From: a virus
Lineage: Duplodnaviria; Caudoviricetes
Virus record (IMG/VR): IMGVR_UViG_3300010396_000012
Location: 1-62,651 of that record
Reading direction: 5' to 3' (one strand)
Length of the DNA stretch: 62,651 bases
The position numbers were made by a program, and so were the translations under genes. The notes under the pieces were generated by a model. That model did not search any database. It had not been told where the DNA came from and worked only from the letters and a program-made list of their open reading frames with translations. Every line of letters begins with the position of its first letter. Positions within the stretch are counted from its first letter, which is position 1. Below are positions 1 through 62,651 of this stretch, piece after piece.

Positions 1-123
1 ATCTCGGTAAGATTGCCCGCAGCTACGCCCGTGGGGAACAGGTAATTAATCCGCGCCCACCAGTACGGCGGATTGGGGCTGGCAGCAGGTACATACCCTG
101 ACGAGTTGTAGGTTAGCCAGCCC
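1..123. repeat. Exact terminal direct repeat, copy 1 (circular assembly overlap)
   Basis: 1-123 is identical to 62529-62651, and an ORF reads through the junction. Confidence 0.97.
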
Positions 124-464
124 GTGCCGCCACCTAACTCGCCCGCACTGACACTCGCCACATACGAGGTAAGTGTGGTGTCATTAACAGTAGGCGTCGT
201 ACTACCAGAACCTACAGCAACATTGTTGAATGTCGCACCACTGGAATCGAACGCGCCAAAGTGAGGCTGCGTATGAAAGTACCCCAACCCCAAGTTGGTA
301 ATAACATTATCCATCCAACCTGTTTCTTTCGTAACCGTGCCGGACTTCGCTTTGTGCACACGAAGTTTGTACAAACCCTTCATACGCACCATCGGAAGCA
401 TAACAATGCCGTGCCGATCACTAGGCATGATGATGTTACGATCCGGCGTGATTATACGTCCCAT
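1..464 (-). CDS. 5' part of a ~345-aa tail/virion structural protein spanning the circular junction (continues 62528 down to 61955)
   Basis: ATG at 464 overlaps the upstream TAA (TAATG). Hand translation MGRIITPDRN...ETGWMDNVITNLGL...GVAAGNLTEI continues in frame into GVY...LFSHALIVDAGGNPTTITVLSDE. The motifs resemble tail proteins of pilus-dependent phages. Confidence 0.85.
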   Translation of the reverse strand, partial: MGRIITPDRNIIMPSDRHGIVMLPMVRMKGLYKLRVHKAKSGTVTKETGWMDNVITNLGLGYFHTQPHFGAFDSSGATFNNVAVGSGSTTPTVNDTTLTSYVASVSAGELGGGTGWLTYNSSGYVPAASPNPPYWWARINYLFPTGVAAGNLTE

Positions 465-1405
465 TATGACACCGTTGCACTATTGATGGTGATATGGCTA
501 CGTAGGTAACTTTCCTTCCCGTAGCTGTAGTCTACTTCACTTCCGTAGAGTAACCCTTGCAAAATATAGCAGTTAGAACGCATGTACCCACTATCGTTTA
601 CCGTAAAACTGCCTTGCGTGCCGAACACGTTTGCCTGCAATGGGTAGACACCTTTAGCCGACATATATTGGTCAGTTACCGAAAAACTACCTTCGGAACC
701 ATACACAAGGGCTATGTTAACCCCCATCTTCGATTGCATATACCCATCAGTGACGAACGGCTGCGTAAGCGTCCATAGGTCTCCGAAACCGAAATTGGAT
801 TTTTGACCCGGCTTATTACGGTTAGGATTAGGCGCCATCCATTCCGAGCCTTCTACAGGATATGGCTGGCTCGTCAGATAGAAGTACGGGCCACCAATCA
901 ATGGTGCTCCATTACCTGCGACACTCAAACATCCTGCTGCTGGGTACCAATCGTCAAGGTGTAGCGTCGCGTCCGACAAACTAAAATATGCTTGCACGCC
1001 TCCTACTGTTTCGGCGTCTACCGCAGCGTAAGCAACTACCCATGCGGTGCCATTCTTCCCTATCGTGAGCGCACCCGCACCATCCGCGTAAAGATTAATA
1101 GGTGCCGGCGAAATATAATCTTCAATCTCCGCACGAGTCAGTCGGTACTTGACTGTAGCCCCTACCGGAAACGCCTGTGTACACGTCCCGTCTTGCGCAC
1201 GCGTTACATTAAGCCCCGAGTAGTCCATGTACACTTTGACTACTTCGATCAATCCACTCCATTCGATGGTGAGGTACGCCCAATCGCTAATACCTAATTG
1301 CTGTGCCAAATACGTCGCCAACCCCGCATCTACCGAAATGTCTTCGGCCGACTTCGATAGGGCTGTCTGTAGTGTGCCATCGGCAAGGTATAGACGTTTA
1401 AGCAC
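464..1405 (-). CDS. Tail appendage/structural protein with the shared N-terminal attachment domain and C-terminal ~25-aa repeats
   Basis: 313 aa; V.RAQDGT..QAFPVG motif, LTSQPYP motif, repeated YM.S...YGS/TE/QGSF units. Confidence 0.7.
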   Translation of the reverse strand: MLKRLYLADGTLQTALSKSAEDISVDAGLATYLAQQLGISDWAYLTIEWSGLIEVVKVYMDYSGLNVTRAQDGTCTQAFPVGATVKYRLTRAEIEDYISPAPINLYADGAGALTIGKNGTAWVVAYAAVDAETVGGVQAYFSLSDATLHLDDWYPAAGCLSVAGNGAPLIGGPYFYLTSQPYPVEGSEWMAPNPNRNKPGQKSNFGFGDLWTLTQPFVTDGYMQSKMGVNIALVYGSEGSFSVTDQYMSAKGVYPLQANVFGTQGSFTVNDSGYMRSNCYILQGLLYGSEVDYSYGKESYLRSHITINSATVS

Positions 1406-1886
1406 TGTTAATTACGGGAGCCGACAACACGAAGTTGGGGAACTCACCGCCCACCAAGATGTTGCTGGAAGCAGACGTAATCTGCACGGCCGGCGCGGAA
1501 ATCTGGTATTGATTGGTTCCTGTCTTTGTAACGGTAACAATACCGCTTCCTGTGATATTGATCTGACCCAGCGCTTTCTCACTAATCATGGCAGCGATAG
1601 CCGCGTCTCCCATACAGAACTCTACATCTGTTCCAACAGGGAACGCTTGTGCTGTCGTGCCATCCTGCGAGCGTGCTACGTTAATGGAGTTACCCACGAA
1701 GGACTCTGTGAGTAGAACTTCATACGTCGTTGTCGTCTTGACAATAAGATACGTGTAGTCAGCGCCATTGTTCAGTGCATAACGCAGGGTAGCCATTAGC
1801 TCGTCGTCAAGCACAATAGACGACGCCACCGTAGTAAGCGCTACAGCGAGAGACCCACTCTGCCCATAGAGAGTCTTAAATGCCAT
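1398..1886 (-). CDS. Virion structural protein with the shared N-terminal attachment domain
   Basis: Start refined to MAFKTLY (ATG 1886); VARSQDGTTAQAFPVG motif. Confidence 0.7.
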   Translation of the reverse strand: MAFKTLYGQSGSLAVALTTVASSIVLDDELMATLRYALNNGADYTYLIVKTTTTYEVLLTESFVGNSINVARSQDGTTAQAFPVGTDVEFCMGDAAIAAMISEKALGQINITGSGIVTVTKTGTNQYQISAPAVQITSASSNILVGGEFPNFVLSAPVINSA

Positions 1887-2241
1887 AATTCTGATCCGGT
1901 ACAAGCTCTACGCAAGGATTAGAGTAGATGAACTCCGCGCACTGTATCCACACTCCATTGTACTGTAGTGCGGCTACGAATCGTCCTTCCGGCTGCGAAA
2001 AGAGTTGTGAATCCATCACAAACGTAAACCGCTGCTGTTTGCTTACTTCCAGCGGAGTGTAATAAATAGGCGTCGTAGGTGGATTGAAGGGGTAATTAAT
2101 CTGCCCGCCACGCTTACGAGCGCGGTACACCATTAATTGCGTGGTGCCCACGTTGGTCTTATAGATAGACAGATCGACGTTCTGCACCGTAAAGTACAGG
2201 AAAGGATTCTGTTGGGTAATGGTCTGGTAGGGTAGACGCAT
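1876..2241 (-). CDS. Hypothetical virion protein
   Basis: 121 aa, translationally coupled within the structural operon. Confidence 0.65.
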   Translation of the reverse strand: MRLPYQTITQQNPFLYFTVQNVDLSIYKTNVGTTQLMVYRARKRGGQINYPFNPPTTPIYYTPLEVSKQQRFTFVMDSQLFSQPEGRFVAALQYNGVWIQCAEFIYSNPCVELVPDQNYGI

Positions 2242-2906
2242 TACAGAATCCTCGTGGGCTGGAAGTCCGCCGACTTCACCTTTCGATTTGTGCCCGCCAG
2301 CGCACGCCCGTTCAATACGGCTCGCTCGTACTGCCGATCAAACGTGCGTGACAGCGATTCATTCGTCCACGGCTTATTGGGGATCAGGAGCGCGTCCGCC
2401 ACTACACCCCGGCCCCACGCCTGCCCGAAGGGCACCACGAGGCTTGCCGGGGCTTGCATGACCGTTTCCAGCGGCAGGAGCATCACCAGCACCTTGATAC
2501 CGCACGGACGATCCACGGACGGCGTGCAGCGCAGCCGGATAATGTTGTTGTCGATGACATCGTACGCGATAGGCTGGCGGAAGTGGCCGTAGCCTTCCCC
2601 ATACCAGTACCACGGATTCGGAGAGTGCGGTTCTTCCATACCCATGATGGCGTGGATATGGTAACCATCAGGTGCTTCTAGCTGATAGTCGCGTACGCCT
2701 GACTGATAAGGAATCTTTACTTCCGTCTGTAGCAGACGTGTGCGTCGAGCAAAGTCAGTGTATTTCTGACGGAGCATATCCAACGCCATCGAGTGCGGAA
2801 GTTCCGGTACGATAGGCATGATATGCCGCAGCAACGGAGTGAGAGGTTCAAGGTCTTCAAACCCCTCATAGACTGCACTAGCGACACTGATATTAGGCAC
2901 GGTCAT
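2241..2906 (-). CDS. Putative head-tail adaptor/connector protein
   Basis: 221 aa; position after capsid genes; GVVADALLIPNKPWTN-type C-terminus typical of podoviral adaptors. Confidence 0.55.
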   Translation of the reverse strand: MTVPNISVASAVYEGFEDLEPLTPLLRHIMPIVPELPHSMALDMLRQKYTDFARRTRLLQTEVKIPYQSGVRDYQLEAPDGYHIHAIMGMEEPHSPNPWYWYGEGYGHFRQPIAYDVIDNNIIRLRCTPSVDRPCGIKVLVMLLPLETVMQAPASLVVPFGQAWGRGVVADALLIPNKPWTNESLSRTFDRQYERAVLNGRALAGTNRKVKSADFQPTRIL

Positions 2907-3607
2907 TGCGGTCGCGGCTCCCCTGTACCCGGCAACCCAGCGTAGTACCCACTACGGAACTGCGCGTACCGCTTATAGTTCACGCCCAGCACTTGGTAGA
3001 ACCGGGTAAACAGTTCGAGACTATGCTGCTTGGCACTCGTGGATTCTGTGTCAATTTCATACGCTTTGGCAAGCATGAAATCAATCACATTATTGATATA
3101 GTTGCTGTTTACTTCCAGCGTGCTATCCCAGTCGGTCAACGCGTATTTCGGCGTCTGTCCCTGTACGATAACATGCACACTCGCCGTCACCCCATAGGGT
3201 ACAGGCGGGTCAACAGTGAACACTTTCGCGTTATTCTTATTTACGTAATACGTGCGGACAACATACTGCGGAGCGCCATTCTTAAATGGCACATCTGGTG
3301 GAGCAGCATCATACTGCGCAAACGCGTCCGCCATGGATTCGTCCATGGTGGTTACACGCGGGCCACCTACATTCGAGTAAATCGCTTGAATGTCGGTCTT
3401 CCAGTCGATGGTTTGCAAGCTTCCCGGTTGCAGTGCAACGACCACATGCTTAGCGAATGCTTCTGGACGATACGTTCCAATTTCGGCTAAGCCGAGATTC
3501 ATGTAGTCCAAAAGCAAACCGCGCCCCCAACGAGTGAAGGCGCGGCCATAGCGTTGATCGTTAAGCTGCGAGGAAACGTGCGTGACGTAATCACCAACAG
3601 TCTGCAC
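2903..3607 (-). CDS. Putative head-tail adaptor (tail tubular protein A-like)
   Basis: 234 aa; LND...RW...LLDYMN..L.EI..RP N-terminus and FMLAKAYEID motif; GGAG RBS. Confidence 0.6.
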   Translation of the reverse strand: MQTVGDYVTHVSSQLNDQRYGRAFTRWGRGLLLDYMNLGLAEIGTYRPEAFAKHVVVALQPGSLQTIDWKTDIQAIYSNVGGPRVTTMDESMADAFAQYDAAPPDVPFKNGAPQYVVRTYYVNKNNAKVFTVDPPVPYGVTASVHVIVQGQTPKYALTDWDSTLEVNSNYINNVIDFMLAKAYEIDTESTSAKQHSLELFTRFYQVLGVNYKRYAQFRSGYYAGLPGTGEPRPQ

Positions 3608-3620
3608 GGTTTCTCACTCC

Positions 3621-3785
3621 TTATGCCGATGGCGCTTCCTGTTCCAGAGTTGTACCGTCGGTATGCTCTACCTGATTCGGGACACACGGCTCGAAGTTTT
3701 TATCCGCTGCGAGATACCGCTCGTAGGGATATATGTTTCCGTTCCGCATGTCCCGAAGATACACCTTTCCTTCTTCGTAGGCCAT
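3621..3785 (-). CDS. Small hypothetical protein (54 aa, MAYEEGKVYLRDMRNGNIYPYE...), absent from the ORF track
   Basis: Hand-translated; fills the gap between two structural genes; AGGTG RBS-like sequence upstream. Confidence 0.65.
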   Translation of the reverse strand: MAYEEGKVYLRDMRNGNIYPYERYLAADKNFEPCVPNQVEHTDGTTLEQEAPSA

Positions 3786-3795
3786 GAATCACCTA

Positions 3796-4407
3796 TTAGA
3801 AGTTGGTGGCCGGGAACTCTGCCGGGGAGACGATGACCGCAGACACGTTCAGGCGAAGGTTGCCGAAGCCCGCCAGCGAAGCCGTTGCCAGCGTTGCCAG
3901 CGTAACCTGCACCATGTCCGGCTGCGTGCCGATCCACTCGGCCGTTGCCAGCGACAGCACGGAACCACCAGTACCGTTACTCCACGGCCCATTCGGTGCC
4001 GAGAAGTTGGCTGACTTGGTAGTCGCGTCCACAGCTACGGCTGCACCAGTCGTGTCGCCGATGATGATACCACCGGCCGTGCCGAACTTCAAGGTGTTGG
4101 CCGTGCCGCTGTCATTGACAGCTTCGACTTCCACGTAGCAGCCCAGCAGCAGCACCTTCGGCGGAATCAGGATGATGTTCAGGATGTCCGCCGCTGCCAC
4201 CGCATTCTTCGTGAAGTAATTACGCAGCGCGTAATCATTCTTGAAGTCGAGGGTACGGCGAAGTACGTTGAACCCAACTCCGCCATGCACAGACGCGTCG
4301 ATCTGTGCAAGCGCCGGGTCAGACGCACTGAACGGATACGCCGGCCACTGCGTACGCGCGAGGGTCGAGTTGGCGGGGCCGCCGTCGTAAAGCTGGTGAG
4401 TCGTCAT
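3796..4407 (-). CDS. Putative capsid decoration/minor head protein
   Basis: 203 aa, A/T/G-rich, directly after the major capsid gene, strong AGGAG RBS. Confidence 0.55.
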   Translation of the reverse strand: MTTHQLYDGGPANSTLARTQWPAYPFSASDPALAQIDASVHGGVGFNVLRRTLDFKNDYALRNYFTKNAVAAADILNIILIPPKVLLLGCYVEVEAVNDSGTANTLKFGTAGGIIIGDTTGAAVAVDATTKSANFSAPNGPWSNGTGGSVLSLATAEWIGTQPDMVQVTLATLATASLAGFGNLRLNVSAVIVSPAEFPATNF

Positions 4408-4450
4408 TGCTTGTTGCTCCTAGTGCGCTGTATTCGGTGCTTGTACCTTC

Positions 4451-4480
4451 AAACCCTCTAGGTCTTCAACCCTAGAGGGT
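4451..4480 (-). terminator. Intrinsic terminator downstream of the major capsid gene
   Basis: ACCCTCTAGG-8 nt-CCTAGAGGGT stem followed by a short T run on the minus strand. Confidence 0.65.
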
Positions 4481-4488
4481 ACCGTGCA

Positions 4489-5433
4489 TTACGGAGTGAA
4501 GGTGGTCGAGAAGTAGCAGTACAGATGCGCCAACGCATCCGAGTACAGCACCTTGAAACCATAGACAGACAGACCCTGATAGTAGTTCGCCCAGTCATCC
4601 TTGTCCGTGACGACACGGCTGTCTTCGATCTGCGCCGCGAAGGCGGTAGCCATCTTCACGCCGGCCACGACATGGAAGCAACGGTTCGCACCATCCATCA
4701 CCGAAGGCACGTTCTGGCTTTCGAGGATGGTGAAACCGGCCACTTCATTCGGCACCTTGCCGTTCAAGCTCGGCGTGGTGTTCAGCGCGGTAGCGTAAGC
4801 CAGACGCAGTTCGGATGCCTTGAGGCAAGTCAGACCTGCACTCGGCATCACGATAAACCGGCCATCGCGAGGCGCCAGCGCTTCGTCCAACACCTGATGC
4901 ACCTGCGACAGGATGAAGACGACGTTCTGGTTGGTAACCTGTACCGGCGTACCCGTGACGCCGAGGTTGATGTTCTTGGACACCAAACCTGCAGTCGCGC
5001 CCTGATTGTAGCTGGACACGTTCGTCCACATCGCGGTGAGCAACTGCGGGTCGATGGCACGAGTCAACTCGTAGCCAGCCGACTTGAGGAAGCCAGCCTT
5101 CCACGCATCGAAGTTCTGAATCTGGCGTTCGTCGATATGATTCATCTTGATCGAGAACGTCTTGGCGTAGTCGATGGTCATCGTGACCGGCTCGCCGTCG
5201 ATGGTGTCGTGCTGAATCTTGCCATTCTTGTCGTAGTCGCGAACGATCACCTTCGGTTCACGCATGAAGGTAATCTGATCGCCACCTTTCTGCAGGTCAC
5301 CCGTGTACTCGGTCGTGGAAATGTCCGAGTAGACAGTGGTGGTGTAGAAGCGCTCCAACAGTTCCATGCGGAACAGGGGGGTAATAAGGCTGTTGCTGTA
5401 CTGCGGGTAGCCCGATGCGGCATTGACGGCCAT
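4489..5433 (-). CDS. Major capsid protein
   Basis: 314 aa; follows the scaffold; strong codon bias; EYTGDL..GGD.I and YYQGLSVYGFKVL motifs typical of podoviral coat proteins. Confidence 0.85.
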   Translation of the reverse strand: MAVNAASGYPQYSNSLITPLFRMELLERFYTTTVYSDISTTEYTGDLQKGGDQITFMREPKVIVRDYDKNGKIQHDTIDGEPVTMTIDYAKTFSIKMNHIDERQIQNFDAWKAGFLKSAGYELTRAIDPQLLTAMWTNVSSYNQGATAGLVSKNINLGVTGTPVQVTNQNVVFILSQVHQVLDEALAPRDGRFIVMPSAGLTCLKASELRLAYATALNTTPSLNGKVPNEVAGFTILESQNVPSVMDGANRCFHVVAGVKMATAFAAQIEDSRVVTDKDDWANYYQGLSVYGFKVLYSDALAHLYCYFSTTFTP

Positions 5434-5474
5434 GTTGTCTTGCTCCTAGTTACGTCCTAGTTGTTTACGCCGTA

Positions 5475-6449
5475 TCAGGCGTTGTAGTCCAAACGACCTT
5501 CTTTCTCTGCCTTTTCGTAGGCGTCGCGAATCCGCTGGTACTCGGAATCCGAAATCTGTTTGTTGATCCACTGCTTGTGCGCTTCCTTACGCTTGCTGAA
5601 TGGCAGCATTTCCGGTTCGTCGTTACCTTCCGGTACTCGGCTACCACCACCTGAAAGTCCGCCTTCATAGCCAGTCGAGGATGGCCGTTCGCCGATCCCA
5701 TACTTTTTGGCGAAGTCTTTGAAGACACGAACTACCACTTCGACCTTGCGGTTCTGCAGTCCGCCACGAATCACGTCCGCGTACAGATAGCCAGTGTTCG
5801 GGTCTTCCGATTCTGCGAATGCCACCCAGTGCTGATGGTTCACGACATCATCGAAATTGATCTTGTCGCCGGCCAACTTCTGGCGCACCTGATCGTTGAA
5901 GTCGCGTCCTTCGATCTGCTCCGTATGCTTCACGGTCTTGGTGACGGCCTGCTCAATCTCAGTGAGCTTACCCTTCACCCCCTTTAGTCCGGCGAGAGCC
6001 TTCGGCAGCACCTTGTTCAGCGTGTCGATGACGACCTTTTCCACAAACTCACGGCTTTCGCCGTAGTCTCGCTGCTCGTCTTCGGTAAACTGCACTTGGC
6101 TCGGCTGCCAGTCCTCGTCGTTCGCGGGCGGCGCGTCGTTGCCTTGACCCTGACCACTACCCTTAGAGGCGTTTTCAAGCGCTGTCAAGCGGGCCTCAAG
6201 CGCTTCCTTGTCCATTTCCAAGGACTCGACCCGGCCTTCCGCCGCGCGCACGCGGCCAGCCGCCGCCTGCAACTCGTTGAACTCGCCACGCGTCACGGTC
6301 ACACTTTCACCCTGCACACGGTCTTCTGCCGACGGTACGGGAGTAAGCGCCGGAGTAGGTGCTGCTGGGGCTTGTGCCGGCGGAGCATCACCTTTGTCGG
6401 CGGCGCTAAGGGCATCGAGACGAGCTTGCTGTGCGGCAGGAAGGGCCAT
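5475..6449 (-). CDS. Putative scaffolding protein
   Basis: 324 aa, acidic/coiled-coil, immediately upstream of the capsid gene, ends AEKEGRL. Confidence 0.7.
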   Translation of the reverse strand: MALPAAQQARLDALSAADKGDAPPAQAPAAPTPALTPVPSAEDRVQGESVTVTRGEFNELQAAAGRVRAAEGRVESLEMDKEALEARLTALENASKGSGQGQGNDAPPANDEDWQPSQVQFTEDEQRDYGESREFVEKVVIDTLNKVLPKALAGLKGVKGKLTEIEQAVTKTVKHTEQIEGRDFNDQVRQKLAGDKINFDDVVNHQHWVAFAESEDPNTGYLYADVIRGGLQNRKVEVVVRVFKDFAKKYGIGERPSSTGYEGGLSGGGSRVPEGNDEPEMLPFSKRKEAHKQWINKQISDSEYQRIRDAYEKAEKEGRLDYNA

Positions 6450-6451
6450 GG

Positions 6452-6658
6452 TTACGGTTCTCGTGAAAGTTGAATGAACTTGATAAGGTCTTGCAGTTCA
6501 AGTGCTCGACCTTGCACTTGTCGGTACGTGGCTTCGTTAGCTACCACGAGTTGGGACTTCACAGAAGCTAGGCGAGCCTCAAGGTACGCCACGGTTGCCC
6601 GGTTCGTGCCCCCCGAGGACATCGCCCGCTTCATGTCTGTTTCGACATTAGCATCCAT
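6452..6658 (-). CDS. Small hypothetical head-morphogenesis protein
   Basis: 68 aa helical, RQVQGRALEL motif, between portal and scaffold. Confidence 0.65.
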   Translation of the reverse strand: MDANVETDMKRAMSSGGTNRATVAYLEARLASVKSQLVVANEATYRQVQGRALELQDLIKFIQLSREP

Positions 6659-6660
6659 GC

Positions 6661-6966
6661 TTAGTCGCTCGTTGTAAAGCCCGCTCGGTTCTTGGCCGGC
6701 TGCGGAGTCTTCACACCCTTCAAACCGAAGCCCACCTTCTGGCCGCTCGGCGCGTTGCCATTGGTACGCACGGGCGCATTCTTCGGGTTGGCAATCGTCT
6801 GTTTCATCGCCAGTTTACCCGGCTTGACGTTGCTGGTCTCCGGCTTGTAGCTGCTGCCGAAACTGACCGTACCCTGCGCGCCGGGGTTGTACACCATCGC
6901 GTTCGCCTTTGCCGATGCCTTGCTGCCCATCGTGTTGGCGGTATTGACGTTCTTTGCCATCTTCAT
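6661..6966 (-). CDS. Basic low-complexity hypothetical protein
   Basis: K/N/A-rich ~100 aa, coupled to the portal stop; the start may be 6960. Confidence 0.6.
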   Translation of the reverse strand: MKMAKNVNTANTMGSKASAKANAMVYNPGAQGTVSFGSSYKPETSNVKPGKLAMKQTIANPKNAPVRTNGNAPSGQKVGFGLKGVKTPQPAKNRAGFTTSD

Positions 6967-8993
6967 GCTCCTGCGCCAGCGACTTGTGGCGGTTGTGGGA
7001 TCGGTTGCATCTGCGGGTTGGGAGGCGGCGTACTCTGTGGCGGCAGTGCAACAGGGTTAGACGTTCCCCGCTGCATCGACTGTGCTTGGCTACCTACGGC
7101 TTGTCCACCAAGCAGCGATGTGAGGTCTTGTACCGTGCTGGCTTGATCCGGGTCGGGGATGATCTTGTCCACGGGCAAACCCGTGTTCTGCAGGACTGCC
7201 CGAAGGATGTAGTCCAAAGCTGTCTTGTCGATGGCCTGCATCTGTACGTAAGGCGTCAACAACTGCAGGATGGAGATAGTATTACTCTGAGCAAGCTCAC
7301 GTTGCAAGAGGCCCGTCGCACCGCGCGCTACGATCTTGGCATCTGCCTTGATACCCATATCCGGCGACACGACCATATTGTAGTAGTACATCGCCGAAAC
7401 TATTGGCGCAATGACATCACGGTCGATGTTCAACTGGACATTCTTGATACCTTTCGCTGCGTTACCCATCAGCATCGAAAGTCCGCCCAACGTACGACCT
7501 GCGCCTGCTACATCTGGATTACCCAGCACATAAGCAGGTACGCCTGAGAGGTCATCGGCCATCTTGTTGAAGCGGTCGAACACATTCATCAAGTCCGGTG
7601 CTACGGAAGCCACATTATGGAACTTGAATGCTGGCGCACCCGTGCCAGTGATGTCCGGGCCTACTCGGAAAATCTTATATGGTTTGACATCAGTTTCATC
7701 GTCGTTGTCTGCTAGACGATCACCAACGACTTCACCGATAGGGCCACTTGAGTAGCCCATATTCTTCACCGTAGCGCGTGCAGCAGCGTTACACACACGC
7801 TGCACATCATACACTACGTCGATAACCGACTGACCCCAAATGGAGTTGTTGACCTTCACAAAGCTAGTTGCAAAAATCGGTCGATGCCCCATTGGGTTCG
7901 GATTTAGTACCGCACGAATGCAGTAAGCACCGATCACCCACACTTCGGCTTCGTAGAACTTCTGTGGGTCTTCGACCATCACATTGTTCTCGATAAGATA
8001 CTTCCCTTCGATCTTACCGTTGTAGATAACCATTTCGAGTTCGCGCTTCATCTGCATAGTAGCGCGACGATCTTCAAGGTACCGTCGAGTGGAGTCTTCC
8101 ATCTTGTGCGGCTTGAATCCTTCGCGGTATTCGCGAAGTATCTGACGGATGTTCCCTTCGTTGAACGTGGGAACGCCAATCAGTTCGTGCACTTCGGAGT
8201 GTGTCCACTCCTTACCTTCGATAAAATACTCCGCACCATTGATGCTTGTGGCATTCGGTGAAGGGTAAGCATCGAAAGGAGACACGATCCGAACTTTAGG
8301 TACCGTCTTCTGCTTTACTTCAAACTTGTTTCCGTCCCACTCGGCTTGAGGAAGATTGCACTCAATCGGCCCACGGATGAACGCGGTAGGAAAGACAGTC
8401 AAGTTGTCGATGAAGTTTGCATAGGTATCAATCCAGTCACCTTCCGTCAACTGGTCATTGATACGCGTCTCCATACGTTTCGTGGCGTCCTGTGCCTGCT
8501 TCATATTGATCGCCTGCAGGGCAGACTTCACCTGCATGGCACGATCTTTCAAAGCATCCGCTGTGTTGAAGCTGGGTAGCTCCTGCAGCAAGACATTGAT
8601 CGCTTGCTCCATCAAGCTTTCCGGAAGCTCGGGTTCCGGAGTCGGGTCGATAGTCCACGGCTTGTCGATGTTGTTCATCACAATATCGACCAACCAAGAC
8701 GCAGCAGCACGCGCCTTTAGCGCGCATAGACCGATATAGATATTGTTGTGCGGCCCGAGTAGAGCTTCCTCGTCCGGTAAATACTTGCAGCGCTTAGCAT
8801 ACAAGTTACGCAGCAGGCGGTCAGTGATTCCCACGTTCTGACGATTCTGTTTCGCAAACATATACTGGCGCTGTACGTAGCTCGCCAGATTATCTTCGAG
8901 TTTGGTATTGCTAAGTTCCCCGAGTCCGAAATCCCCTAGTTCGGGGGTATCGACTCCTTCCAAGCTCGGGTCAGTGTTGGCTGTACTTGGCAT
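6963..8993 (-). CDS. Portal protein
   Basis: 676 aa downstream of terminase/lysis; VSPFDAYP, ADDLSGVP and RTLGGLSMLMGNA motifs typical of podoviral portals. Confidence 0.85.
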   Translation of the reverse strand: MPSTANTDPSLEGVDTPELGDFGLGELSNTKLEDNLASYVQRQYMFAKQNRQNVGITDRLLRNLYAKRCKYLPDEEALLGPHNNIYIGLCALKARAAASWLVDIVMNNIDKPWTIDPTPEPELPESLMEQAINVLLQELPSFNTADALKDRAMQVKSALQAINMKQAQDATKRMETRINDQLTEGDWIDTYANFIDNLTVFPTAFIRGPIECNLPQAEWDGNKFEVKQKTVPKVRIVSPFDAYPSPNATSINGAEYFIEGKEWTHSEVHELIGVPTFNEGNIRQILREYREGFKPHKMEDSTRRYLEDRRATMQMKRELEMVIYNGKIEGKYLIENNVMVEDPQKFYEAEVWVIGAYCIRAVLNPNPMGHRPIFATSFVKVNNSIWGQSVIDVVYDVQRVCNAAARATVKNMGYSSGPIGEVVGDRLADNDDETDVKPYKIFRVGPDITGTGAPAFKFHNVASVAPDLMNVFDRFNKMADDLSGVPAYVLGNPDVAGAGRTLGGLSMLMGNAAKGIKNVQLNIDRDVIAPIVSAMYYYNMVVSPDMGIKADAKIVARGATGLLQRELAQSNTISILQLLTPYVQMQAIDKTALDYILRAVLQNTGLPVDKIIPDPDQASTVQDLTSLLGGQAVGSQAQSMQRGTSNPVALPPQSTPPPNPQMQPIPQPPQVAGAGA

Positions 8994-9525
8994 TGTATGC
9001 TGCTCGTTCTGCGTTAATTACGTCCTGCAGCGCAGTTATTTTGGCGTCGAGCAATTGCTCCCGCTTATCGGCTTCATCACCCACTCGAACAACAGCGATT
9101 GCAGTTTGCACGCGGTCTTCAAGGGCTTGGGTGGCGGCTGCATCAGCGGCGCGGGAAGCGACGGTAGCTGCGCTCCCTGCACTACCACTGGGGCAGGTTT
9201 CGGCGGCTGTGTTGCGCAACTTGAGAGCGCCAGCAGACATACTAGCAGAAATAGAGTCGGAAACGCTAGGAGTTTGCGCATCACGGATAGCCTCGTACTT
9301 GGCATTAGCGTCGGCAACCTGTTTCTTGAGGTCGTCCGTCTTTAACTTGTTGTCGGCAACTACTTTCGCTGCAGCCGCCTTATCGACCTGCACCTGTAGG
9401 TTGTACTTCGCTTCTAGCGCTACTTTGCCAGAGTGACCCCACTCGTACCCCAAAATAACAACGCCGCCCGTGTATAGGGCGGCAAAGAGGATACCTGCAA
9501 TGAGCAGGATAATGTCTTTCTTCAC
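8971..9525 (-). CDS. i-spanin (Rz-like)
   Basis: N-terminal TM helix followed by an Ala-rich coiled coil; hosts an embedded lipoprotein ORF. Confidence 0.85.
   Translation of the reverse strand: MKKDIILLIAGILFAALYTGGVVILGYEWGHSGKVALEAKYNLQVQVDKAAAAKVVADNKLKTDDLKKQVADANAKYEAIRDAQTPSVSDSISASMSAGALKLRNTAAETCPSGSAGSAATVASRAADAAATQALEDRVQTAIAVVRVGDEADKREQLLDAKITALQDVINAERAAYNAKYSQH
9036..9281 (-). CDS. o-spanin (Rz1-like lipoprotein), embedded in Rz
   Basis: MRKLLAFPTLFLLVCLLALSS-C lipobox; Pro-rich mature part with further Cys; different frame inside Rz. Confidence 0.88.
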   Translation of the reverse strand: MRKLLAFPTLFLLVCLLALSSCATQPPKPAPVVVQGAQLPSLPAPLMQPPPKPLKTACKLQSLLFEWVMKPISGSNCSTPK

Positions 9526-9854
9526 GACGGCGTACTCGGCGGATTCGATGCCTTCACGGCAACTTCCAGTCGCTGTACCTGCTGCGTCAGTGCTGCGACT
9601 TGGTTCTTCAACTGGTTAATGGTGTCGAACGCAGCGTCTCGATCCTTCATGTATTGGTCAGCACGAGCGCGTTCTGTGTTGAGCTGATCCGTCAACATCC
9701 GGATCACGTCAAGCTGTGCATTCGTTCCCGCTTGCCCCAACTTGCTCGAACTGAACCACTTCCAGAAAGCTATACCTGCTGTACCTACTGCACCACCCGC
9801 AGCGACGAACCATCCGATAAGGTTGTTATCCGGTGGAGGAAGTGCTGCTGCCAT
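9522..9854 (-). CDS. Putative holin (single TM plus coiled coil)
   Basis: Start refined to MAAALPP (9854); TM LIGWFVAAGGAVGTAGIAFW; lies between endolysin and spanins. Confidence 0.55.
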   Translation of the reverse strand: MAAALPPPDNNLIGWFVAAGGAVGTAGIAFWKWFSSSKLGQAGTNAQLDVIRMLTDQLNTERARADQYMKDRDAAFDTINQLKNQVAALTQQVQRLEVAVKASNPPSTPS

Positions 9855-10332
9855 TGAACTGTCCCTGAGCGGTCGCGTAGTTCCCCGGCCAAGTAAGCGG
9901 CTTAGGCTTACCGGGTCGCCAATTCCGTATGTAACAGCGCCAGCTACCATCCACATCACCTACCGTTGGGAGTGCCTGTGGGTCGGCATAGTAAATCAGC
10001 CGTGCCAGTCCGCAAGCTAGGCAATCGTTTTGAGGCAACATGATTGCATCGTACACTGCATCTTCTGTTGCATCGACATTAAAGTGAGCACATAGTTCTA
10101 CTGCTAGGTCACGCGTCACATCCGATGTGAGCACGCCGTGGACTCCGCCACCTTTCTCCATTTGCCAGAAACTATGCGCCGGGCCACCCACCTGCACCCT
10201 ATCCATGAAACGTGATTCTTGAAGTCCTGTAGCAGCAAGCTGTATACGCGCGCTCGGTGTATCGAACTTCGTATCTAGGTACTGCTCGAACGTACGGTTA
10301 ATCACCCACGCACCGTACTCGATGCCGTCCAT
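9826..10332 (-). CDS. Endolysin (lysozyme-like fold)
   Basis: GLQES..RVQ.GGPAHSFWQ.E and WRPGKP motifs; lysis-cassette position. Confidence 0.75.
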   Translation of the reverse strand: MDGIEYGAWVINRTFEQYLDTKFDTPSARIQLAATGLQESRFMDRVQVGGPAHSFWQMEKGGGVHGVLTSDVTRDLAVELCAHFNVDATEDAVYDAIMLPQNDCLACGLARLIYYADPQALPTVGDVDGSWRCYIRNWRPGKPKPLTWPGNYATAQGQFNGSSTSSTG

Positions 10333-10387
10333 TGCCCTGTCCTGATCCTGATCGACAGTTAGACCGTACGGCCCGCTGCGCTCCCCG

Positions 10388-11830
10388 TCAAGCCCATAGG
10401 AAGGGCTTTGGGTTGGCCTTCACTTCGTTGTCCACGGGTTTGTTGATCGGCTTGCCCGCCCCATACCGCGCGTACATGCAGAGGTACTGGATAGCGTCCG
10501 CGATATGACTGAACTCGTTCTTGTCGGGTATGTCCAGCACTCGACCTGAACTATTGCGCGTTTCCTTATACACATAGCCCGCGCCCATCGCTTCCCGCGT
10601 ATAGGTCAGATGCGGCGATACTAGGAAGCCTTCATCACGACTTAGGAAGAAGTCTACGGCTTCCTTACGTTTCGCAAACACGTTCGTTGCAGCAGGATAC
10701 GCTGTGATACCGCGACTGTGCATCATCTGGAAACTGGTCAGCTTTGTCTGTGCTGATCGACCCATACCTGCCGGGTCACCACACGCGATGACTTTGTAGC
10801 CGTTGTACTTCTGCCGTATTAGCGGCAAGACATACTGGTCGAGAAAGTCTTCCAACGACTCATCAGTGGCTGGTAGCTCGTCGAGCAGACGTAGCCCACG
10901 AAAGTCAAGCTGACCAACAATAACAGCCGGCGTAAGTCCATAGTCGATCCCTAGCAGAATGTGCGTACCACGTATCGGTAGAAGTATCTCCTTCGACACA
11001 TGCTTCATTTCACTGAACTTGCTGAACACGGGTTTGCCCTTACGGGTCATACCGTACTCACCGGCCAAGTTCACCCGGATATGCTCGTCACCCAACGCCA
11101 ACTGACGGTCATAATAATCTGCGCTGAGATTCTTCAAGTTCTCGGCGTCAGGGTTCAGTACCCACTTATCCCCATTCCAATACACCGCAGGCGGCTGCTT
11201 GTACTTACGCCAGCCCGAAGGTGTCTCGCCTGCCTCAAACTTTGTATAGCACCAGTGCGTCGTTCGCGGCGGGTTGCTGTCGCAGATCACGCCCGGTTCA
11301 CTTGCACCGTACATCTTCGCGCCTTCGCTATCCTTGATAGTCTTCGGATAGCGGTCGATACGTGAAATCAGTCCTTCCAGAATCTCCCACGGAATCTCAC
11401 GCGCTTCGTTAATGTACGCCCCAGTCAGTTCCAATGAAAGCAGCTTCGCCACATCTTCCGGCGTATCCAGTGCCATGAAGTAAACTTCAAGCTCGACTAT
11501 CGTACCATCCGCTACCTTCTGCTTGAACGTGCAGTTGATCGGCATGGAGTAGACGATAGGTGCAATCTCGTTCGGCACCCACTGCTGCCACGTCTTGATC
11601 GTCGTGGTTTTCAGTTCCGGGTACGTGTTACGAACTATCGCCCATCGCGACTTCCGACGACCCTGTTCATCAGGCTGCTGACGAAACGCACGCATGAGTA
11701 TTTCCATCATGCACGCGGTAGACTTACCCGAACCGACCGGGCCTTCAATGTACTGTACATCCAGTCCCCGGTCATTATGCAGACGCGCCGGTGTCGGCTC
11801 CGCATCGTATTTCATTAATTGCGTTGCCAT
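10388..11830 (-). CDS. terL: Terminase large subunit
   Basis: Walker A GPVGSGKS, Walker B AYINEARE, DSNPP, nuclease GIDYG, DPAG and SHIADAIQY. Confidence 0.95.
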   Translation of the reverse strand: MATQLMKYDAEPTPARLHNDRGLDVQYIEGPVGSGKSTACMMEILMRAFRQQPDEQGRRKSRWAIVRNTYPELKTTTIKTWQQWVPNEIAPIVYSMPINCTFKQKVADGTIVELEVYFMALDTPEDVAKLLSLELTGAYINEAREIPWEILEGLISRIDRYPKTIKDSEGAKMYGASEPGVICDSNPPRTTHWCYTKFEAGETPSGWRKYKQPPAVYWNGDKWVLNPDAENLKNLSADYYDRQLALGDEHIRVNLAGEYGMTRKGKPVFSKFSEMKHVSKEILLPIRGTHILLGIDYGLTPAVIVGQLDFRGLRLLDELPATDESLEDFLDQYVLPLIRQKYNGYKVIACGDPAGMGRSAQTKLTSFQMMHSRGITAYPAATNVFAKRKEAVDFFLSRDEGFLVSPHLTYTREAMGAGYVYKETRNSSGRVLDIPDKNEFSHIADAIQYLCMYARYGAGKPINKPVDNEVKANPKPFLWA

Positions 11831-11832
11831 GC

Positions 11833-12492
11833 CTAGACACCATCCTTCGGTTCTTGGAGCGGTGCAATGGCCGGGTAGTCCGAGTGAACACGTTGCAGAT
11901 AATCAGGCGGTCGGTCGAGTTGGAATGGATTGGTTTCTTCCAGTGAGAAAGACACCTTCGGTAAGGCGTGTGGGTCAGCCGGTACGGGGGCAATGGGGTT
12001 GTCTGGCGCTTGTCCCCGCGTATTGATCTGCACAGTGCTTTCGTTACCAATGTTGAATACGTAGCTGACCGACGCACCCTGCCCCAGTTCATTGATCGTA
12101 TTGCCGTAGGTCTTCTTGTCCTTCTTGGACGCCATCCATCGTCCATGCTCGATCATGGCTTTCGCTTTATCCAACTCAAACTTCGTCGTGGCGACGCGCA
12201 ACATACGCTGCCCTTCCACCACGTAGCCTTCTGCGCTGAGGACACTAGCTTCCTCAATCGCCGCTTCATGCCCTTCGTTCTCGATCCAGACGTGTAATGC
12301 AGTGAGTGGAAGGCCCAGTTCTTCGGCTACTTCCAACAAGGTAGCGCCCTTGAACAGGCGTTCTCGCACGGGGACTAAACCAATGTCGTTCAAAAAGGCG
12401 AACGGGTTTCCTACGCCACGCCATCGTGCCAGCTTGGCCCGCTGCTGGATAGAGTCATGGAATGTGGTCGGTGTCTGAGGGTCTAGTTGCAT
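11833..12492 (-). CDS. terS: Terminase small subunit
   Basis: HTH (GATLLEVAEELGLP..LHVW) and RWMASK...TYG motif, directly upstream of terL. Confidence 0.8.
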   Translation of the reverse strand: MQLDPQTPTTFHDSIQQRAKLARWRGVGNPFAFLNDIGLVPVRERLFKGATLLEVAEELGLPLTALHVWIENEGHEAAIEEASVLSAEGYVVEGQRMLRVATTKFELDKAKAMIEHGRWMASKKDKKTYGNTINELGQGASVSYVFNIGNESTVQINTRGQAPDNPIAPVPADPHALPKVSFSLEETNPFQLDRPPDYLQRVHSDYPAIAPLQEPKDGV

Positions 12493-12654
12493 TCTCTACA
12501 ACGCCTAGCAAATTACGGGTCAGGTTAGATCAGCGAGGTCAATTTTACAAGAGGGCCGGTAATTTTTCGAGGACACATATTTCCGCAGTAGGCGCGGATG
12601 GCTGTATTGCTGGGGTATTCAGATATGGGAGTCACAGGGTGTGCCGAACTTTCA

Positions 12655-12703
12655 GGGGTGGGGTAGTCGCGGCCTCGATCCGGGTAGGGGGTGGGGTACG
12701 GGG
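12655..12703 (+). other. G-rich tract with G-quadruplex potential; candidate packaging/terminus region
   Basis: GGGG-T-GGGG ... GGG-TA-GGGGG-T-GGGG-TAC-GGGG in the divergent gap upstream of terS. Confidence 0.45.
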
Positions 12704-12859
12704 TAGGCTCGCACATAGCAGCGCGGCACGGTTTGGTGCGCTGCAGCTTGGCAGACCGTATTAATCCCTGATATAGTTTACTGGCCGTGGTGGCAACACC
12801 CGGCAATTAAATGCCTTCACGCCATGCGGCGCGACTAAATCACTAAAGAGGATTAGACA

Positions 12860-13138
12860 ATGGCCCTTGAACAAAGCGACTTGGACAAGATCGAAGCGCT
12901 GATTAGCAGGCACGAAGCAAAGGCGCGGCGAGTCGTGGTGAATGACTCGAAGACGTGCGCAAGGATCGCCCGGAAGCATTGGAAGCGGCGCATTATCGGG
13001 GTAACTATCGCATGCGTGATTAGCTACGGCTGTCATTACGCGCTGCAAAGCAAGTATCTTGAAGGTCTCATGCAGACCGGCGAAATGACGGTGTTAGCGT
13101 TCATTGAGTGGGGATTCTCCCGCGCTAAGGAACTCTAA
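12860..13138 (+). CDS. Hypothetical protein, possibly membrane-associated
   Basis: 92 aa, GAGGA RBS, one hydrophobic stretch. Confidence 0.65.
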   Translation: MALEQSDLDKIEALISRHEAKARRVVVNDSKTCARIARKHWKRRIIGVTIACVISYGCHYALQSKYLEGLMQTGEMTVLAFIEWGFSRAKEL

Positions 13139-13223
13139 GCCGTAGTGTGCTAAGTGATGCGGCCCAGTACATCGGGCCGTATTGCCCAGCGCATTAGCTG
13201 GATCACAACAGGACTAACGAGCC

Positions 13224-13415
13224 ATGACACGTAAAGATTATGTCTTGCCGGCGGCTGCCTTGCGCGACGCCAAGCCGAACGGCTACGGCCAGCACATCGG
13301 CCGCATTAGCCAATGGCGCAAAGACTGCGCCGCCATATGCAACGCACTGGCGCAAGATAACAGCGCCTTCGACGCACAACGGTTCATCCACGCATGCGAG
13401 GAAACGAAATCATGA
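13224..13415 (+). CDS. Small early hypothetical protein
   Basis: MTRKDY...A.ALAQDN..FD..RF..AC pattern common in phage early genes. Confidence 0.75.
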   Translation: MTRKDYVLPAAALRDAKPNGYGQHIGRISQWRKDCAAICNALAQDNSAFDAQRFIHACEETKS

Positions 13416-13642
13416 GCAAGTACAACGGCCACTAATCATGGGCGCAGTGGAATGTTAGCCTATGGCTGAACAATGACGAAGCGCTCTATAACGGCATGCG
13501 CAACGCCATTCGCTGGACGAAGAACCGCACGGAAGCGGCGCGGAAGATGCTCACATGGCTCAAGGAATCAGGCCAGACGGAAACGCCGGACGGCGCAGCG
13601 TATACGCTGACAAGCATCAAGCATGCCATGGTAGGCATGTGA
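13412..13642 (+). pseudogene. Conserved small phage early gene (YNG...WNVSLW.NNDE.LY...TPDG family) with an in-frame TAA at codon 8
   Basis: Hand translation MSKYNGH*SWAQWNVSLWLNNDEALY...ETPDGAAYTL...; ATGA coupling to the upstream gene; stop at 13433-13435. Confidence 0.75.
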
Positions 13643-13650
13643 TACCGCAA

Positions 13651-13916
13651 GCCGTGCCGCGAAGCGTATGCCTAGCCGTACGGATCAGAACAATTAGTAA
13701 ACTGCGCAGGTTAGGCAAGGTGCGTCGCAAGGCGTGCCTTGCCGTGCCGTTTGTTAAGGTTTTGTATAGACGATTAACACTAAACTAATGAGTCGTGCCG
13801 CAAGGCAGATTAATCAGTACCGCGCGCAACAAGGATAAAACTAATTAACTCGCCCTTCGCACAAACGGGAAACAAGGCAACGCGCGATTATCTGAACCAT
13901 TATGCAAACCGTGCCG
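13651..13916 (+). repeat. Dispersed CGTGCCG repeats (4 copies)
   Basis: Copies starting near 13651, 13741, 13794 and 13909 in a non-coding region. Confidence 0.55.
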
Positions 13917-14037
13917 ACGATCAGGCGTAGAAAATCAGGCAAAACATATACCGTACGTGTTTCGCTCCTTAGTGTGTTATACACCAAAATTAAGCGTCGA
14001 TTAAGATTCGTGTTAAAGTTCCATTTAATTTACATGG

Positions 14038-14488
14038 TGTTTCTTGTTAAACGTAGCCTTGTAGCTTGTTAACCAAACTTTAAGAAACAGCAGCAGCCGT
14101 TGTGCCAGTAGGTCGGTCTTATTATTTGTTTCTTGTTTCCTCTAAAAATAAGCTAGGTCGTGTGAGAGCGATTCCACAGTAATGCAGCAATGAACCTGAA
14201 CGAGCCTGTTTCTTGTTTCCTGTCAGTGTGTCTTAACGTCTGACTTGCAGCATTTGTGTGTCTGCTACACCCTCTAAAACCCTGACTCTGCCCCCTGCGC
14301 CTAGGAAACAGAAACGCGCACTTGTAACCCGTTGATTTTGTTACACCCACTTTGTAACCTTCGATCCCCATTTCCACCATACGCCTGCGTCACAGTAATT
14401 GTTTGTTTGTTTCTTGTTAGTGTGTGCCTTAACGTATCTTGTTTCTGGTGAGTGTGGCCGCTAGTGTTTCCTGTTTCTTTTGAGTGTG
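14038..14488 (+). repeat. Iteron-like TGTTTC(T/C)TGTT repeat cluster; candidate origin or packaging control region
   Basis: TGTTTCTTGTT at 14038, 14127, 14207 and 14408; variants at 14440 and 14465; inverted variant at 14303-14315; AT-rich flank at ~13975-14050. Confidence 0.65.
14325..14337 (-). promoter_or_regulatory. IHF consensus site
   Basis: Reverse complement AATCAACGGGTTA matches WATCAANNNNTTR exactly, in the middle of the repeat cluster. Confidence 0.5.
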
Positions 14489-14512
14489 CGCGCCTAGACT
14501 TCGCGCCACCTA

Positions 14513-14541
14513 TTGCAGCCATGCTTTACCCATGGTAGAAT
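14513..14541 (+). promoter_or_regulatory. sigma70-type early promoter
   Basis: TTGCAG-17 nt-TAGAAT with TG extended -10. Confidence 0.6.
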
Positions 14542-14587
14542 TGCAACGTAACAAACCGATCAACCATTCCCTAAGCGAGGTTATCCG

Positions 14588-14935
14588 ATGAAAGCTTTCC
14601 TGATTGATCCGAAAGAAAAAACAGTTTCCGAAATCGACTATGACGGCAACTGGAAATCCATCGCGCCACTGATTCATGCCGAGTCTGGCCTGTTCGATCT
14701 GGTACGCTTGCAAGGGCGGATCAGTGAAGGCCGCGCTGACCTGTTCGTGGATGACGAAGGGCTGCTCTACAACAACGGCAATCCGCACGGCTACTTTCAA
14801 GTGAACCATGGCGGCAATCAGTGGCAAACGCTGGCCGGCTATGCGCTGGTGCTGGATCACGACGAGGAAGGCGACAGCGTGGCGGCAAGCTGCAGTCTGG
14901 AATGGATCACGTCCCGTGTACGTTTCGCGCCATAG
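14588..14935 (+). CDS. DUF3846-like early protein
   Basis: MKAFLIDP, LFVDDEGL and LAGYALV motifs; GAGG RBS. Confidence 0.7.
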   Translation: MKAFLIDPKEKTVSEIDYDGNWKSIAPLIHAESGLFDLVRLQGRISEGRADLFVDDEGLLYNNGNPHGYFQVNHGGNQWQTLAGYALVLDHDEEGDSVAASCSLEWITSRVRFAP

Positions 14936-14937
14936 GT

Positions 14938-14966
14938 TTGCACTTCACGATTAGTTGTGCTATACT
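14938..14966 (+). promoter_or_regulatory. sigma70-type early promoter
   Basis: TTGCAC-17 nt-TATACT with TG extension; shares TGTGCTATACTT with the promoter at 16971. Confidence 0.7.
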
Positions 14967-15038
14967 TAGCACGCAATCTAGGAAACCTTGCCATGGATGG
15001 CAGTATGTTCAAACTCACAATTCACGCGAGGTTCTATT

Positions 15039-15389
15039 ATGCGCAAGATTAGCAGTCAAACCGTGGACGCGATTATCCGCGCGACGCGACTGGGTAAGTC
15101 GTGGGAAAAGGACAACACGCGCGTCGAGCCATTGGATGGCAACAAGTGCCGTGTGATATTGCACGGCCATGTGATTGCTTTCGTGACCGATACAAACCGG
15201 AACTATACCGTGGAGATTAATCTTTGCGGATATAACACGCCGACCACGCGCGAACGTCTGAGCGCGATTGTGTCTGCCTTTGTGCCGGGGTGTTGTGGCG
15301 TGGGGACGAAGCTTGGGCAGCCGAGCATTCGCTACATGGATAGTTCAAAGGATCGCAACATTGCCAGTGATGGCTGGATCGTGGTATAA
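15039..15389 (+). CDS. Conserved phage early hypothetical protein
   Basis: Start refined to MRKISS; NT.V...LHGH.IA...G..T.TT.ERL pattern; GAGG RBS. Confidence 0.75.
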   Translation: MRKISSQTVDAIIRATRLGKSWEKDNTRVEPLDGNKCRVILHGHVIAFVTDTNRNYTVEINLCGYNTPTTRERLSAIVSAFVPGCCGVGTKLGQPSIRYMDSSKDRNIASDGWIVV

Positions 15390-15390
15390 T
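15361..15390 (+). promoter_or_regulatory. sigma70-type promoter for the AAA gene
   Basis: TTGCCA-18 nt-TATAAT with TG extension. Confidence 0.6.
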
Positions 15391-15397
15391 TCCAAGC

Positions 15398-15424
15398 GCA
15401 GGCTAGACTAGCACTCTAGCCTGC
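15398..15424 (+). promoter_or_regulatory. Perfect 10-bp hairpin just downstream of the promoter (terminator, attenuator or operator)
   Basis: GCAGGCTAGA-7 nt-TCTAGCCTGC. Confidence 0.5.
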
Positions 15425-15458
15425 TAGTTTCCGCGTGTCACTCAAGTAAGGATTACTC

Positions 15459-16970
15459 ATGGCTAACATTGCGTTCGACTTTAGCGCCGCGACTGAACCG
15501 GCGCTGGCATTGCGTATCGCGAATCTGGTCACTCAAGACATTGAACGGCTTGAGGCCAGCGTGTTCGGTACGCGTACCAATTGGCAACGGCTGGACAAGC
15601 CGTTCAAAGCTCACTATGCGATCAAGCTGGTGAACCAGATCATCGACCCGGCGCAGCGTATCGCAATACTGGAAGCGCTGCCGAGCTACGAAAAGAATGC
15701 AGCGAACTACAAACGCGACAGCAAACGTCGCGGCCGTCCGCTCACGGAATATACGCACAAGAAAAGCGAGGGTAACAACATGCCGCGAATCGAAATGACG
15801 AACAAGCTGCAGGACAATGAAGTTGAACCGGCAGCGCCGAGCGATGAATCGCTGGACGATCAGTTGCGCGAGTTGCTTGAGGCGACCGGCGATAACATGG
15901 AAGCGAAATTGCGCGAACGGATCGAAGCGAACGCACAAAGCCGGCCGGGCAAACCGCAAGGCGAATCCGACAAGCCGGCGAACGCGCAGGCGCAGTCTGG
16001 TGCGGGCGAGGATGATCCGTTGCGTGCAGCGGTACAACAGATGTTGGACGTGATGCAGGTGCAGCGTGGTGAAGGTGACAGCAACCTTGACGAAGACCGC
16101 GTGCGTGAGATTGCGCGCGAGGAAGACAAGGCGAACGTGCCGGTCATCATTGAGACCTTGCAAGACTACATCCGCGAACAGGTGAAGCCGGTCACGACAG
16201 TAACAGTCGAGCGCGTGAATGGTGTCGAGCGTGAAGTGGTGGACATGGGTTTGCAGCACAAGTCTTTCGTGCAACTGTTGAAGTTGCTGCAGGTCAGGAA
16301 CGCCGATGGATACCAGTATCCGGTATGGTTGCCGGGGCCGGCTGGCAGTGGCAAGACGACCGCCGCACGCAATGCAGCTAAGGCACTCAACCTGCCGTTC
16401 TACTTTACTGGCGCAGTGGACAATCAATACCAGTTGCTTGGTTTCCGTGATGCTGGCGGTAACTATGGCCGCACGACATTTCGTGAAGCATGGGAGCATG
16501 GTGGCGTTTACTTGTGGGACGAAGTGGATGCCAGCAATCCGAACGCGCTGACCGTGTTCAATGCCGCGTTTGAGAATGGCGTGTGTGCATTCCCCGATGG
16601 TATCGTGGCACGGCATCCGGACTGCATTCTGATTGCAGCGGCGAACACGTACGGCCATGGTGCGACGCATGAGTACGTCGGCCGGAACAAGCTGGACGCG
16701 GCGACCGTGGATCGGTTCATCATGCTGGACTGGACATACGACGAAGACCTTGAACGGAACTTGTCGAGCAACAAGGAATGGTGCACTTGGGTACAGAAGG
16801 CACGGCGCGCATGTGTTGCGGCTGGCGTTAAGCATGTGATTAGTCCGCGTGCGTCGATCCGTGGCAGTGAGTTGCTGGCGAGTGGGTTTGCCCGCGACTT
16901 TGTGGAGCGCAGTCTGGTACGTAAAGGTTTGCCGGATGACTCATGGCGGACGATCACCAGTCGCATGTAA
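15459..16970 (+). CDS. MoxR/CobS-like AAA+ ATPase
   Basis: Walker A GPAGSGKT, Walker B LWDEVD, AAANT and LDAATVDRF. Confidence 0.88.
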   Translation: MANIAFDFSAATEPALALRIANLVTQDIERLEASVFGTRTNWQRLDKPFKAHYAIKLVNQIIDPAQRIAILEALPSYEKNAANYKRDSKRRGRPLTEYTHKKSEGNNMPRIEMTNKLQDNEVEPAAPSDESLDDQLRELLEATGDNMEAKLRERIEANAQSRPGKPQGESDKPANAQAQSGAGEDDPLRAAVQQMLDVMQVQRGEGDSNLDEDRVREIAREEDKANVPVIIETLQDYIREQVKPVTTVTVERVNGVEREVVDMGLQHKSFVQLLKLLQVRNADGYQYPVWLPGPAGSGKTTAARNAAKALNLPFYFTGAVDNQYQLLGFRDAGGNYGRTTFREAWEHGGVYLWDEVDASNPNALTVFNAAFENGVCAFPDGIVARHPDCILIAAANTYGHGATHEYVGRNKLDAATVDRFIMLDWTYDEDLERNLSSNKEWCTWVQKARRACVAAGVKHVISPRASIRGSELLASGFARDFVERSLVRKGLPDDSWRTITSRM

Positions 16971-16999
16971 TGGACAGAAGCACATGGATGTGCTATACT
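16971..16999 (+). promoter_or_regulatory. sigma70-type promoter
   Basis: TGGACA-17 nt-TATACT with TG extension. Confidence 0.65.
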
Positions 17000-17023
17000 T
17001 CGCAGACACAATGAGGCGAGACC

Positions 17024-17875
17024 ATGAAAAGTAATTTCAAAGTATACGACTCGGTTCATGCGTTTGTTGGCACGCGCGGTAACGAACAGACGATTGATCG
17101 GCTGGCACTGCGCACGGATGAATGGACAGGGCCGCGCAACTACAAAGAGTCAAAGACGTATTTCCTACATGGTGCGGGCGAGGATGAACTGAGCGCATCG
17201 CGCAAGTTGCTGAACCAGATTGACGTGGCCGTGCATGGTGTTCAAGGTGAAGTCTGGAAACCGCAAGTGTACGGTGCGTATCCGGTAGTCGCGGACTATC
17301 TGGCCGGCGATCCGATGTGCATGCGGAACAAAGAGTGGGACGAGACCGACGTGGCTCCCGTTCGCATCATCCTGAATACGGCCGTGGCGGCGGGTGTTGA
17401 AGCCGATACCATCGCGCGACGTGCTGCAGCGAGTGCGGCGTTCGCCATGAAACTGAGTGAGCGTCGGCCGGTCGAGTTGTGGATCAGCACGGCGCTGCAC
17501 AACATGCGCCTGAAAACGGATGTCGGCTTTCGTGTGAAGCTGGACATGCCGATGAACCTTAGTCAGGTTGTCGCGGCGTATGATCGCAGCGTGTCGCGCG
17601 TGCTGACTTCGCCGATACTGGAACTGCTGGCGAACAACGACGATCCGAATGCGACGGAAAGTTGCGACGGATATAGTTTTGAGTTGAACGGTTTCAATGC
17701 GAATCGTGGTGGGCGTCATATGTATATGAAAGCTTTCCGCGACTACATGAACCTGAGCGAGGACGATATAGTTTTGGACGCTGGTATCTTGACGGACTGC
17801 GAAGCGATTGACCGTAACCCAGTCGAGTGGGTGAAGTCGATGCTGATTAAATACGGTATGCCATCGGAGGATTAA
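17024..17875 (+). CDS. Putative divergent VWA-like partner of the AAA ATPase
   Basis: Follows the MoxR-type AAA; G..P.V..YLAGDP.CM motif then a beta/alpha pattern; canonical MIDAS not evident. Confidence 0.55.
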   Translation: MKSNFKVYDSVHAFVGTRGNEQTIDRLALRTDEWTGPRNYKESKTYFLHGAGEDELSASRKLLNQIDVAVHGVQGEVWKPQVYGAYPVVADYLAGDPMCMRNKEWDETDVAPVRIILNTAVAAGVEADTIARRAAASAAFAMKLSERRPVELWISTALHNMRLKTDVGFRVKLDMPMNLSQVVAAYDRSVSRVLTSPILELLANNDDPNATESCDGYSFELNGFNANRGGRHMYMKAFRDYMNLSEDDIVLDAGILTDCEAIDRNPVEWVKSMLIKYGMPSED

Positions 17876-17878
17876 GTC

Positions 17879-18175
17879 ATGGGTTATCAAGTTATAAGCA
17901 CGCGCCCGAATGATTTTGTGGGCGGCGAAAGAGTCTTGTACCAGTGCGACAATGGGTATCAGGTAAGCACGATACGCAACCGCTACTCCTATGGTGGCGA
18001 CCATGGGCTATGGGAACTGGCGGTAATAAACCGTACCGGCGAACTGGACTACACGACGTCGATAACAGATGACGTGGTAGGCCATCTTACGGATGCGGAT
18101 GTGCTGGACTACCTTGCGCGTGTGGACGCGCTACCCGAAGCGCCGATGCTTGCACTACCCAATCCGGAGGAGTAA
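17879..18175 (+). CDS. Conserved phage hypothetical protein
   Basis: NGY.VS...SYGG..GLWELAV...LDYTT.ITDDV.G.L pattern. Confidence 0.8.
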   Translation: MGYQVISTRPNDFVGGERVLYQCDNGYQVSTIRNRYSYGGDHGLWELAVINRTGELDYTTSITDDVVGHLTDADVLDYLARVDALPEAPMLALPNPEE

Positions 18176-18355
18176 ATGAAAGCATTCTTGAGGCGGCATG
18201 TGCATATCATATGCGCAATGGTTGTAGGTGAAGCAATCACCATAGCGTTTTTCCTACCGGATCGCTGGTACTGGGCGTTTCCGCTGGGCATTGTGCTGGG
18301 TGCTATTTCAGGGCAACTTAAAGCCCGCGATGTAAGGAGACAAAGCCGTGGCTAA
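18176..18355 (+). CDS. Small membrane protein (59 aa, two hydrophobic segments), absent from the ORF track
   Basis: Hand translation MKAFLRRHVHIICAMVVGEAITIAFFLPDRWYWAFPLGIVLGAISG...; GGAGG RBS. Confidence 0.65.
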   Translation: MKAFLRRHVHIICAMVVGEAITIAFFLPDRWYWAFPLGIVLGAISGQLKARDVRRQSRG

Positions 18356-19529
18356 ACTGACAAAACTAAACACGACCATGGGTATCGAGTTGACGTTCAT
18401 GCCGCCGTGTCTGCAGGAAATGGTCGAGGCGATTAATCCTGAGTGCGACAGGGAAGTCGATGACGTTGTGCATCCGTTCGCATGCAACCATATCTGCAGT
18501 GGCTATGCGCTGGTGCTAGGCAAGGTCATGCAAGCACGCAACATTCCAACATGGGATGGCGTCAAGACCGATCCCGGCTGCGTCGAGGTACCAACGAAAC
18601 CGTACGGTACATTGAATGGTCTGGTGAAAGCCAGTCGCCAGATATGGAAGTGCGCAAGCAGTATCGGACTGGTGCCGAAGCTGGACAGCTTTAATGGCGG
18701 CGGCGCGCATATCCATACCGGCATCATGGGCAAGACACCAGAGCAGCGCGTCGAGTACGTCGGCCGCATGGCGTTGTTCGCGGCACAGAATCCATGGCTG
18801 AGTTGGGCGTTCGTCGGGCTGGTGGACGACATCAATGCTGAGCCGATTGCCATGCGGCATATCGTGTGCGTTGAACCGACCACGCGTGAGCAGTTGCAGG
18901 ATATGATTGCCGAACGCAAGGCATCGCTGGCAACGCATGAATTGCTGCTGCACGGCAAGGACGGCTGCTTTAGCGGAGCTATGGGGTACAGTAAACGTCT
19001 GCGTTGCCAAGCGAAGATTGATAGTTCACGCGCACATCTTATGCGGGCGAAGCTTGCCTTGCATCGGTTCCGTGACAGCGAGTTGGCCGTGACCGACTTG
19101 CGGATGCCGCGCCATGGCAAAGACAACGTGATGCGCTGGGCGGACTATGGCCCGAACGGAACGATTGAGTTCCGTGCGTTTGAAATGCCGGAAGACATCG
19201 CCACGCTGACGCGCTACATCAAGCTGGCCGATGCCATTGTGGGTTACGTGGCGCAGCAATCGTGGACGCATGTTGCCCTGCCGGAGATACCGACCAACGA
19301 ACAACAGAAGGCCATGACGTGGCGGCAACGGCGCGACGGATTCAACGCCATGCTGGTGAAGCTGGGGCTTAACCCGGCCGACTACAAAGCCGAGCGTGTG
19401 CAGATCGCCTTGCGTATGCGGTTCTACCGACCCAAGCCTGTCGCGCCGCTGATAGCGTCGATGGACGCGGCGATAGCCGGCACGCGGGCTGCACTGCGCG
19501 GCGAGGACAATTACGAACTGGCCGCTTGA
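18348..19529 (+). CDS. Putative amidoligase (COOH-NH2 ligase, GCS2/glutamine-synthetase fold)
   Basis: GIE, D.G..EV, GG.HIH.G and TIEFR motifs. Confidence 0.75.
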   Translation: MAKLTKLNTTMGIELTFMPPCLQEMVEAINPECDREVDDVVHPFACNHICSGYALVLGKVMQARNIPTWDGVKTDPGCVEVPTKPYGTLNGLVKASRQIWKCASSIGLVPKLDSFNGGGAHIHTGIMGKTPEQRVEYVGRMALFAAQNPWLSWAFVGLVDDINAEPIAMRHIVCVEPTTREQLQDMIAERKASLATHELLLHGKDGCFSGAMGYSKRLRCQAKIDSSRAHLMRAKLALHRFRDSELAVTDLRMPRHGKDNVMRWADYGPNGTIEFRAFEMPEDIATLTRYIKLADAIVGYVAQQSWTHVALPEIPTNEQQKAMTWRQRRDGFNAMLVKLGLNPADYKAERVQIALRMRFYRPKPVAPLIASMDAAIAGTRAALRGEDNYELAA

Positions 19530-19655
19530 AATCCTTTGGAGCAAACACTACTATAGGTTCCGCAGATGATGCAGGCTAGAATGTACTGCGGAGTTTGTTA
19601 ATTTGTGCGGGGCTATCACGCAACAAAAATCACAGGTTCAAACGCAACAAGGTAG

Positions 19656-19683
19656 TTGACAACTAGCAAAACCGTAGTACAAT
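19656..19683 (+). promoter_or_regulatory. sigma70-type promoter
   Basis: TTGACA-16 nt-TACAAT. Confidence 0.65.
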
Positions 19684-19724
19684 GAGCGTGCCAATCCGGC
19701 AAGCACCCAACAAGCGAGGGATAT

Positions 19725-20552
19725 ATGAGCAACGTGAATGTGAAGACGATCACCATTGAAGCCAGTTCGCGCGAGGAAGCGCTGGCCGAGTTGAAGGCCA
19801 AGCTGGGCGACGAGGTTCCGGCCGACGTGCTTGAGTTCGTGGTGTCGAAGTTTGAGGAACACGCCAAGGACAAGGATCACGGCGAACTGCTGATCGACAC
19901 GAAGGCGCGCACCGTCGAGGAAATCGACATCCACGCGGAGAAGATGAACGCTATCGACAACGCCAAGCATATCGCGAACCTGCCGCCCGAGAAGCGTTTG
20001 GCGGCGATGCGTGACTACGTGCTGGAACTGGGCCGCAAGTTTGGGTTCAGCGAGCAGGAAACGCTGGACAAGGCCAACGCCACGCGTCGCAAGGTGAACA
20101 GTGCGTTTGAAGCGATGGGTGTCAAGGTGCCGGCCGGTCTGGACGGTATGTTCGATACCAACAACGTCAAGGAAGACGGCGAAAGCCACAGTGAGACCGC
20201 CGCGAAGTTCGACAATGCCATCAAGCAGATGCGCAAAGCTGGTTTCAGCGACGACGCACTGAACCATATCGGCTGGTTCTACAACGCGCAGGACGACATG
20301 GTGAACACGCTGGTCAACCTGTTCAAGGTGGGCGGGTTCGGTAGCGGCCACAACCATGTGCCGAGCGCCAAGTTGTTCCAGCAGATGGACGACTATCTCA
20401 AGTGCACGAACGAAATGGTGTACGGGTGCTGCAAGCACGCCGGGGTTGACCCGCGTGACTTTGGCTTCCTGCCGGAGTCGGAGTGGCGTTCGCGCTACAA
20501 TGACATGGCCCCTGTTCGCGAGTGCATTCAGGAGACCATCAACAACGGCTGA
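19725..20552 (+). CDS. Hypothetical protein
   Basis: 275 aa, GAGGG RBS, strong codon bias, own promoter and terminator. Confidence 0.8.
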   Translation: MSNVNVKTITIEASSREEALAELKAKLGDEVPADVLEFVVSKFEEHAKDKDHGELLIDTKARTVEEIDIHAEKMNAIDNAKHIANLPPEKRLAAMRDYVLELGRKFGFSEQETLDKANATRRKVNSAFEAMGVKVPAGLDGMFDTNNVKEDGESHSETAAKFDNAIKQMRKAGFSDDALNHIGWFYNAQDDMVNTLVNLFKVGGFGSGHNHVPSAKLFQQMDDYLKCTNEMVYGCCKHAGVDPRDFGFLPESEWRSRYNDMAPVRECIQETINNG

Positions 20553-20567
20553 CTCTAGGCCATAGCC

Positions 20568-20594
20568 GAGTAGGGCGGAACTTCCGCCCTACTC
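20568..20594 (+). terminator. Intrinsic terminator-like hairpin
   Basis: GAGTAGGGCGGAA-C-TTCCGCCCTACTC. Confidence 0.7.
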
Positions 20595-20610
20595 TTGAGT
20601 CGATAATTAA

Positions 20611-20901
20611 ATGCCCTTTCGCACGCTAGGTTCAATCAACGATGTTTGGGTGTACGATAATCCCGACACTATGAAGCGTGAGTTATTCCGCAATGGGCAT
20701 TTAATTATCCACTTCCCTGAAGTAGCGTTTGAGTTTGACGGATACTATTACAAGTGGTATCCGCATGGCGAGAACAAATATATCGAGGAAATGTATATCG
20801 AGGACATGCGGGAGCTTGGGCCGTTCGATGAAGGTCATGAGTGGGGTGACCGCATTCACAAACCCTACGATCCACTGGCGACAGAACTTTGGAGTGAGTG
20901 A
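20611..20901 (+). CDS. Hypothetical protein
   Basis: 96 aa, coupled to the next gene. Confidence 0.6.
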   Translation: MPFRTLGSINDVWVYDNPDTMKRELFRNGHLIIHFPEVAFEFDGYYYKWYPHGENKYIEEMYIEDMRELGPFDEGHEWGDRIHKPYDPLATELWSE

Positions 20902-21290
20902 TGGGTAGAAAGAAAGAGTTTAGCGAAATCGAGGTGGAGGAAGCGTTGTCCGTATTCTGCACTCCGCCACGATGGCCGTGCAACCAGTGGTTCGCGTTTG
21001 GCCCGATGCAGATTTACATGCGTCGCAGCGTGCGGTGCTTGCACGGAACAGACGAAACTGTCAGAGCGTTAGACATCGCGAATGTGGAAGTAGCACAATC
21101 GCAGCGCGGAAAAGGTTTGTTCGGTCGGCTGTTGAACGCCGTCGATGCCGTGGGTGCTACTACAGGTACGCATATAATTTACGTCGAGTCGGTATTGAAT
21201 GATCGGTTCGCTGATTATCTCAAGCGCCACGGATTCATCTACGATACCGATACGCAGCCGCCGAGTTTCTACCGGAGAGTGGGACAATGA
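20898..21290 (+). CDS. GNAT-family acetyltransferase-like protein
   Basis: LDIANVEV..SQRGKGLF acetyl-CoA loop and N......L.RHGF motif. Confidence 0.7.
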   Translation: MMGRKKEFSEIEVEEALSVFCTPPRWPCNQWFAFGPMQIYMRRSVRCLHGTDETVRALDIANVEVAQSQRGKGLFGRLLNAVDAVGATTGTHIIYVESVLNDRFADYLKRHGFIYDTDTQPPSFYRRVGQ

Positions 21291-21526
21291 TCGCCATTGA
21301 ACACGGGATAGCACTACCGCCTGCCCGCAAGGCCGACCGTAACTTAATCACGCCGAGCCTCAAGAAACTCATTGCCCGATACGGCGATGCGTACCTGAAA
21401 GTCTATGGGTTGCGTCCGCATATCGAGTGGAACAATCCATGGTTCAAGATCACTGGTGTCGATGGGCGAGTCACACGTACCCGTCTACTGGAAATGGCCC
21501 GACAGCTTGAGTACCGGAGTGGCTAA
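21287..21526 (+). CDS. Hypothetical protein
   Basis: 79 aa, ATGA coupling. Confidence 0.65.
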   Translation: MIAIEHGIALPPARKADRNLITPSLKKLIARYGDAYLKVYGLRPHIEWNNPWFKITGVDGRVTRTRLLEMARQLEYRSG

Positions 21527-21527
21527 C

Positions 21528-21815
21528 ATGAATGACTGGAACGATAAACCGACGATGCCGCCACGACTGATGCGATTCGTGGCTGGCGAGATAGCGATAC
21601 TGATTGCCGACTTGCCGCCGTACACCGGCACGCCAGTCGAAGTGGTCGAGGTAGGCCCGTTCAAGTGCGGGGCGTGTCCGAATGTGCACGACTACCATAT
21701 CGCTTGCTGCGATGGCCGTAAGATTCTGGTGGACGATCCGGACTTGAAAAAGTTTGAGCCGCCTGCTGAGGACATGAGCGAGGAAGAAACCAACGAGTTG
21801 GAGGAAACCGTATGA
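21528..21815 (+). CDS. Hypothetical protein
   Basis: Start refined to MNDWND; GGAG upstream; CxxC motif. Confidence 0.65.
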   Translation: MNDWNDKPTMPPRLMRFVAGEIAILIADLPPYTGTPVEVVEVGPFKCGACPNVHDYHIACCDGRKILVDDPDLKKFEPPAEDMSEEETNELEETV

Positions 21816-22261
21816 GCTTTGAACGAGAGAATCGTTATTTTGTGTTCAAGCGTTCCGACCATACGCCGGAAGCCATCGCGACGTTGGAGTATCTTGCGAA
21901 GACGAGGGATCATATCCGCGACATGATGGGCAAGCAACCGCTGGAATGCGTAGTGGTCGAGTCAGACTGGCCCGAATACGAAACCGTATGGGACATGATT
22001 CAAGGCCGCGTCGAGGGTGAACAGGCCGAGCGTAGCTTGGTCAATGCCGACTTTGGTAAGCTGGAAGAACGTGTCATAGCGATGCGGCCGGAGTTGGGCA
22101 TGGGCTACGGAATCGGCGCACAGATTCGCCGAGACATGGTACTGGAAAACAATCGCATCGCTGAGCAGGCTGATGCAGCCGGCGCGTTTGCAGCGGGTGA
22201 AGGCTACTACGACGCGTACCAGATGATGGCGTTCGCGTTGTTTCGGACGATGGAGGAATGA
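21812..22261 (+). CDS. Conserved phage protein (CVVVESDWPEYE family)
   Basis: RE.RY.V.K.SD and CVVVESDWPEYE.VW motifs. Confidence 0.75.
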   Translation: MSFERENRYFVFKRSDHTPEAIATLEYLAKTRDHIRDMMGKQPLECVVVESDWPEYETVWDMIQGRVEGEQAERSLVNADFGKLEERVIAMRPELGMGYGIGAQIRRDMVLENNRIAEQADAAGAFAAGEGYYDAYQMMAFALFRTMEE

Positions 22262-22264
22262 CCG

Positions 22265-22645
22265 ATGCCCTACGAACCCTATGGCGAGCAGCACAGGTCT
22301 GACCTGTACGACGAAGCGCTCAAGCGTGTAAAGGCCATCTGGACGTTGGCCCGTCGCGAGTTTGGTATCAAGGAAAGTTTTGACGTGACGTTCGGAGCCA
22401 TGAACGACGACAGCATGGCGCGCGTACCTTCACCGCACAGTCACGTCATTCCCCGCAAAGAGCGCGCCAATATGGTGGTGCTGCGGGTGAGCAAGCAGGA
22501 GCTTGAGCGGGCGGACTTTGCCGAGACCGTCCTGCCGCGTGAAATGGCGCATGTCGTGTGCAAGATCAAGCCGGCACTGGGCAACCCATTTGCAGTCGAT
22601 GATGGCTGGCAAAAGGTTTACCAGAAACTTGGCGGAAAGTGTTGA
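22265..22645 (+). CDS. SprT-like zincin with a degenerate metal motif
   Basis: ETVLP-REMAH instead of HExxH; W..V...LGG C-terminus. Confidence 0.55.
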   Translation: MPYEPYGEQHRSDLYDEALKRVKAIWTLARREFGIKESFDVTFGAMNDDSMARVPSPHSHVIPRKERANMVVLRVSKQELERADFAETVLPREMAHVVCKIKPALGNPFAVDDGWQKVYQKLGGKC

Positions 22646-22729
22646 CACGGATATAATTCACTGGTTCAATGTACTCACACCAACCGGGCAGCCGTTAGGC
22701 CCATCCCATAACTGAGTAGGAGATTCCCC

Positions 22730-23119
22730 ATGAGTCAGGTTCAGTTCGTTATCGAAAAGAACATCCCGATCCCGAAGCGTGAAGTCGAGTTCGGCCCCCG
22801 TGGTTCGCAGTACCCCATCGAGCAGATGGAAGTCGGCGACAGCTTCCGCGTGAAGATCGTCGGCGCAACCGATGCCACCGACAAGGACGGCAACCCGCTG
22901 AGCGTCGCCGAGGACGCCAAGAAGAAGGCCAGCCAGAAGCAGAGCTACTTCTCCGCACTGGGTCGCAAGCTGGGTGTCAAGGTAGCCACGCGCTACTTTG
23001 CCGAGGATGCCGAGTACGGCCCGCACCTTCGCGTGTGGCACGACGGCCCGCGTACCGCCGAAGACGATGCAGCCGAGCACGCTGAGGCCGAAGGCGCAGG
23101 CGACATCGACTTGGATTAA
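22730..23119 (+). CDS. Putative DNA-binding protein (IEKNIPIP...YP...MEVGDSF family) with acidic tail
   Basis: Motif pattern; AGGAG RBS; TTGACA upstream at 22642. Confidence 0.7.
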   Translation: MSQVQFVIEKNIPIPKREVEFGPRGSQYPIEQMEVGDSFRVKIVGATDATDKDGNPLSVAEDAKKKASQKQSYFSALGRKLGVKVATRYFAEDAEYGPHLRVWHDGPRTAEDDAAEHAEAEGAGDIDLD

Positions 23120-23130
23120 CGCAAGTCCCG

Positions 23131-23161
23131 AGCAAGGGCGCATCACTGCGCCCTTGCTTTT
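23131..23161 (+). terminator. Intrinsic terminator
   Basis: AGCAAGGGCGCA-TCAC-TGCGCCCTTGCT followed by TTT. Confidence 0.8.
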
Positions 23162-23228
23162 GCCCGTTGTTGTAGTATTATCTACAAACCCATTGCGCCG
23201 CGCTCGCGGCCTGTCTAAGGTGACCCCT

Positions 23229-23582
23229 ATGAATGACGAGACCCAAGCCCCACAGAACGGCACCGAAGGCGATCCCGCGCCGACCGAGGCCCAAGGCACG
23301 ACCACGCTTGACCTGACCGCTGCAGATGCCGCACAGGGCGCTGGCTTGCCTGTTGTCGAGGTAGCTCCGGAAGCTGTCAACGAAGCCGTATCGCTGACGC
23401 ATACCGAGAGCGGGGTGGTGACGAACCTTTCCCCGACCGCAACTACCATCCCCGCAGGCGTTCATGGCGTGGTGTCGAAGCTGGAAAGCGAACTGCATGG
23501 TGAGTTCGCCAAAGGCCAGACATCTTTCCTGACGTGGATGGGCAGCATCATCGCCGAGTTCAAAGCCCATCTAAAGATGTAG
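23229..23582 (+). CDS. Hypothetical acidic protein with an amphipathic C-terminal helix
   Basis: Start refined to MNDETQ; AAGGTG RBS. Confidence 0.7.
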   Translation: MNDETQAPQNGTEGDPAPTEAQGTTTLDLTAADAAQGAGLPVVEVAPEAVNEAVSLTHTESGVVTNLSPTATTIPAGVHGVVSKLESELHGEFAKGQTSFLTWMGSIIAEFKAHLKM

Positions 23583-23603
23583 GTGGGTGCGTTGTCGCAA
23601 GAC

Positions 23604-23780
23604 CGTAGCGTCGGCGGATTACCCTGCTGACACAGGCGTTTCCTAGGTGCTGGTCAGAGCATCCGTGAGGAGACAACCGCCGACGTTACGATTTAATACT
23701 CCGCTGCACCGTCCACGATTACGTGTACTCCCCTCCCCGCGCGTAGCTATGGATGCCTTACGGCTGTAAAGGGTGCAGCG
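23604..23780 (+). ncRNA. Candidate structured non-coding RNA with two three-way-junction domains
   Basis: 14-bp stem 23604-23617/23677-23690 and 9-bp stem 23702-23710/23772-23780; G-U pairs on the + strand; complementary loops. Confidence 0.55.
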
Positions 23781-23827
23781 AACTATTAAATCGAGGGCTA
23801 TCACGATGGAAACGACTGGTCTTTAAT

Positions 23828-24070
23828 ATGCCACGCAAAGAACCACGCGACTACGAAGCCGAGTACGATCAGTACCATGGCAAGCAAGCGCAGATTGACA
23901 ACCGGAATCAGCGGAACAAGGCTGTTCGCAAGTTGAACCGCGAAGGCAAAGCCAAGTACGATGGCAAGGAAGTCGATCATAAACGTGGAGCCAAGAAAGG
24001 CGCAAAGCTTTCCAACGCAGATGCTAACTTGCGTGTGGTCAAGAAAGTCACTAACCGGAGAAAGGGATGA
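23828..24070 (+). CDS. Small HNH-like protein
   Basis: RDY..EY..YH...RN.RN and DG.EVDH...NLR.....NR motifs. Confidence 0.7.
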   Translation: MPRKEPRDYEAEYDQYHGKQAQIDNRNQRNKAVRKLNREGKAKYDGKEVDHKRGAKKGAKLSNADANLRVVKKVTNRRKG

Positions 24071-24252
24071 CGACGAAAATTAAAGTGACGATGGAAGAAT
24101 ACGCAGGGATGCCGGTGACTGTTTGTGTCAAGACGCCAGACCGTGATCTGCAGATTGTGGACACGCTGCTGGAAAAAGGCGATAGCGCTACCGTCTACGT
24201 TCACCAGAACCAAGATGTAGTGGTCGGCGAAATCAAGACGACGGCAGCGTAG
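24067..24252 (+). CDS. Hypothetical protein
   Basis: 61 aa, ATGA coupling. Confidence 0.65.
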   Translation: MTTKIKVTMEEYAGMPVTVCVKTPDRDLQIVDTLLEKGDSATVYVHQNQDVVVGEIKTTAA

Positions 24253-24254
24253 TC

Positions 24255-24533
24255 GTGACAGGAAACTTTACGGACAACATACTCGACATGGAAGTGCGCG
24301 TGCAGCTACAGCGCGCTCAGCAAGGTTTTGCCGTCCAAGTAGCAAAAGTTAACCCCGATGCCTCACTGACTATCCTTGGCACCCTGACAGGACAGGGCGA
24401 TATGCAGTACATCGGGGAGTGGTTGAAGCAGGGACTTACGCTGCAAGTGACTCGGATCACCGTCACAGGTATACCGATCCCGCCATGGTTTGACGAAGGA
24501 TACGGTATTCCCGATTCACTTGATGGAGCGTAA
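24255..24533 (+). CDS. Hypothetical protein
   Basis: 92 aa, tightly packed. Confidence 0.6.
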   Translation: MTGNFTDNILDMEVRVQLQRAQQGFAVQVAKVNPDASLTILGTLTGQGDMQYIGEWLKQGLTLQVTRITVTGIPIPPWFDEGYGIPDSLDGA

Positions 24534-24535
24534 TC

Positions 24536-24757
24536 GTGAAAGCAGGGCTGATGGACACGCTCACCAGAATAAAGGCTGAATTGCCGTACATGGCAGTCTT
24601 TTGGTTGGCAGAGTGTGTGTTCGTAGCAATGCTTTATCGCGCAGGGGTGGTAGGGTGGTGGCCGGTTCCGCTATTGTTGATAGGCAACTTGCTTGTCCTC
24701 ATGTTGTGCGATCTGGTTGACCAATTACTAGAGCGAGTTATAAATGGCAAGGAGTGA
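24536..24757 (+). CDS. Small two-TM membrane protein
   Basis: Two hydrophobic segments; GGAG RBS. Confidence 0.65.
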   Translation: MKAGLMDTLTRIKAELPYMAVFWLAECVFVAMLYRAGVVGWWPVPLLLIGNLLVLMLCDLVDQLLERVINGKE

Positions 24758-24954
24758 CCATGTGCTACGCAGTTTTGAAAGTCAGTTACAGGAACAGTGC
24801 TTCCCCAACTTACCTTGAAGTGGAACAAAAAGATCAGCTAGATTCAAAGCTGGACGAGGTAAAGAATCGCGCGGAAGTACAGAGCGTCGCGGTGTTCAAT
24901 CACGACGTAACCCACCGGCTTGTACCGACATGGCAGGTGGCGACCCATGAATAA
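24754..24954 (+). CDS. Hypothetical protein
   Basis: 66 aa, coupled. Confidence 0.6.
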   Translation: MTMCYAVLKVSYRNSASPTYLEVEQKDQLDSKLDEVKNRAEVQSVAVFNHDVTHRLVPTWQVATHE

Positions 24955-25285
24955 CTTTTTCCAACTCATTATTAATCTGACGATCAAGTCGCCGGATGGA
25001 AAAGACGTGCACGTTTCCACGTCACGCACGATCCCGTTTCAACCCGTCGAAGGGCTTACCCTGTTGCTTCCCTTGTGCGAGGGAGAGGACGAGAACTACG
25101 ACGCAGAGTACCCCATCGAACTGGGCGCACCGTCCTACAGCTATCTCGAATCAGGTTTCGTAGAGTCGCAGGAAGACGACACTGTGTACGACATGGTTCG
25201 CGACGGGGATGCCACACTATCCGAGGCCATGGACGCCGTGGTCAAAGGCTACGAAGCCTATGGTTTCAAGAAGGTACGTTCATGA
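24947..25285 (+). CDS. Acidic hypothetical protein
   Basis: Start refined to MNNFFQ. Confidence 0.65.
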   Translation: MNNFFQLIINLTIKSPDGKDVHVSTSRTIPFQPVEGLTLLLPLCEGEDENYDAEYPIELGAPSYSYLESGFVESQEDDTVYDMVRDGDATLSEAMDAVVKGYEAYGFKKVRS

Positions 25286-25578
25286 GTGAAGAAAAGATAC
25301 TCCGTAATCCGAAGCATACCACACTGCTAGAGTTCCCAAGTGGGTCGGGCAGATTAAGTGTCGTAGAGAACTTCGGGGAGTGGAACGAGTTACAGACACC
25401 GCAAATGTCGTTCATTGTAGACTGTGGGCCGGGGCGCAGTTTACAGGTAGACAGTATCCCGGCGCAAGCATTGGCCCAAGTCGCGTTTCGACTACTCAAG
25501 GTAGTTAAAGATCATGTCTCCGAAGTTGGTTTGGAGCGCATGTTTGAGCAGGAACTTGGGCCGTTCATTACTGACTGA
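25282..25578 (+). CDS. Hypothetical protein
   Basis: Start refined to MSEEKI (ATGA overlap). Confidence 0.65.
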   Translation: MSEEKILRNPKHTTLLEFPSGSGRLSVVENFGEWNELQTPQMSFIVDCGPGRSLQVDSIPAQALAQVAFRLLKVVKDHVSEVGLERMFEQELGPFITD

Positions 25579-25587
25579 GGAAACACA

Positions 25588-26133
25588 ATGTCCAAGACAA
25601 AGAGCAAGGAAGTACCTGTTCAGGTAGTACCGACTCCGGAAGACATCGCCGAGAGCGCACGTATCGTACAGGATGCGGAAATGCAGATTCCGGGCGGCTT
25701 CCATAGCGTCATAGAACTGCATCGCGGGGAGCGTTCCACGACTCCGATCCTGAGTTACGTGGAGCATATCAAAGCCGTGCATTGGGGACTGAGCTACATG
25801 CAGAACCTATGCTACCGCCTGTCGTACAACAAGGGCTGGCACAACGGCTACGACGGGGTTGACCCGTACGTCTTCGCTACCAAAATCGCACTGATCCATA
25901 GCGAGCTTAGCGAAGCATTGGAAGGTCATCGCAAAGACTTGCAGGACGACCATCTGCCCCACCGCAAGGCTGTCGAGGTCGAACTGGCGGACGCCATCAT
26001 CCGTATCTTCGATCTGGCGGGTGCGGCCAAGCTGGACGTGGCAAGCGCCGTAATCGAGAAGCTGGTATATAATCAGCACCGTGCCGACCATGAGGAAGCT
26101 GCACGCAATGGTGTAAATGGAAAGCGCTATTAA
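25588..26133 (+). CDS. MazG-like all-alpha NTP pyrophosphohydrolase
   Basis: LIHSELSEALE...VELADAIIRIFD...EKL.YN motifs. Confidence 0.85.
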   Translation: MSKTKSKEVPVQVVPTPEDIAESARIVQDAEMQIPGGFHSVIELHRGERSTTPILSYVEHIKAVHWGLSYMQNLCYRLSYNKGWHNGYDGVDPYVFATKIALIHSELSEALEGHRKDLQDDHLPHRKAVEVELADAIIRIFDLAGAAKLDVASAVIEKLVYNQHRADHEEAARNGVNGKRY

Positions 26134-26272
26134 GGAGCGCGTGTCAGGAGCACAAGGAAACCGTGTGTGAACGGAACCGACGTTGGGCCGTTGAGCCTTC
26201 GGGCGAGCCTCCAACGTGCTGACAACGGATGTTGGTAACATCAATCAACCCGAGAGGCACGGTAGCCTTTCG
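26117..26272 (+). ncRNA. Candidate CsrA/RsmA-binding RNA (CsrB/RsmZ-like sponge or regulated leader)
   Basis: Six GGA motifs in ~115 nt, five of them ANGGA, several in hairpin loops; cUUCGg tetraloop; 3' hairpin. Confidence 0.5.
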
Positions 26273-26290
26273 TCATTTGAGGAGCGTAGT

Positions 26291-26536
26291 ATGTTCGGAC
26301 TAACCAGAAACCTTACCTTGCGCGTGTTCAAGGACGCCGATGGTGCCAGCGAGGCAGGGTTCAGCAAGGAAGACAAGTACAAGGACGCAAAGCCATTGGA
26401 GATTAATACGGCTGTCGTGGTCAAGAACGGCACCGTAGGCGGTAACTCCACCGTCGATCTGGTCATGGAAGATAAGGACGGAAACAAATACGTGGCAATG
26501 ATTACCGGCACGTTGGTTAAATTGCTACCGCTTTAA
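26291..26536 (+). CDS. Conserved phage hypothetical protein
   Basis: Start refined to MFGLTR after GAGGAG; GT.GG.STVDL...D..G.KYV motif. Confidence 0.75.
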   Translation: MFGLTRNLTLRVFKDADGASEAGFSKEDKYKDAKPLEINTAVVVKNGTVGGNSTVDLVMEDKDGNKYVAMITGTLVKLLPL

Positions 26537-26558
26537 CAACTCACAGTCAAGGTGGACT

Positions 26559-26741
26559 ATGAAACCGAGAATCTACAAAGTTGCTGGCTGGTGGTATTGT
26601 GTACAAATACTTGCCGACCGTGGACTGGCAGGCGTTAGATGTATAGGCCGTGGTCGTAGCGTGAAAACAGCATGGAAGGACTTTGGCCGCAAGTACAACT
26701 GGTACAAGAGGGGTTGTCCGGGGTTGAGGATACGCCCATGA
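26559..26741 (+). CDS. Small basic hypothetical protein
   Basis: MKPRI.K..G.W.C pattern; GGTGGA RBS. Confidence 0.65.
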   Translation: MKPRIYKVAGWWYCVQILADRGLAGVRCIGRGRSVKTAWKDFGRKYNWYKRGCPGLRIRP

Positions 26742-26914
26742 AGAACTGGTCTACCAAAGAATTGAATTGGCTGCTGGACAATAACCATAGGTTCAGCACC
26801 AAAGACCTAGCTCGGAAGTTTAATACTACTGAGCAGGATGTAGCGAAAGCTATTAAACGTGCACTAGGAAGGACGGTAGACGGTAAAGGGAAAAGACGGC
26901 GGTATGGGCATTGA
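26738..26914 (+). CDS. Small HTH protein
   Basis: WS.KE..WL...STKDLARKFNTT...V pattern. Confidence 0.6.
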   Translation: MKNWSTKELNWLLDNNHRFSTKDLARKFNTTEQDVAKAIKRALGRTVDGKGKRRRYGH

Positions 26915-26942
26915 AACACAAGTCACCCAAAGGAGCATGACG

Positions 26943-27125
26943 ATGGCAAAGGGCAAGAAAGGTATGGGCTTCAAAGCAGCGGCAGGTAGTGTCGCCAAGC
27001 GTGAAGGTATGTCGATGAAGTCGGCAAGTGCCGTGATTGCGGCAGGCGCACGCAACGCCAGCGCCGGCGCGAAACGAGCCAACCCGAACCTGAAAAAGGT
27101 CAAGGGTTCACGTAAGCGCGGTTAA
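26943..27125 (+). CDS. Small Lys/Ala-rich basic protein (possibly nucleic-acid binding)
   Basis: GFKA.A..VAK.EG.S...A.A.IA...R.AS..AK.ANP.LKKVKG; AGGAG RBS. Confidence 0.75.
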   Translation: MAKGKKGMGFKAAAGSVAKREGMSMKSASAVIAAGARNASAGAKRANPNLKKVKGSRKRG

Positions 27126-27139
27126 GTTTTACCCAAGTC

Positions 27140-27176
27140 ATGCTCGGCGGCGCACTGCCGCCTAGCATTTATTTTT
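27140..27176 (+). terminator. Intrinsic terminator
   Basis: ATGCT-C-GGCGGC/GCCGCC-T-AGCAT stem followed by TTATTTTT. Confidence 0.7.
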
Positions 27177-27198
27177 CCTGTTACTTGAGGATCACCGC

Positions 27199-27672
27199 TT
27201 GTCTGGCTACATCAAACTCAAGTCGCATTTCAAGACGACGCTTTCGCGTGACGTAAGCGATATGATTCTAGGCGCGCATATCGCTACAGGCGCTACGCGT
27301 ATGGTGTACGCGCATGCGACGCAAAGTGACGCCGTGGTGAAGCTGGAAAACATAGCGAATAGTTTCTGCAACATCTACGAAGAACAGGTTTGGTACCACG
27401 TCAAGGACACGGAGTTTGCGCAGTGGTTCGCGCCGGTCTTGCGTATCAGTCCGAACGGTACCGTGCTGGTCATGCGTCGCACCATGCCTGTGTCCATCAA
27501 TGATCTGCCAAAGCATGTGCCTGCGTTCTTTACCGACCTGAAAGCGGAAAACTTCGGCCGTATGGATGGGCGCATTGTGTGCCATGACTACGGGTTCCAT
27601 CGGTTTATCGAGCGCGGCATGACGAAGAAAATGCGGCTGGCGAACTGGGAAGCGAAAGAGACGAAAGCCTAA
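27199..27672 (+). CDS. Minimal protein-kinase-like enzyme
   Basis: G..I.TG.TR.VY loop, VVK lysine, N..E helix, DLKAEN catalytic loop and DYG. Confidence 0.75.
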   Translation: MSGYIKLKSHFKTTLSRDVSDMILGAHIATGATRMVYAHATQSDAVVKLENIANSFCNIYEEQVWYHVKDTEFAQWFAPVLRISPNGTVLVMRRTMPVSINDLPKHVPAFFTDLKAENFGRMDGRIVCHDYGFHRFIERGMTKKMRLANWEAKETKA

Positions 27673-28238
27673 TGCCTATTTACACAACAGGGAACGTCAT
27701 CAAACGCGGGGAAATGTGGTGCGATGACGCCGACGAGATTACACAGAATGCACTTGAGTCAGCCGGGTACGACTGGAACAGTGAATGGCCGATCCAATTT
27801 GGATTGGATACCTGCGGACTAGGCAATGCGTTGCTGGCGTTAGGCGCACCGTTACCACGGTACAAAGTCAAGGCCCGCGAAGTAGAAATTAAGTATCTGA
27901 AATACCTATACGACGTGGCCGTGCAGATCGCGTGTCGTCATGGCTTCACGATAACCGATACCAAGGCGTGGCTGGATCGAGAGGATCGTCAAGTAAGTTG
28001 TCTGGCCTATGCCAAGATGTGGATCGAAATCAAGCAGTGTGCCGAGAATACAGGCATGGAGCAATTAGCTTCTGCCATGACGCTGATCTACAGCGCCGAC
28101 AAGAGTTACATGCTACGCAATGTCATGGCAACACGGTATCTCGCCACCGGCCAACGATTACTCGAAGGCGAAGCAGCGTCACACGAAACCATCAGTAATC
28201 TTAAAGATTACCTACGGAAGGAACTGGATAATGTCTGA
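27672..28238 (+). CDS. Hypothetical protein
   Basis: 188 aa, TAATG coupling. Confidence 0.7.
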   Translation: MPIYTTGNVIKRGEMWCDDADEITQNALESAGYDWNSEWPIQFGLDTCGLGNALLALGAPLPRYKVKAREVEIKYLKYLYDVAVQIACRHGFTITDTKAWLDREDRQVSCLAYAKMWIEIKQCAENTGMEQLASAMTLIYSADKSYMLRNVMATRYLATGQRLLEGEAASHETISNLKDYLRKELDNV

Positions 28239-28650
28239 ACACAAACACGTCAACACACGTTACTGGAAACGCACTGAGCTGGACAGTACCGTCGTGTACT
28301 TTTTCACCGAGTCGAATGCAGCGCATGCCCGCGCCGAGGACGATAGCCGCGCCGAGGAAATCGAGCAGGCCGAGTACACGGCCAACGTGCCCGAGGAAGC
28401 GCGCCAGAAGCCCTACGATGCGACGAACGGCAAAGCCGTCACCGGGGTAGCGGCCCAAGGGGCTGCCGCCGTGATCGAGTCCTACAAGGCCCGCTGCGCG
28501 GCGCAGATGATCGGTGCCCACCAACAGATCATCCAACTGCTACTGAACGCCGACATCACTCATGCCGAGCGTGTGTTCATCCTTGAAATGGTCAAGGCGG
28601 AACTGGTGCAGTCGATGTTGTCCCCCGTCCCCCAACAGCCAGTGCACTGA
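28231..28650 (+). CDS. Hypothetical protein
   Basis: Start refined to MSEHKH. Confidence 0.7.
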   Translation: MSEHKHVNTRYWKRTELDSTVVYFFTESNAAHARAEDDSRAEEIEQAEYTANVPEEARQKPYDATNGKAVTGVAAQGAAAVIESYKARCAAQMIGAHQQIIQLLLNADITHAERVFILEMVKAELVQSMLSPVPQQPVH

Positions 28651-28657
28651 GGTAGTC

Positions 28658-28918
28658 ATGTCACCCAACCGTGCTTTCCGAGAGAGTCGCGAGCGCTTTT
28701 TGCATGTCAGCGCTCCCCTGATCCCCAACCCCGCAAGGCAGATTGAGATTGCGTTGAAGGGTCACTCCATTCTTCCCGAGATAGTTGTCGGCCACCGTGT
28801 CACGTTCTGCAAAAAGATCAATCAGCGTAAACGCCAGCGTGCAGAAATGTACGGCACGTCTTACCAACGTCGTCTGGCGCAGCCAACTGTCCGCATGGTA
28901 GGAGCAATGACCCCATGA
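28658..28918 (+). CDS. Basic hypothetical protein
   Basis: Start refined to MSPNRA after GAGG. Confidence 0.6.
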   Translation: MSPNRAFRESRERFLHVSAPLIPNPARQIEIALKGHSILPEIVVGHRVTFCKKINQRKRQRAEMYGTSYQRRLAQPTVRMVGAMTP

Positions 28919-29457
28919 GTAAAGACCTTTCCATCGACATCGAGACGCTAGGCGTCAACTCCAACGCGCCGGTACTGTCCATCGGTTACTGCTGGTTCAA
29001 CTACGACAAGCCGGAGATTGAGCCGACCGGCAAAGGTCACACCGCGTTCGACATCAACGAGCAGACCCGCAAGTACGGTCGTGTGATCCACGCTGATACC
29101 GTGAAGTGGTGGTTCAACCAGTCGGACAGTGCCCGCAGCGCCGTGTTCCCAGCCAACCAGAGCAGCTTCCCCGGTTTCATTGAACGACTGACCGCCATGC
29201 TGAATGCGGCGGATCAAGTGTGGGCGAAAGGGCCGGACTTCGACTGCGTGATCTTGAAGGACTTGGTAGAAGCATGCGGTCACGACTACAAGTGGCCGTT
29301 CTGGAAGCACCGTTGCGTGCGTACGATGACCGAGTTGTTTCCGAGTATCATTACCGATGTACGTATGTCGGGTAATGCCCACAATGCGCTGGACGACGCG
29401 GTGCACCAAGCCAACCAGATTCGCGCCATCGCACAAGCACTGGGTCGAGGCGTGTAA
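28915..29457 (+). CDS. DEDDh 3'-5' exonuclease (RNase AS/exonuclease VIII-like)
   Basis: DIET, G.DFD and HNALDDA motifs. Confidence 0.88.
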   Translation: MSKDLSIDIETLGVNSNAPVLSIGYCWFNYDKPEIEPTGKGHTAFDINEQTRKYGRVIHADTVKWWFNQSDSARSAVFPANQSSFPGFIERLTAMLNAADQVWAKGPDFDCVILKDLVEACGHDYKWPFWKHRCVRTMTELFPSIITDVRMSGNAHNALDDAVHQANQIRAIAQALGRGV

Positions 29458-29465
29458 TTACCGTT

Positions 29466-29501
29466 CAGTCAAGGACTGACTGGACTCACCGTAGTAAGGA
29501 G
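29466..29501 (+). promoter_or_regulatory. Putative CsrA-binding leader of csrA (autoregulation)
   Basis: CAGTCA-AGGAC-TGACTG hairpin with GGA in the loop, plus a TGGA and the AAGGAG Shine-Dalgarno. Confidence 0.55.
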
Positions 29502-29507
29502 AGATAT

Positions 29508-29693
29508 ATGCTTGTAATGACGCACCGACAGGGCGATAAAGTATACATCGGCAACGATGGCGAAATCGTCGTCGAGGTACTGGAAGTGCATGGTGGTAAG
29601 GTGAAGCTTGGGTTCCACGCACCCAAGGACATCCCCATTGTTCGAGACAAGGTTAAGGAGCGCGACCATGGCAATACGCCTGAAAGCAATTGA
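29508..29693 (+). CDS. csrA: Carbon storage regulator CsrA/RsmA-like RNA-binding protein
   Basis: MLVMTHRQGDKVYIG...V.VLEV.G.KVKLGF.AP.DI.I.R aligns by eye with CsrA, including the RNA-binding Arg. Confidence 0.88.
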   Translation: MLVMTHRQGDKVYIGNDGEIVVEVLEVHGGKVKLGFHAPKDIPIVRDKVKERDHGNTPESN

Positions 29694-30354
29694 GGAATGC
29701 CGGCTGGAATTAATTGCAGCTACGCAAGGTGTTCCACCGCTGCCGTGCCATATGGACAACATGCCTGTGCATGCGGCCCGTGTCAGTTTCGGCAAAGAGG
29801 AAGACGTACGCAGTGAGTCCGAGGATGCGCGACTCATGAACTATCTTGCCCAACACGATCATCTGACACCGTTCGAGTATCAGCATGCGACATTCATGAT
29901 TGAGTGTCCACTGTTTATTCGCAGCCAGATTCATCGCCACCGTACATTCAGCTTCAATGAAATCAGCCGGCGTTACACGTCCGATGAAATCGAGTTCTGG
30001 AAACCGACGACATGGCGCGGTCAAGCGGAGAAAAACAAGCAGGGTAGTGAAGGTGAAATACGGCCGCTGATAGCAGAGTCGCTATTCAAAAGCCACGAAG
30101 CCCACTGCCAGATAGCAGTGAATGCGTACGAGACAGCTTTGAACGCTGGCGTAGCGCGTGAGCAAGCCCGAGCGATCCTTCCCCAGTCGCTACTGACCCG
30201 GTTCTATATGGGCGGTAACCTGCGTAACTGGGTGCACTTCCTCAAGCTACGTCTGGACGAGCATGCCCAATACGAAGTGCGTGTGATCGCACAGCGTATC
30301 CACAAGCAGCTTGCTATTCTATGGCCCAACTCACTAGAGGCGTTGATGAAATGA
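29668..30354 (+). CDS. thyX: FAD-dependent thymidylate synthase
   Basis: AARVS, H.TPFE, RHRTFSFNEISRRY signature, REQAR.ILP and AQYEVR. Confidence 0.95.
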   Translation: MAIRLKAIEECRLELIAATQGVPPLPCHMDNMPVHAARVSFGKEEDVRSESEDARLMNYLAQHDHLTPFEYQHATFMIECPLFIRSQIHRHRTFSFNEISRRYTSDEIEFWKPTTWRGQAEKNKQGSEGEIRPLIAESLFKSHEAHCQIAVNAYETALNAGVAREQARAILPQSLLTRFYMGGNLRNWVHFLKLRLDEHAQYEVRVIAQRIHKQLAILWPNSLEALMK

Positions 30355-30890
30355 GCGATGCAGTCGAGTCTCCGCAGCATTACACCCAAGGCTACATCGA
30401 GTCGATCTACGCCATTAAACAGATACTCGGCAATGAAGGTTTCAAAGCCTTCTGCATGGGTAACTTCCTCAAGTACAAGCAGCGCGCCGATTACAAGAAT
30501 GGCGAGGAAGACTTGAAGAAAGCTGCCATCTATCTGGACTGGGCCGTCAATGGGTTGCCCGCACCCGTGAACAACATGGTGCCTAAGAAAGACCGTGCGC
30601 CCGTAGAGCCGAAGCTGAGCGGAAGTATCAGCGCCGTCCTACAGCACGAACTTGATATTCTTGCGCCCAACGTGTGGTGCGTGGATGCCGTACAGGTCTT
30701 CCCACTTAGCGATGGCTGGCGGCGCATATCAGCCGTAATTAGCTACGCACAAGCCAATAATAACCCCGACAAGTTCGAGCTTCGGCCGGTACTGCAGCGT
30801 GTCCATGAAGGTGCACGCTACGCTGAAATAGTGTTTGACTTGATCGAGGAAGCCAAGAAGATTCACCGCGATGGGCCGTGGAAAGCGTGA
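30351..30890 (+). CDS. DUF3310 (T7 gp1.7/SaV-like) domain protein with C-terminal extension
   Basis: V.SP.HY..G.IE.I...GN.LKY..R...KNG.EDL.KA..YL. Confidence 0.8.
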   Translation: MSDAVESPQHYTQGYIESIYAIKQILGNEGFKAFCMGNFLKYKQRADYKNGEEDLKKAAIYLDWAVNGLPAPVNNMVPKKDRAPVEPKLSGSISAVLQHELDILAPNVWCVDAVQVFPLSDGWRRISAVISYAQANNNPDKFELRPVLQRVHEGARYAEIVFDLIEEAKKIHRDGPWKA

Positions 30891-32869
30891 AGTTCATAAC
30901 ACTAGACTTCGAGACCTATTACGGGGACGGATATAGTCTTAGCTTAAAGAACGTCACGACGGAAAGCTATATCCGTGACCCGCAATTCCTCGTCCATGGG
31001 ATGGGTGTCAAGATCGGGGAAAGCCCTTCCCGCTGGGTGCCGCGTGCCTACATCCCCGCTGCACTGGAAAAGCTACAGCTTCACAAGCACGCGCTGGTAG
31101 GACATAACTTACAGTTTGACGGTTCCATTCTCGGCTGGCATTACGGAGTCTACCCCAAGCTATACGTTGACACCCTTGCGCTGAGTCGCGCATTGGTCGG
31201 CCCGCACTCTATTCGTCATGGTCTTAAATACGCTGCGCAGATTATGTGCGGCATGACCAAGATGGATGAACTTTCCAAGTCCTATAATTTGCGCGAACTA
31301 CCAACGCACATTATGGAACGGATTATCGACTACTGCATTGGCGCACCGCGCTGGGTCGAAGGTAATCCCGATGCCAAAGATTCATTCTGCCAGACCGGCC
31401 ATTGGCAGGCAGGCGATACCGAACTGACATGGGCGCTGGCAAAGAAACTTCTGCCGCATTTCCCGAAAGAGGAATTGCCGTCACTGGACTGGACGATACG
31501 AGCGTTCACCGATCCCACGTTGTTGCTGGACACGGATCGACTCGCGGCATACCAAGAGGAATTGAAGCAGGCGAAGGTGGATGCGTTGGAACGTGCGGGG
31601 TTACTCGACCGTACTATTCTGATGTCGAATCCGAAGTTCGCCGAAGCACTGGAATACTACGGCGTTGAACCGCCGACCAAAGTTAACAAGAAAGGTAAGG
31701 TCACCTATGCCTTCGCCAAGACGGACGAGGGATTAAAGGAATTACTTGAACATGAGAACCCCGACGTACAAGCGCTGGTCGCCGCCCGCTTGGAACATAA
31801 GTCAACGATTGAGGAAACCCGGTCTGCATTATACCATGCTGCATCAACGCGCGGTGCTTGGCCTGTGGGCTATAACTACGCGGGGGCACAGGTCACGCAA
31901 CGGTATTCGGGAAACAAAGGTGGCGGCGGAAATCCGCAAAACCTTAAACGCGGGGGTACACTACGCAAGTGCATCTATGCGCCAGAACCGTATTTGCTCG
32001 GCGTTGCCGATCTATCGCAGATCGAGGCACGTATTACGCTCTGGCTCGGAATGCAGATTACCGGAGCTACTGGGGAAGAAGCCAACGCGCTCAAGATCAT
32101 GGGCGAAGGTGGGGATATTTATGGGTGGTTCGGTACACGTATTTACGGTAAACCGATCAATAAATACGAAACGCCACTGGAACGGCAAGTCAGTAAGTCG
32201 GCCGTACTTGGACTCGGTTTCGGCATGGGCGCGGGACGGTTCATCGAATACTGCAAGCAGAGTGGTATCCACGGAATCACTCCTGAGTTCGCCGAGTTTA
32301 TCGTCCACTTGTATCGAGACACCTTCGTTGGTGTGACAAAGTTTTGGCGGCAGGCGACTCGCGCCATCGACGCCATGCTACGTGGTATGGTAGGATACGA
32401 GTTACCGCAAGTTAATCCCATTGTCGTCACAGCACTCGACCCGATATTTAATCAGCCGGCGATTCGACTCCCGAATAACCTGTATATTAAATACCCCGGA
32501 CTGAACAAGGACGGTAATGGCGAAGTCAGCTATCTCGACGGCGCGAAGTTCGTCAAGCTGTTTGGTGGCAAGACCACTGAGAATATCGTGCAGGCCGTAG
32601 CCGCTTTGGTTATGCGGATGCAGAAGACCGAGTTGAATAAGTTCTACCGTGTGGTGATGACCACGCACGACGAATTGGTTTGCTTGATCCCCGAGTCCGA
32701 TGGCGACACGCACGAGTTCAACGAGAAAAAGCAACGCTGGGAGAAAACGGCCGATGGCGTGTTCAGCAAGAAAGCCATTGAGATAATGACCAAGCCAGTC
32801 AGCTTCCTGCCCGGTCTTCCCATCGGTATTGAGAGCGACACCGCTTACACGTATGGGGATGCGAAATGA
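30878..32869 (+). CDS. Family A DNA polymerase with 3'-5' exonuclease
   Basis: Exo LDFET and HN..FD; motif A DLSQIEAR; motif B RQVSKSAVLGLGFG; motif C THDE. Confidence 0.95.
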   Translation: MESVKFITLDFETYYGDGYSLSLKNVTTESYIRDPQFLVHGMGVKIGESPSRWVPRAYIPAALEKLQLHKHALVGHNLQFDGSILGWHYGVYPKLYVDTLALSRALVGPHSIRHGLKYAAQIMCGMTKMDELSKSYNLRELPTHIMERIIDYCIGAPRWVEGNPDAKDSFCQTGHWQAGDTELTWALAKKLLPHFPKEELPSLDWTIRAFTDPTLLLDTDRLAAYQEELKQAKVDALERAGLLDRTILMSNPKFAEALEYYGVEPPTKVNKKGKVTYAFAKTDEGLKELLEHENPDVQALVAARLEHKSTIEETRSALYHAASTRGAWPVGYNYAGAQVTQRYSGNKGGGGNPQNLKRGGTLRKCIYAPEPYLLGVADLSQIEARITLWLGMQITGATGEEANALKIMGEGGDIYGWFGTRIYGKPINKYETPLERQVSKSAVLGLGFGMGAGRFIEYCKQSGIHGITPEFAEFIVHLYRDTFVGVTKFWRQATRAIDAMLRGMVGYELPQVNPIVVTALDPIFNQPAIRLPNNLYIKYPGLNKDGNGEVSYLDGAKFVKLFGGKTTENIVQAVAALVMRMQKTELNKFYRVVMTTHDELVCLIPESDGDTHEFNEKKQRWEKTADGVFSKKAIEIMTKPVSFLPGLPIGIESDTAYTYGDAK

Positions 32870-33228
32870 GTAATTATCCTGACAACATACCCTTAGAGGG
32901 ACGAGCCATGAGTGAAGATGTCGAAAGCAAGCGTGATGATGTAGAGACCAACCCGAAGGCGTTGGCTGCCATCGCCAAAGCACAGAAGATCGGCGAGGCT
33001 ATTGCCAAGAAGTTTCCCAAGCACACGCTGTTCGTACGGCGTCACGATCTTGGAGACGATGGTGGTTTCGTGGAGATTGCTTTGCGTCCGGATGGCGGCG
33101 GATATAATCAGGAAATCCATACCGCTTATAGCGACGAGTATTTCCTGAACGCCAATGGAGACGAACTCAATGCTCGCGCCAAACGAATCTACAACGACTT
33201 CAAAGTCCACTTCGGAATCCAAGACTAA
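32866..33228 (+). CDS. Hypothetical protein (apparent paralog of the next gene)
   Basis: 120 aa; an alternative start at 32908 follows GAGGG. Confidence 0.65.
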   Translation: MSNYPDNIPLEGRAMSEDVESKRDDVETNPKALAAIAKAQKIGEAIAKKFPKHTLFVRRHDLGDDGGFVEIALRPDGGGYNQEIHTAYSDEYFLNANGDELNARAKRIYNDFKVHFGIQD

Positions 33229-33508
33229 AAACGCTATCAAGGTAGCCTACGTTCTGCAGAAGAAACTAGGTGGCTTTATTTCGTTAGGTCGGTTTCCGTT
33301 GGCGAATGGCCGAATGGGATTCTCATTTAGCCGAGACGGAGTTAACTACGACGGTTTTGGAGAGTCATTCTTTGACGGTAATCTGTCGGTAGTCGCACAG
33401 CGTATTTACCAAGGGTGGAAGGATGGAACTGAAAAAAGTCATGCTGGCGGTAAAGGCAAAGGAGTTCGACACTCTACGGTATCCACTACTCGCCAGTACG
33501 AAGATTGA
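33170..33508 (+). CDS. Hypothetical protein (apparent paralog of the previous gene)
   Basis: Shares A.K......KK, DG..Y and A.RIY..(F/W)K; GGAG before ATG 33170; start uncertain. Confidence 0.5.
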   Translation: MLAPNESTTTSKSTSESKTKNAIKVAYVLQKKLGGFISLGRFPLANGRMGFSFSRDGVNYDGFGESFFDGNLSVVAQRIYQGWKDGTEKSHAGGKGKGVRHSTVSTTRQYED

Positions 33509-34310
33509 CGGCGTACGTGGAACTGTAAAAGGCGAGGCGCTTTTGTCCCGCACCATGACGCCGATCCCCAATCGCTACACCCAAAGCCTGTTCAGTCATC
33601 CGCTGTTCGCAGGGCTGGATGGTGAGCTAGTAGTGGGCGAACCGAATCATCCGAACTGCATGCAGAACACCATGAGTGGCGTGATGTCGCAGGACGGCGA
33701 GCCGGACGTTAAGTGGTACGTGTTCGATGACTGGACGGTCGATAAGCCTTACGCGCACCGTGCGCGGATCGCCAAGGAGCGAATACAGGAGATTGATGAC
33801 TCACGTTTGATCTGGCTGCCGCAGGTACCGATCTACAATGTAGAGCAGCTTTTTGCCTATGAGGAAAAGTGCGTCGCGGACGGTTATGAAGGCGTGATTC
33901 TCCGGGCACCAGATGGCCCGTACAAGCAGAACCGCAGCACCGTGCGCGAAGGCTACATGCTCAAGGTCAAACGCTTTGAAGACTCTGAGGCGGAGATTCT
34001 TGACTGCTACGAAATGCAGCACAACGACAACGAAGCCACGATAGACGCACGCGGCCATACCAAGCGCGCGACGAACCAAGAGAATAAACGCGCAGCGGGT
34101 GTACTGGGTGGGTTTAATCTGCGCGACATTTATACCGGCGTAGAGTTCGATTTGGGTACTGGCTTCACTGCTGAGCAACGAAAGAACCTGTGGGAAGGCC
34201 GACGCTATCTAAAAGGAAAACTGGTGAAGTATAAGCACTTCCCCATTGGTGTGGTAGAGAAACCCCGTCACCCTATCTTTCTAGGGTTTCGGGATAAGCG
34301 TGACATTTAA
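33423..34310 (+). CDS. ATP-dependent DNA ligase
   Basis: KIDG, LDGEL, EGVILR, LKVK, GTGF and RHP.F motifs. Confidence 0.93.
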   Translation: MELKKVMLAVKAKEFDTLRYPLLASTKIDGVRGTVKGEALLSRTMTPIPNRYTQSLFSHPLFAGLDGELVVGEPNHPNCMQNTMSGVMSQDGEPDVKWYVFDDWTVDKPYAHRARIAKERIQEIDDSRLIWLPQVPIYNVEQLFAYEEKCVADGYEGVILRAPDGPYKQNRSTVREGYMLKVKRFEDSEAEILDCYEMQHNDNEATIDARGHTKRATNQENKRAAGVLGGFNLRDIYTGVEFDLGTGFTAEQRKNLWEGRRYLKGKLVKYKHFPIGVVEKPRHPIFLGFRDKRDI

Positions 34311-34325
34311 TCAAGGAGATTTACC

Positions 34326-34487
34326 ATGGCGTATATCAAGTATCGTGGTGCGAAGCATGTTCCCGTCAAGATCGTGGGGAAGGTGAAGCGCGACGGCAAG
34401 ATTATGGACAAGGTAAAGACTACCAAGAAACTGCCGAATCGAAAGAAAGGTTCCGTGGACTATCGTTCCCCGAACAAGGTTTACTAA
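34326..34487 (+). CDS. Small Lys-rich protein (53 aa), absent from the ORF track
   Basis: MAYIKYRGAKHVPVKIVGKVKRDGK...; AAGGAG RBS. Confidence 0.7.
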   Translation: MAYIKYRGAKHVPVKIVGKVKRDGKIMDKVKTTKKLPNRKKGSVDYRSPNKVY

Positions 34488-34496
34488 GGACAGATC

Positions 34497-34871
34497 ATGA
34501 CGGCCCTAATGAACACCAAACATTTAAGCCGTCGCGTCGAGAACGGACTCGCTGAATTGCTAAGCCATTTCGGACGTAGCATCGGTAGATTCGATGTGAG
34601 CTACGATGTGGTAAGGGATTGCATGCGACTTCGCGCGATAATTAATCTGCCGTGGGGCGAGCAGACTCAGGTTAACGCAGAAGTATGGACGCTTGAGTTA
34701 ACAAGTCATGATGCCGACGGCATTATCAATAAGATAGTGCTTGAGTTATTCCGGCGTGCCGTGGATGAAGCGGACATTAAGGAAGAAGTAGCCAACGAGA
34801 GCCTTCCGCCCGAAGTGCTCGATATATTTGAAAGGATAACTCATGTCGCTAATACCATGGTCGTTCAGTAG
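34497..34871 (+). CDS. Hypothetical protein
   Basis: 124 aa, AAGGA RBS. Confidence 0.7.
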   Translation: MTALMNTKHLSRRVENGLAELLSHFGRSIGRFDVSYDVVRDCMRLRAIINLPWGEQTQVNAEVWTLELTSHDADGIINKIVLELFRRAVDEADIKEEVANESLPPEVLDIFERITHVANTMVVQ

Positions 34872-35529
34872 TTGGTCGGCGTACCAGACTTGCCCACGTC
34901 AGTTCTACGAAATGCGTGTGGCGAAGAACTTCCGAGAACCTAAGTCAAAGCAGATTATTTGGGGTGAGGAAGTCCATACCGCACTCGAAGATAATATCAA
35001 AGAGAGCAAACCCATCCCCGAGTCGATGGCTCACTTCTCGCCTGTGGTGGAGCGTATCCTTGAAGCCCCCGGAGATAACTACGCCGAACTGGAACTAGCG
35101 TGCGATGTCAATCTGCATCCAGTGGGGTTTTGGGACGACGACGCATGGGTGCGTGGCAAGGGTGATCTAGTCAAGATCAATGGCGCTAAAGGTATCGCGT
35201 TTGACTGGAAGACAGGTAAGAAAAAGCCGAACAGTCTGCAGCTAGATTTAATGAGCGTATTGTCGTTCGCCAAGTTCCCTGACCTTGAGGAATTATCGAC
35301 GTGCTTTGTGTGGTTCCAAGACCCGACGCGGCCGACCATTAAAAAGTACCATCGCGACCGTGCGCCGGCTTTGCTGGATCAGTTCATGCAGGGTGTCGAT
35401 GACATGATCTGGTCTCAAGAACATGATGTGTGGCCGGAGAAACCTTCGGGGCTATGCCGACCCAATCCACGTACAGGGTTTGCGGGCTGTCCTGTGACAA
35501 CATGCCCGCATAATGGACGACGCAAATGA
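34843..35529 (+). CDS. PD-(D/E)XK (Cas4/RecB-like) exonuclease
   Basis: WSFS...CP, G..VH..LE, RG..D, DWKTGK and C-terminal Cys cluster. Confidence 0.85.
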   Translation: MSLIPWSFSSWSAYQTCPRQFYEMRVAKNFREPKSKQIIWGEEVHTALEDNIKESKPIPESMAHFSPVVERILEAPGDNYAELELACDVNLHPVGFWDDDAWVRGKGDLVKINGAKGIAFDWKTGKKKPNSLQLDLMSVLSFAKFPDLEELSTCFVWFQDPTRPTIKKYHRDRAPALLDQFMQGVDDMIWSQEHDVWPEKPSGLCRPNPRTGFAGCPVTTCPHNGRRK

Positions 35530-35732
35530 CCGTAGCTAAAGACATACGTGTACCGAGCCTGATGTTTAGCCGGGTGGTATTCAAAGAGACGTTATCAGTA
35601 TTTGCCACGGATGTTCTTGAACTGGACTTCCAGCAACGCAAAGCACGCGTGACGAATCGCGCTGGTAAAGTCAAAGCCGTTACTTCCTTTGTGGCCGAAG
35701 CTGATGGGCAAAACACTACAACCGGGAGTTGA
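35526..35732 (+). CDS. Hypothetical protein
   Basis: 68 aa, ATGA coupling. Confidence 0.55.
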   Translation: MTVAKDIRVPSLMFSRVVFKETLSVFATDVLELDFQQRKARVTNRAGKVKAVTSFVAEADGQNTTTGS

Positions 35733-36153
35733 CAAGATTCCCGAGTCGTGGGTAAAGGATAAGGTTAAAGCCATCCTAGACCACTACGGCGACTTGCACT
35801 GGGATATGCCACCGGCCAGTGAGTTTGGTACAGCAGGACGCCATGACTTTACTATCTGCCAAAATGGCTTGTTCTGGACAATAGAAACAAAAGCCGGTAA
35901 GAACAAACCGACTGAGTTACAGATTAACTACGCTGTTGACATCGCCAAGGCAGGCGGCATAAGCTTGTTAATCAATGAGTTTAATTTGGATGAAGTCAAA
36001 AGAGTGAGTGCGTACATTAATTGTATGCGCCGGCTTCCTATCCACATGGGTCACGACTTCACAAGGTATCGAAGGGATGCTAGTAAGAAACGGCGCACTC
36101 GTCATGTCGGTGTCAAACCCGGCGTCGATCACAGTAGCGATACCGACCGCTAG
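35704..36153 (+). CDS. VRR-NUC nuclease / Holliday junction resolvase-like protein
   Basis: PE..VK, G..D, IETKAG..PT.LQ and AGG motifs; start uncertain. Confidence 0.8.
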   Translation: MGKTLQPGVDKIPESWVKDKVKAILDHYGDLHWDMPPASEFGTAGRHDFTICQNGLFWTIETKAGKNKPTELQINYAVDIAKAGGISLLINEFNLDEVKRVSAYINCMRRLPIHMGHDFTRYRRDASKKRRTRHVGVKPGVDHSSDTDR

Positions 36154-37621
36154 GGAGATTAACTATCGAGGCCACCGGATCGTGGCCGTCAAGCACACGC
36201 TGGACTCAACTCGCGTGCTGCGGAATCTTGGGCTAGATGCTCCCAGTCCGATTTTATACGACGGATTTATCTTCGGCGGTCGTTATAAGCCGATGGAACA
36301 CCAGACTAAGACGGCCGAGTTCCTTACACTCCATACGCGAGCCTTCTGCTTCAACACCATGGGTACCGGCAAAACTGCCGCCGCACTATGGACGATGGAT
36401 TATCTCAAGCAGCGAGGATTCATTAAGAAGATTCTGATTGTTTCCCCACTGTCTGTCATGGACGTATGGGCGAATGAAGCATTCAGTGTACTCCCACACT
36501 GGAACGTCGTGCAGTTAGTGGGTAAGCGTGAACGCCGTATTGATCTACTTAATTCCGGAGCCGATATTTGCGTCATTAATTTCGACGGCGTAGTGTCGAT
36601 CCAAGATGCCATCGCGAAGTGGCAGCCCGACCTAGTGATCGTTGACGAGGCAAGCGCTTACTGCAACCCACAGACCAAGCGATACAAGGCGCTGCAGGCC
36701 ACGCTCAAGGCCACCACGCGGCTTTGGTTGCTCACCGGCACGCCTGTCGCCAACGCACCGACCGATGCGTACGGCCTGATTAAGCTGGTGGCTCCGCGAG
36801 CGATCCCTGCCAGCTTCAAGCTGTTCCGCGAAACATTGATGTTCAAGAAAGGCCCGTACAAGTGGTTCCCGAAACCGGGTGCCGTGGAGCGTGTATTTGA
36901 ACTGATGCAACCGGCGATACGGTTCACAAAAAAGGACTGCATGGACTTGCCGCCCATCACGTTCAATATGCGTGCGGCACAAATGAGCGACGAACAACTT
37001 GCTGCATTCGACGCCATGAAGGCTACGATGCGCCACGAGGATCAAGAGTCTGGCGTTGAGATACGTGCGGCTAATGCAGCCGTTAAACTAATTAAGTTGC
37101 AGCAGATTCTATGCGGCGCGGTGAAGGACACGGACGGTAACCCCGTCTTCCTGAATCCGAAAGGACGACTTGAACTGGTGCACGATTTATGTGAACAGTC
37201 AGAAGGTAAAGTCATTATCTTTGTTCCATTCATCCATGCGATGCACATGGTTCAGAATCACATGGCGCAAACCTATGAGACGTTCTTAGTTAACGGCGAA
37301 GTTAGCAAGAACGCACGTACGGAAATCTTTGCTCGATTCCAACGAGACAGCGACAAACAAATACTGGTAGCCCACCCGAAGGTTGCCGCCCATGGTCTCA
37401 CACTCACTGCAGCTAACACCATCATTTGGTATGCGCCGATCTTTAGTATTGACCAATACTTGCAGGCAAATGCGCGTATTGACCGTACCGGCCAAACTCT
37501 ATCCATGAGTGTGTATAACCTCTACTCGCACCCGGTAGAAGCTGCTATCTACAGTGTGCTTCAAGCCCGTGAAAATATGCAGGCACGGGTGTTGGATTTG
37601 TATAACGCGGCGCTTGCATAA
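36077..37621 (+). CDS. SNF2-like SF2 helicase
   Basis: GTGKT, DEAS, LTGTP, HGLTLT and QANARIDR; start refined to MLVRNG. Confidence 0.92.
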   Translation: MLVRNGALVMSVSNPASITVAIPTAREINYRGHRIVAVKHTLDSTRVLRNLGLDAPSPILYDGFIFGGRYKPMEHQTKTAEFLTLHTRAFCFNTMGTGKTAAALWTMDYLKQRGFIKKILIVSPLSVMDVWANEAFSVLPHWNVVQLVGKRERRIDLLNSGADICVINFDGVVSIQDAIAKWQPDLVIVDEASAYCNPQTKRYKALQATLKATTRLWLLTGTPVANAPTDAYGLIKLVAPRAIPASFKLFRETLMFKKGPYKWFPKPGAVERVFELMQPAIRFTKKDCMDLPPITFNMRAAQMSDEQLAAFDAMKATMRHEDQESGVEIRAANAAVKLIKLQQILCGAVKDTDGNPVFLNPKGRLELVHDLCEQSEGKVIIFVPFIHAMHMVQNHMAQTYETFLVNGEVSKNARTEIFARFQRDSDKQILVAHPKVAAHGLTLTAANTIIWYAPIFSIDQYLQANARIDRTGQTLSMSVYNLYSHPVEAAIYSVLQARENMQARVLDLYNAALA

Positions 37622-37642
37622 CGCCCGAAGACCTAGTAGTAT
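37614..37642 (+). promoter_or_regulatory. sigma70-type promoter
   Basis: TTGCAT-17 nt-TAGTAT. Confidence 0.5.
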
Positions 37643-37687
37643 TTCCAACTCCCACCCGCGCCCTCACCCACCCACCGAGGACATCCC

Positions 37688-38077
37688 ATGACTCAGATTA
37701 ACGCGGATACTGTCACCGCTGCGTATATCAAGCTACGCGACCAACGCAGCGAGCTAAAGAAAGCCTACGATCAGGAAGACCAAGTTCTCAAGGACAAGAT
37801 GGATCGCCTTGAAACGTGGCTGATGGAAACCATGCAGGCCACGAACGCTACACAGCTTGGCACCGCGCACGGTACGGCATACATCCAGACCCAGTACAAG
37901 GCAAGTTGTTCGGATTGGCCCACGTTTTGGGGTTTCGTGGCCGACAATGGCCGGTTCGATATGCTCGAAAAGCGCGTGTCTTCCAAGACCGTGAACGAGT
38001 ACATCGAAGAAACCGGCGATGCGCCGCCCGGTGTCAACGTGGCCGCTGAACTCAAAGTCGTGGTGCGCCGCACATGA
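37688..38077 (+). CDS. Conserved replication-region protein (coiled coil, DW..F...PPG family)
   Basis: YIKLRD, GT.Y, DW..FW and PPGV motifs. Confidence 0.75.
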   Translation: MTQINADTVTAAYIKLRDQRSELKKAYDQEDQVLKDKMDRLETWLMETMQATNATQLGTAHGTAYIQTQYKASCSDWPTFWGFVADNGRFDMLEKRVSSKTVNEYIEETGDAPPGVNVAAELKVVVRRT

Positions 38078-38556
38078 CCACCTACGCCGGCACCGGCCAC
38101 AGGCCGGACAAGCTAGGCGGCTACACCAAGGAAGCGTTCGGTAGATTAGTGCTAGTAGCCGCTCACTGGATGAAGTCCCTTAATGATCCTGATTTGAAGA
38201 TTATCTCGGGGATGGCCTTAGGATGGGATCAAGCACTAGCCATGGCGGCTATCTACACCAACACGCCGTTCATAGCCGCAGTACCGTTTGAGGGTCAGTG
38301 CAGTGTATGGCCCAAAGAATCGAAGTTTAAGTACACTCGCATACTAGATCGTGCTGCCGAGATACACGTCGTAAGCGATGGAGGGTATTCTTCGCACAAG
38401 ATGCAGGTACGCAATGAGTGGATGGTAGACCACTCTGACGCAGTAGTAGCTATGTTCAATGGCACCGCTGGCGGAACCGCTAACTGCGTGGCATACGCGG
38501 AAGGTGTGCACAAGCCTATCATTAATTTATACCCTGAATGGTTAAAACAGGCATGA
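38074..38556 (+). CDS. SLOG-superfamily protein (YspA/DUF1273-like)
   Basis: TGHRP, SGMALGWD, RN.WMVD and GGTAN motifs. Confidence 0.85.
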   Translation: MTTYAGTGHRPDKLGGYTKEAFGRLVLVAAHWMKSLNDPDLKIISGMALGWDQALAMAAIYTNTPFIAAVPFEGQCSVWPKESKFKYTRILDRAAEIHVVSDGGYSSHKMQVRNEWMVDHSDAVVAMFNGTAGGTANCVAYAEGVHKPIINLYPEWLKQA

Positions 38557-38900
38557 AACCACTGCTTATCAAAGTCACGTTAGAGGAAATGACGGCGTTC
38601 CTCAATGACCCCGCAAGCCGCATTGTAGACAGTCGTATGTTGGAGACTGCCGACTTTAGCTACGCGTTTCAGATACTTCGACTCGACAACTCTATTTGGG
38701 AATTGGAAGTTCGAGCCAACTACCTCATGCATGAGGACGGTACATTCACGTACCTCAACAACTTCCACCTTGAAGCGCTTGATCTGTTCCGTCTGCAGTA
38801 CCGCAACTCCCCACGCATGAATCCCGCACTGTACGGCCTACTCGACGCGGCAGACGCCGAGAGCCGTGTGGAAAATACTCTGCCCATCCAATCTCGATAG
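38553..38900 (+). CDS. Hypothetical protein
   Basis: Start refined to MKPLLI (ATGA overlap). Confidence 0.65.
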   Translation: MKPLLIKVTLEEMTAFLNDPASRIVDSRMLETADFSYAFQILRLDNSIWELEVRANYLMHEDGTFTYLNNFHLEALDLFRLQYRNSPRMNPALYGLLDAADAESRVENTLPIQSR

Positions 38901-38909
38901 GAGACAGCC

Positions 38910-39158
38910 ATGTCACAAGCCATCAAAGGCTATCGTGATCTTAGCCAAGCGGAAATCGACGCTATCAACCGCGTCAAGACACTCGGCGATGATCTGAAAG
39001 CCGCGTGCAAGGAAGCGAGCGACCTTATTGAGGAAGCCAACCGTGTGCACGGTATTGGTGACTCCGAGGCGTATCGTTGGGTAGCCATTGCCCGCACGCA
39101 TTTCCAAGAGGGTATGATGGCGCTTGTGCGTTCCATCGCCCGTCCCGAACACTTCTAA
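38910..39158 (+). CDS. acb2: Acb2-like anti-CBASS cyclic-nucleotide sponge
   Basis: IKGYRDLSQ.EID..NRVK.LG and RW.AI..T..Q.GMMA.VR.IA.P..F match the Acb2 family pattern. Confidence 0.85.
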   Translation: MSQAIKGYRDLSQAEIDAINRVKTLGDDLKAACKEASDLIEEANRVHGIGDSEAYRWVAIARTHFQEGMMALVRSIARPEHF

Positions 39159-39170
39159 TCGGAGCCATCC

Positions 39171-40280
39171 ATGTCCAACGATATTCTTGTACCCGGCAAC
39201 AATGGTCAGCTTGCCATCCCTGACTACTTGCGTGGTGCCGACTTTGGTGTCACACAGAACTTGCTGGAAGGCATGTTCCAAGGTGGCAACCGTATCGGTC
39301 TACGCAACTCCCGCTTCCGACTGGTTGTTGGCGGCGTAGAGGAAGGCATCATCCAAGAGAACTACTTGGATACCATCATTCTCGGTGCAGCACCTGGTGT
39401 GAGCCGTGTGTTCTACAGCAGTAACTACGACCCCAACGAGAATCAGCCGCCTGCCTGTTACAGCGCCGATGGCATCGTGCCGGCCGAAGACGTGAAGACC
39501 AAGCAGGCCGACAAGTGCATGACCTGTCCGCAGAACGTCAAGGGCAGCAAGATCGCCGATGGCAAGCAGTACAAGGCGTGTAGCTACTTCCGTCGTGTCG
39601 TGGTGATGCTGGCTGGTGACACGCAGGATCGTCGCGTGTTCAAGCTCGACGTGAAATCGCAGGGTTTGTTTGGCGAGAATACCGCCAACGAGAAAAACCT
39701 GAACGACTACATCGAGATGGTGGCAACGCGTGGTGTGGACTTGGGTGCGGTAGTGACTCGGATCAGCTTCGACCTTGACGCAAGCGTACCCAAGCTGGTG
39801 TTCAAGGCGCATCGGTTTGTCGATCCCGAAGAAATGTACGCCGTGCAGGACTTGGTGCAGTCCGAGGAAGTCATCAACCTCAAGCATGTCAGCATGGCAA
39901 CGCTGGATATGTCTGCCGAGGAAACGGGTGCCGAAGCCGATCAGCATCCACAGGAAGCCGCACCGCAGACCCAGCAAGCCCCAGCCCAGCAGCGTCCCGC
40001 CCCACAGCAAGCACCACGGCAACAGGCCCAGCGCGCAGCAGCCCCCGCACCGGCTCCGGCTGCCCAGCGGCAGACCACCGTGCAGATCGACAAGGACGTG
40101 CCGCCGCCCAGCCGCCCAGCCCCGCAGCAAGCCCAGCGTGCGCCCCGGCAGGCTCCGCAGCAGGCAACCCAACGCCCCGCTGCAGCCCAGCAAGCCGCAC
40201 GTCCCGCCCCGGCTCCGGCCCCCGTGCAGGAAGCGATGACCGACGACGACCTTGGCGCGTTGCTCGACAGCTTGGAGTAA
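39171..40280 (+). CDS. Putative ssDNA-binding/recombination protein with a Q/A/P-rich disordered tail and acidic tip
   Basis: P.C.S.DG..P, C..CP.N..GS and KAC motifs; ends DDDLGALLDSLE. Confidence 0.6.
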   Translation: MSNDILVPGNNGQLAIPDYLRGADFGVTQNLLEGMFQGGNRIGLRNSRFRLVVGGVEEGIIQENYLDTIILGAAPGVSRVFYSSNYDPNENQPPACYSADGIVPAEDVKTKQADKCMTCPQNVKGSKIADGKQYKACSYFRRVVVMLAGDTQDRRVFKLDVKSQGLFGENTANEKNLNDYIEMVATRGVDLGAVVTRISFDLDASVPKLVFKAHRFVDPEEMYAVQDLVQSEEVINLKHVSMATLDMSAEETGAEADQHPQEAAPQTQQAPAQQRPAPQQAPRQQAQRAAAPAPAPAAQRQTTVQIDKDVPPPSRPAPQQAQRAPRQAPQQATQRPAAAQQAARPAPAPAPVQEAMTDDDLGALLDSLE

Positions 40281-40286
40281 GTAGGA

Positions 40287-40565
40287 ATGGATGGCGTAGC
40301 TACGAGGCTTAAACACGCAATGAAGGTTTCCGGGCTAAATGCCCGGAACCTCGCGGCTATGTCCCACGTCCATCACACGACGATATATTCTATACTTCGG
40401 AAAGGTGAAGCCGCCCGGCCACACGCTACAGTACAGGTATCTATCGACCGCACACTGGACGCCATCAATAAGTTGGTACTCGAAGGAAAGTTGCCGCTAT
40501 CTGCAAGCTTATCGCAAGAAGCGAAACAGAAGTTACTGGCGCAGCTTATCGAACAACAAGCATAA
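40287..40565 (+). CDS. HTH DNA-binding protein
   Basis: RL..AM..SGL...LA..S.V..TTIY pattern. Confidence 0.7.
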   Translation: MDGVATRLKHAMKVSGLNARNLAAMSHVHHTTIYSILRKGEAARPHATVQVSIDRTLDAINKLVLEGKLPLSASLSQEAKQKLLAQLIEQQA

Positions 40566-40582
40566 AACGAGTAGGGGCACCT

Positions 40583-43468
40583 GTGTCGGATCAAGAGCGG
40601 TTCTTCCGCTCCGTATTATCGGAGCAGGGGAAGCCATGTTTGGCATGGCTTGTCCAAGGTAATCCCAAACCATATTTCAAACACAAAGTCTTCGATACCA
40701 TCGAAGACTTGCTTGAGGCGCTTGGTCGGATTAATTTCACCACGTACAATTACTACTTCTGCGTGTCTACGCTTCGGGAGCGTTCCGTAACTGACGGCGA
40801 TAAGAACCGTGTGCGTACCCAAAAGAACACGGAATTGACGCGGTGCTTTGTACTGGACGTAGACATTCGGCCGGACGAGGAAGACCACTACCACACATTC
40901 GATGAAGCCTACGAAGGTGTCGAACAAGTACGTACTGCATTTAATCTTCCGCAACCCATCATCGTCAACAGTGGGTTTGGGTTGCATGTCTACTGGCCGA
41001 TGGCTGATGGCATCGAATCCAAGACGTGGGTTAAGTTTGGGCAGAAGTTCAAGCGGGCTATCCAGTTTGTGGCACCGAAAGTGGTTGCCGATGGTACCCG
41101 CGTCGCGGACAGTGCAGGCGTACTTCGCGTCCCACTATCGTTTAATCTCAAGTCGGAACCACCCACAGCCGTTGAAATTGTTCAGTGGCACGACGACTTC
41201 CTAGACTTCTCGACGTTCAGCGCCACGCTGAGTCGGCTGGTTAAGGACGAGAATGAAACCCGCACCGTAGACATCGGCACCACTGTCTACGAATCTGGCC
41301 CGGTCGAACTGTCGGCTGTCGCGAAAAAGTGTGCGTGGGTACGCGCCTATCTCAAGGATAAGGCCAGCGCCAGCGAGCCGGAATGGTATGCGGTACTCGG
41401 CCTTGCACCGTACATGGTGCACACGAAGCCGGACGGTACCCAGCTTGTCCGCGAGAAAGTCGCCCATGCGCTGTCCAACGGCCATCCCGGCTACGATCCC
41501 GAAGCGACCTATCTCAAGTATATCCAAGTCTCCACGGCGCAGACCGGGCCGACGACGTGTGCGCGCTTCGCGTCGATTAACCCCGCACGCTGCGAAGGCT
41601 GCCCGTTCCGAGGGTCGATCAAGACTCCCTTGCAAGTCGCTGCGCTGGACGTACCGGCCACCGCGCCGGTCGTGGTGGAAGCGGCTACGCAGGACGAGGA
41701 AGGCAATACTGCTGTAGAGGAAGTCACGATCCCACTGCCACCTGAGCCGTATTTCCGAGGGGAGAATGGCGGCGTGTTCGTGCGAACAAAGGTCAAGAAT
41801 GAGGAAGGCGGATGGGACTCCATCATTCAGCGTATCTACGACTACGACTTCTATCCCGTCAAGCGTCTACGCACCGAAGCTACTGAATCCGAAGCTACCG
41901 AATGCCATCTATGGCTTCCGCAAGATGGCCTGAAAAAGTTCCGACTTCCATCCGGCTTGTTGGCTGAGTCCAAGAAACTCAATACATTCCTGTCTGATAA
42001 AGGCGTGGTCGCTGAGTTCAATAAATCGGCCGGCGTCACGAAGTATCTGGTTGACTACATAAGGTTTCTACAAATGAATAATCGAGCAGACATCGAGTTC
42101 TCACGGTTTGGTTGGCGCGACGCATTGAGCGCTGATCCCAAGTTCGTCGTCAGCAATGGCTACTATGATCGAGCAGGTACGTTGGTTAAATCAGGCGTCG
42201 CAGCTAACCTCAAGGAAGCGGCGAAAGCTATCTCCGAACGCGGCTCCATATCCAAGTGGAAGGAGGGTTTCAATGTCTACAATCATGTACCTAACTCTGA
42301 TCCTTACATCCTTGCTAGCTTGTTGGGCTTCGCAGCACCACTTATGGCTCTCACTGAGTATTCTGGTGTGTTATATAACATTGTGGGGCATAGTGCTGCG
42401 GGCAAATCGACTGCTTTGAAGTTGATGACAAGCGTGTGGGGTGAACCGAATCCCGAACACATTTTGATTAATGACACTGACAATGCCATCTACAACTTCA
42501 TCGGCTACCTTAGCTCCATCCCGGTAGCGTTTGACGAAATCACCAACATGGAGCCGCAGCGGCTATCCAGTTTCCTGCTGAGCTTCACAGGCGGACGCGG
42601 CAAAATGCGCGCCACACGCGACGGCCAGAACCGTACCAATGAAGTCTTTTGGGACACCATCATTTGCTCCACCAGTAATTCATGGCTGTACACGAAGCTA
42701 ATGGAAGCACGGCAAGGCTACAACGCCGAACAGACCCGCGTGTTTGAACTCGAAGTCCAGCCATCGCAAGACGCCTACCGTGGCATCATCGACCGCTCCA
42801 TCCAACTGGTGAACGAGAACTACGGTATTGCCGGCCGTACTTTCTTGGAGTATATAATTCCCCGACTCACGAAGATTAAACCCATGCTCGACCAAGCCCA
42901 CGCCACCGTCATGAGCATGGGCCTGCGCAACCACGAACGGTTTTGGGGAGCCATGCTGTCCTGCGTGTTGGTCAGCGGCAAGATCGCCCGCGACAAGCTG
43001 CATCTGCACGATTACGACGTGGAAGGTCTCGTCCATCGCTTGGTGACCGGCGTCGAACGCGTACGCGCGAACATGGCGTCCAGTGCCAGCGAGCCGGTGT
43101 CCATCATCGCGGAGTTCTTGAACACGAATCTCGGCGCGACGCTACGCTTCAAGGATGGTCAGATTGACCTTGCTACGCTGAACAACAATTTGAACGCTGT
43201 CAAGATTCGTATGGAAGCCGAAGGCGGTATTGTCGTACGTGCCTTTATTTCAGCACAAGCGCTCAAAGAGTATTGCCAAATGCGGCGCATCGACTTTGGC
43301 TGGCTACGGCGTGAACTGTCCGATGCTGGCGTACTTACCAACATGAACCTGCAGAAGCGGCTCACAACAGGTAGTAACCTGCCGGCCGTCAACGCCAAGT
43401 GCTGGGAACTGAACATGACGCACACACGTATCATCGGTGTGCTTGACCAGATTGAAGCGACTGAATAG
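40583..43468 (+). CDS. Primase-helicase (AEP-like N-terminus plus DUF927/SF3-like ATPase)
   Basis: LDVD, SG.GLHVYW, C..CP, FGW, G.SAAGKST and FDE motifs. Confidence 0.88.
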   Translation: MSDQERFFRSVLSEQGKPCLAWLVQGNPKPYFKHKVFDTIEDLLEALGRINFTTYNYYFCVSTLRERSVTDGDKNRVRTQKNTELTRCFVLDVDIRPDEEDHYHTFDEAYEGVEQVRTAFNLPQPIIVNSGFGLHVYWPMADGIESKTWVKFGQKFKRAIQFVAPKVVADGTRVADSAGVLRVPLSFNLKSEPPTAVEIVQWHDDFLDFSTFSATLSRLVKDENETRTVDIGTTVYESGPVELSAVAKKCAWVRAYLKDKASASEPEWYAVLGLAPYMVHTKPDGTQLVREKVAHALSNGHPGYDPEATYLKYIQVSTAQTGPTTCARFASINPARCEGCPFRGSIKTPLQVAALDVPATAPVVVEAATQDEEGNTAVEEVTIPLPPEPYFRGENGGVFVRTKVKNEEGGWDSIIQRIYDYDFYPVKRLRTEATESEATECHLWLPQDGLKKFRLPSGLLAESKKLNTFLSDKGVVAEFNKSAGVTKYLVDYIRFLQMNNRADIEFSRFGWRDALSADPKFVVSNGYYDRAGTLVKSGVAANLKEAAKAISERGSISKWKEGFNVYNHVPNSDPYILASLLGFAAPLMALTEYSGVLYNIVGHSAAGKSTALKLMTSVWGEPNPEHILINDTDNAIYNFIGYLSSIPVAFDEITNMEPQRLSSFLLSFTGGRGKMRATRDGQNRTNEVFWDTIICSTSNSWLYTKLMEARQGYNAEQTRVFELEVQPSQDAYRGIIDRSIQLVNENYGIAGRTFLEYIIPRLTKIKPMLDQAHATVMSMGLRNHERFWGAMLSCVLVSGKIARDKLHLHDYDVEGLVHRLVTGVERVRANMASSASEPVSIIAEFLNTNLGATLRFKDGQIDLATLNNNLNAVKIRMEAEGGIVVRAFISAQALKEYCQMRRIDFGWLRRELSDAGVLTNMNLQKRLTTGSNLPAVNAKCWELNMTHTRIIGVLDQIEATE

Positions 43469-43495
43469 TTACTTGCGGCACGTCTACGTGCTTTT

Positions 43496-43522
43496 GGCCC
43501 ACTTTCGAGTGGGCCTCTTTTT
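43496..43522. terminator. Terminator between the two convergent genome arms
   Basis: GGCCCACT-TTCG-AGTGGGCC followed by a T-rich tail on the + strand. Confidence 0.8.
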
Positions 43523-46500
43523 ATGGCATCTTGTCGGTTACAGAGTCCAGTGTACGGCGCAGCTTCGAGTCGATCTGCTTCATCTGTAGCTCACGTCCTG
43601 TAGCACTAATGAACTTGTTGGCTTGCAGTGCTTTCATTTCCTGCGCACGCTGACCCGCTGCCGACTGCAGCACACTATAAAGCTGGCGCTGTTTCTGCAT
43701 ATCCGGATCACGCGCCACGATAAGGTCGGCCTGCTGCTTGGCCTGTTCAGGCGACATACCACTACTAACCGCATGGTCTACGATAGCGTTGTAGCGCTTG
43801 TTCGCGTTGTCCAACTGGCCCAAGGTATCGTAGAGTTGGCGCTGCTGATAGAAGTCCTGATCCTTAACCAGACCCGGAATAGGCAGCGCCGTCTTGGGAG
43901 TCATGCTCTGCGACTCAAGCTGCGAAATCAGCGTGCCAGCCCACTGACCACCGTAGTTGCGCACCATGTACTGGATGTCTTCTGGATAGAAGTCGATAGT
44001 ACCGTTGGTCAAACTATTCAACCACTGCGCCTGTTCCTTGAACACATCCGGCGTACTCTTACGTCCCGAGTCGGCCGCGAAGTGGCCTTTACGAGCATCA
44101 CCATGGATAGGTACGCCCCAGTGGTTGACGTTATTAGCGATGTCTTCTAGCGGCTGCACGACCGTTGGCGTGATAGCACCTTTCGCTAATGAGCCGAGAA
44201 AACCCAGTGGTGTATGATCGACTGAGCCACCTGTCTCGATAGCGGAGTTACGCGCTACGAGCTTTGCGTAGGTGTCGGCCGCATCTTCTGGACTGACATG
44301 GCCGGCAGCGACAGCGGCCATCAAGGCACCGGGAGCCATCATGATCTGCGGCAGACCAAGACCCATCTGCCATCCGGCCACCTGATCGCCTATCGGGAAC
44401 AGTACCCGCGTAGCAATCGTTTCGGGCAGCATCTTGGCGATGTTGTCTTTACCGTCCTCGTCCTGACCCAGCATCATGCTGGATGTCATGTACCCTGCCG
44501 CACCGAGCATGCTGTAGAAGCCCATCCACTTCGCCATCTTCGGGAAGTCGTAGCCGCCCGTAGGCTTCACGAACGAGCGACGCATGGCGTCTACGCCGGT
44601 CGCCGCGACGCGGAAGAACGCTTTATAGGCATTGATACGACGACCCTGTACACCGGATTCGCCGTAGTCAAGTACGCGTCGTGCTTCGGCCGCCGCATCG
44701 CGTTCGTCAATACCTTGCTCCACCAACGTACGGAAAGCAGCCACACGAGGAATCTGCGTTACGAAGTCTGCGTAACGATTCGTGTATTTAAGTACCGTGT
44801 TCCAACCTAGCTTGGTCGCATCCCACACACCATCGGCACTACGCGGGATATTGTTGAAACCACCTGTGCCGAGTCGATCCTGAATATCGTTGGTATTAAA
44901 TCCACCGACAAACTCATTGTTACCGCCGAGGCGCATATAGCGCAGCGTCCACGCGGCCCAGCTATTGGGGTCGGCCTTCGCCATCCGTTCCAGTGCCAAG
45001 TGATCGCTTTTCAGGGCCGGCGCAATCTGACGCAACGCGGCAACTGACTTGAGCGCATTCACGCCGTAGCGGGCAAAGAACGGCACCGCTTCCAGTGGAT
45101 TGTCGAAACGTGTGGTCGCCAAGACAGCAGGTACGTACGTCATGTCACGAGCATACGCCGTGAACGTCTGCCACACCGGAGACAATGTGGTCTGGATACG
45201 TGCAATGGCGTTGGTCACTTTACCGACTTGCCGCCCCAGCGGATCGGGTGCAGCGATGTTATTCATCTTCCACAAACCACGCGCCATCTGCGAGTCTTTC
45301 GGGAAGGTAATGACGTAATGCGTACGCCCATCGTGCACCAACACTTGGTTCGGTTCCATCTTCAAGCGTGCGGTGTATTCGCCTGTACTGGCGTTCTTGT
45401 ACCCATCGTGCGGCGTACCCTCCCACGTCTCGATGTCAGCCCCGAGTGCCTTGCGCGCTTTCTTATCGGACACGAGATTATAGAGTGCATCGCCGAGAGT
45501 AGCGTTGGCGTGAGCATTACCTGCCTGCGCCGTGTCAGCATACAGACGGAAGACTGGCGACTCCGAAAAGGTGCTACGTCCCTGCATTGCAGCCATGGTC
45601 GAATTAAGTTTCGCCAACGACAAGTTGCCGTTTTGTGCGATACCCCAAAACGGCGTGTCGGTTTTCTTGGCCGACTTGAGCGGCACGTACCACTTCCACC
45701 CGTAAAGCTTCACCCACGGATCGTCCTTCGACACGACACCGGCGTCCTGCAAACGCTGTGTCTGGCGCTGGCGTGCGCCTTCCATGACCTTATTCAACTC
45801 GGCCATAGAGTTCTGATCCATGCCGTGCTTGAGTTTCAGTTCGTTGAGTTTCTTGTTGATTACATCTATGGGAACATTGTGGTTACGGCCCCACTGCTCC
45901 CAGCCATACTTCATGTCCGACTTCATGGTTTCAAGTTGCTTAGCCGCTACGGCCGGATCGACTTTCAAGTTCTGCACATCATCCAGCAATTTAGCGCGCT
46001 GGATTTCCATGGCAGCCGACTTCATCGGAGCCTGCATCAGCCACGCAGTACGTACACGTTCCAGCCAGTGCGTGTTCTGGAAAAACATATTGATGTTACG
46101 CAGTGAATCATCCATCGTGTTGCCGAAGCGCTGGAAGTTTTTGTTCACCCAATCATGGAATGGCTTGAATACGTCGTAGCTATCCGTCATGTTGTATTCG
46201 GAACGCAGGCCACGCGTACGCGAGATAGCGTAGTCCACGTTGTTGTCGGCGGTAATCTTGACACCAAGACGGCGTAGCCCTTGGAGCGCCATTTCGACGC
46301 CCACATGGGCATTCATTCCTTGTTCGACAACGTGGTTGACGACGCCACTGAACCCACGGGTTTCGGCACTGTTATCGTGTACTGGTTGCGCTTGCGCTTC
46401 CTCGTTGTCATCGCCTTCATCGTCTTCATGAAGTGCGTCATGCAGTTCATCGTTGACTTCACCCTTCCCACGAGGCGATGAAAGCATGCGTTCATTGTAG

Positions 46501-49500
46501 TCTTCCCCCGGCGACTTGAGGATGGCGTCAAGGGCACGGCTTACTTTGTGGTTGCTGTCCAAGCCCAGCATCGACTTGATATGCTGGAAGAATCCACCTA
46601 GCCATTGCTTGATGCGATCTGCTTTTCCATTCTTTACCCAACGATTGTTCAGCAAGTCCGTCGATTCGACGGCCCAGTATTCACTAGGGTTCTTGTACTT
46701 ATAGAACTCGTCGTACGGCAGCTTCTTGCTTGTACGCATGAGTAACGACATTTCCTTCTCTGCTTCTAGCGAAGGATGCGCGTAGTTTTCGATGGCAAGC
46801 TGTATGAACCGCTCACCATCCTTGTTCCCATTCTTGATAACCTGCTTGAGTTTGTTCTGCAGACGCCCGATATATTCATTACGAATATCGTTCTGCATGT
46901 CTTCCGGCATTAGTTGTTCTGCACTGTGCATAATTTCATGCACGGCAGTACCGGGATTTGTTGCTGTGGAATTAATATGGAACAGACGCTGCGACGGGCT
47001 GAATCGTCCACCCGGCCCTTTCTCGCCAAGATCGTGGATGCGTACGGCAAGATAATTCGCAAGGTTTGGATTCTTATCCAGCAGCCATTGCGCGAACTTG
47101 CCAGCTTCATAGTGATCGCTGCCGGGTTCATGCGACGCAATCATTTCCTGCAGACGCTGGCGTACGTATTCTACACCACGACGCGGCTTACGGCCCATGT
47201 CGCGCAGCGCACGCTCCATCTTGGCGGCTTCCATGTCGTCATGAAGCTTCTGCAGTTCCGCACCCGTCTCGTGAATATCTGCGCCTTCACGAACACGGTT
47301 AATGATTTCACCGACACGGCGCTTGGTTTGAACAGGGGCAATCTTATCGACTTCCTTTTCGGTACCGACCGTCGAGGCATGCCGCTCGTCGGCCATCTGC
47401 TCAAGATCATCCATGTGCAGCGTGTATTCGCCGTGTGGGCCGAAGTTACTTTCCTCGTGCCCACTCGTCTGCGCGCCTTCATGCACTTGGTCGAGTTCAT
47501 CCTTGGCGCGATTTAATTTACCAGCAGCGGTGTCACCTGTCAGATCGTCGCCGTGGGACATCACTGTCCAATCGTCTTTGCCTACTCCACGCTGTACGAC
47601 CACTTCGCCGGGTCGAGCGTGGGTATCAACGGCATCGACGCCACTGAGCGGTTCAACACTTCCATCGCGGCGGATAATAGCTCGTGTTTGCCCAGCGGCG
47701 CGTTCGTCGCGCAAACGATTCTGTGCTTCGAGACTAGCGGATGACTCCCCACTGGCGTTGTTCTGGTGGTATTCGTCATTAAGGTAGTCATCGTTCGGCT
47801 CGCTTTCATTGGCGCGTGCTTCGGCTACGTCTTCCTTGAGCGACGCGGGAGTACGCTTGAGCGGCTTGGTGGCTTTCGCCATCGTCGGCGTCTTAGCCTG
47901 TTGGCGAAGCCACTTCACGTCATCATTGGTAAGATCACCTGTCTGCTTCCACCCGTCCAGTAGATCGCCCAAGTCATGACTGTCGCCCATACGTGCAGTG
48001 GCGACGGCATCGTGAATCTGGTCAATCGTATGCTGAGGCAGCGTATCCGCAAAACGGTCACGAAGCTGTTGGTCAAGCTCCGTTACGGCTGCCCCCGTAT
48101 TAGCTACGGGGGCTTCGCTTTTTGGGGGCTTTGCGGCCCCTCCTTTCAGCGGCTTGGGTTTAGCTACGGGCGCAGCGGGTGCCGGTTCAGGCGGCGGAGC
48201 GGCTGCCTTTTTCAAACCTTTAGGTTTCGTAACAGGAGTCGTGACCTGTTGGTTTGCCTTCTCTGCGATGTCACGCTCGTTCTTGAGGAATGCCCCAAGC
48301 TGTTCCGGCGTCGAAATACGACCATCCTGAATAGCCGTCTTTACCGCGAGGAAGTGCGGATCGGATCGGAAAGCATCCTCGCCTGCACCCCCGGACACGC
48401 CAGCATTCATCGCTGCCTGCATGTACTGTTCATTGTACTTCTGCTCGGCATTCTTGCGTACGCGTGCCTTTAGCTTGTTGGTTGCGGTCGGCGCAGTGCC
48501 CTGCGGTGCAAGAGCTTCCGTTACCGTGCTGGCGACGTTATCGTGATCCTGCGCTTGTTCGGCATTAGTTTTCGGTACTGGCGCTGCGGCAGGCGTAGGA
48601 GCCGGCGCGGGGGCTGCAGCTTCCGGAGCTTTCGGTGTAACTTTATTCCCCGGCGCCGCTTTGCTGGTTGCCAATCCCGTAAGTAGCTTTTGTACATCGG
48701 CTTCGGAACTCACATTACCCTGTTGCACCAAGCGCATGACCGCCTTACCCAGCGGCGACTCATGCAACTGCGGGTTCTGCACATCGCCCGTCGCTACGCC
48801 ATAGAGCATCTTGGCCTGCGTCGGAATGTCAGTACCATCCAACACGCCAGCCGTGACCGACTGGATCGTAGCGTTCGGCGTAGGCGCTTGTGCAGCGGTA
48901 CCGGGAACCTGCTGCCCACTAATATCCGAAGGAAGTGGCTGCTCACCACCCGTCGGGCCGGCTGCGGCCGGTGTGGGTTGCGCTGCAGGTTGTGCACTAG
49001 GCGGCGTAGTTTCTGCCGCTGCTGCAGCCGGAGTTTCGGCCGGTTTGCCAAACTGCTGTATCGTCTGGTCAATCGCCCCTGCATCCAGCTTCGGATTACG
49101 CTTGGTCAGATACGTCGCGGCTTCTTCTATAGCGAACTGACGCTGCTCTGCCGACATCGCGTTCCATTCTTCATCCGGAACAAAGTGACGAGCAAGCTGC
49201 ACCGCTCCATCGACGGCCGATTCAGGCGTCGTGGCGTACTTGACAATGGCTTGTACCGTACGGCTACGGCCTTGACCATTCAACTCCTTGGTAAACTCCT
49301 TCATGGAGTTAGCGTGCTGCTCGGCCGTCATGCCCGTAGCATGCGCATTCGTATTCACTGCAGCGTTGTACTGTGCGGCAATGTTTCCATCGTTGCCTGC
49401 AGCCGGAGCCGTACCTGCCGGGATCATGGCAATGTGCCCATCAGGCATCCGCACTACCGTCGATCCATCGACCTGCGTACCCAGCACTTCGGCACCTTCC

Positions 49501-50888
49501 GGAATCGGCGACGCACCCGCACCGGGCGGCGGCGGGTTACCTGACCCATCGGTCGGCGCTTCGGTAGATACGGCTTCGGGCGGCGGTGTCTTACCCACTT
49601 GGCTACGACGCTTGAGAGGATTCTTGGAATTGATCGCTTCCTTGTTACCGCCCAAGATACCCAACAATGCACCCATCAAGCCTTGCTGCAGTACACTTTC
49701 CCCACTGAACTGGTTTGAGTTATTCAGCCCTTGATCGACAAGCTGCTGGCCGGTTGCCATACCGGCGTTGACTGCGCCAGCCTGACCTATACGCTTCAAA
49801 AGCTTAGCCCCCGGCGTATGCACGGGAGCGACATTCAACAACGTACCAATAGCGGAGTCAGCAACACCTTGGCGAAGTACCGCATCGGAATCCTGACCGG
49901 CATTCATCTGGTCGGCCACGTTGCCCGTGGTGTTGGCGAGTGCCGTTGCACCGCCCGCTGCCAGTAGCGGAATGTCCGCGCCGCCCGTCGCCAGCGTGGC
50001 CGCCGCGACCGGGATGGCTCCTACCCCGGCCTGACCCAGCAATGCGCCGCCACGGTTCGTCTGCTGCGCCTGAGCGAGGTCTTGGTTGCCTTCCGCCGCC
50101 ATGGTCGAAGCGCCGCCATTGGCCGCGTCGAAGTTCTTGCCGAGCGTGTTCTGCAGCACCGCATACTGCGGATCGTTGTAGTTGTGCCCAAGCATCATCT
50201 GCAAGAACTGTTCGCGATCCTGTCCTGCCTGATTGCGGCCGTGAACAATGTTTCCGTTACCTTGGCGCATCAGCGAGTCACCGAAGTCGCCACCGACGAC
50301 ACGGTTGCCTAGTGCACCCAAAAACGCCAGTGCACCACCACCTAGCTTCTGTGCTTCACCCGCTGCACCCTCCCCGAGCGCTTTACCAAAGCCCGAGTAC
50401 CAGTGACTGTTGTCGGCTTGGTCGCCCGGAAACAGGCGGTCACCCAACTGGCGTGCACGCAGTTCGTATTCAGCTTGGTACGCCTTCAACTGCTGCGGTT
50501 TGATTTTCGGAATCGCCGTGATGCTTGGGTCTACGAATTGCGTCTTGTAATCCAGCGAAAACTGGTCGTAGTCCTGCCGAGTCGGCGGGCGGCCTAGTCC
50601 ACTAGAATACTGCTGCCATGCCACCGGCAGAGGAACAGGAGCACTTGGCTGTGTCGGCTGTTGCTGTGGCGAAGGCATGCCCCCCATACCACCACTGGGC
50701 GATGGTACGGCATTCTGTGAAAAGGTCGGCAAAGGCTGTGCGGGTGCCATCTGTGTCGCCGGCCCTTGCAGCACACGAGGGTCTTGCAGCGGTGCGGGCT
50801 GCGAAGGTGGCAGATTGTAGAGATTAGGCGGGATAGGCTGTGGCCCGCTAGTCTGCGGCAGCGAATAAGCCTGAGTTCCGAGTGCCAT
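43521..50888 (-). CDS. Giant internal virion/ejection protein (polyvalent type) with a zincin motif and LPD38-like C-terminus
   Basis: 2455 aa; HEIMH plus a downstream E.WA; C-terminal QP..D...N....G.PI pattern; last gene of the structural arm. Confidence 0.75.
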   Translation of the reverse strand: MALGTQAYSLPQTSGPQPIPPNLYNLPPSQPAPLQDPRVLQGPATQMAPAQPLPTFSQNAVPSPSGGMGGMPSPQQQPTQPSAPVPLPVAWQQYSSGLGRPPTRQDYDQFSLDYKTQFVDPSITAIPKIKPQQLKAYQAEYELRARQLGDRLFPGDQADNSHWYSGFGKALGEGAAGEAQKLGGGALAFLGALGNRVVGGDFGDSLMRQGNGNIVHGRNQAGQDREQFLQMMLGHNYNDPQYAVLQNTLGKNFDAANGGASTMAAEGNQDLAQAQQTNRGGALLGQAGVGAIPVAAATLATGGADIPLLAAGGATALANTTGNVADQMNAGQDSDAVLRQGVADSAIGTLLNVAPVHTPGAKLLKRIGQAGAVNAGMATGQQLVDQGLNNSNQFSGESVLQQGLMGALLGILGGNKEAINSKNPLKRRSQVGKTPPPEAVSTEAPTDGSGNPPPPGAGASPIPEGAEVLGTQVDGSTVVRMPDGHIAMIPAGTAPAAGNDGNIAAQYNAAVNTNAHATGMTAEQHANSMKEFTKELNGQGRSRTVQAIVKYATTPESAVDGAVQLARHFVPDEEWNAMSAEQRQFAIEEAATYLTKRNPKLDAGAIDQTIQQFGKPAETPAAAAAETTPPSAQPAAQPTPAAAGPTGGEQPLPSDISGQQVPGTAAQAPTPNATIQSVTAGVLDGTDIPTQAKMLYGVATGDVQNPQLHESPLGKAVMRLVQQGNVSSEADVQKLLTGLATSKAAPGNKVTPKAPEAAAPAPAPTPAAAPVPKTNAEQAQDHDNVASTVTEALAPQGTAPTATNKLKARVRKNAEQKYNEQYMQAAMNAGVSGGAGEDAFRSDPHFLAVKTAIQDGRISTPEQLGAFLKNERDIAEKANQQVTTPVTKPKGLKKAAAPPPEPAPAAPVAKPKPLKGGAAKPPKSEAPVANTGAAVTELDQQLRDRFADTLPQHTIDQIHDAVATARMGDSHDLGDLLDGWKQTGDLTNDDVKWLRQQAKTPTMAKATKPLKRTPASLKEDVAEARANESEPNDDYLNDEYHQNNASGESSASLEAQNRLRDERAAGQTRAIIRRDGSVEPLSGVDAVDTHARPGEVVVQRGVGKDDWTVMSHGDDLTGDTAAGKLNRAKDELDQVHEGAQTSGHEESNFGPHGEYTLHMDDLEQMADERHASTVGTEKEVDKIAPVQTKRRVGEIINRVREGADIHETGAELQKLHDDMEAAKMERALRDMGRKPRRGVEYVRQRLQEMIASHEPGSDHYEAGKFAQWLLDKNPNLANYLAVRIHDLGEKGPGGRFSPSQRLFHINSTATNPGTAVHEIMHSAEQLMPEDMQNDIRNEYIGRLQNKLKQVIKNGNKDGERFIQLAIENYAHPSLEAEKEMSLLMRTSKKLPYDEFYKYKNPSEYWAVESTDLLNNRWVKNGKADRIKQWLGGFFQHIKSMLGLDSNHKVSRALDAILKSPGEDYNERMLSSPRGKGEVNDELHDALHEDDEGDDNEEAQAQPVHDNSAETRGFSGVVNHVVEQGMNAHVGVEMALQGLRRLGVKITADNNVDYAISRTRGLRSEYNMTDSYDVFKPFHDWVNKNFQRFGNTMDDSLRNINMFFQNTHWLERVRTAWLMQAPMKSAAMEIQRAKLLDDVQNLKVDPAVAAKQLETMKSDMKYGWEQWGRNHNVPIDVINKKLNELKLKHGMDQNSMAELNKVMEGARQRQTQRLQDAGVVSKDDPWVKLYGWKWYVPLKSAKKTDTPFWGIAQNGNLSLAKLNSTMAAMQGRSTFSESPVFRLYADTAQAGNAHANATLGDALYNLVSDKKARKALGADIETWEGTPHDGYKNASTGEYTARLKMEPNQVLVHDGRTHYVITFPKDSQMARGLWKMNNIAAPDPLGRQVGKVTNAIARIQTTLSPVWQTFTAYARDMTYVPAVLATTRFDNPLEAVPFFARYGVNALKSVAALRQIAPALKSDHLALERMAKADPNSWAAWTLRYMRLGGNNEFVGGFNTNDIQDRLGTGGFNNIPRSADGVWDATKLGWNTVLKYTNRYADFVTQIPRVAAFRTLVEQGIDERDAAAEARRVLDYGESGVQGRRINAYKAFFRVAATGVDAMRRSFVKPTGGYDFPKMAKWMGFYSMLGAAGYMTSSMMLGQDEDGKDNIAKMLPETIATRVLFPIGDQVAGWQMGLGLPQIMMAPGALMAAVAAGHVSPEDAADTYAKLVARNSAIETGGSVDHTPLGFLGSLAKGAITPTVVQPLEDIANNVNHWGVPIHGDARKGHFAADSGRKSTPDVFKEQAQWLNSLTNGTIDFYPEDIQYMVRNYGGQWAGTLISQLESQSMTPKTALPIPGLVKDQDFYQQRQLYDTLGQLDNANKRYNAIVDHAVSSGMSPEQAKQQADLIVARDPDMQKQRQLYSVLQSAAGQRAQEMKALQANKFISATGRELQMKQIDSKLRRTLDSVTDKMP

Positions 50889-51274
50889 TAGCAGGACTCC
50901 AACAATTTGCGCAGATAGTTACGCACCGACTTTTCGTTCTTCATGGAAAGCGTTTTACCGAATGCTGGTGTGGTCTGCAGCATATCGAACGTCGCCGTAC
51001 CTGTAGGCTTGAGGGACGCCAACTCCATCCCTTGGTCGCCGAGCGAAAGTACGTCGTCTGAAAAAGCGAGGTTGTACTCGTTACCGTAACGCTTGAGGCC
51101 GAAGTGTTTTGCGCCCTTGAGTTTATTGACACCCTTCTTGGCTTCTTGGTACGCAAGCCCATACTCGGCAAGCTGTACTTGCAGGTCAGTCGCCATGCGC
51201 TGGTTCGAGCGCAGACCAATCGGCCCACCGGCAGAGGCGTAATTAGGCATCGGGGGATTGAGATTGGTAAGCAT
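50888..51274 (-). CDS. Hypothetical virion protein
   Basis: 128 aa, coupled on both sides. Confidence 0.65.
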   Translation of the reverse strand: MLTNLNPPMPNYASAGGPIGLRSNQRMATDLQVQLAEYGLAYQEAKKGVNKLKGAKHFGLKRYGNEYNLAFSDDVLSLGDQGMELASLKPTGTATFDMLQTTPAFGKTLSMKNEKSVRNYLRKLLESC

Positions 51275-51954
51275 CAGCCAGCATCCGCCACAAGTTCAGG
51301 TTGCTGCGCACGCGCCAAGTAGTCATTCAGACCGGACTCCAAAGGAGTGCCTTTGACAACGTATCGCAAATAGGTAAGTGCAGGCTGTACCACTCGACCG
51401 CCTACACGGAAAGGTTTGTCCCAACGATTCGGCTGATTAGCCAGTGCTGGAAGATAATGCGCCACGATAGCTTTGTAAGGGTCGTTACCGTAAGCTGCAA
51501 GACGTGCGGCTACATCGTGCGCGAACTTAGCGTCCTGAACTTGCGGCGGAGCCAGTGCAGCTTTCGGATACCCACCGTACCCATTCCATGTGCTGTCCGT
51601 GTACTGGTAAGCACCCGAAGCCGAGCTACGCGGGTTTACTGCTTGGTAGTTACCGTTTGACTCCCGCTGTTTGATAATACCCGTCAACGTATGCGCAAGA
51701 TTTGAGTTGGCTTCGGGTTCCGGTGCCTGTCGCTGAGACATCTGTTGGACTTGCTGCGGGCCAATGAAGTAATTTCGATTGTATGCTTCTGGCCCCATCG
51801 GCTGCCGATCCGGCATCATCGGCATATAATCTTCGGGTAGTCCTGCGGAACCTTGCGCTGGCCCTTGTGGTGCAGCCATATTCTGGCTAAGTGCTGGCAG
51901 ACTCGCCAAACCACCGAGTCCTGCTAAGGCTTCCAACTGCATCGGATCGGCCAT
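51274..51954 (-). CDS. Virion-associated lytic transglycosylase (Rpf/SceD-like domain)
   Basis: I..RES.GNY.AVN..S.ASGAYQY...TW and QD..F motifs. Confidence 0.8.
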   Translation of the reverse strand: MADPMQLEALAGLGGLASLPALSQNMAAPQGPAQGSAGLPEDYMPMMPDRQPMGPEAYNRNYFIGPQQVQQMSQRQAPEPEANSNLAHTLTGIIKQRESNGNYQAVNPRSSASGAYQYTDSTWNGYGGYPKAALAPPQVQDAKFAHDVAARLAAYGNDPYKAIVAHYLPALANQPNRWDKPFRVGGRVVQPALTYLRYVVKGTPLESGLNDYLARAQQPELVADAG

Positions 51955-52793
51955 TAGTATCCTGCATCCTGCATGACTTGACCCGGCGGACTATAGGTAC
52001 CGTACCCACCCATAGGTTGCGTCATCGGACGCTGCGGCGTACCCGGATTGTAGCCACCGTTGCCCAGTCCGTAGGTACCCAGTTCAGCGTTCGACGGCAT
52101 ACGCATCTGCATCGGCGGCTGCTGCGGCTGTTCCTGCGGCTGTTCCTGTGGCTGTGCAAAGAACGGATCGAGCGGGTGCCCTGCAGGCTGCCCCATCGGC
52201 GGGAACGCGCCGGCTCGTGCATTGTAGTAGTTCGCCTGCCCGAGGTCACGAATGTAGCCGCCGATACCGTAGCGACCGTACTGCGCCATGGCATTATAGT
52301 TATTAATCTGTGCCTGTGCGAGGTTCCCCTGCATCTGCTGCGGGAAATACAACTGCTGCATTAGGCGACTGGTATCTGCATCGCCCACCCAGTGCGGTTG
52401 GCCGTTGGCGTCGTGCATGACATAGCGCGTCTGGCCCTGTGAATTAATACCAGACGGCGTGAAGCCGCCATACTCGGCGACGTTTCCATAGAACGGTTGC
52501 GTGATGCCCGTAAGCATAGCAATACGTTCGTCCAGCGGAAGTTGCTGCTGTGCTAGTTGCGTACGATAGAACTGATTCTGGATAGCTGGATGCTGTACAT
52601 CGAACGGAAGTGCTGCATTGTCGCGCACATCATTACGCTGGATACCGGCCAGTCGATACGGATTCAGCACATTGTAGTCATAATCCTGCGCACGCGCCTG
52701 ACGCACGTTGCTTTCCAATCGCTGCTGTTGGTTCGCGCCAAGATCGAAGCCTTGGACAGAACTACCAAAGGGGTCAAACATTACGTGGCGCAT
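51954..52793 (-). CDS. Q-rich internal virion (ejection) protein
   Basis: Composition and position. Confidence 0.6.
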   Translation of the reverse strand: MRHVMFDPFGSSVQGFDLGANQQQRLESNVRQARAQDYDYNVLNPYRLAGIQRNDVRDNAALPFDVQHPAIQNQFYRTQLAQQQLPLDERIAMLTGITQPFYGNVAEYGGFTPSGINSQGQTRYVMHDANGQPHWVGDADTSRLMQQLYFPQQMQGNLAQAQINNYNAMAQYGRYGIGGYIRDLGQANYYNARAGAFPPMGQPAGHPLDPFFAQPQEQPQEQPQQPPMQMRMPSNAELGTYGLGNGGYNPGTPQRPMTQPMGGYGTYSPPGQVMQDAGY

Positions 52794-53560
52794 TATTTCA
52801 TTCCCATGCTAGGTACGCCGTACATGCTACGGACAGCACGACGAGCATCTTCCGATGATCCTTTCATTGCCCAGCCATTGCCGATGGCTGAAACAGTATC
52901 CCCCAGCGTATCGTACGCCTGACTCACTTCACCGACTGCACTGGCAAGACCCTGCCGCACCATGGACGCGATACCCAAACCGATGTTCGCCATTGCAGTC
53001 TTGCGGTCAAAAGCACGAAGGTTATGCTGGTCAGTCCACGTCAGTTCGTAGCGTGTGCCCAAGTTCCAGCCCGACACTATGGCGTGTGTACGTGCAATTG
53101 CCATGTCATAGTCGAGCCGACGCTGCTGTCCGATGTTGTATTTCGGTAGACGGCGACGTGCTTCAAACCACTGACGTTCATTCACTGAGGTCGATGCGAT
53201 ACCACCGGGCAGTGACGCGTAGAAGTCGTAAGGGTAGATGGGGTTCAGTGTACCGCTAAAAGCTTCACTGGCCGACTGCGCAATCTGTGGCTGGTGCTGC
53301 CCCGTAAAGAACGCGTAGTCTTGCTTATTGATGTTGTAGTAGTTCTGGCCGAGGTCGATGACCTTCTGCTTCAACTCGTATTCGGCAATAGCGATAGCGA
53401 GCAGACCAAGCCCACGCATACCACCCTTGTCTATACTGGACGCGAGATTAGTGACCGCATCCTCGCCTGCGATCATCTGTGTCTGACCCACGCCCGAGTA
53501 GCCATTCTGGCTAGGACGGTAGTTCACCATCATCCCGTAGCTAGAGTATTGGTCAGCCAT
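52793..53560 (-). CDS. Putative ejection protein (paralog B)
   Basis: Start refined to MADQYS; similar to 53553-54305. Confidence 0.65.
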   Translation of the reverse strand: MADQYSSYGMMVNYRPSQNGYSGVGQTQMIAGEDAVTNLASSIDKGGMRGLGLLAIAIAEYELKQKVIDLGQNYYNINKQDYAFFTGQHQPQIAQSASEAFSGTLNPIYPYDFYASLPGGIASTSVNERQWFEARRRLPKYNIGQQRRLDYDMAIARTHAIVSGWNLGTRYELTWTDQHNLRAFDRKTAMANIGLGIASMVRQGLASAVGEVSQAYDTLGDTVSAIGNGWAMKGSSEDARRAVRSMYGVPSMGMK

Positions 53561-54305
53561 TGCTCTGTCCCGGCTGCATGAACGGTACACCTTTCCAACC
53601 CGAGTCGGTTGACGAACGCATACCTATGGAAGGTGCATCGCGGAACTGTGTGCCCTGTGCAAAGTAATCGGCCACATCAGACAGCCCACGACGGTATCCT
53701 GCAAACTTCGCTGCGCCATTACCGTACGTCGCCAACTGATCCGCCATATCCCCGATCTGGCTGGTGAGATTGGTCAGTCCATACTGCAGCGCCGGCACCA
53801 CGGCCGAGCCTTGCTTGATACCCATGTTGTGGACGGCCATACGCTTGTACCACCGCTGGTCGTTGCGTACATCGTACCAGTATTCCTCAAACCGGAACAG
53901 GTAGTTGGCCCAGTCGCTTTCGACACGCGGAAGGTCTACGGCCGACTCCGTGATGCGGCTATCCGGCGTGCTTCCGTACATCGCTGCATGCCGTGCCCAC
54001 CATCCTACGGTATCTGTACTCGACCCACCATACGGCCCTGTGTTGGCATTAAGCATGGTCGTCATGCGCGCTGCGTAATTACGCGTGTACGGTAGATCGG
54101 TACTCAAGTCTCCAATCAGCGGCAGTTCCACACCTTGCTGGAAAGTGCTGAAATAAAACTGCCGTTGTGCCGCATATAGGTTGTAATACTGCTGAGCAAT
54201 AGCGACTGACTTGAACGACTGCATAAGCGAGCCGATAGCAGACGCCGCTTCCACGACCTGCGTAATTGCCTCTGTTTCGTCGTAGATGAATTGCTGAGAT
54301 ACCAT
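53553..54305 (-). CDS. Putative ejection protein (paralog A)
   Basis: Start refined to MVSQQF (TGATG overlap). Confidence 0.65.
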   Translation of the reverse strand: MVSQQFIYDETEAITQVVEAASAIGSLMQSFKSVAIAQQYYNLYAAQRQFYFSTFQQGVELPLIGDLSTDLPYTRNYAARMTTMLNANTGPYGGSSTDTVGWWARHAAMYGSTPDSRITESAVDLPRVESDWANYLFRFEEYWYDVRNDQRWYKRMAVHNMGIKQGSAVVPALQYGLTNLTSQIGDMADQLATYGNGAAKFAGYRRGLSDVADYFAQGTQFRDAPSIGMRSSTDSGWKGVPFMQPGQSNG

Positions 54306-54832
54306 CAGTTCACCAAATAAGGCGCCAATGCGATCTTGAGCGGTAGTGAGCGGTTCGACATCAGCATCGGCCCACCCACCAAGTAAAGAATCATGGAAAA
54401 GATTTCCAGCGGTACAAGCTGTGTCGCCGAAGTCAGCTTGTCGTAGATCGTGTACTCCGAGTTCTGCATTGCGTCTACTTTCAGCGCTACACCATCCTTG
54501 TGCGCATTGCACATGATCGTGAGAATCGGCACGAGGATAGGCGCATTCTTCGCCCAAAAGTCATTGGCGTTCAGCGCGTACACCAAGTCCTGCATGACTC
54601 GCAGCCCACGACCTGACTCCGGTTTACGCATGGAGATAATCATGTTCGCCATAGACACGGCAACTTCAATTGCCATCATGGCCCATGCACGATACCCCAT
54701 CTTGTTCGGGTCTTTCTCGATGTCCTCGTTGGTCGGGATGTCGAAATGTTCTTTGAAAATACCGCGCAGCACTTCGTCCACTTCGGACTGCTTGGCGATG
54801 GCACGCATGGTCGATTCAGGAAGTGTGTTCAT
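54305..54832 (-). CDS. Hypothetical protein
   Basis: 175 aa, coupled. Confidence 0.65.
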   Translation of the reverse strand: MNTLPESTMRAIAKQSEVDEVLRGIFKEHFDIPTNEDIEKDPNKMGYRAWAMMAIEVAVSMANMIISMRKPESGRGLRVMQDLVYALNANDFWAKNAPILVPILTIMCNAHKDGVALKVDAMQNSEYTIYDKLTSATQLVPLEIFSMILYLVGGPMLMSNRSLPLKIALAPYLVN

Positions 54833-56637
54833 TGTTCTGTGAGGTCTTCGGTTGAGGTAGCGATGTGGAGTTCGTAGACGTTGGCCGTCCCTTCCAACTC
54901 AAACTCGTACTCTACGCCTTGAACGGACGGCGGTAAAGTAAATGGCTTCTGGCTGTATACTGGCGTGTCGTAAGTGCAGCATCCATCGACGTAGACACGG
55001 AACCGCAGCGTCCCACAATCATGCAGGATTTTAGCGGCTGCGAACGTCGTAATGCCGGGAAGCACGAATCGCTTCGACTTCCAGCTATACGTTAACTTCT
55101 GTGCGTCTCGATAAGCGTCTTTAGCCCCCATATTTGGGAATGGCATTTCCCAAACACCACCTGCATTGTCTAGTACAGCTAGACCATTATTCGTCCACAC
55201 ACTGCTCAAGACATCCGGGCTTTTGTAGTCGAACGTGCTTAGACGAGCGTAAGGACGGTCACCGTCCAACGTAGAGCCGGTATCGAACATATACCCGATA
55301 GGCAGGAATGACCCACCATTGATCGGCACATCGCAGAATCCAAAGTATATGCCATGGTAGAAGATACCATACGTAGTGTCCGCAAAGTCTACATCTACGC
55401 ATGTTAACGCATTAGCATTGGTCGAGTCCAAGTATTGCGCATGATATAGTGGATAGACAGAGTTAGTCAAAGACGAGGTAAGCACACGCATACCTTCTTG
55501 ACTGAGCGATATGAGGCCCGAGGGAGAGGCGTAGACCGCACCCGAAGGAGTCTCGGCCATCGTATTCACTAGACACGGGTAGGACTCTTGCGCCGGAATG
55601 ATATTCGCCTGCAAACCTACTTCGCCCATGCTAAGCGAAAGCACGTACGGCTTTGCTTCTGTACCTACGTACACCGTGTCGTAATGCGACGCCATTGCGG
55701 TGATGTTGACCGGCACTTGGTACGTGTTCTCTGTGGGCCACGCATGCGTCATATGCCGTTCGGACACCGCAATGGTGCCATCCGAGGTAGCGGCCACTAG
55801 CCAGCCGCCTTCGGTGTTGCAAAGATAGTTGTAGGTGTAGATAGCTGGCGGATAGAACCGTCCCGCTAGGTACCGATCCAAGGGCTTCGTGGTGACGCTG
55901 CCATTGTCAATGAAGCTGTACTCGCGCCCAAGACCTGCTGAGTAAGCTACGTACGAATTAATATCCGCACACAGATACCAGTCGGTGTCCAGCTTGTTGT
56001 CCAACTCCTGCCCCGTGGACAATCCTGTCATACTGCGGTACAGACGCAGATGGCAATTCTCGCGTATGTTAGCTGCCTGCACACGAGCAAGCACCCAGCA
56101 ACTATCGCCTTCAAAATACTGCGCCGTAGCACTTTGGCCCGGTAGCAACGAGAGCGGCGATTCTTCGGTCTTATTACCCGTCGTGCGTACCAAGCTGCAT
56201 GCATAGATGCGGTTCACAGGTTTCTGTGATTGATACTCCGGTGTCCACGTCATCGTGGTCTGCGACATCATGACTGGCGCAGTCACACCGACTTCCAAGA
56301 TGGCGTCGATGTTGACGAAATTATTCTGATAGCAGATATTGCTGCGATCCGAGTCTACGATAGATGGATTCAGTCCAATGACTGTACCTGTAGGATATGT
56401 TGGATCATTCAGTATAACTGCTTTCTGTAGATTGATGGTGTACAGATTCGTACCATCGAAACCCAGTGTGTAGCGATTGACCAACCCACCCTGCTTACTC
56501 TGCCATTTAGCAAGCGGACGCAATGCACCGTCCCACAACAAACAGTTATGAGCTACCTGTGCCACATCAGGGTCAGCATTGCGGGTAGCAATACTGAGGT
56601 TCATACCCCCGAAGCGTTTTATGCGGATGCTAGGCAT
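54829..56637 (-). CDS. Tail nozzle/stabilisation protein (tail tubular B or P22 gp10-like)
   Basis: 602 aa beta-rich; F.G...A.NC...G.LRP, HAWP, YAS..GL and WKSK.F motifs. Confidence 0.7.
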   Translation of the reverse strand: MPSIRIKRFGGMNLSIATRNADPDVAQVAHNCLLWDGALRPLAKWQSKQGGLVNRYTLGFDGTNLYTINLQKAVILNDPTYPTGTVIGLNPSIVDSDRSNICYQNNFVNIDAILEVGVTAPVMMSQTTMTWTPEYQSQKPVNRIYACSLVRTTGNKTEESPLSLLPGQSATAQYFEGDSCWVLARVQAANIRENCHLRLYRSMTGLSTGQELDNKLDTDWYLCADINSYVAYSAGLGREYSFIDNGSVTTKPLDRYLAGRFYPPAIYTYNYLCNTEGGWLVAATSDGTIAVSERHMTHAWPTENTYQVPVNITAMASHYDTVYVGTEAKPYVLSLSMGEVGLQANIIPAQESYPCLVNTMAETPSGAVYASPSGLISLSQEGMRVLTSSLTNSVYPLYHAQYLDSTNANALTCVDVDFADTTYGIFYHGIYFGFCDVPINGGSFLPIGYMFDTGSTLDGDRPYARLSTFDYKSPDVLSSVWTNNGLAVLDNAGGVWEMPFPNMGAKDAYRDAQKLTYSWKSKRFVLPGITTFAAAKILHDCGTLRFRVYVDGCCTYDTPVYSQKPFTLPPSVQGVEYEFELEGTANVYELHIATSTEDLTEQ

Positions 56638-58058
56638 TAGACAATAATCGCGGCCAATGTTGCTGCAGTAACCGTCTGCGTTCCTGCGAGGGCTGTGGTA
56701 CTGATAGTGATCGTAGCCGAGCTAAGCGGGCCTTGCACCAAGCACACGATACACTGCTTACCTGCTACGGCGATACGGCTTGAATAAAGCACGACAGCAC
56801 CAGAAGTGATTATCGCCACACCAAAAGCTGGTGTTCCCGCAGCAGTATCGGTTACGCATACTTCGCCAACAAGGAGCGCCGTCTGCCCTGTGGTTAAGGT
56901 AAGGCTTGTAGCGGTAGCAGCGACGGTATTTGTGTACGCACTAGCCGCTTCACCTGCATGCGTACCCGCGCCGACAATAGTGGCGCTGAGAGCCGCAATC
57001 GCTTGGGCTACTACCTTGGAAGTCGTTGCCAGTGTGTCTTCGGCGGGGTTGAACGTCCCTGAACTATCGGCCATGGCTACAATACCATGGACACCGACGG
57101 CCGCATTGTTCAGCGTGATGTTATAGGTCGAGCCTACCTTGACGATATTGCCGCCATTGGTAAGCACTACGTTGCCGACAGGCGCAAAGCCTGACGTGAT
57201 GTTCGTTATCTGCCCTTGGGCATTGATCGTGAGGTCGCCGTACGTGCCTGCCGCAACACCCGTGTTCGAGAGGCTAAGCGTCGGGTTAACTGTTGGCGTG
57301 CCAGACAGCGAAAGTCCCGTACCCACGTTGACTTGCTGGACAGTGCCCGTACCACCGCCACCGCCGCCCGTGATCGTGAAGCCCGCTGCCCACGACCCCG
57401 TAACGGTAATGCCACCCGCACCTGTAAAGGTCGGCCCCGTCAGCCCGAGGGTAAGCATGGTACCCGCGATGCTACCCGTAAGGATAGGGCTATTGATCGT
57501 AAGTGTGGTTATACCGCCTGTACCACTGCCGCCACTACTGCTTCCCCCGCAGCACCCGGCGTCATTCCCTTCGTAGGAAAACACCAGATTGGGCCACACG
57601 CCTTGTACGGATATGCCGTCGCTGCCCAAGAAGTTAGGCGGCTGCGTTCCTACGGTATAGGTTGTCGTAGAGCCGGCAACAGCGCTAGTGACTTGCGAGA
57701 TACCATTACCCTGCACCACGACATTAGCTGGCGAGGGGTTAGCCGCAATAATGTCCTGAATAGCCTGCGCGCCAACGTGGTCGTAAATCTGCGTGTTGAC
57801 GGCACTAAAAGGCTGCGCGGTAGACCCTGACTGCGCACGCACCACTTCAAGATAATTGGTCTGTGTGCTGATGACCTTGACTTCTTCCGAGTAAATCTCA
57901 TTCGTCAGAGTAAGGTACGTCCAGTCTCCTGCTACGAAGTTAAGGTTCGCATTGATGATCGACAGCGTGTTCGCATCGACAGGAAGCAATTGAGTAGCCG
58001 CCGAGACATCGCTCGTCAGCGTACCTTCGACCTTGGTATAGAGAATCTTGAGAGCCAT
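56637..58058 (-). CDS. Tail fibre-like protein with the shared N-terminal attachment domain
   Basis: VRAQSGSTAQPF motif; G/T-rich GTV..V..GTGL and TGV.AGTY...T..AQG.IT repeats. Confidence 0.75.
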   Translation of the reverse strand: MALKILYTKVEGTLTSDVSAATQLLPVDANTLSIINANLNFVAGDWTYLTLTNEIYSEEVKVISTQTNYLEVVRAQSGSTAQPFSAVNTQIYDHVGAQAIQDIIAANPSPANVVVQGNGISQVTSAVAGSTTTYTVGTQPPNFLGSDGISVQGVWPNLVFSYEGNDAGCCGGSSSGGSGTGGITTLTINSPILTGSIAGTMLTLGLTGPTFTGAGGITVTGSWAAGFTITGGGGGGTGTVQQVNVGTGLSLSGTPTVNPTLSLSNTGVAAGTYGDLTINAQGQITNITSGFAPVGNVVLTNGGNIVKVGSTYNITLNNAAVGVHGIVAMADSSGTFNPAEDTLATTSKVVAQAIAALSATIVGAGTHAGEAASAYTNTVAATATSLTLTTGQTALLVGEVCVTDTAAGTPAFGVAIITSGAVVLYSSRIAVAGKQCIVCLVQGPLSSATITISTTALAGTQTVTAATLAAIIV

Positions 58059-58073
58059 GATCTTTGCTACCTA

Positions 58074-58280
58074 TCAGTTAAACGATATTTGTCCTTGATT
58101 ACCACTACCGCCTCCACCACTAGCAGGCATTACTCCTATGCCTATAGTCTTCGTTATTAGATTAGTAAATAGCGAAGACACAGATGCCGATTTTATAAGT
58201 GTAGTAGCATCTTTCGGCGCAAATCCCGAATTAGCGAAGTTCACTAAAAGCTCTGGGAATTGTGTGGTTATTACAGCCAT
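58074..58280 (-). CDS. Small tail-associated protein
   Basis: 68 aa, TAATG coupling. Confidence 0.55.
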   Translation of the reverse strand: MAVITTQFPELLVNFANSGFAPKDATTLIKSASVSSLFTNLITKTIGIGVMPASGGGGSGNQGQISFN

Positions 58281-59197
58281 TACTGGAACTTCATGAGGAG
58301 TGAATACAGGGTATTAGCTGGTAGAGCAGCCCCCATCGCACCACTACCGATCATCAAATAATCTTGCGCTGTGGCCCCGACTACAGCAGTATGCGCTGTA
58401 GCCCCCTGTGCTGTTTCTGCTATCAGTCCTTGGATAACCCAATTAACTGGGGTTATCAATGGCAAGCATGCAAAGCATGGGAACACCTGAATGTCGCCAC
58501 TTGGTATCGCAGTAGCGCTTAGCGCGTATGGCGCTAATGAAAAATAAGAAGTAGTAGTGAAAGACAACCCCGTAGTTGTATTCATACAGTACATAACCCA
58601 CGGATTGTTCTGTGGAGTACCATACGCTACAGTGTTCTTTAGGAAGATGTATCCCCCACCGATATAGTTACCACTGCTATCTGACGGACGCCCGATCATG
58701 AACGCCGCATTAGGCCATATTCCACCATTATACGCCGTTACTCCTTCCAACTTATGTACTACCCCAAGATAGCTTCCGTCGAAGCAGAAATACGACTGGT
58801 ACGGAGTAGTTGTTGAACGTATCCCACCAGATGCTCGATCGTACACATGCAAGGCGGTGCGTGCCATTAGACTACCACTTAGTGTACCCGCTCCATTCGT
58901 AGCGGTACCTATAGTAATCCATATATCAGGCTGTGCTACTAGCGGGCCTGTACCATACTCCACCTTGATGAATATGGGGTATGTAGCCTGCAAGGCGTCA
59001 GTAAACTTATATACTTCATATCCTGCAGCGGTGTTAGCCACGGTAGGATGTAACACTGTAGTCCAGTTAATCTGCCCCGTATCTGTAGTTACGGCCAGCC
59101 CGCATGCTTGTAGCGCATTGGAGAACTCTAGCCCCCATGCACGGAAATCTGCATCAGTAGTGTTCGCAAATACAGTGGAAAAAGTTTGAGTGGTCAT
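58280..59197 (-). CDS. Putative receptor-binding/tail protein (tandem paralog 2)
   Basis: FRAWG...DTGQINWTTV...GYE.Y.FTDALQAT.PIF.K.EYG shared with 59199-60140. Confidence 0.7.
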   Translation of the reverse strand: MTTQTFSTVFANTTDADFRAWGLEFSNALQACGLAVTTDTGQINWTTVLHPTVANTAAGYEVYKFTDALQATYPIFIKVEYGTGPLVAQPDIWITIGTATNGAGTLSGSLMARTALHVYDRASGGIRSTTTPYQSYFCFDGSYLGVVHKLEGVTAYNGGIWPNAAFMIGRPSDSSGNYIGGGYIFLKNTVAYGTPQNNPWVMYCMNTTTGLSFTTTSYFSLAPYALSATAIPSGDIQVFPCFACLPLITPVNWVIQGLIAETAQGATAHTAVVGATAQDYLMIGSGAMGAALPANTLYSLLMKFQ

Positions 59198-59198
59198 A

Positions 59199-60140
59199 TC
59201 ATTCCCACAACATCAACATGGAGTAGTTATTGTTTGACGGTAATCCCCACCCAGCAGACGCCATGCCCGTCATTATGTATGTGTGTGAAGCAGCTCCTAC
59301 TGGGGTCGCCTTTATGGATACACCTAACGGGAGTTCTGCATTTAGCCCGTACAATAGCCATTGATTAGGGGATACTTCTGGATACACCCCATAAGTGGGG
59401 AACACTTGGAACTGTGCGCCACCTACGGCCGAGGTTGTCATTTGGTATGGCACCCAACTGAAATACCCGCTTGCCTGCGAATACATTATACCCGTAGTAG
59501 TGTTTATACAGAAGGTCTGCGCCACATCGTAGAATACAGATGCAGGATTGGTGGCGTCCTGCATGCACACCATTGTCTTGTTGCCTACGTACGCCCCAGT
59601 ATTATCTACTGCTCGCCCAATAGTAAACATAGTAGCACCGCCGGTTTGGCCTGAATACGTATTGTACAAGCCACCTACTTTTAGCGCTACCCCTAAAAAG
59701 CTTCCATTAAAACTCACAAATGTCGGAAACGACACTGTATTGTACCCTATCACCCGAGCATTTTGCCCGGATGAATTACACATAATCTGTGTGCGTGTAG
59801 TTAGAATACCTGTAAGGGTGCCCGTACCGTTAGACCCTTGACCTACGGTAAGCCATAAGGCTGGACTACCGTAGTTCGTAAGCGTTGTGCCAGTCCCGTA
59901 CTCTATCTTTACGAATATGGGAGACGTAGCTTGCAGCGCATCCGTGAACTGATATATCTCGTATCCTGCTGGGGTATTCGCGCCCGCAGGACGAGCTACC
60001 GTCGTCCAATTAATCTGTCCAGTATCTGCAGAGGGTACTAAGCCACACGTCTGCATTGCTGCAGACAGCGCAGACCCCCACGCTCGAAACTCTGCGTCAG
60101 TAGTATGCGACCACGCGGTCGAATATATGGATGTGGTCAT
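59199..60140 (-). CDS. Putative receptor-binding/tail protein (tandem paralog 1)
   Basis: Same motifs as 58280-59197. Confidence 0.7.
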   Translation of the reverse strand: MTTSIYSTAWSHTTDAEFRAWGSALSAAMQTCGLVPSADTGQINWTTVARPAGANTPAGYEIYQFTDALQATSPIFVKIEYGTGTTLTNYGSPALWLTVGQGSNGTGTLTGILTTRTQIMCNSSGQNARVIGYNTVSFPTFVSFNGSFLGVALKVGGLYNTYSGQTGGATMFTIGRAVDNTGAYVGNKTMVCMQDATNPASVFYDVAQTFCINTTTGIMYSQASGYFSWVPYQMTTSAVGGAQFQVFPTYGVYPEVSPNQWLLYGLNAELPLGVSIKATPVGAASHTYIMTGMASAGWGLPSNNNYSMLMLWE

Positions 60141-60805
60141 ACCCGTTTCCCTAAAAGCGCTAAGTTAAACCACGTAGCCGTACTAGCTGATTTAACCGTA
60201 ATCTCTACAACTGCCCCTAATGGTATATTCACACTAGCCCAAGTAGACAGATCATTAGAAGAATTGTACGTAGAGCCAGCAATCGTAGGAAAGTTCCCCG
60301 TACCTACTATAGTAGATGTAGCTCCACCTAATGCACCTACTTTCACGTCTACTACGACTGATCCAGATGGATCGCACTGGATACTCCAACCCGTAAGTTG
60401 GTATGCTGCAGTAGAGATTCCTGTTACTCCTTCACCCGCCGTTAGGACAGCGCCACCAACTGACCCGGAGGAAGCATTTATACCCCCCGCTACTGGCGTA
60501 GTAGACGTATAGATAGGAGCTTCTGGATTAGTGTTGTCTATAGTAAGATTGTTACCTGCTACTGGAATAGGTACGGATACTTTTGGGTGGTTAACGTCCG
60601 TGGCATCTACGACAACACCGCCTGTGCCCGCCACTATGGTCTGTACCGATTGACGCAACGCTATGTCTGCAACCTTAGCAGCGGTAGTTTGCTGACTTGC
60701 GCCCGCACCGCCACCATCCTGTATTTCCATCAACTCGGTGCCTACCAACGAGGTCGGGCCTGCTGGTAGATCGCCGATGGTTTTAACTGTGGTTTCGACG
60801 GCCAT
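60137..60805 (-). CDS. Tail fibre-associated protein
   Basis: AG....ID.T.P..P repeats and a GW....D.SGSVVVDV C-terminal domain. Confidence 0.65.
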   Translation of the reverse strand: MAVETTVKTIGDLPAGPTSLVGTELMEIQDGGGAGASQQTTAAKVADIALRQSVQTIVAGTGGVVVDATDVNHPKVSVPIPVAGNNLTIDNTNPEAPIYTSTTPVAGGINASSGSVGGAVLTAGEGVTGISTAAYQLTGWSIQCDPSGSVVVDVKVGALGGATSTIVGTGNFPTIAGSTYNSSNDLSTWASVNIPLGAVVEITVKSASTATWFNLALLGKRV

Positions 60806-61371
60806 TAAATATATTCTCGATAACTACCATCTATGGTCTGACGATAGTACCCTTCTGTCACAATGCGAAGTTTGTAGTAATTCAGTGGAATGGGCGGTGG
60901 CAGCGATGGCGAAAGTGGATTGCTGCACCCTGCATTATCCGAAATGTCTTGGATCATCCATAAGCCTTCATCGCTACCATCAACTGTGCACCCACCTAAT
61001 CCTACAATGTCGAGTTCAGTGTAAAACAGCACATTATTTATGTACTGCAGTGGATACTGCACAGTAAGCTGCGCGCCCACATAGTCCACCGCGTCCTGAA
61101 TCTCCGCCGAGGATACCCCGTATGCTATGGAAGTTCCTGCGGCCCATGCTACGCGATCCGACCCGCTTACTCCCCGGATAACGAGTGCTATATTCGGCGC
61201 TTCCAATAGCTGTATTTTAACTACTTCCTGTTTCCCCACTATGAGATAACAATAATCTCCCGCCAGCAGCGTGTTCAGGTAGCCCCACGTAGCTGCGTCT
61301 AGGACGAGGATATTATCCGTCGTCTTGGCTGGTGCAGCCAGAGTTCCGTTGGCTAGATACGCTCGCTTCAC
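60805..61371 (-). CDS. Virion protein with the shared N-terminal attachment domain
   Basis: MKRAYLANGTL...DYCYL...EVVKI...IRG..G....W.AG. Confidence 0.7.
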   Translation of the reverse strand: MKRAYLANGTLAAPAKTTDNILVLDAATWGYLNTLLAGDYCYLIVGKQEVVKIQLLEAPNIALVIRGVSGSDRVAWAAGTSIAYGVSSAEIQDAVDYVGAQLTVQYPLQYINNVLFYTELDIVGLGGCTVDGSDEGLWMIQDISDNAGCSNPLSPSLPPPIPLNYYKLRIVTEGYYRQTIDGSYREYI

Positions 61372-61955
61372 AGTAGCTTCGCTCGTAGCTTTAGTTGCAC
61401 TCGGTTGATGCCATTCATACCTGCCTTGACCAACGTACCATTAATGCTGGCCCGCAGTAAATACTCCACACCATATCGGTCACGCTGCCGCCGATAGTAC
61501 AGATTGTTGTTATTCGTGTAGAGCAGGCATATATCACTTATGCCATTCTCCCACGGACGTTTTTCGTCCAGCGTGCAAACTACTGAGTCTACCGTAGGTG
61601 GAAGTTGCGTTGTCGTAGGGCCGGGAATAGTCGTGTCATACCACCAGTAACTCCACTGTCCCTTCGACAAGTACGCTACGAATGGACGCATGTTCTGATC
61701 GAAGCAACAACGTATGGAATCTACTGGTACGCCGGGGGTAAGTATGACTTGTCGATTTACTGTAGGTGCACTTGCATATACAGAGGTTTGGTCAGTGTCG
61801 AAAGTCCATAGCTGGTACTCAAGACCGTAGGTAGGATCATCGAGTCCTTTCGCACCCATTTCGTAGTCGATGGTGTCCGTAGGATCAACCACATCTAGCC
61901 CACGCCATGTATAGTGGAAAGCTACATCCGACAATACATTATTCGGAAAGCCCAT
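61368..61955 (-). CDS. Tail tip/assembly protein of the type seen in pilus-dependent phages
   Basis: Start refined to MGFPNN (TAATG); DYEMG, FDQNMRP, WYD, LD.KR, SDI and RQRDRY..EY motifs. Confidence 0.75.
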   Translation of the reverse strand: MGFPNNVLSDVAFHYTWRGLDVVDPTDTIDYEMGAKGLDDPTYGLEYQLWTFDTDQTSVYASAPTVNRQVILTPGVPVDSIRCCFDQNMRPFVAYLSKGQWSYWWYDTTIPGPTTTQLPPTVDSVVCTLDEKRPWENGISDICLLYTNNNNLYYRRQRDRYGVEYLLRASINGTLVKAGMNGINRVQLKLRAKLL

Positions 61956-62651
61956 TACGGGTACCGTCCCCATGATCCACGGAACGACATCTGCAACTGT
62001 TGGCCGCTCGTCTTCACGATAGGCGTGCTGAGGTTACCGAACTGATACTGCAGTAAGCCATGGTTGTATGTAATGGACGCAATGGTACCCGTCGCGGTAC
62101 CCGTAGGCATCGTCAACGTGTAGTCGTAATACCATGTGCCAGAATTGGCGATGTCATTCACCCAGTCGATGAACGACCCCGGATTGCTGTTGCCCTGACT
62201 GACGCCGATCTGGCCGGTAGGCTGTCCTGTAACCGTTCCGATGGCCCCCGTGTAAAAACCTACGGTAGGTACATTACCATCCAGACCGCCATTAAGATTC
62301 GGCGTCGTGCCGATGTTACACATCCGATAGATGCCCGTAACCGGCGAGCTATTCAGATTAAAGCTAAATGCTGTGTCTGACGTGTCGATGTAGTAGTTGA
62401 TCTGGTACGTGACTGTCAGCACTTCGTCAGACAGTACCGTAATCGTCGTCGGATTACCGCCAGCATCCACGATCAAAGCATGGCTGAACAAGCCATTCGT
62501 GTAGCTCGTACCCCCCGGATATACACCAATCTCGGTAAGATTGCCCGCAGCTACGCCCGTGGGGAACAGGTAATTAATCCGCGCCCACCAGTACGGCGGA
62601 TTGGGGCTGGCAGCAGGTACATACCCTGACGAGTTGTAGGTTAGCCAGCCC
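61955..62651 (-). CDS. 3' part of the junction-spanning tail protein (starts at 464)
   Basis: Open frame from the window end to TAA at 61955-61957; ends W.RY. Confidence 0.85.
   Translation of the reverse strand, partial: GWLTYNSSGYVPAASPNPPYWWARINYLFPTGVAAGNLTEIGVYPGGTSYTNGLFSHALIVDAGGNPTTITVLSDEVLTVTYQINYYIDTSDTAFSFNLNSSPVTGIYRMCNIGTTPNLNGGLDGNVPTVGFYTGAIGTVTGQPTGQIGVSQGNSNPGSFIDWVNDIANSGTWYYDYTLTMPTGTATGTIASITYNHGLLQYQFGNLSTPIVKTSGQQLQMSFRGSWGRYP
62529..62651. repeat. Exact terminal direct repeat, copy 2
   Basis: Identical to 1-123. Confidence 0.97.

Follow-up and report, generated by a model that had tools for sequence, protein, structure and literature searches.

Between an early gene, here called gene X, and the gene for a small basic protein, the phage carries a non-coding spacer of 245 nt (23583–23827), in which the domain analysed here, D1, is located. 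D1 is a three-way-junction domain of 87 nt (23604–23690, + strand). Positions are those of the window, i.e., the whole stretch of DNA analysed, which is a complete viral contig of 62,651 bp carrying direct terminal repeats. In this region of the genome, every gene is encoded on the + strand. Gene X (23229–23582) specifies a protein of 117 amino acids without a family, with homologs P0001 and P0002 and a further one in the metagenome contig L036, and its stop codon is separated from the start of D1 by 21 nt. Upstream of gene X there is a canonical intrinsic terminator together with a sigma70-like promoter region (23131–23195, + strand), both recognized from an inverted repeat and from the alignment with L036. 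The terminator has a 12-bp stem, a 4-nt loop, and the sequence TTTTG, and its stem includes compensatory changes between the window and L036 (955–1020). Conservation in L036 extends past this terminator to a promoter-like block of 17 nt (TTGTAGTATTATCTAC-like), which is probably the early promoter, as assigned by eye.

On its 3’ side D1 is abutted by a second stem-closed module, D2 (23689–23793, + strand), which has a C-rich apical loop and a predicted stability of -41.9 kcal/mol (z -7.49). It is followed by the motif (G)GGGCTATCAC at 23794–23804, which trails the last module in all close relatives, and by a mini-ORF of six codons (METTGL; 23806–23826), whose stop codon lies one base ahead of the next start codon (TAAtATG). 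That start codon belongs to the small basic protein (80 amino acids, beginning MPRKEPR; 23828–24070, + strand), a member of phrog_4590, which is a family without known function. The basic-protein gene has no Shine-Dalgarno sequence of its own. The sequence suggests translational coupling between the mini-ORF and the basic-protein gene; several deletions are present in the mini-ORF segment of the contig from soil run X6. The only ORFs overlapping D1 are short and unconserved. A scan for terminators and promoters made no call within 23583–23827, and no + strand terminator was called between 22500 and 24500.

The phage encodes a terminase large subunit, a portal/adaptor, an internal virion protein, a family-A-like DNA polymerase, a helicase, and a primase-helicase. 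Its portal has only 25–30% identity with those of podoviruses of Rhizobium, Roseobacter, Puniceispirillum, and Pelagibacter, and no DNA-level match to the phage was obtained with megablast and blastn against 50,697 phage records. Judged from its genes, it is a terminase-using podovirus of 62.6 kb and is not phi29-like. The sequencing runs which contain it are soil metagenomes; none of the 20 runs listed is an RNA run, a result that is neutral as to expression. No tRNA or tmRNA was detected in the window by ARAGORN, whereas in related phages between one and three tRNA genes are present, some 2 kb downstream from the spacer (L002, 5302–5939; L003, 5062–5134). A CsrA homolog is encoded at 29508–29663 (Pfam PF02599; 58 bits against a cut-off of 27).

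The helix and loop coordinates of D1 given in the preliminary description proved correct, and both the RNAfold minimum free energy (MFE) structure and the centroid correspond to the three-way junction proposed there. The domain is closed by P1, a helix of 14 bp with one G-U pair (23604–23617/23677–23690), which is apparent from the sequence, from RNAfold, and from the inverted repeat listing. P2 is a hairpin of 4 bp (23623–23626/23633–23636) with the loop CTGACA (23627–23632). P3 (23638–23674) is composed of P3a, which has 7 bp including one G-U pair (23638–23644/23668–23674; sequence and RNAfold), a 1x4 internal loop, and P3b, which has 6 bp (23646–23651/23658–23663) and the loop GGTCAG (23652–23657). 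The interior enclosed by P1 is thus branched and 59 nt long, and the domain is followed by the 3’ tail AUUUAAUA, in which 4 of 8 residues are U.

On the + strand D1 has a predicted free energy of -45.0 kcal/mol (z -5.65), and none of 200 dinucleotide shuffles was equally stable in RNAfold. The opposite strand folds less well by 7 kcal/mol (-38.0 kcal/mol; z -3.64), because three G-U pairs are turned into C-A mismatches; of the 31 pairs of D1, 3 are G-U, and A-C mismatches are absent. For comparison, overlapping 87-nt windows taken over the genome at a step of 4 (15642 per strand) have a mean of -22.4 kcal/mol on the + strand, with a standard deviation of 5.4. D1 ranks third in stability among the + strand windows, two other + strand regions folding better. 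The folding results indicate that the predicted structure of D1 is real and no product of chance. The other windows of highest stability (48525–48611 and 48949–49035 on the + strand; 40025–40211 and 13249–13335 on the - strand) reach -46 to -49 kcal/mol, and several of these are antisense to, or within, long ORFs.

The preliminary description took D1 to be an undescribed structured phage RNA, and no Rfam family was in fact matched at gathering thresholds over the whole window. When the cut-off was relaxed to E<=10 for 23400–23900, only snoZ103, GlsR13, and RydC were returned, all of them noise far below their own cut-offs. D1 matches none of the curated Rfam ribozyme or riboswitch models. For the spacers of the relatives, Rfam returned only tRNAs located elsewhere and weak, overlapping Plastid-ycf2 matches. 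A role as a CsrA sponge was considered and rejected, as a hand count gave 4 GGA triplets for the 245-nt spacer, which is close to chance expectation, and no hairpin loop of D1 contains one.

The distribution of D1 is very narrow. At the DNA level it was absent from the 50,697 phage records (megablast and blastn), and a BLAST comparison of 23590–23800 with four related records gave a single chance match of 14 nt. A covariance model of the domain (R1) matched D1 alone in G000–G003, and, across 79 metagenome loci from relatives, a single fragment (E value 4.7). A blastn-short search with D1 over all collected DNA gave no match above 14 nt, and there were no exact matches to a D1 20-mer in genome contigs, to a D1 22-mer in viral contigs, or to a D2 24-mer in viral contigs. 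Queries with gene X or with a 129-amino-acid gene retrieved no relatives from the viral contigs. Thus neither the three complete related genomes nor the 79 metagenome loci contain a homolog in which compensatory changes could be sought, and covariation in D1 cannot be shown for this reason.

Contigs from four soil runs were compared over 22800–24600. Run X2 did not cover D1, and the other three (X5, X6, and X7, one contig each) come from three studies of one year, which possibly represent one campaign. In X5–X7, gene X has differences of a few per cent and is followed by 41 letters in place of the interior of D1, and then by D2. The segment exchanged comprises 81 nt (23607–23687), with the joint running from 23606 to 23688, so that P2, P3, and most of P1 are missing from the near-identical phage while the outermost bases of P1 and D2 are retained. 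In contrast, there are no differences at 23688–23793 in the X5 and X7 contigs. With a neighbouring divergence of 3–5%, the probability of finding 0 differences in 106 nt is approximately 0.01 (calculated by hand for 4%), and D2 is therefore either conserved or recently exchanged, which D1 is not. Based on these comparisons, D1 is a strain-specific orphan in a fast-changing spacer. The suggestion that it might be an RNA of the conserved pRNA, riboswitch, or ribozyme kind is accordingly not supported, as it has no homolog and is replaced in near-identical phage.

Relatives of the locus were located by means of the basic-protein gene, and include the complete genomes L002/G001, L003/G002, and L010/G003 as well as the closer metagenome contigs L031/L032, L035, L036, and L037. 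Their basic proteins are 73–80% identical to that of the window, and the gene, including homologs with 79% identity, is again downstream of stem-closed modules. One to three such modules occupy the spacer (a single one in L002 and in L010), with sequences that are unrelated to one another and to D1, and the spacer ends in (G)GGGCTATCA(C) in all three complete genomes and in the closer contigs. The closing stems of the modules extend over 14–31 positions. The z values lie between -6.2 and -11.6 for 11 of the 14 modules folded; two are weakly stable (L032, 363–477, z -2.46; L035, 1290–1406, z -1.74), and the first hairpin of L003 has a z of -4.16. On the 3’ side of the gene X homolog, L036 has a perfect hairpin of 30 nt (13 bp), followed by an A/U-rich stretch, and L003 has a hairpin of 57 nt. 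From the sequences compared, it seems that the site after gene X needs a stable hairpin, and not D1 specifically.

The modules also have common borders. The sequence TTAAT/ATTAA is present at the 3’ end of 11 of 15 modules and at the 5’ end of 9 of 15, compared with 5.5% of random 22-nt windows. Its full form, AATTAATT, is self-reverse-complementary, and is therefore able to lengthen the stem on both sides. A raw ungapped walk along the closing stems of the 15 modules gave 25 G-T against 9 A-C oppositions; when the walk in D2 was cut at its closing stem of 22 positions, the numbers were 21 and 4 (one-sided binomial, approximately 5e-4, by hand). This excess of G-T over A-C argues for selection on the folded + strand RNA. 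The preliminary description had read the G-U pairs of D1 as a sign of selection at the RNA level on the + strand, and this reading is upheld both by the strand difference in D1 and by the sibling modules; the sequence points to selection on the sense-strand RNA across the locus. The modules were considered as MITEs or other transposons and rejected as such, since their closing stems differ wholly in sequence and have no shared terminal inverted repeat.

Because the closing helices are conserved, the sense strand is selected, and the site is intercistronic, we propose that D1 acts in cis at the 3’ end of the message from gene X, as an element of mRNA processing or stability, a reading which we hold tentatively, at a probability of about 0.45. 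D1 would be part of the sense-strand transcript of the early operon, in the 3’ untranslated spacer after gene X; a single message would extend across the region, and a nuclease would act upon it. The property of importance would be a very stable stem-closed fold, and not the particular interior. The functional helix might be P1 (14 bp), perhaps stacked on P3 (13 bp; stacking across the junction is assumed), while the interior formed by P2 and P3, together with its complementary loops, would be evolutionarily free filler. Such a helix could be employed as a double-strand-specific processing site of the RNase III type, or else as a barrier to 3’-to-5’ exonucleases. In either role, it would fix the 3’ terminus of the gene X message and protect it, while transcription runs on into the genes downstream. 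There is no canonical terminator at D1 and no terminator or promoter call in the spacer, and therefore the downstream genes probably need read-through. A phage-specific promoter may nevertheless be present in or after D2, and in that case D1 could end the transcript.

In T7, RNase III sites are found between early genes. D1 resembles the RNase III signals of phage early mRNAs (T7 R1.1 type), as well as 3’ stabiliser hairpins, in that it is intercistronic, being placed between two + strand genes, favours the sense (+) strand, is very stable, and belongs to a locus in which structure is kept without sequence. It differs from the T7 R1.1-type signals, which are two-turn hairpins with an internal loop, in that it is predicted to branch into a three-way junction, closed by a helix of 14 bp. 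RNase III substrates are described as typically having two helical turns, a length that can be made up by stacked short helices (PMC1540722). P1 alone, with 14 bp, is below the usual two turns, and P3 adds 13 bp if stacked. Restricted cleavage by RNase III is described as leaving 3’ hairpins which protect against exonucleases (PMC1540722), and double cleavage in vivo is reported from intramolecular stems (PMC6212723). The processing or stability reading gives no account of the 5-nt match between the two loops, which is considered below.

The organization of the spacer also has a counterpart in the PeSL cassettes of T4-type phages, where conserved promoter/stem-loop motifs are reported to border variable segments and to mediate indels (PMC4122927). 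These short conserved motifs and stem-loops are described from early, plastic regions, in which they mark insertions, deletions, and replacements that distinguish close relatives (PMC4122927, PMC2839356). In the present locus, variable modules are similarly bounded by TTAAT and GGGGCTATCAC, and both replacement and insertion events were seen. However, the units that vary here are non-coding stem-closed RNA modules and not ORFs, and the host phage is a podovirus. As to a promoter contained in the motif, A/T-rich -10-like hexamers were recognized by eye 5–8 nt before GGGG, and there is no -35 element. The motif GGGGCTATCAC itself is present at two non-coding sites in the window (19609–19619 and 23794–23804), likewise at two in G001 and in G002, and at one in G003. 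Each site is right after a hairpin or module and near sigma70-like promoters, and sits 5–8 nt past an A/T-rich -10-like hexamer. From its placement, the motif may represent a conserved start site of transcription, or else an operator or a site of processing.

It is doubtful that D1 is instead a partial terminator or attenuator which closes the gene X unit, with the branched interior as an expanded loop and the tail as a weak U-tract. Like an intrinsic terminator, D1 has a GC-rich stem right after a stop codon and then an A/U-rich stretch, and with its own terminator-promoter block upstream, gene X looks like a separate unit. The perfect hairpin and A/U-rich stretch in the same position of L036 are consistent with this explanation, as are the TTAAT-type A/U-rich motifs that follow so many of the module ends. 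Yet intrinsic terminators have a loop of 3–8 nt and a U-run, and the 59-nt branched interior of D1 and its tail, with no proper U-run, are off this consensus; moreover, the scan made no call, and the terminator demonstrable in the clade, that upstream of gene X, is canonical and covarying. In addition, neither the scan nor inspection found a promoter between D1 and the conserved downstream gene, and efficient termination at D1 would therefore silence that gene.

The preliminary description placed the emphasis on the two loops, and envisaged an RNA that oligomerises or is used as a protein scaffold or decoy. Extended to the locus, the idea would be that D1 is freed from the mRNA as a trans-acting or self-associating RNA, that its loops kiss within or between molecules, that it acts as a scaffold or as a decoy for host defence, and that the spacer is a site at which RNA cassettes are swapped. 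This we consider quite unlikely. The complementarity of the loops was confirmed: the hexaloops CUGACA and GGUCAG form an exact Watson-Crick match over 5 nt, for which the probability, given two random hexaloops with the base composition of D1, is 0.0037 (about 0.4%). The match was noted post hoc, and is suggestive. The interlocking functional RNA inferred from it found no support, as complementarity of at least 5 nt between loops occurs in only one, D1, of the eight modules with at least two hairpin loops, and is missing from the seven others (the runner-up, in L010, has 4 nt). The arms are furthermore unequal (P2, 4 bp; P3, 13 bp) and the linkers are of one nucleotide, so that by reasoning an intramolecular kiss looks strained. 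The exceptional stability of D1 and its lack of a known family would suit a trans-acting RNA, as would the hypervariability of the locus among close relatives, and excision would be possible at the long closing stems. Loci for anti-defence are often hypervariable. On the other hand, D1 has no homolog, and hence no covariation, it is lost in near-identical phage, and no promoter for it was seen. A role in oligomerisation, as a scaffold, or as a decoy remains without support.

The comparison with phi29 pRNA made on that occasion is based on two features which D1 does share, namely a three-way junction and a pair of loops that are Watson-Crick complementary. The pRNA is described as an RNA of 174 nt with six helices, encoded near the genome end, and having a secondary structure that is conserved among relatives even where sequence identity is low (PMC5066667). 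According to the same source it is confined to protein-primed phi29-like phages of about 20 kb, whose genome is linear and carries terminal protein, and whose packaging ATPase depends on the RNA (PMC5066667). D1, by contrast, is an unconserved element of 87 nt in the middle of the genome of a terminase-encoding phage of 62.6 kb, and has no Rfam match. It was rejected as a pRNA on the grounds of family model, phage type, size and helix count, and structural conservation.

A rather improbable explanation is that D1 is without a role of its own, having arisen as a by-product at a hairpin hotspot through palindrome growth or template switching, or else is an element acting at the DNA level, such as a cruciform or a protein-binding site. 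An orphan sequence that is replaced in close relatives is what a by-product would look like, and the loop of P3b comes close to the reverse complement of the loop of P2, which is the outcome expected of an inverted duplication. The great preponderance of G-U over A-C in D1 and its sibling modules argues for selection on the + strand RNA and hence against such an origin, and the stability of D1 is extreme relative to the genome background. With 59 nt between the arms, extrusion of a cruciform is unlikely.

Two further proposals are very improbable in our estimation. In the first of these, D1 and D2 together would be a leader for translational control of the mini-ORF and the basic-protein gene, for example by switching between pairings in which the GGGG ribosome-binding stretch is exposed or hidden. 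The C-rich loop of D2 (CUCCCCU type) recurs in relatives and lies just ahead of the GGGGCUAUCAC motif and of the start codon. Structured or conserved leaders are found with the more distant homologs of the basic-protein gene as well, and 23659–23667 in D1 is able to pair with 23748–23756 in D2 over 9 bp, including 2 G-U. However, this alternative pairing is absent from the MFE fold, phage that keep D2 unchanged can dispense with D1, and L002 and L010 have a single module. In the second, unrelated and highly structured non-coding RNAs would be exchanged as cassettes at the spacer, between borders formed by palindromic AAUUAAUU and within an early operon that is otherwise conserved in a clade of soil podoviruses. 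D1, as one strain-specific cassette, would be cut out at its long closing stem and act in trans via its loops, through self-association or through mimicry of a host RNA, e.g., as a defence decoy.

D1 alone, as a dispensable orphan fold, is of little significance, and the modular spacer is the better lead. What the comparison brings out is a clade of uncultured soil podoviruses that keeps a slot in its early operon for differing, extremely stable, stem-closed RNA modules with short palindromic borders. If the modules are processing or stability elements, as in the reading preferred here, phages outside the T7 group would be using signals that consist of structure only and are turned over rapidly. 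If any module acts in trans, the spacer would be a non-coding counterpart of the hypervariable islands of phage accessory genes.

Modules of the D2 type were found in the window (23689–23793) and in L002 (2883–2988), L003 (2573–2723), L035 (1191–1288), L036 (1369–1475), and L057 (1301–1417). They share the C-rich apical motif CUCCCCU/CCCCUGCG above long closing stems, and in L057 the motif is upstream of a basic-protein homolog with 54% identity. On sequence grounds, the C-rich motif of D2 may form pairs with the GGGG stretch that follows closely on its 3’ side, or may bind a protein. Marine relatives of the basic-protein gene (L038, L039, L089–L092, L096, and L098–L100) have in common a highly conserved non-coding leader of about 170 nt. 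It is located approximately 200 nt upstream of the gene and carries a GGGGGGUAAGGGGGG hairpin, with compensatory changes in 0 of 54 predicted pairs; these leaders had no match in Rfam. In G002 (L003, 2843–3001), the GGGGCTATCACG motif is separated from the basic-protein gene by an inserted ORF of 52 codons. This insertion at the motif is an example of a cassette-like gene insertion, and the product appears LysM-like by eye.

Other structured elements were encountered elsewhere in the window. A 22-nt inverted repeat with TAATTAAAT (20598–20713; z -3.84) encloses the start codon and the first 30 codons of the ORF at 20611–20901, and by its predicted fold may occlude this start codon. Between two late genes on the - strand there is an 82-nt stem-closed structure (3676–3757; z -5.33), the 14-bp closing stem of which is contiguous on the sense (-) strand only. 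This predicted structure suggests that stem-closed elements are in general use by the phage.

Follow-up and report, generated by a model that had tools for sequence, protein, structure and literature searches.

Can a phage message carry, between two of its genes, an RNA that acts on ribosome-binding sites elsewhere? The question is raised by a short stretch in an uncultured soil phage, where positions 23702-23780 can fold into a hairpin with a C-rich, anti-Shine-Dalgarno-like loop. A first-pass annotation took this hairpin for the second domain of an RNA region and proposed that it represses the translation of host or phage mRNAs in trans. Together with a GGA-containing RNA beside it and a phage-encoded CsrA, it was thought to be part of an investment in translational control. 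Regulatory RNAs of lytic phages are few and come mostly from model phages. The locus was followed up by computation. The window is the whole stretch of DNA that was analyzed, a complete phage record of 62,651 bp with direct terminal repeats.

Genomic setting

A DNA similarity search with 23400-24100 gave no match among cultured phages, and the genome has no close relative there. The portal and adaptor proteins resemble the SU10 type, and the encoded proteins include a family A DNA polymerase, a DUF927 primase-helicase, a ligase, ThyX and a MazG-like pyrophosphatase. Genes on the plus strand occupy about 12.8-43.5 kb. On the minus strand, a protein of 2455 aa is encoded at 43521-50888, and its residues 1705-2422 are about 22% identical to a Stx-converting/Shigella phage protein annotated as LPD5-domain-containing.

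The C-loop element is hosted by an intergenic gap of 245 nt (23583-23827) between two plus-strand genes. The upstream gene (23229-23582) encodes 117 aa and belongs to no family; a homologue lies at the equivalent place in the relative L029, and the search of viral contigs with the protein returned no relative. The downstream gene (23828-24070) encodes an 80-aa basic protein of phrog_4590, whose homologues are annotated as HNH endonuclease in a few deposited phage records. This small protein has no Pfam match and no solved relative in the PDB (best E 0.25), and it found no match in bacterial genome contigs, hence no clue to the host. A longer open reading frame, 23753-24070, runs through the element and was rejected as an unconserved N-terminal extension, the protein starting with MPRKEPR in four relatives.

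No sigma-70-like promoter or terminator-like site was found within 23583-23827. The 3' flank of domain 2 reads AACUAUUAAAUCGAGGG, and nowhere in the gap is a GC-rich hairpin followed by the U tract of an intrinsic terminator. The element, then, does not appear to be a stand-alone gene with a promoter and terminator of its own. Upstream of the gene at 23229, an inverted-repeat search gave a perfect 12-bp hairpin (23131-23158), after which a promoter-like TTGCCC..TATTAT can be read by eye. Since the gap lacks such signals and a promoter-like site lies upstream, domain 2 is most simply part of a longer message that starts near 23170 and runs into the next genes. This means that it would need processing to become a small RNA.

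The possibility that TTAATT followed by GGGGCTATCAC is a phage promoter was considered and dropped, as the spacing varies from 1 to 7 nt, no RNA polymerase or sigma factor was seen among the 63 proteins scanned and AATTAA-type words are not concentrated at gene starts in the window. Elsewhere in the window, a near-consensus sigma-70 promoter (TTGACA-16-TACAAT, 19656-19683) lies upstream of the gene at 19725. The longest inverted repeat, with 22-nt arms 72 nt apart (20598-20713), spans the start of the open reading frame at 20611, and the 11-mer AATTAAATGCC is present at both 12805-12815 and 20605-20615.

Known RNA classes were searched for throughout. Rfam gave no match at gathering score across the window, and at E values up to 10 the four matches within 23400-24000 were all to irrelevant families. 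In 17 related loci, Rfam recovered tRNAs only. ARAGORN found no tRNA or tmRNA gene in the window; in relatives, one to six tRNA genes lie 2-3 kb downstream of the same gene (L002, 5302-5939; L104, 5435-6196; L029, 5447-6213; L003, 5062-5134; L028, 5449-5520).

Fold of domain 2

The stems named in the first-pass annotation were all found within 23702-23780, as was the 12-nt loop, and the fold it had drawn is both the minimum free energy and the centroid structure in ViennaRNA (79 nt, -32.3 kcal/mol, z -3.48, with none of 200 dinucleotide shuffles as stable). On the plus strand, the closing stem P1 pairs CGCTGCACC (23702-23710) with GGTGCAGCG (23772-23780) and encloses P2, in which GTCCA (23711-23715) pairs with TGGAT (23750-23754). 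Above it, P3 joins TTACGTGT (23719-23726) to GCGCGTAG (23739-23746) through a helix that includes three U.G pairs. P3 is topped by the apical loop at 23727-23738 (ACTCCCCTCCCC in DNA, ACUCCCCUCCCC in RNA), which contains both UCCCCU and CCUCC. The one part of the earlier drawing that stood only as an alternative is the small TTAC/GTAA hairpin: it can form, but the program favors GCC(UUAC)GGC at 23755-23764, and the two are mutually exclusive.

The structure also reaches further out than had been described. Across a 3x3 internal loop, a 9-bp AU-rich helix, P0, pairs GATTTAATA (23690-23698) with TATTAAATC (23784-23792), which extends domain 2 to 103 nt (23690-23792) and gives it a basal helix of 18 bp interrupted by that internal loop. 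The arms form a 22-nt inverted repeat, the second longest among 41 pairs in the window. When the entire gap was folded (248 nt), the z score was -3.79.

Folded as the reverse strand, the 79 nt form a different and less distinctive structure that lacks the loop hairpin (z -2.00, matched in stability by 9 of 200 shuffles). Over the full 103 nt, the minus strand even has a small energetic advantage (-43.9 kcal/mol, compared with -39.5 for the plus strand). Total energy therefore does not decide the strand, which is assigned from gene direction and from the three U.G pairs in the loop hairpin. As far as structure prediction goes, domain 2 is a real structured RNA cassette that folds independently, on the plus strand, in an intercistronic position.

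Close variants and the neighboring domain

DNA contigs with 90-99% matches to the window came from three other soil runs. Compared with the window, these variants differ at 20 of about 400 positions in the upstream gene and at 12 of 246 in the downstream gene, and at 0 of 106 across 23688-23793. The lack of any change over these 106 nt hints at selection on domain 2 but does not prove it, since nearly the same invariance is seen in the final 138 nt of the upstream gene (one change and one insertion).

The neighboring cassette, domain 1 (23605-23689, plus strand), has a 13-bp basal helix and a folding energy of -42.6 kcal/mol. In all three variant contigs that cover the site, its positions 23607-23687 are swapped for 41 other letters between identical flanks. 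Such a clean replacement means that cassettes are exchanged as units and that domain 1 is dispensable in close variants. This domain is the "GGA RNA" that the first-pass annotation had grouped with the C-rich loop and CsrA. Its AGGAG stretch is paired, and the other GGA has just its A unpaired, in an internal loop, so that neither is placed in a hairpin loop. As the GGA sites are largely paired and the cassette is replaced in near-identical variants, a concerted two-domain device is not supported.

A family of cassettes in related phages

Relatives were gathered by searching with the downstream protein and with the adjacent motif, and the resulting set of eight non-redundant loci draws on three further complete genomes (G001-G003, 62-63 kb) as well as on several contigs from metagenomes. 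Every one of the eight has between one and three cassettes with strong folds in the equivalent position, but of differing sequence. The cassettes mostly open with TTAAT and close with ATTAA, and in G002 three of them stand head to tail, linked by AATTAATT. Fifteen cassettes were folded, and ten have basal helices of 18, 43, 24, 29, 15, 25, 28, 20, 20 and 19 bp; those of the other five measure 13, 13, 8, 7 and 6 bp. The plus strand folds better in 12 of the 15, with a tie in one and the reverse in two.

Alignment with MAFFT and RNAalifold was possible at the basal helix only, and the inner hairpins draw no support from covariation. For four cassettes, RNAalifold kept 13 basal pairs, four of them with both sides changed. 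As an example, an A-U pair of P1 in the window is a G-C pair in L002, within the shared stem CGCUGC(A/G)CC. Domain 2 belongs to a clade-specific set of swappable long-stem cassettes.

Other ways of finding homologues were less useful. The closing-stem pattern proved a poorly chosen query: it gave at least 119 stretches in viral contigs, none of the 80 listed had a C-run and a TTAA flank, and the eight matches that were inspected, taken from contigs of similar length, were rejected as chance palindromes in GC-rich DNA. Local folding across whole genomes was too noisy in GC-rich coding sequence to delimit cassettes, and an ORF-based list of intergenic gaps was crude and unreliable. In a group of distant marine and freshwater sequences, very stable RNAs lie about 330 nt upstream of the homologous small gene (L031, L032, L082 and L092; also L068 and L076). 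They have long G-runs paired to C/U-runs, and none is in Rfam.

The C-rich loop motif

Conservation and single-strandedness of the loop had been set beforehand as the refutation test. UCCCCU was found in five of the eight loci, and all six copies are predicted to be unpaired, so neither of these two conditions refuted the proposal. The six copies of TCCCCT lie within 1538 nt, the summed length of the eight gaps; dinucleotide shuffling gave 0.27 copies on average and at most 3 (none of 5000 shuffles reached 6), an enrichment of about 20-fold. The reverse complement occurs once in the same gaps, compared with six times for the motif itself. The probability of being unpaired is mostly 0.68-1.0 in the six copies, against regional means of 0.26-0.35, with one flanking U paired in two copies; in the window, it is 0.99-1.0 over 23729-23734. 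Five of the six lie in apical loops, and the exact anti-Shine-Dalgarno core CCUCC, read by eye, is present in three (the window and copies a and b of G002).

A 62-kb genome strand has two to nine copies of TCCCCT. In G002, the only two plus-strand copies in 62 kb both fall in two tandem cassettes. The motif is absent from three of the eight loci, namely L104 (the locus of G003), L024 and L030, of which L030 is cut by the contig end. The complete genome of G003 has no such loop anywhere outside coding sequence. The recurrence of the loop in related phages suggests that it probably matters, which in part supports the first-pass interpretation.

The start-region motif and a short reading frame

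Directly after domain 2, a G-rich start-region motif, GAGGGCTATCACG, occupies 23793-23805 on the plus strand and is followed immediately by an ATG. A GGGGCTATCA(CG)-type motif comes after the cassettes in seven of the eight loci, with GAGGG in the window and L028, and an ATG abuts it in five (the window, L002, L104, L003 and L028). In L024, a further small gene lies between the cassettes and the motif, and the cassettes end at a related TAGGGGA.

The ATG of the window opens a mini-ORF at 23806-23826 (six codons, M E T T G L, and a stop) that ends 1 nt before the next ATG. The gene starting there, at 23828, has no Shine-Dalgarno sequence of its own. Comparable short ORFs of 7 and 26 codons are found in L024 and L028, respectively, and in the variant X8 deletions totaling 14 nt fall in 23794-23827, in the mini-ORF stretch. 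In all three (the window, L024 and L028), the short ORF stops at the ATG of the following gene, from which we infer that the motif is the true ribosome entry site. The stop codon 1 nt before the next ATG suggests translational coupling.

A 12-nt form of the motif, GGGGCTATCACG, has a second copy in the window after a hairpin at 19541-19620 and also occurs in leaders of G001-G003 (L144, L147 and L146). The shorter pattern RGGGCTATCA is found two to four times per genome, 11 times in four genomes, always on the gene strand, and 0 times in the reversed-pattern control. Four of the 11 copies are coding, and two of the seven non-coding ones have no nearby ATG. In G001 (L147), the GGGGCT of the motif is paired with an AGCCCC further upstream, which comes right after a TTGACA..TACAAT promoter.

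Possible targets of the loop

At -8 kcal/mol or better, the loop is predicted to pair with 17 of 72 phage start regions, compared with 204 of 2000 coding windows. At the same cut-off, a 16S-like anti-Shine-Dalgarno string pairs with 10 of the 72 and the reversed loop with 16. Since the reversed loop does about as well as the loop itself, the predicted affinity for start regions is generic, about as good as that of the 16S-like string. No specific target stands out when the loops of G000, G001 and G002 are searched against their own genomes.

The best plus-strand partner in the window lies at 12651-12705 (-18.5 to -23.1 kcal/mol, with U.U mismatches), close in energy to the next matches. G-rich stretches of the divergent control region gave the strongest pairing; the one in G002 reaches -31.2 kcal/mol but is on the opposite strand. 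A G-rich control-region element was considered as a conserved target of the loop and rejected, because the elements differ between genomes. The stretch at 12651-12705 has at least four G-tracts with short spacers, is G-quadruplex-like and lies between the leftward and rightward gene blocks. At the equivalent place, G001, G002 and G003 have different G-rich or G/C-run elements, that of G002 on the other strand.

Closer to home, the loop could pair with the adjacent GAGGG/GGGG motif by 4-5 bp only. Such pairing in cis is sterically unlikely on the predicted structure, since only 1 nt separates the Shine-Dalgarno sequence from the base of the roughly 31-bp helix stack.

Proposed mechanism and alternatives

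The account that we favor, at a probability of roughly 40%, is that domain 2 is a co-transcribed cassette that is excised by an RNase III-type nuclease and whose loop then pairs with G-rich ribosome-binding sequences. The domain would be transcribed within a polycistronic phage message, just before the start region of the gene for the small basic protein. Its long basal helix (18 bp with the 3x3 internal loop) would be cut by an RNase III-type nuclease specific for double strands; cleavage would separate the two cistrons, and the upper part would come free as an RNA about 80-100 nt long. The apical hairpin would then present its anti-Shine-Dalgarno-like UCCCCU/CCUCC to G-rich ribosome-binding sequences of the phage or the host, and pairing would lower translation of the bound messages. 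Excision is proposed because long helices suit such a nuclease and because T7-type phages use sites of this kind. Processing alone leaves the recurring exposed C-run without an explanation, and pairing with ribosome-binding sequences may be its likeliest role, by analogy with RsaE, 6C, AbcR and CcsR.

A possible, if doubtful, alternative is that the element works only in cis: the helix would serve processing and protect 3' ends while framing ribosome entry, and the C-run would be a landing site for a protein or the 30S subunit (e.g., S1 at a pyrimidine-rich standby site). The position of the cassettes, always just upstream of the same gene, fits this, as do the motif that follows them in 7/8 loci, the ATG abutting it in 5/8 and the short ORFs that point to real ribosome entry there. 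A second copy of the motif follows another hairpin (19541-19620), long basal helices are commoner among the cassettes than the C-run, and stable stems could shield the phage's messages from its own Rv2179c-like 3'-5' exoribonuclease. What a role in stability or processing does not explain is the 20-fold enrichment of the hexamer in exposed loops. Moreover, in G002 a third cassette separates the C-loop cassettes from the start codon, which is 150-250 nt away, and direct pairing of the loop with the Shine-Dalgarno sequence is sterically unlikely. An unlikely reading places the signal in the DNA: the cassettes would serve for recombination or as palindromes that bind protein, bounded by TTAAT/ATTAA and comparable to the mobile promoter-stem-loop cassettes of T4-type phages, with the RNA fold as a by-product. 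It would account for the clean replacement of domain 1 in 3/3 variant contigs, for relatives that differ in cassettes and cassette number at the same site and for AATT-type palindromes shared by the boundaries. Against it, 12/15 cassettes are more stable as plus-strand RNA, G.U pairs, summed over the per-cassette counts, number 44 on that strand vs 26, the loop hairpin of domain 2 relies on three U.G pairs and the motif is strand-specific (6 vs 1). In addition, AATTAA/TTAATT is not concentrated at gene boundaries in the window.

Rho binds C-rich unpaired RNA, and the exposed C-rich, G-poor patch fits that preference; the element also lies about 450 nt downstream of the probable promoter read by eye, just after the first gene of the transcription unit. 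It could therefore be an antitermination or Rho-modulating RNA that acts on RNA polymerase or Rho in an early operon. We regard this as highly improbable, since the exposed C-run of 5-12 nt is far shorter than a Rho loading site, Rfam gave no boxA/boxB-like or put-like match and basal helices of 15-43 bp would be left unexplained. Least credible of all is a chance palindrome without function. High-GC coding sequence in the window does yield many strong local folds as well, but this one is non-coding, has a z score of -3.48 and forms the second longest of 41 inverted repeats, and analogous cassettes with an enriched motif are present in 8/8 related loci.

The excised, base-pairing cassette may also be seen in the light of the other genes of the phage. 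The presence of CsrA, noted earlier for the window (29508-29663), extends to all four complete genomes, and the gene for the Rv2179c-like 3'-5' exoribonuclease (28924-29430) lies directly upstream of the CsrA gene. Judged by its gene content, the phage does invest in RNA-level control. A bolder proposal, and a long shot, is that exchangeable early-operon cassettes are cut by host RNase III and that some mimic the anti-Shine-Dalgarno sequence to mask G-rich sites at large; with CsrA and the exoribonuclease, they would make up a three-part take-over of host translation at the RNA level.

Comparison with known systems

An uncultured clade shows a recurrent RNA design, a long and possibly excisable stem with an anti-Shine-Dalgarno-like loop. 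The design adjoins the conserved motif of the start region, and the same genomes have genes for CsrA and an exoribonuclease. If ribosome-binding sites are masked by the loop, these phages would use the trick of RsaE- and 6C-type small RNAs in the form of swappable cassettes. If it does not, the cassettes would still show cleanly how structured RNA between genes is exchanged in modules, and they would offer, outside mycobacteriophages, a parallel to the SAS/ESAS elements.

Base-pairing small RNAs with C-rich, anti-Shine-Dalgarno loops include RsaE/RoxS, 6C/B11, AbcR1 and the CcsR or "cuckoo" RNAs. Like these, the cassettes expose a cytosine run of the UCCC/CCUCC type atop a stable hairpin and keep this motif while the remaining RNA drifts, and one relative has two such hairpins in tandem, as CcsR and 6C do. 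Unlike them, the cassette is phage-encoded, lies within an operon, is raised on a basal helix of at least about 20 bp, has no Rfam match and lacks a promoter and terminator of its own.

In T7-type phages, RNase III processing sites are found between early genes. The cassettes resemble these sites in lying between co-directional cistrons, just upstream of the next ribosome-binding site, and in their irregular helix, about two turns long and interrupted by an internal loop (15-43 bp in 10 of 15 cassettes). They differ in their large branched upper domains of 60-90 nt and in the recurring C-rich loop. T4-type phages carry mobile promoter-stem-loop cassettes (PeSL), which are likewise short structured intergenic modules of the early region that are swapped between close relatives. 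However, neither domain 2 nor its immediate flanks yielded a promoter, and the stems here are much longer.

The start-region motif has its own parallel in the SAS and ESAS elements of Cluster K mycobacteriophages. SAS is a conserved G-rich motif of 12-13 nt near ATG starts, in one orientation, in the non-structural half of the genome; its copies are partly preceded by imperfect inverted repeats (ESAS), and an RNA or protein ligand was proposed (PMC3203893). The motif described here is also G-rich, lies on the gene strand only and, in part of its copies, is near an ATG or has inverted repeats upstream. It differs from SAS in consensus (GGGGCTATCACG here vs GGGATAGGAGCCC in SAS) and in number (2 non-coding copies in the window and 1-3 in relatives vs 11-19), and it differs from ESAS in that the inverted repeats are mutually unrelated and enclose 40-90 nt, compared with 4-13 nt in the mycobacteriophages (PMC3203893).

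What the first reader, a model, noticed from the sequence alone, without database searches (positions are those of the whole stretch)
26117..26272. Candidate phage-encoded CsrA/RsmA sponge RNA: a possible self-contained phage Csr circuit
Seen: the ~157-nt gap after mazG, unusually long for this packed arm, has ATGGA (26117, inside the last mazG codons), AAGGA (26132), CAGGA (26145), AAGGA (26154), ACGGA (26171) and ACGGA (26225). Several can sit in short hairpin loops: GCGC-TATTAAGGA-GCGC, GTG-TCAGGAG-CAC and CAAC-GGAT-GTTG. There is also an ACGTTGG/CCAACGT stem capped by a cUUCGg tetraloop and a 3' hairpin (26251-26272). About 0.5 ANGGA would be expected by chance in 115 nt; five occur. Established: CsrB/C and RsmY/Z sequester CsrA/RsmA through repeated loop-exposed ANGGA motifs. 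Inference: this phage encodes both a CsrA protein (29508) and a GGA decoy RNA. It could titrate host CsrA while substituting its own, or time its own translation. I am not aware of such a protein-plus-sponge pair being described in a lytic phage.
Basis: partly seen in the sequence, partly recalled or inferred. Interest (0 to 1): 0.85.

Follow-up and report, generated by a model that had tools for sequence, protein, structure and literature searches.

The report
Conserved folded phage RNA, not sponge
The gap after mazG holds a real, conserved, folded non-coding RNA shared by related soil phages that all carry a csrA gene, but only two of its GGA motifs are conserved, so it may dock CsrA without looking like a many-site sponge.

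Summary
By count alone they are weak evidence. Five ANGGA in 115 nt is the window maximum, but the p81 coding sequence next door ties it. The fold is no better than shuffles (z -0.32).

Comparison changed the picture. Window 26150-26272 is a conserved non-coding RNA element with homologues in three related phages: L087, G006 and G007. It is the best-conserved DNA between the window and L087, at 82.8% against 66-72% for genes. Two helices carry compensatory changes. A 29-nt core with two A(N)GGA motifs 17 nt apart is nearly invariant.

It travels with the tRNA/p81 module, not with mazG. csrA is present in 8 of 8 close relatives.

The sponge reading fails on four counts. Only 2-3 GGA are conserved. 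The homologues have background GGA density. No promoter, terminator or GacA box was found. There is no Rfam match.

Best reading: a cis-encoded structured leader or spacer RNA whose core is a protein-docking site, perhaps for CsrA. Earlier scan notes describe similar tRNA-linked GGA-hairpin RNAs in other phages; I did not check them.

The parts
25588..26133 (+). mazG-type pyrophosphatase gene. It is an exchangeable cassette, not part of the element.
   Evidence: PHROG pyrophosphatase families, best E 1.9e-48. In soil runs X5 and X8 the contigs leave the window at 25563 and rejoin at 26129 (loose ends and pieces). In G006 and G007 mazG lies elsewhere in the genome.
26134..26290 (+). 157-nt spacer between mazG and p81. 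This is the stretch the finding is about.
   Evidence: It has 6 GGA and 3 ANGGA.
26150..26178 (+). Nearly invariant 29-nt core with two A(N)GGA motifs (AAGGA at 26154, ACGGA at 26171) 17 nt apart. It folds only weakly.
   Evidence: Mismatches to the window core: L087 1, G006 1, G007 2. It is single-copy in each genome. Local folds are -6 to -7 kcal/mol, z about 0, with two near-equal alternatives.
26180..26217 (+). Helix H2. An 8-bp outer stem (26180-26187 with 26210-26217) encloses GCC-UUCG-GGC (26195-26204).
   Evidence: RNAalifold of the window with L087 gives one compensatory change (U-A to G-C), one G-C to G-U change, and no broken pair. G006 and G007 have a different long hairpin at the same place, with an A-U to G-C compensatory change.
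26219..26235 (+). Helix H3, CUGACA / UGUUGG, with ACGGA (26225-26229) as the loop. It competes with the hairpin GAUGUU-GGU-AACAUC (26228-26242).
   Evidence: It is in the consensus fold but has no varying pair. The single-sequence MFE prefers the competing hairpin. CTGACA followed 17 nt later by an A/T-rich hexamer is also weakly promoter-like; that is my reading by eye, and the scan did not call it.
26253..26270 (+). Helix H4. A 6-bp stem (26253-26258 with 26265-26270) with loop ACGGUA.
   Evidence: Two compensatory changes (A-U to C-G, G-C to C-G) and one G-U to G-C change against L087. No T-run follows, and the scan did not call it a terminator.
26279..26536 (+). Shine-Dalgarno GAGGAG (26279-26284) and the p81 gene (ATG 26291..26536), function unknown.
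   Evidence: ORF and start are. Homologues begin at the same Met. No Pfam or PHROG family matches. Homologues follow the element in L087 and G007.
29508..29693 (+). Phage csrA gene (61 aa), the proposed partner.
   Evidence: Pfam CsrA E 3.9e-16. PHROG 'CsrA-like regulator' E 1.4e-14. Aligns to solved CsrA/RsmE structures. Present in 8 of 8 relatives whose DNA polymerase is 60% or more identical.

Best explanation
Window 26150-26272 is one member of an uncatalogued family of structured non-coding RNA elements in a lineage of about 62-64-kb soil phages.

Anatomy. It is read on the + strand, probably as part of the early polycistronic transcript. It sits at the head of the module that holds the phage tRNA genes and/or the small gene p81. 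It has a nearly invariant, weakly folded 29-nt core with two A(N)GGA motifs 17 nt apart. Helices whose pairing is kept by compensatory changes follow the core.

Most likely mechanism (inferred, not shown). It acts in cis as a leader or spacer RNA. The helices set or protect RNA ends where the upstream mRNA is separated from the tRNA/p81 part. The invariant core is a docking site for a protein. The best candidate is a CsrA dimer, either the phage's own or the host's, bridging the two GGA motifs.

It is not a CsrB/RsmY/RsmZ-type many-site sponge, and its position after mazG is incidental.
For: Homologues:
- L087: nhmmer E 1e-20, 82.8% identity over 116 nt.
- G006: exact-pattern match.
- G007: core with 2 mismatches.
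- A covariance model built from the window and L087 recovers G006 (30.4 bits) and G007 (29.3 bits).

Constraint. The element is the most conserved nucleotide stretch between the window and L087 in 5.5 kb, at 82.8% against 66-72% for coding matches.

Structure:
- Window with L087: 29 consensus pairs, 3 with compensatory double changes, 2 with one-sided compatible changes, none broken. Slid controls give 0-1 compensatory pairs.
- G006 with G007: 63 pairs, 2 compensatory, 10 one-sided, none broken.
- G-U pairs place the RNA on the + strand.

Context:
- L087: the element is followed at once by a tRNA-like gene, then p81, then 7 tRNAs.
- G006: it is followed by tRNA-Thr and tRNA-Leu.
- G007: it is followed by a tRNA-like gene, p81 and a tRNA.
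- Near-identical relatives keep 26129-26277 with 1 difference in 149 nt, although mazG is replaced.

Core:
- It has 0-2 mismatches across four phages and is single-copy per genome.
- Local folding is no better than shuffles, which suits a sequence-read site.
- Passages read in PMC4066749 say CsrA/RsmA proteins mainly bind A(N)GGA in single-stranded RNA.
- From recall: one dimer can bridge two sites tens of nt apart.

csrA is a core gene of the lineage, present in 8 of 8 close relatives.
Against: - There are no RNA data, so no ends, processing or abundance are known.
- Covariation rests on two pairs of sequences. The shuffle control has little power with two rows (60 of 500 shuffles reach the observed value). 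RNAalifold picks compatible pairs by construction.
- In both near-equal local folds of the core, the GG of the first GGA is paired.
- In the possible G001 counterpart the aligned AAGGA reads AAGGU while the CCGU/ACGG stem is kept. That favours a conserved helix over a GGA site.
- Two complete csrA-bearing relatives (G001, G009) lack the core, so the lineage's CsrA does not depend on it.
- H3 overlaps a weak promoter-like CTGACA-17 nt-A/T-rich hexamer. G006 has TAAACA-16-GATAAT downstream of its core. Part of the conservation could therefore be at the DNA level.
- Both arms next to the swapped mazG cassette are nearly identical in the close relatives. That near-identity may reflect recent recombination rather than selection.
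Confidence: 0.55

Rival explanations
1. The RNA is a trans-acting decoy (sponge) that accumulates as a discrete small RNA and titrates host and/or phage CsrA. Together with the phage csrA it would form a self-contained Csr circuit.
For: - Two nearly invariant A(N)GGA motifs lie 17 nt apart.
- A third GGA sits in the loop of consensus helix H3 in the window and L087.
- csrA is present in all 8 close relatives.
- In 3 of 4 homologues a tRNA follows the element. By recalled tRNA biology, RNase P cleavage could then release the upstream RNA as a free fragment.
- The window itself has 6 GGA in 157 nt, in the top 2.5% of windows.
Against: - Only 2-3 GGA are conserved. The homologues have 4-5 GGA in about 290 nt scanned, which is background.
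- Predicted exposed GGA in the gap sums to 1.3, which 5.7% of windows match or exceed. None sits in an MFE hairpin loop when the gap is folded alone.
- No promoter, intrinsic terminator or GacA box was found.
- No Rfam match.
- G001 and G009 have csrA but no core.
- A two- or three-site RNA would need very high abundance to titrate a regulator.
Confidence: 0.1
2. The element is a classic CsrA-repressed leader of p81. CsrA would bind the upstream GGA sites together with the GGA in the Shine-Dalgarno sequence and block translation of p81.
For: The window meets the criteria quoted from PMC4066749 (passages read):
- AGGA lies within the Shine-Dalgarno sequence (26280).
- There are at least 3 sites.
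- Neighbouring sites are less than 60 nt apart: 26154/26171, 26171/26225 and 26225/26280.
Against: - The geometry is not conserved. In L087 and G007 a 93-96-nt tRNA-like gene lies between the element and the p81 start.
- G006 has the element but no p81.
- More distant p81 homologues (L025, L026) lack this leader.
- A GGA in a Shine-Dalgarno sequence is trivial.
Confidence: 0.12
3. The element is a CsrA-independent RNA processing or stability module, for example an RNase III- or RNase E-type intercistronic hairpin set with a 5'-end hairpin. Alternatively it is a stand-alone stable small RNA of the tRNA region, like T4 RNAC/RNAD. Under either form the GGA motifs are incidental.
For: - The helices that covary (H2, H4) contain no GGA.
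- The element sits next to tRNA genes in 3 of 4 homologues.
- The G001 variant keeps the H1 stem but not AAGGA.
- T4 makes two small RNAs from its tRNA region whose roles are unknown (PMC3014915, passage read).
Against: - It does not explain why a weakly folded 29-nt stretch is nearly invariant while neighbouring helices drift.
- I found no conserved antisense target in the phage genomes: 10-mer matches were at the chance level, about 3 expected.
Confidence: 0.2
4. The gap has no RNA-level function. It would be a chance GGA cluster in a spacer, or a DNA-level site such as a promoter/operator or a recombination arm, or a small ORF.
For: - The ANGGA count is matched in nearby coding DNA.
- Fold z is -0.32.
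- One frame (TRKPCVNGT...) is open in three homologues, and the one variable core base is a third codon position in it.
- Near-identity next to a swapped cassette suits recombination arms.
Against: - Compensatory changes and G-U pairs point to RNA.
- The small ORF has a start codon only in L087. Ten of 11 changed codons between the window and L087 are non-synonymous, by my count on the alignment with the frames.
- The CCGT/ACGG repeat has a 6-nt spacer in four phages and an 11-nt spacer in G001, which is unlike an operator for a dimer.
Confidence: 0.03

Closest known systems
CsrB/CsrC (Enterobacteria) and RsmX/RsmY/RsmZ (Pseudomonas): small RNAs that sequester CsrA/RsmA
   Same: Non-coding RNA with A(N)GGA motifs, in a genome that also encodes a CsrA-family protein. 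One GGA can sit in a short hairpin loop (H3).
   Different: - Those RNAs present many GGA sites. PMC7366521 (passages read) gives 18 for CsrB and 11 for CsrC.
- From recall, they also have their own GacA/UvrY-dependent promoter and a terminator.
- Here only 2-3 GGA are conserved, no such signals were found, and no Rfam model matches.
Dual-site CsrA/RsmE target leaders (for example glgC and hcnA) and the high-affinity hairpin ligands
   Same: Two A(N)GGA motifs lie 17 nt apart. The first is flanked by ACA...UGU, which can form a hairpin around it. That resemblance to the SELEX ligand is recalled, not tested.
   Different: The conserved pair is 105-125 nt from the p81 Shine-Dalgarno sequence in the window. 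In three homologues it precedes tRNA genes, not a ribosome-binding site.
T4 RNAC and RNAD, small RNAs made from the phage tRNA region (PMC3014915, passage read)
   Same: A conserved non-coding RNA placed in or beside a phage tRNA gene cluster, with function unknown.
   Different: No sequence relation was tested or found. The window phage itself has no tRNA gene. It is not known whether this RNA accumulates.
Phage- and plasmid-borne csrA genes (PMC7366521, passages read)
   Same: The window's csrA is one more case. That survey found csrA in 30 of 2517 phage genomes.
   Different: In the passages I read, that paper names no phage-encoded RNA partner. A conserved dual-GGA RNA in the same phage lineage would be new. 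The paper's supplementary tables were not seen.

Membership tests
Csr/Rsm sponge sRNAs (CsrB, CsrC, RsmX, RsmY, RsmZ) | Many A(N)GGA/GGA motifs, most of them exposed in hairpin loops or single strands, and kept in relatives | tested here: not met
   - The window gap has 6 GGA, but the predicted unpaired sum is 1.3 and none is in an MFE hairpin loop.
- Only the GGA at 26134, and partly the one at 26147, are unpaired in the ensemble.
- Homologues have 4-5 GGA in about 290 nt scanned.
- Of six listed motifs, 2 are kept in all four phages, one of them shifted by one base in G007.
Csr/Rsm sponge sRNAs (CsrB, CsrC, RsmX, RsmY, RsmZ) | Own transcription unit: a promoter with an upstream GacA/UvrY box, and a Rho-independent terminator | tested here: not met
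   - No + strand promoter-like or terminator-like site lies in 26134-26290. None flanks the homologues in the right places.
- The recalled box TGTAAG-N6-CTTACA gives 17 matches at up to 3 mismatches against 19 expected by chance, and none is near the gap.
- These are simple consensus scans and the host is unknown.
Csr/Rsm sponge sRNAs (CsrB, CsrC, RsmX, RsmY, RsmZ) | Match to the curated covariance models | tested here: not met
   - Rfam 15 scan of window 25000-27500 at E up to 10 gave only a chance CRISPR-DR57 match elsewhere.
- L087 5200-6900 gave only tRNAs and weak matches to unrelated families (Plastid-ycf2, YrlA), all outside the element (5649-5793).
- L179 3400-4300 gave nothing in the element.
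Csr/Rsm sponge sRNAs (CsrB, CsrC, RsmX, RsmY, RsmZ) | Binds and titrates CsrA/RsmA | not testable with these tools
   Needs a gel shift, ITC or a reporter assay.
CsrA-repressed mRNA leaders (criteria of PMC4066749) | A(N)GGA at the Shine-Dalgarno sequence, at least 3 sites, and site pairs under 60 nt apart | tested here: met
   Window: AGGA at 26280 in GAGGAG, with sites at 26154, 26171 and 26225. Spacings are 17, 54 and 55 nt. The criteria are quoted from passages read.
CsrA-repressed mRNA leaders (criteria of PMC4066749) | The same site-to-Shine-Dalgarno geometry kept in orthologous leaders | tested here: not met
   A tRNA-like gene separates the element from p81 in L087 and G007. G006 has no p81.
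Small RNAs of phage tRNA regions (T4 RNAC/RNAD type) | Encoded inside or directly beside the phage tRNA gene cluster | tested here: inconclusive
   True for L087, G006 and G007, that is 3 of 4 homologues. The window has 0 tRNA genes. Close relatives carry a 337-letter insert after p81 whose content I could not read.
Small RNAs of phage tRNA regions (T4 RNAC/RNAD type) | Accumulates as a discrete stable RNA | not testable with these tools
   No RNA data were available (see Tried and rejected).
CsrA protein family (for the partner gene 29508..29693) | Pfam PF02599 above the cut-off, aligning over the RNA-binding N-terminal strands and the GxxAPK...R segment | tested here: met
   59.2 bits against a cut-off of 27. 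Aligned to RsmE 2jpp and CsrA 1y00 over residues 1-54, with ML..T, APK and the following Arg kept. That these residues contact RNA is recalled.

The most novel reading that the evidence does not exclude
This phage lineage may run its own small Csr module. The lineage-wide phage CsrA would dock on the invariant dual-GGA core of a folded RNA made at the head of the tRNA/p81 module. Where tRNAs follow, tRNA processing would release that RNA. The RNA would then act as a phage-borne CsrA buffer or timer, holding phage or host CsrA early and freeing it later, or the reverse. A second, denser GGA cluster at 13515-13590, which includes a CCGC-ACGGAA-GCGG hairpin, could be a further site of the same circuit.
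Probability: 0.13. Interest if true: 0.8.

Novelty: new member of a known kind. Interest (0 to 1): 0.5.

Why it matters
Phage csrA genes have been counted (30 of 2517 genomes in PMC7366521), but I found no RNA partner described for any of them:
- Full-text searches gave no paper on a phage-encoded CsrA-binding RNA.
- A 2025 review of phage small RNAs does not contain the word CsrA.

Here csrA is a core gene of a phage lineage. The same lineage keeps a folded RNA whose only invariant part carries two CsrA-type motifs at a spacing that, as I recall, suits bridging by one CsrA dimer. That gives a concrete and cheap test: one protein, one 150-nt RNA and two point changes. It would address what phage CsrA proteins bind.

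Even if CsrA plays no part, this is an uncatalogued structured RNA family tied to phage tRNA modules. That class has been unexplained since T4 RNAC/RNAD.

Tried and rejected
Approaches that gave nothing:
- Cultured-phage relatives. A blastn 'distant' search of the mazG-to-p81 region against 50,697 phage records matched only the mazG core in unrelated phages. The DNA polymerase is at most about 31% identical to cultured phages.
- mazG-based searches of IMG/VR and of metagenome contigs. The 22 and 80 loci kept were generic mazG genes. Only L087 proved useful, and it was found later by nhmmer.
- p81-based search. It gave 3 loci. One is a 99% identical contig that starts 6 nt before the p81 ATG, so it lacks the gap.
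- Exact-pattern scans with no hit: viral contigs; genome contigs.
As a result the contigs of the closest full-length mazG relatives (P0002 at 87%, P0003-P0007) could not be read.
- Sequencing runs. No RNA holder was listed, so nothing can be said about expression. Read laying showed only 40 of 342 differing places. My statement that the arms next to the mazG swap are nearly identical therefore rests on piece counts: record 11 has 1 difference in 149 nt, and no differences are listed between 25262 and 25563.

Readings rejected:
- tRNA or tmRNA in the window: none.
- Small ORF: see the rival explanations.
- Antisense target of the core within the phage genomes: only chance-level 10-mers.
- sigma-54 promoter, boxA/boxB nut site and attP core: considered by eye and dropped for lack of a match to the recalled consensus. 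None was tested with a tool.
- L053 match to the relaxed hairpin pattern: it lies inside a 557-aa ORF, so it is chance.
- G001 as a fifth member: it matches only a relaxed pattern at the syntenic place and shares a few anchors. I keep it as 'possible'.
- The second region, 13440-13700, has no homologue among the DNA held.

Supplementary tables of PMC7366521, which list the csrA-positive phages, were not seen.
Full report
What the window is. The window is a complete IMG/VR virus record of 62,651 bp with direct terminal repeats and 54% G+C. Its nearest cultured relatives share only about 30% DNA polymerase identity. Public runs that hold it are soil metagenomes plus one groundwater metagenome with a small share.

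The observation. mazG ends at 26133 and the next gene (p81, 81 aa, no family) starts at ATG 26291 behind GAGGAG, so the gap is 157 nt. All six listed motifs are in place. Five ANGGA in 115 nt, against 0.43 expected, is the window maximum (10 of 62,537 positions).

That count is weak evidence on its own, for four reasons. First, the same maximum occurs at 26364-26366 inside the p81 coding sequence, and a relative genome of similar size also reaches 5. Second, two of the five motifs are in mazG codons or its stop codon. Third, the gap proper, with 6 GGA and 3 ANGGA, is matched or exceeded by about 3% of windows of its length. Fourth, the region folds no better than dinucleotide shuffles (z -0.32).

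Across 3,126 windows of 157 nt, 2.5% match or exceed the gap in GGA number and 5.7% in predicted exposed GGA. None of its GGA sits in an MFE hairpin loop when the gap is folded alone. No Rfam family matches at E up to 10. No promoter-like or terminator-like site lies on the + strand of the gap, and no GacA-type box is nearby.

Close relatives. Contigs of four soil runs were laid on 24000-30400. In X5 and X8 a relative about 95-97% identical leaves the window at 25563 and rejoins at 26129. In other words, mazG is replaced. The sequence that replaces it begins like the 100-aa ORF that L087 carries at the same place. From 26129 the gap is kept: record 11 covers 26129-26277 with one difference, while the 3' part of p81 shows 14 differences in 160 nt. 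The left arm also shows no listed difference for about 300 nt. This near-identity may therefore be a recombination footprint, and I do not count it as selection. It does show that the element belongs with p81, not with mazG.

Distant homologues. nhmmer of the gap against all DNA held found L087, a metagenome contig syntenic with the window (E 1e-20, 82.8% over 116 nt, window 26150-26265). This is the best-conserved nucleotide stretch between the two phages in 5.5 kb; coding matches run at 66-72%.

A pattern taken from the block shared with L087 found G006, a complete 62,870-bp phage. An alignment-based DNA polymerase search then found G007, 63,050 bp with terminal repeats. All four share the 29-nt core at 26150-26178, with 0, 1, 1 and 2 mismatches to the window. 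It occurs once per genome, and no copy with up to 8 mismatches exists in G001, G009, G008 or G002. A covariance model built from the window and L087 recovers G006 and G007 (30.4 and 29.3 bits).

Structure. RNAalifold on the window with L087 gives four helices with 29 pairs and none broken:
- H1 and H3 do not vary.

Slid controls give 0-1 compensatory pairs against 3 observed. The shuffle control has little power with two rows. G006 with G007 gives 63 pairs, 2 compensatory, 10 one-sided and none broken. These include an A-U to G-C change in the long hairpin that follows the core. G-U pairs place the RNA on the + strand.

The core itself folds weakly (-6 to -7 kcal/mol, z about 0) into two near-equal alternatives. 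Its invariance is therefore at the level of sequence, not helix stability.

Context:
- L087: the element ends about 10 nt before a 93-96-nt tRNA-like gene, followed by p81 and then seven tRNAs.
- G006: it heads a 256-nt non-coding stretch before tRNA-Thr and tRNA-Leu.
- G007: it precedes a tRNA-like gene, p81 and a tRNA.
- The window has no tRNA gene.

The upstream gene differs in all four phages. The element is thus a module of its own at the head of the tRNA/p81 block.

GGA conservation. Of the six listed motifs:
- 26154 is kept in all four phages.
- 26171 is kept in three and shifted by one base in G007.
- 26225 is kept as CCGGA in L087 only.
- 26132 is kept in L087 only.
- 26117 and 26145 are lost everywhere.

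The homologues have 4-5 GGA in about 290 nt scanned, which is the background rate.

csrA. The 61-aa protein is a clear CsrA: Pfam 59.2 bits, a PHROG CsrA-like regulator, and alignment to RsmE and to E. coli CsrA. A CsrA gene is present in 8 of 8 relatives with DNA polymerase 60% or more identical, and in two more distant relatives. It was not found in two others. Among the five complete csrA-bearing genomes, three have the core (window, G006, G007). G009 has none. G001 has only a doubtful counterpart: a GG..CCGT-N11-ACGG..CC hairpin at the syntenic place before tRNA-Thr, in which AAGGA reads AAGGU.

Phage csrA genes are already in print. PMC7366521 reports them in 30 of 2517 phage genomes (passages read), and several phage records annotate one.

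Alternatives checked. A small ORF is open in one frame in three homologues. However, only L087 has a start codon, and 10 of 11 changed codons between the window and L087 are non-synonymous (with the alignment). I found no conserved antisense target. A weak promoter-like CTGACA-17 nt-A/T hexamer overlaps H3, and G006 has TAAACA-16-GATAAT downstream of its core. A DNA-level share in the conservation therefore cannot be excluded.

Reading. Shown: a conserved, folded, + strand non-coding element with a nearly invariant dual-A(N)GGA core, tied to the tRNA/p81 module of a csrA-bearing phage lineage, and no match to any Rfam family. Inferred: it acts in cis on the early transcript, and its core is a protein-docking site with CsrA as the best candidate (my odds about 1 in 3). 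Not supported: a CsrB/RsmZ-type sponge (about 1 in 10).

Earlier notes of this scan describe similar tRNA-linked RNAs with CsrA-type hairpins in other phages. I could not test them, and they do not count as support.

Noticed in passing
window 13515-13649: A denser GGA cluster than the one flagged: 6 GGA in 76 nt (13515-13590), including a CCGC-ACGGAA-GCGG hairpin. It is the top + strand window for predicted exposed GGA. The covariance model of the element gives a weak 19-bit match at 13551-13649, with CAAGGAA and ACGGAA 15 nt apart and a terminal hairpin with loop AUGGUA. The 77-aa ORF called there looks unconvincing. No homologue was found among the relatives held.
   Followed up: partly
window 25564-26128: mazG is an exchangeable cassette. 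Relatives about 95-97% identical in soil runs carry unlike sequence here. It begins like the 100-aa ORF (PHROG 34710, unknown function) that L087 has between mazG and the element. In G006 and G007 mazG lies elsewhere, downstream of the DNA polymerase gene.
   Followed up: partly
window 26540-26558: Contigs of runs X5 and X8 carry 337 extra letters between p81 and the next gene. L087 has seven tRNA genes and G007 one tRNA gene at this place, so the insert may hold tRNAs. I could not read it.
   Followed up: no
L087 5796-5891 and L179 3863-3956: An odd 93-96-nt tRNA-like gene sits right after the element. ARAGORN gives a four-base anticodon in L087 and tRNA-Ala(tgc) of 96 nt in G007. Rfam tRNA scores 40.6 bits in L087; in G007 only tRNA-Sec at 23 bits, below its cut-off.
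   Followed up: no
window 26364-26480: The p81 coding sequence itself holds 5 ANGGA in 115 nt, from Lys/Glu/Asp/Gly codons. This ties the flagged cluster.
   Followed up: yes
window 19530-19724: A 195-nt gap contains a near-consensus promoter, TTGACA-17 nt-TACAAT followed by GAGCG (read by eye). G001 has TATAAT followed by GAGCG before its tRNA-Thr. Host-type promoters in this lineage therefore look canonical, unlike anything in the flagged gap.
   Followed up: no
window 29508-30354: The end of csrA overlaps the start of the thyX-like ORF listed from 29608. The csrA-thyX-DNA polymerase order is kept in L027, L028 and L029.
   Followed up: no
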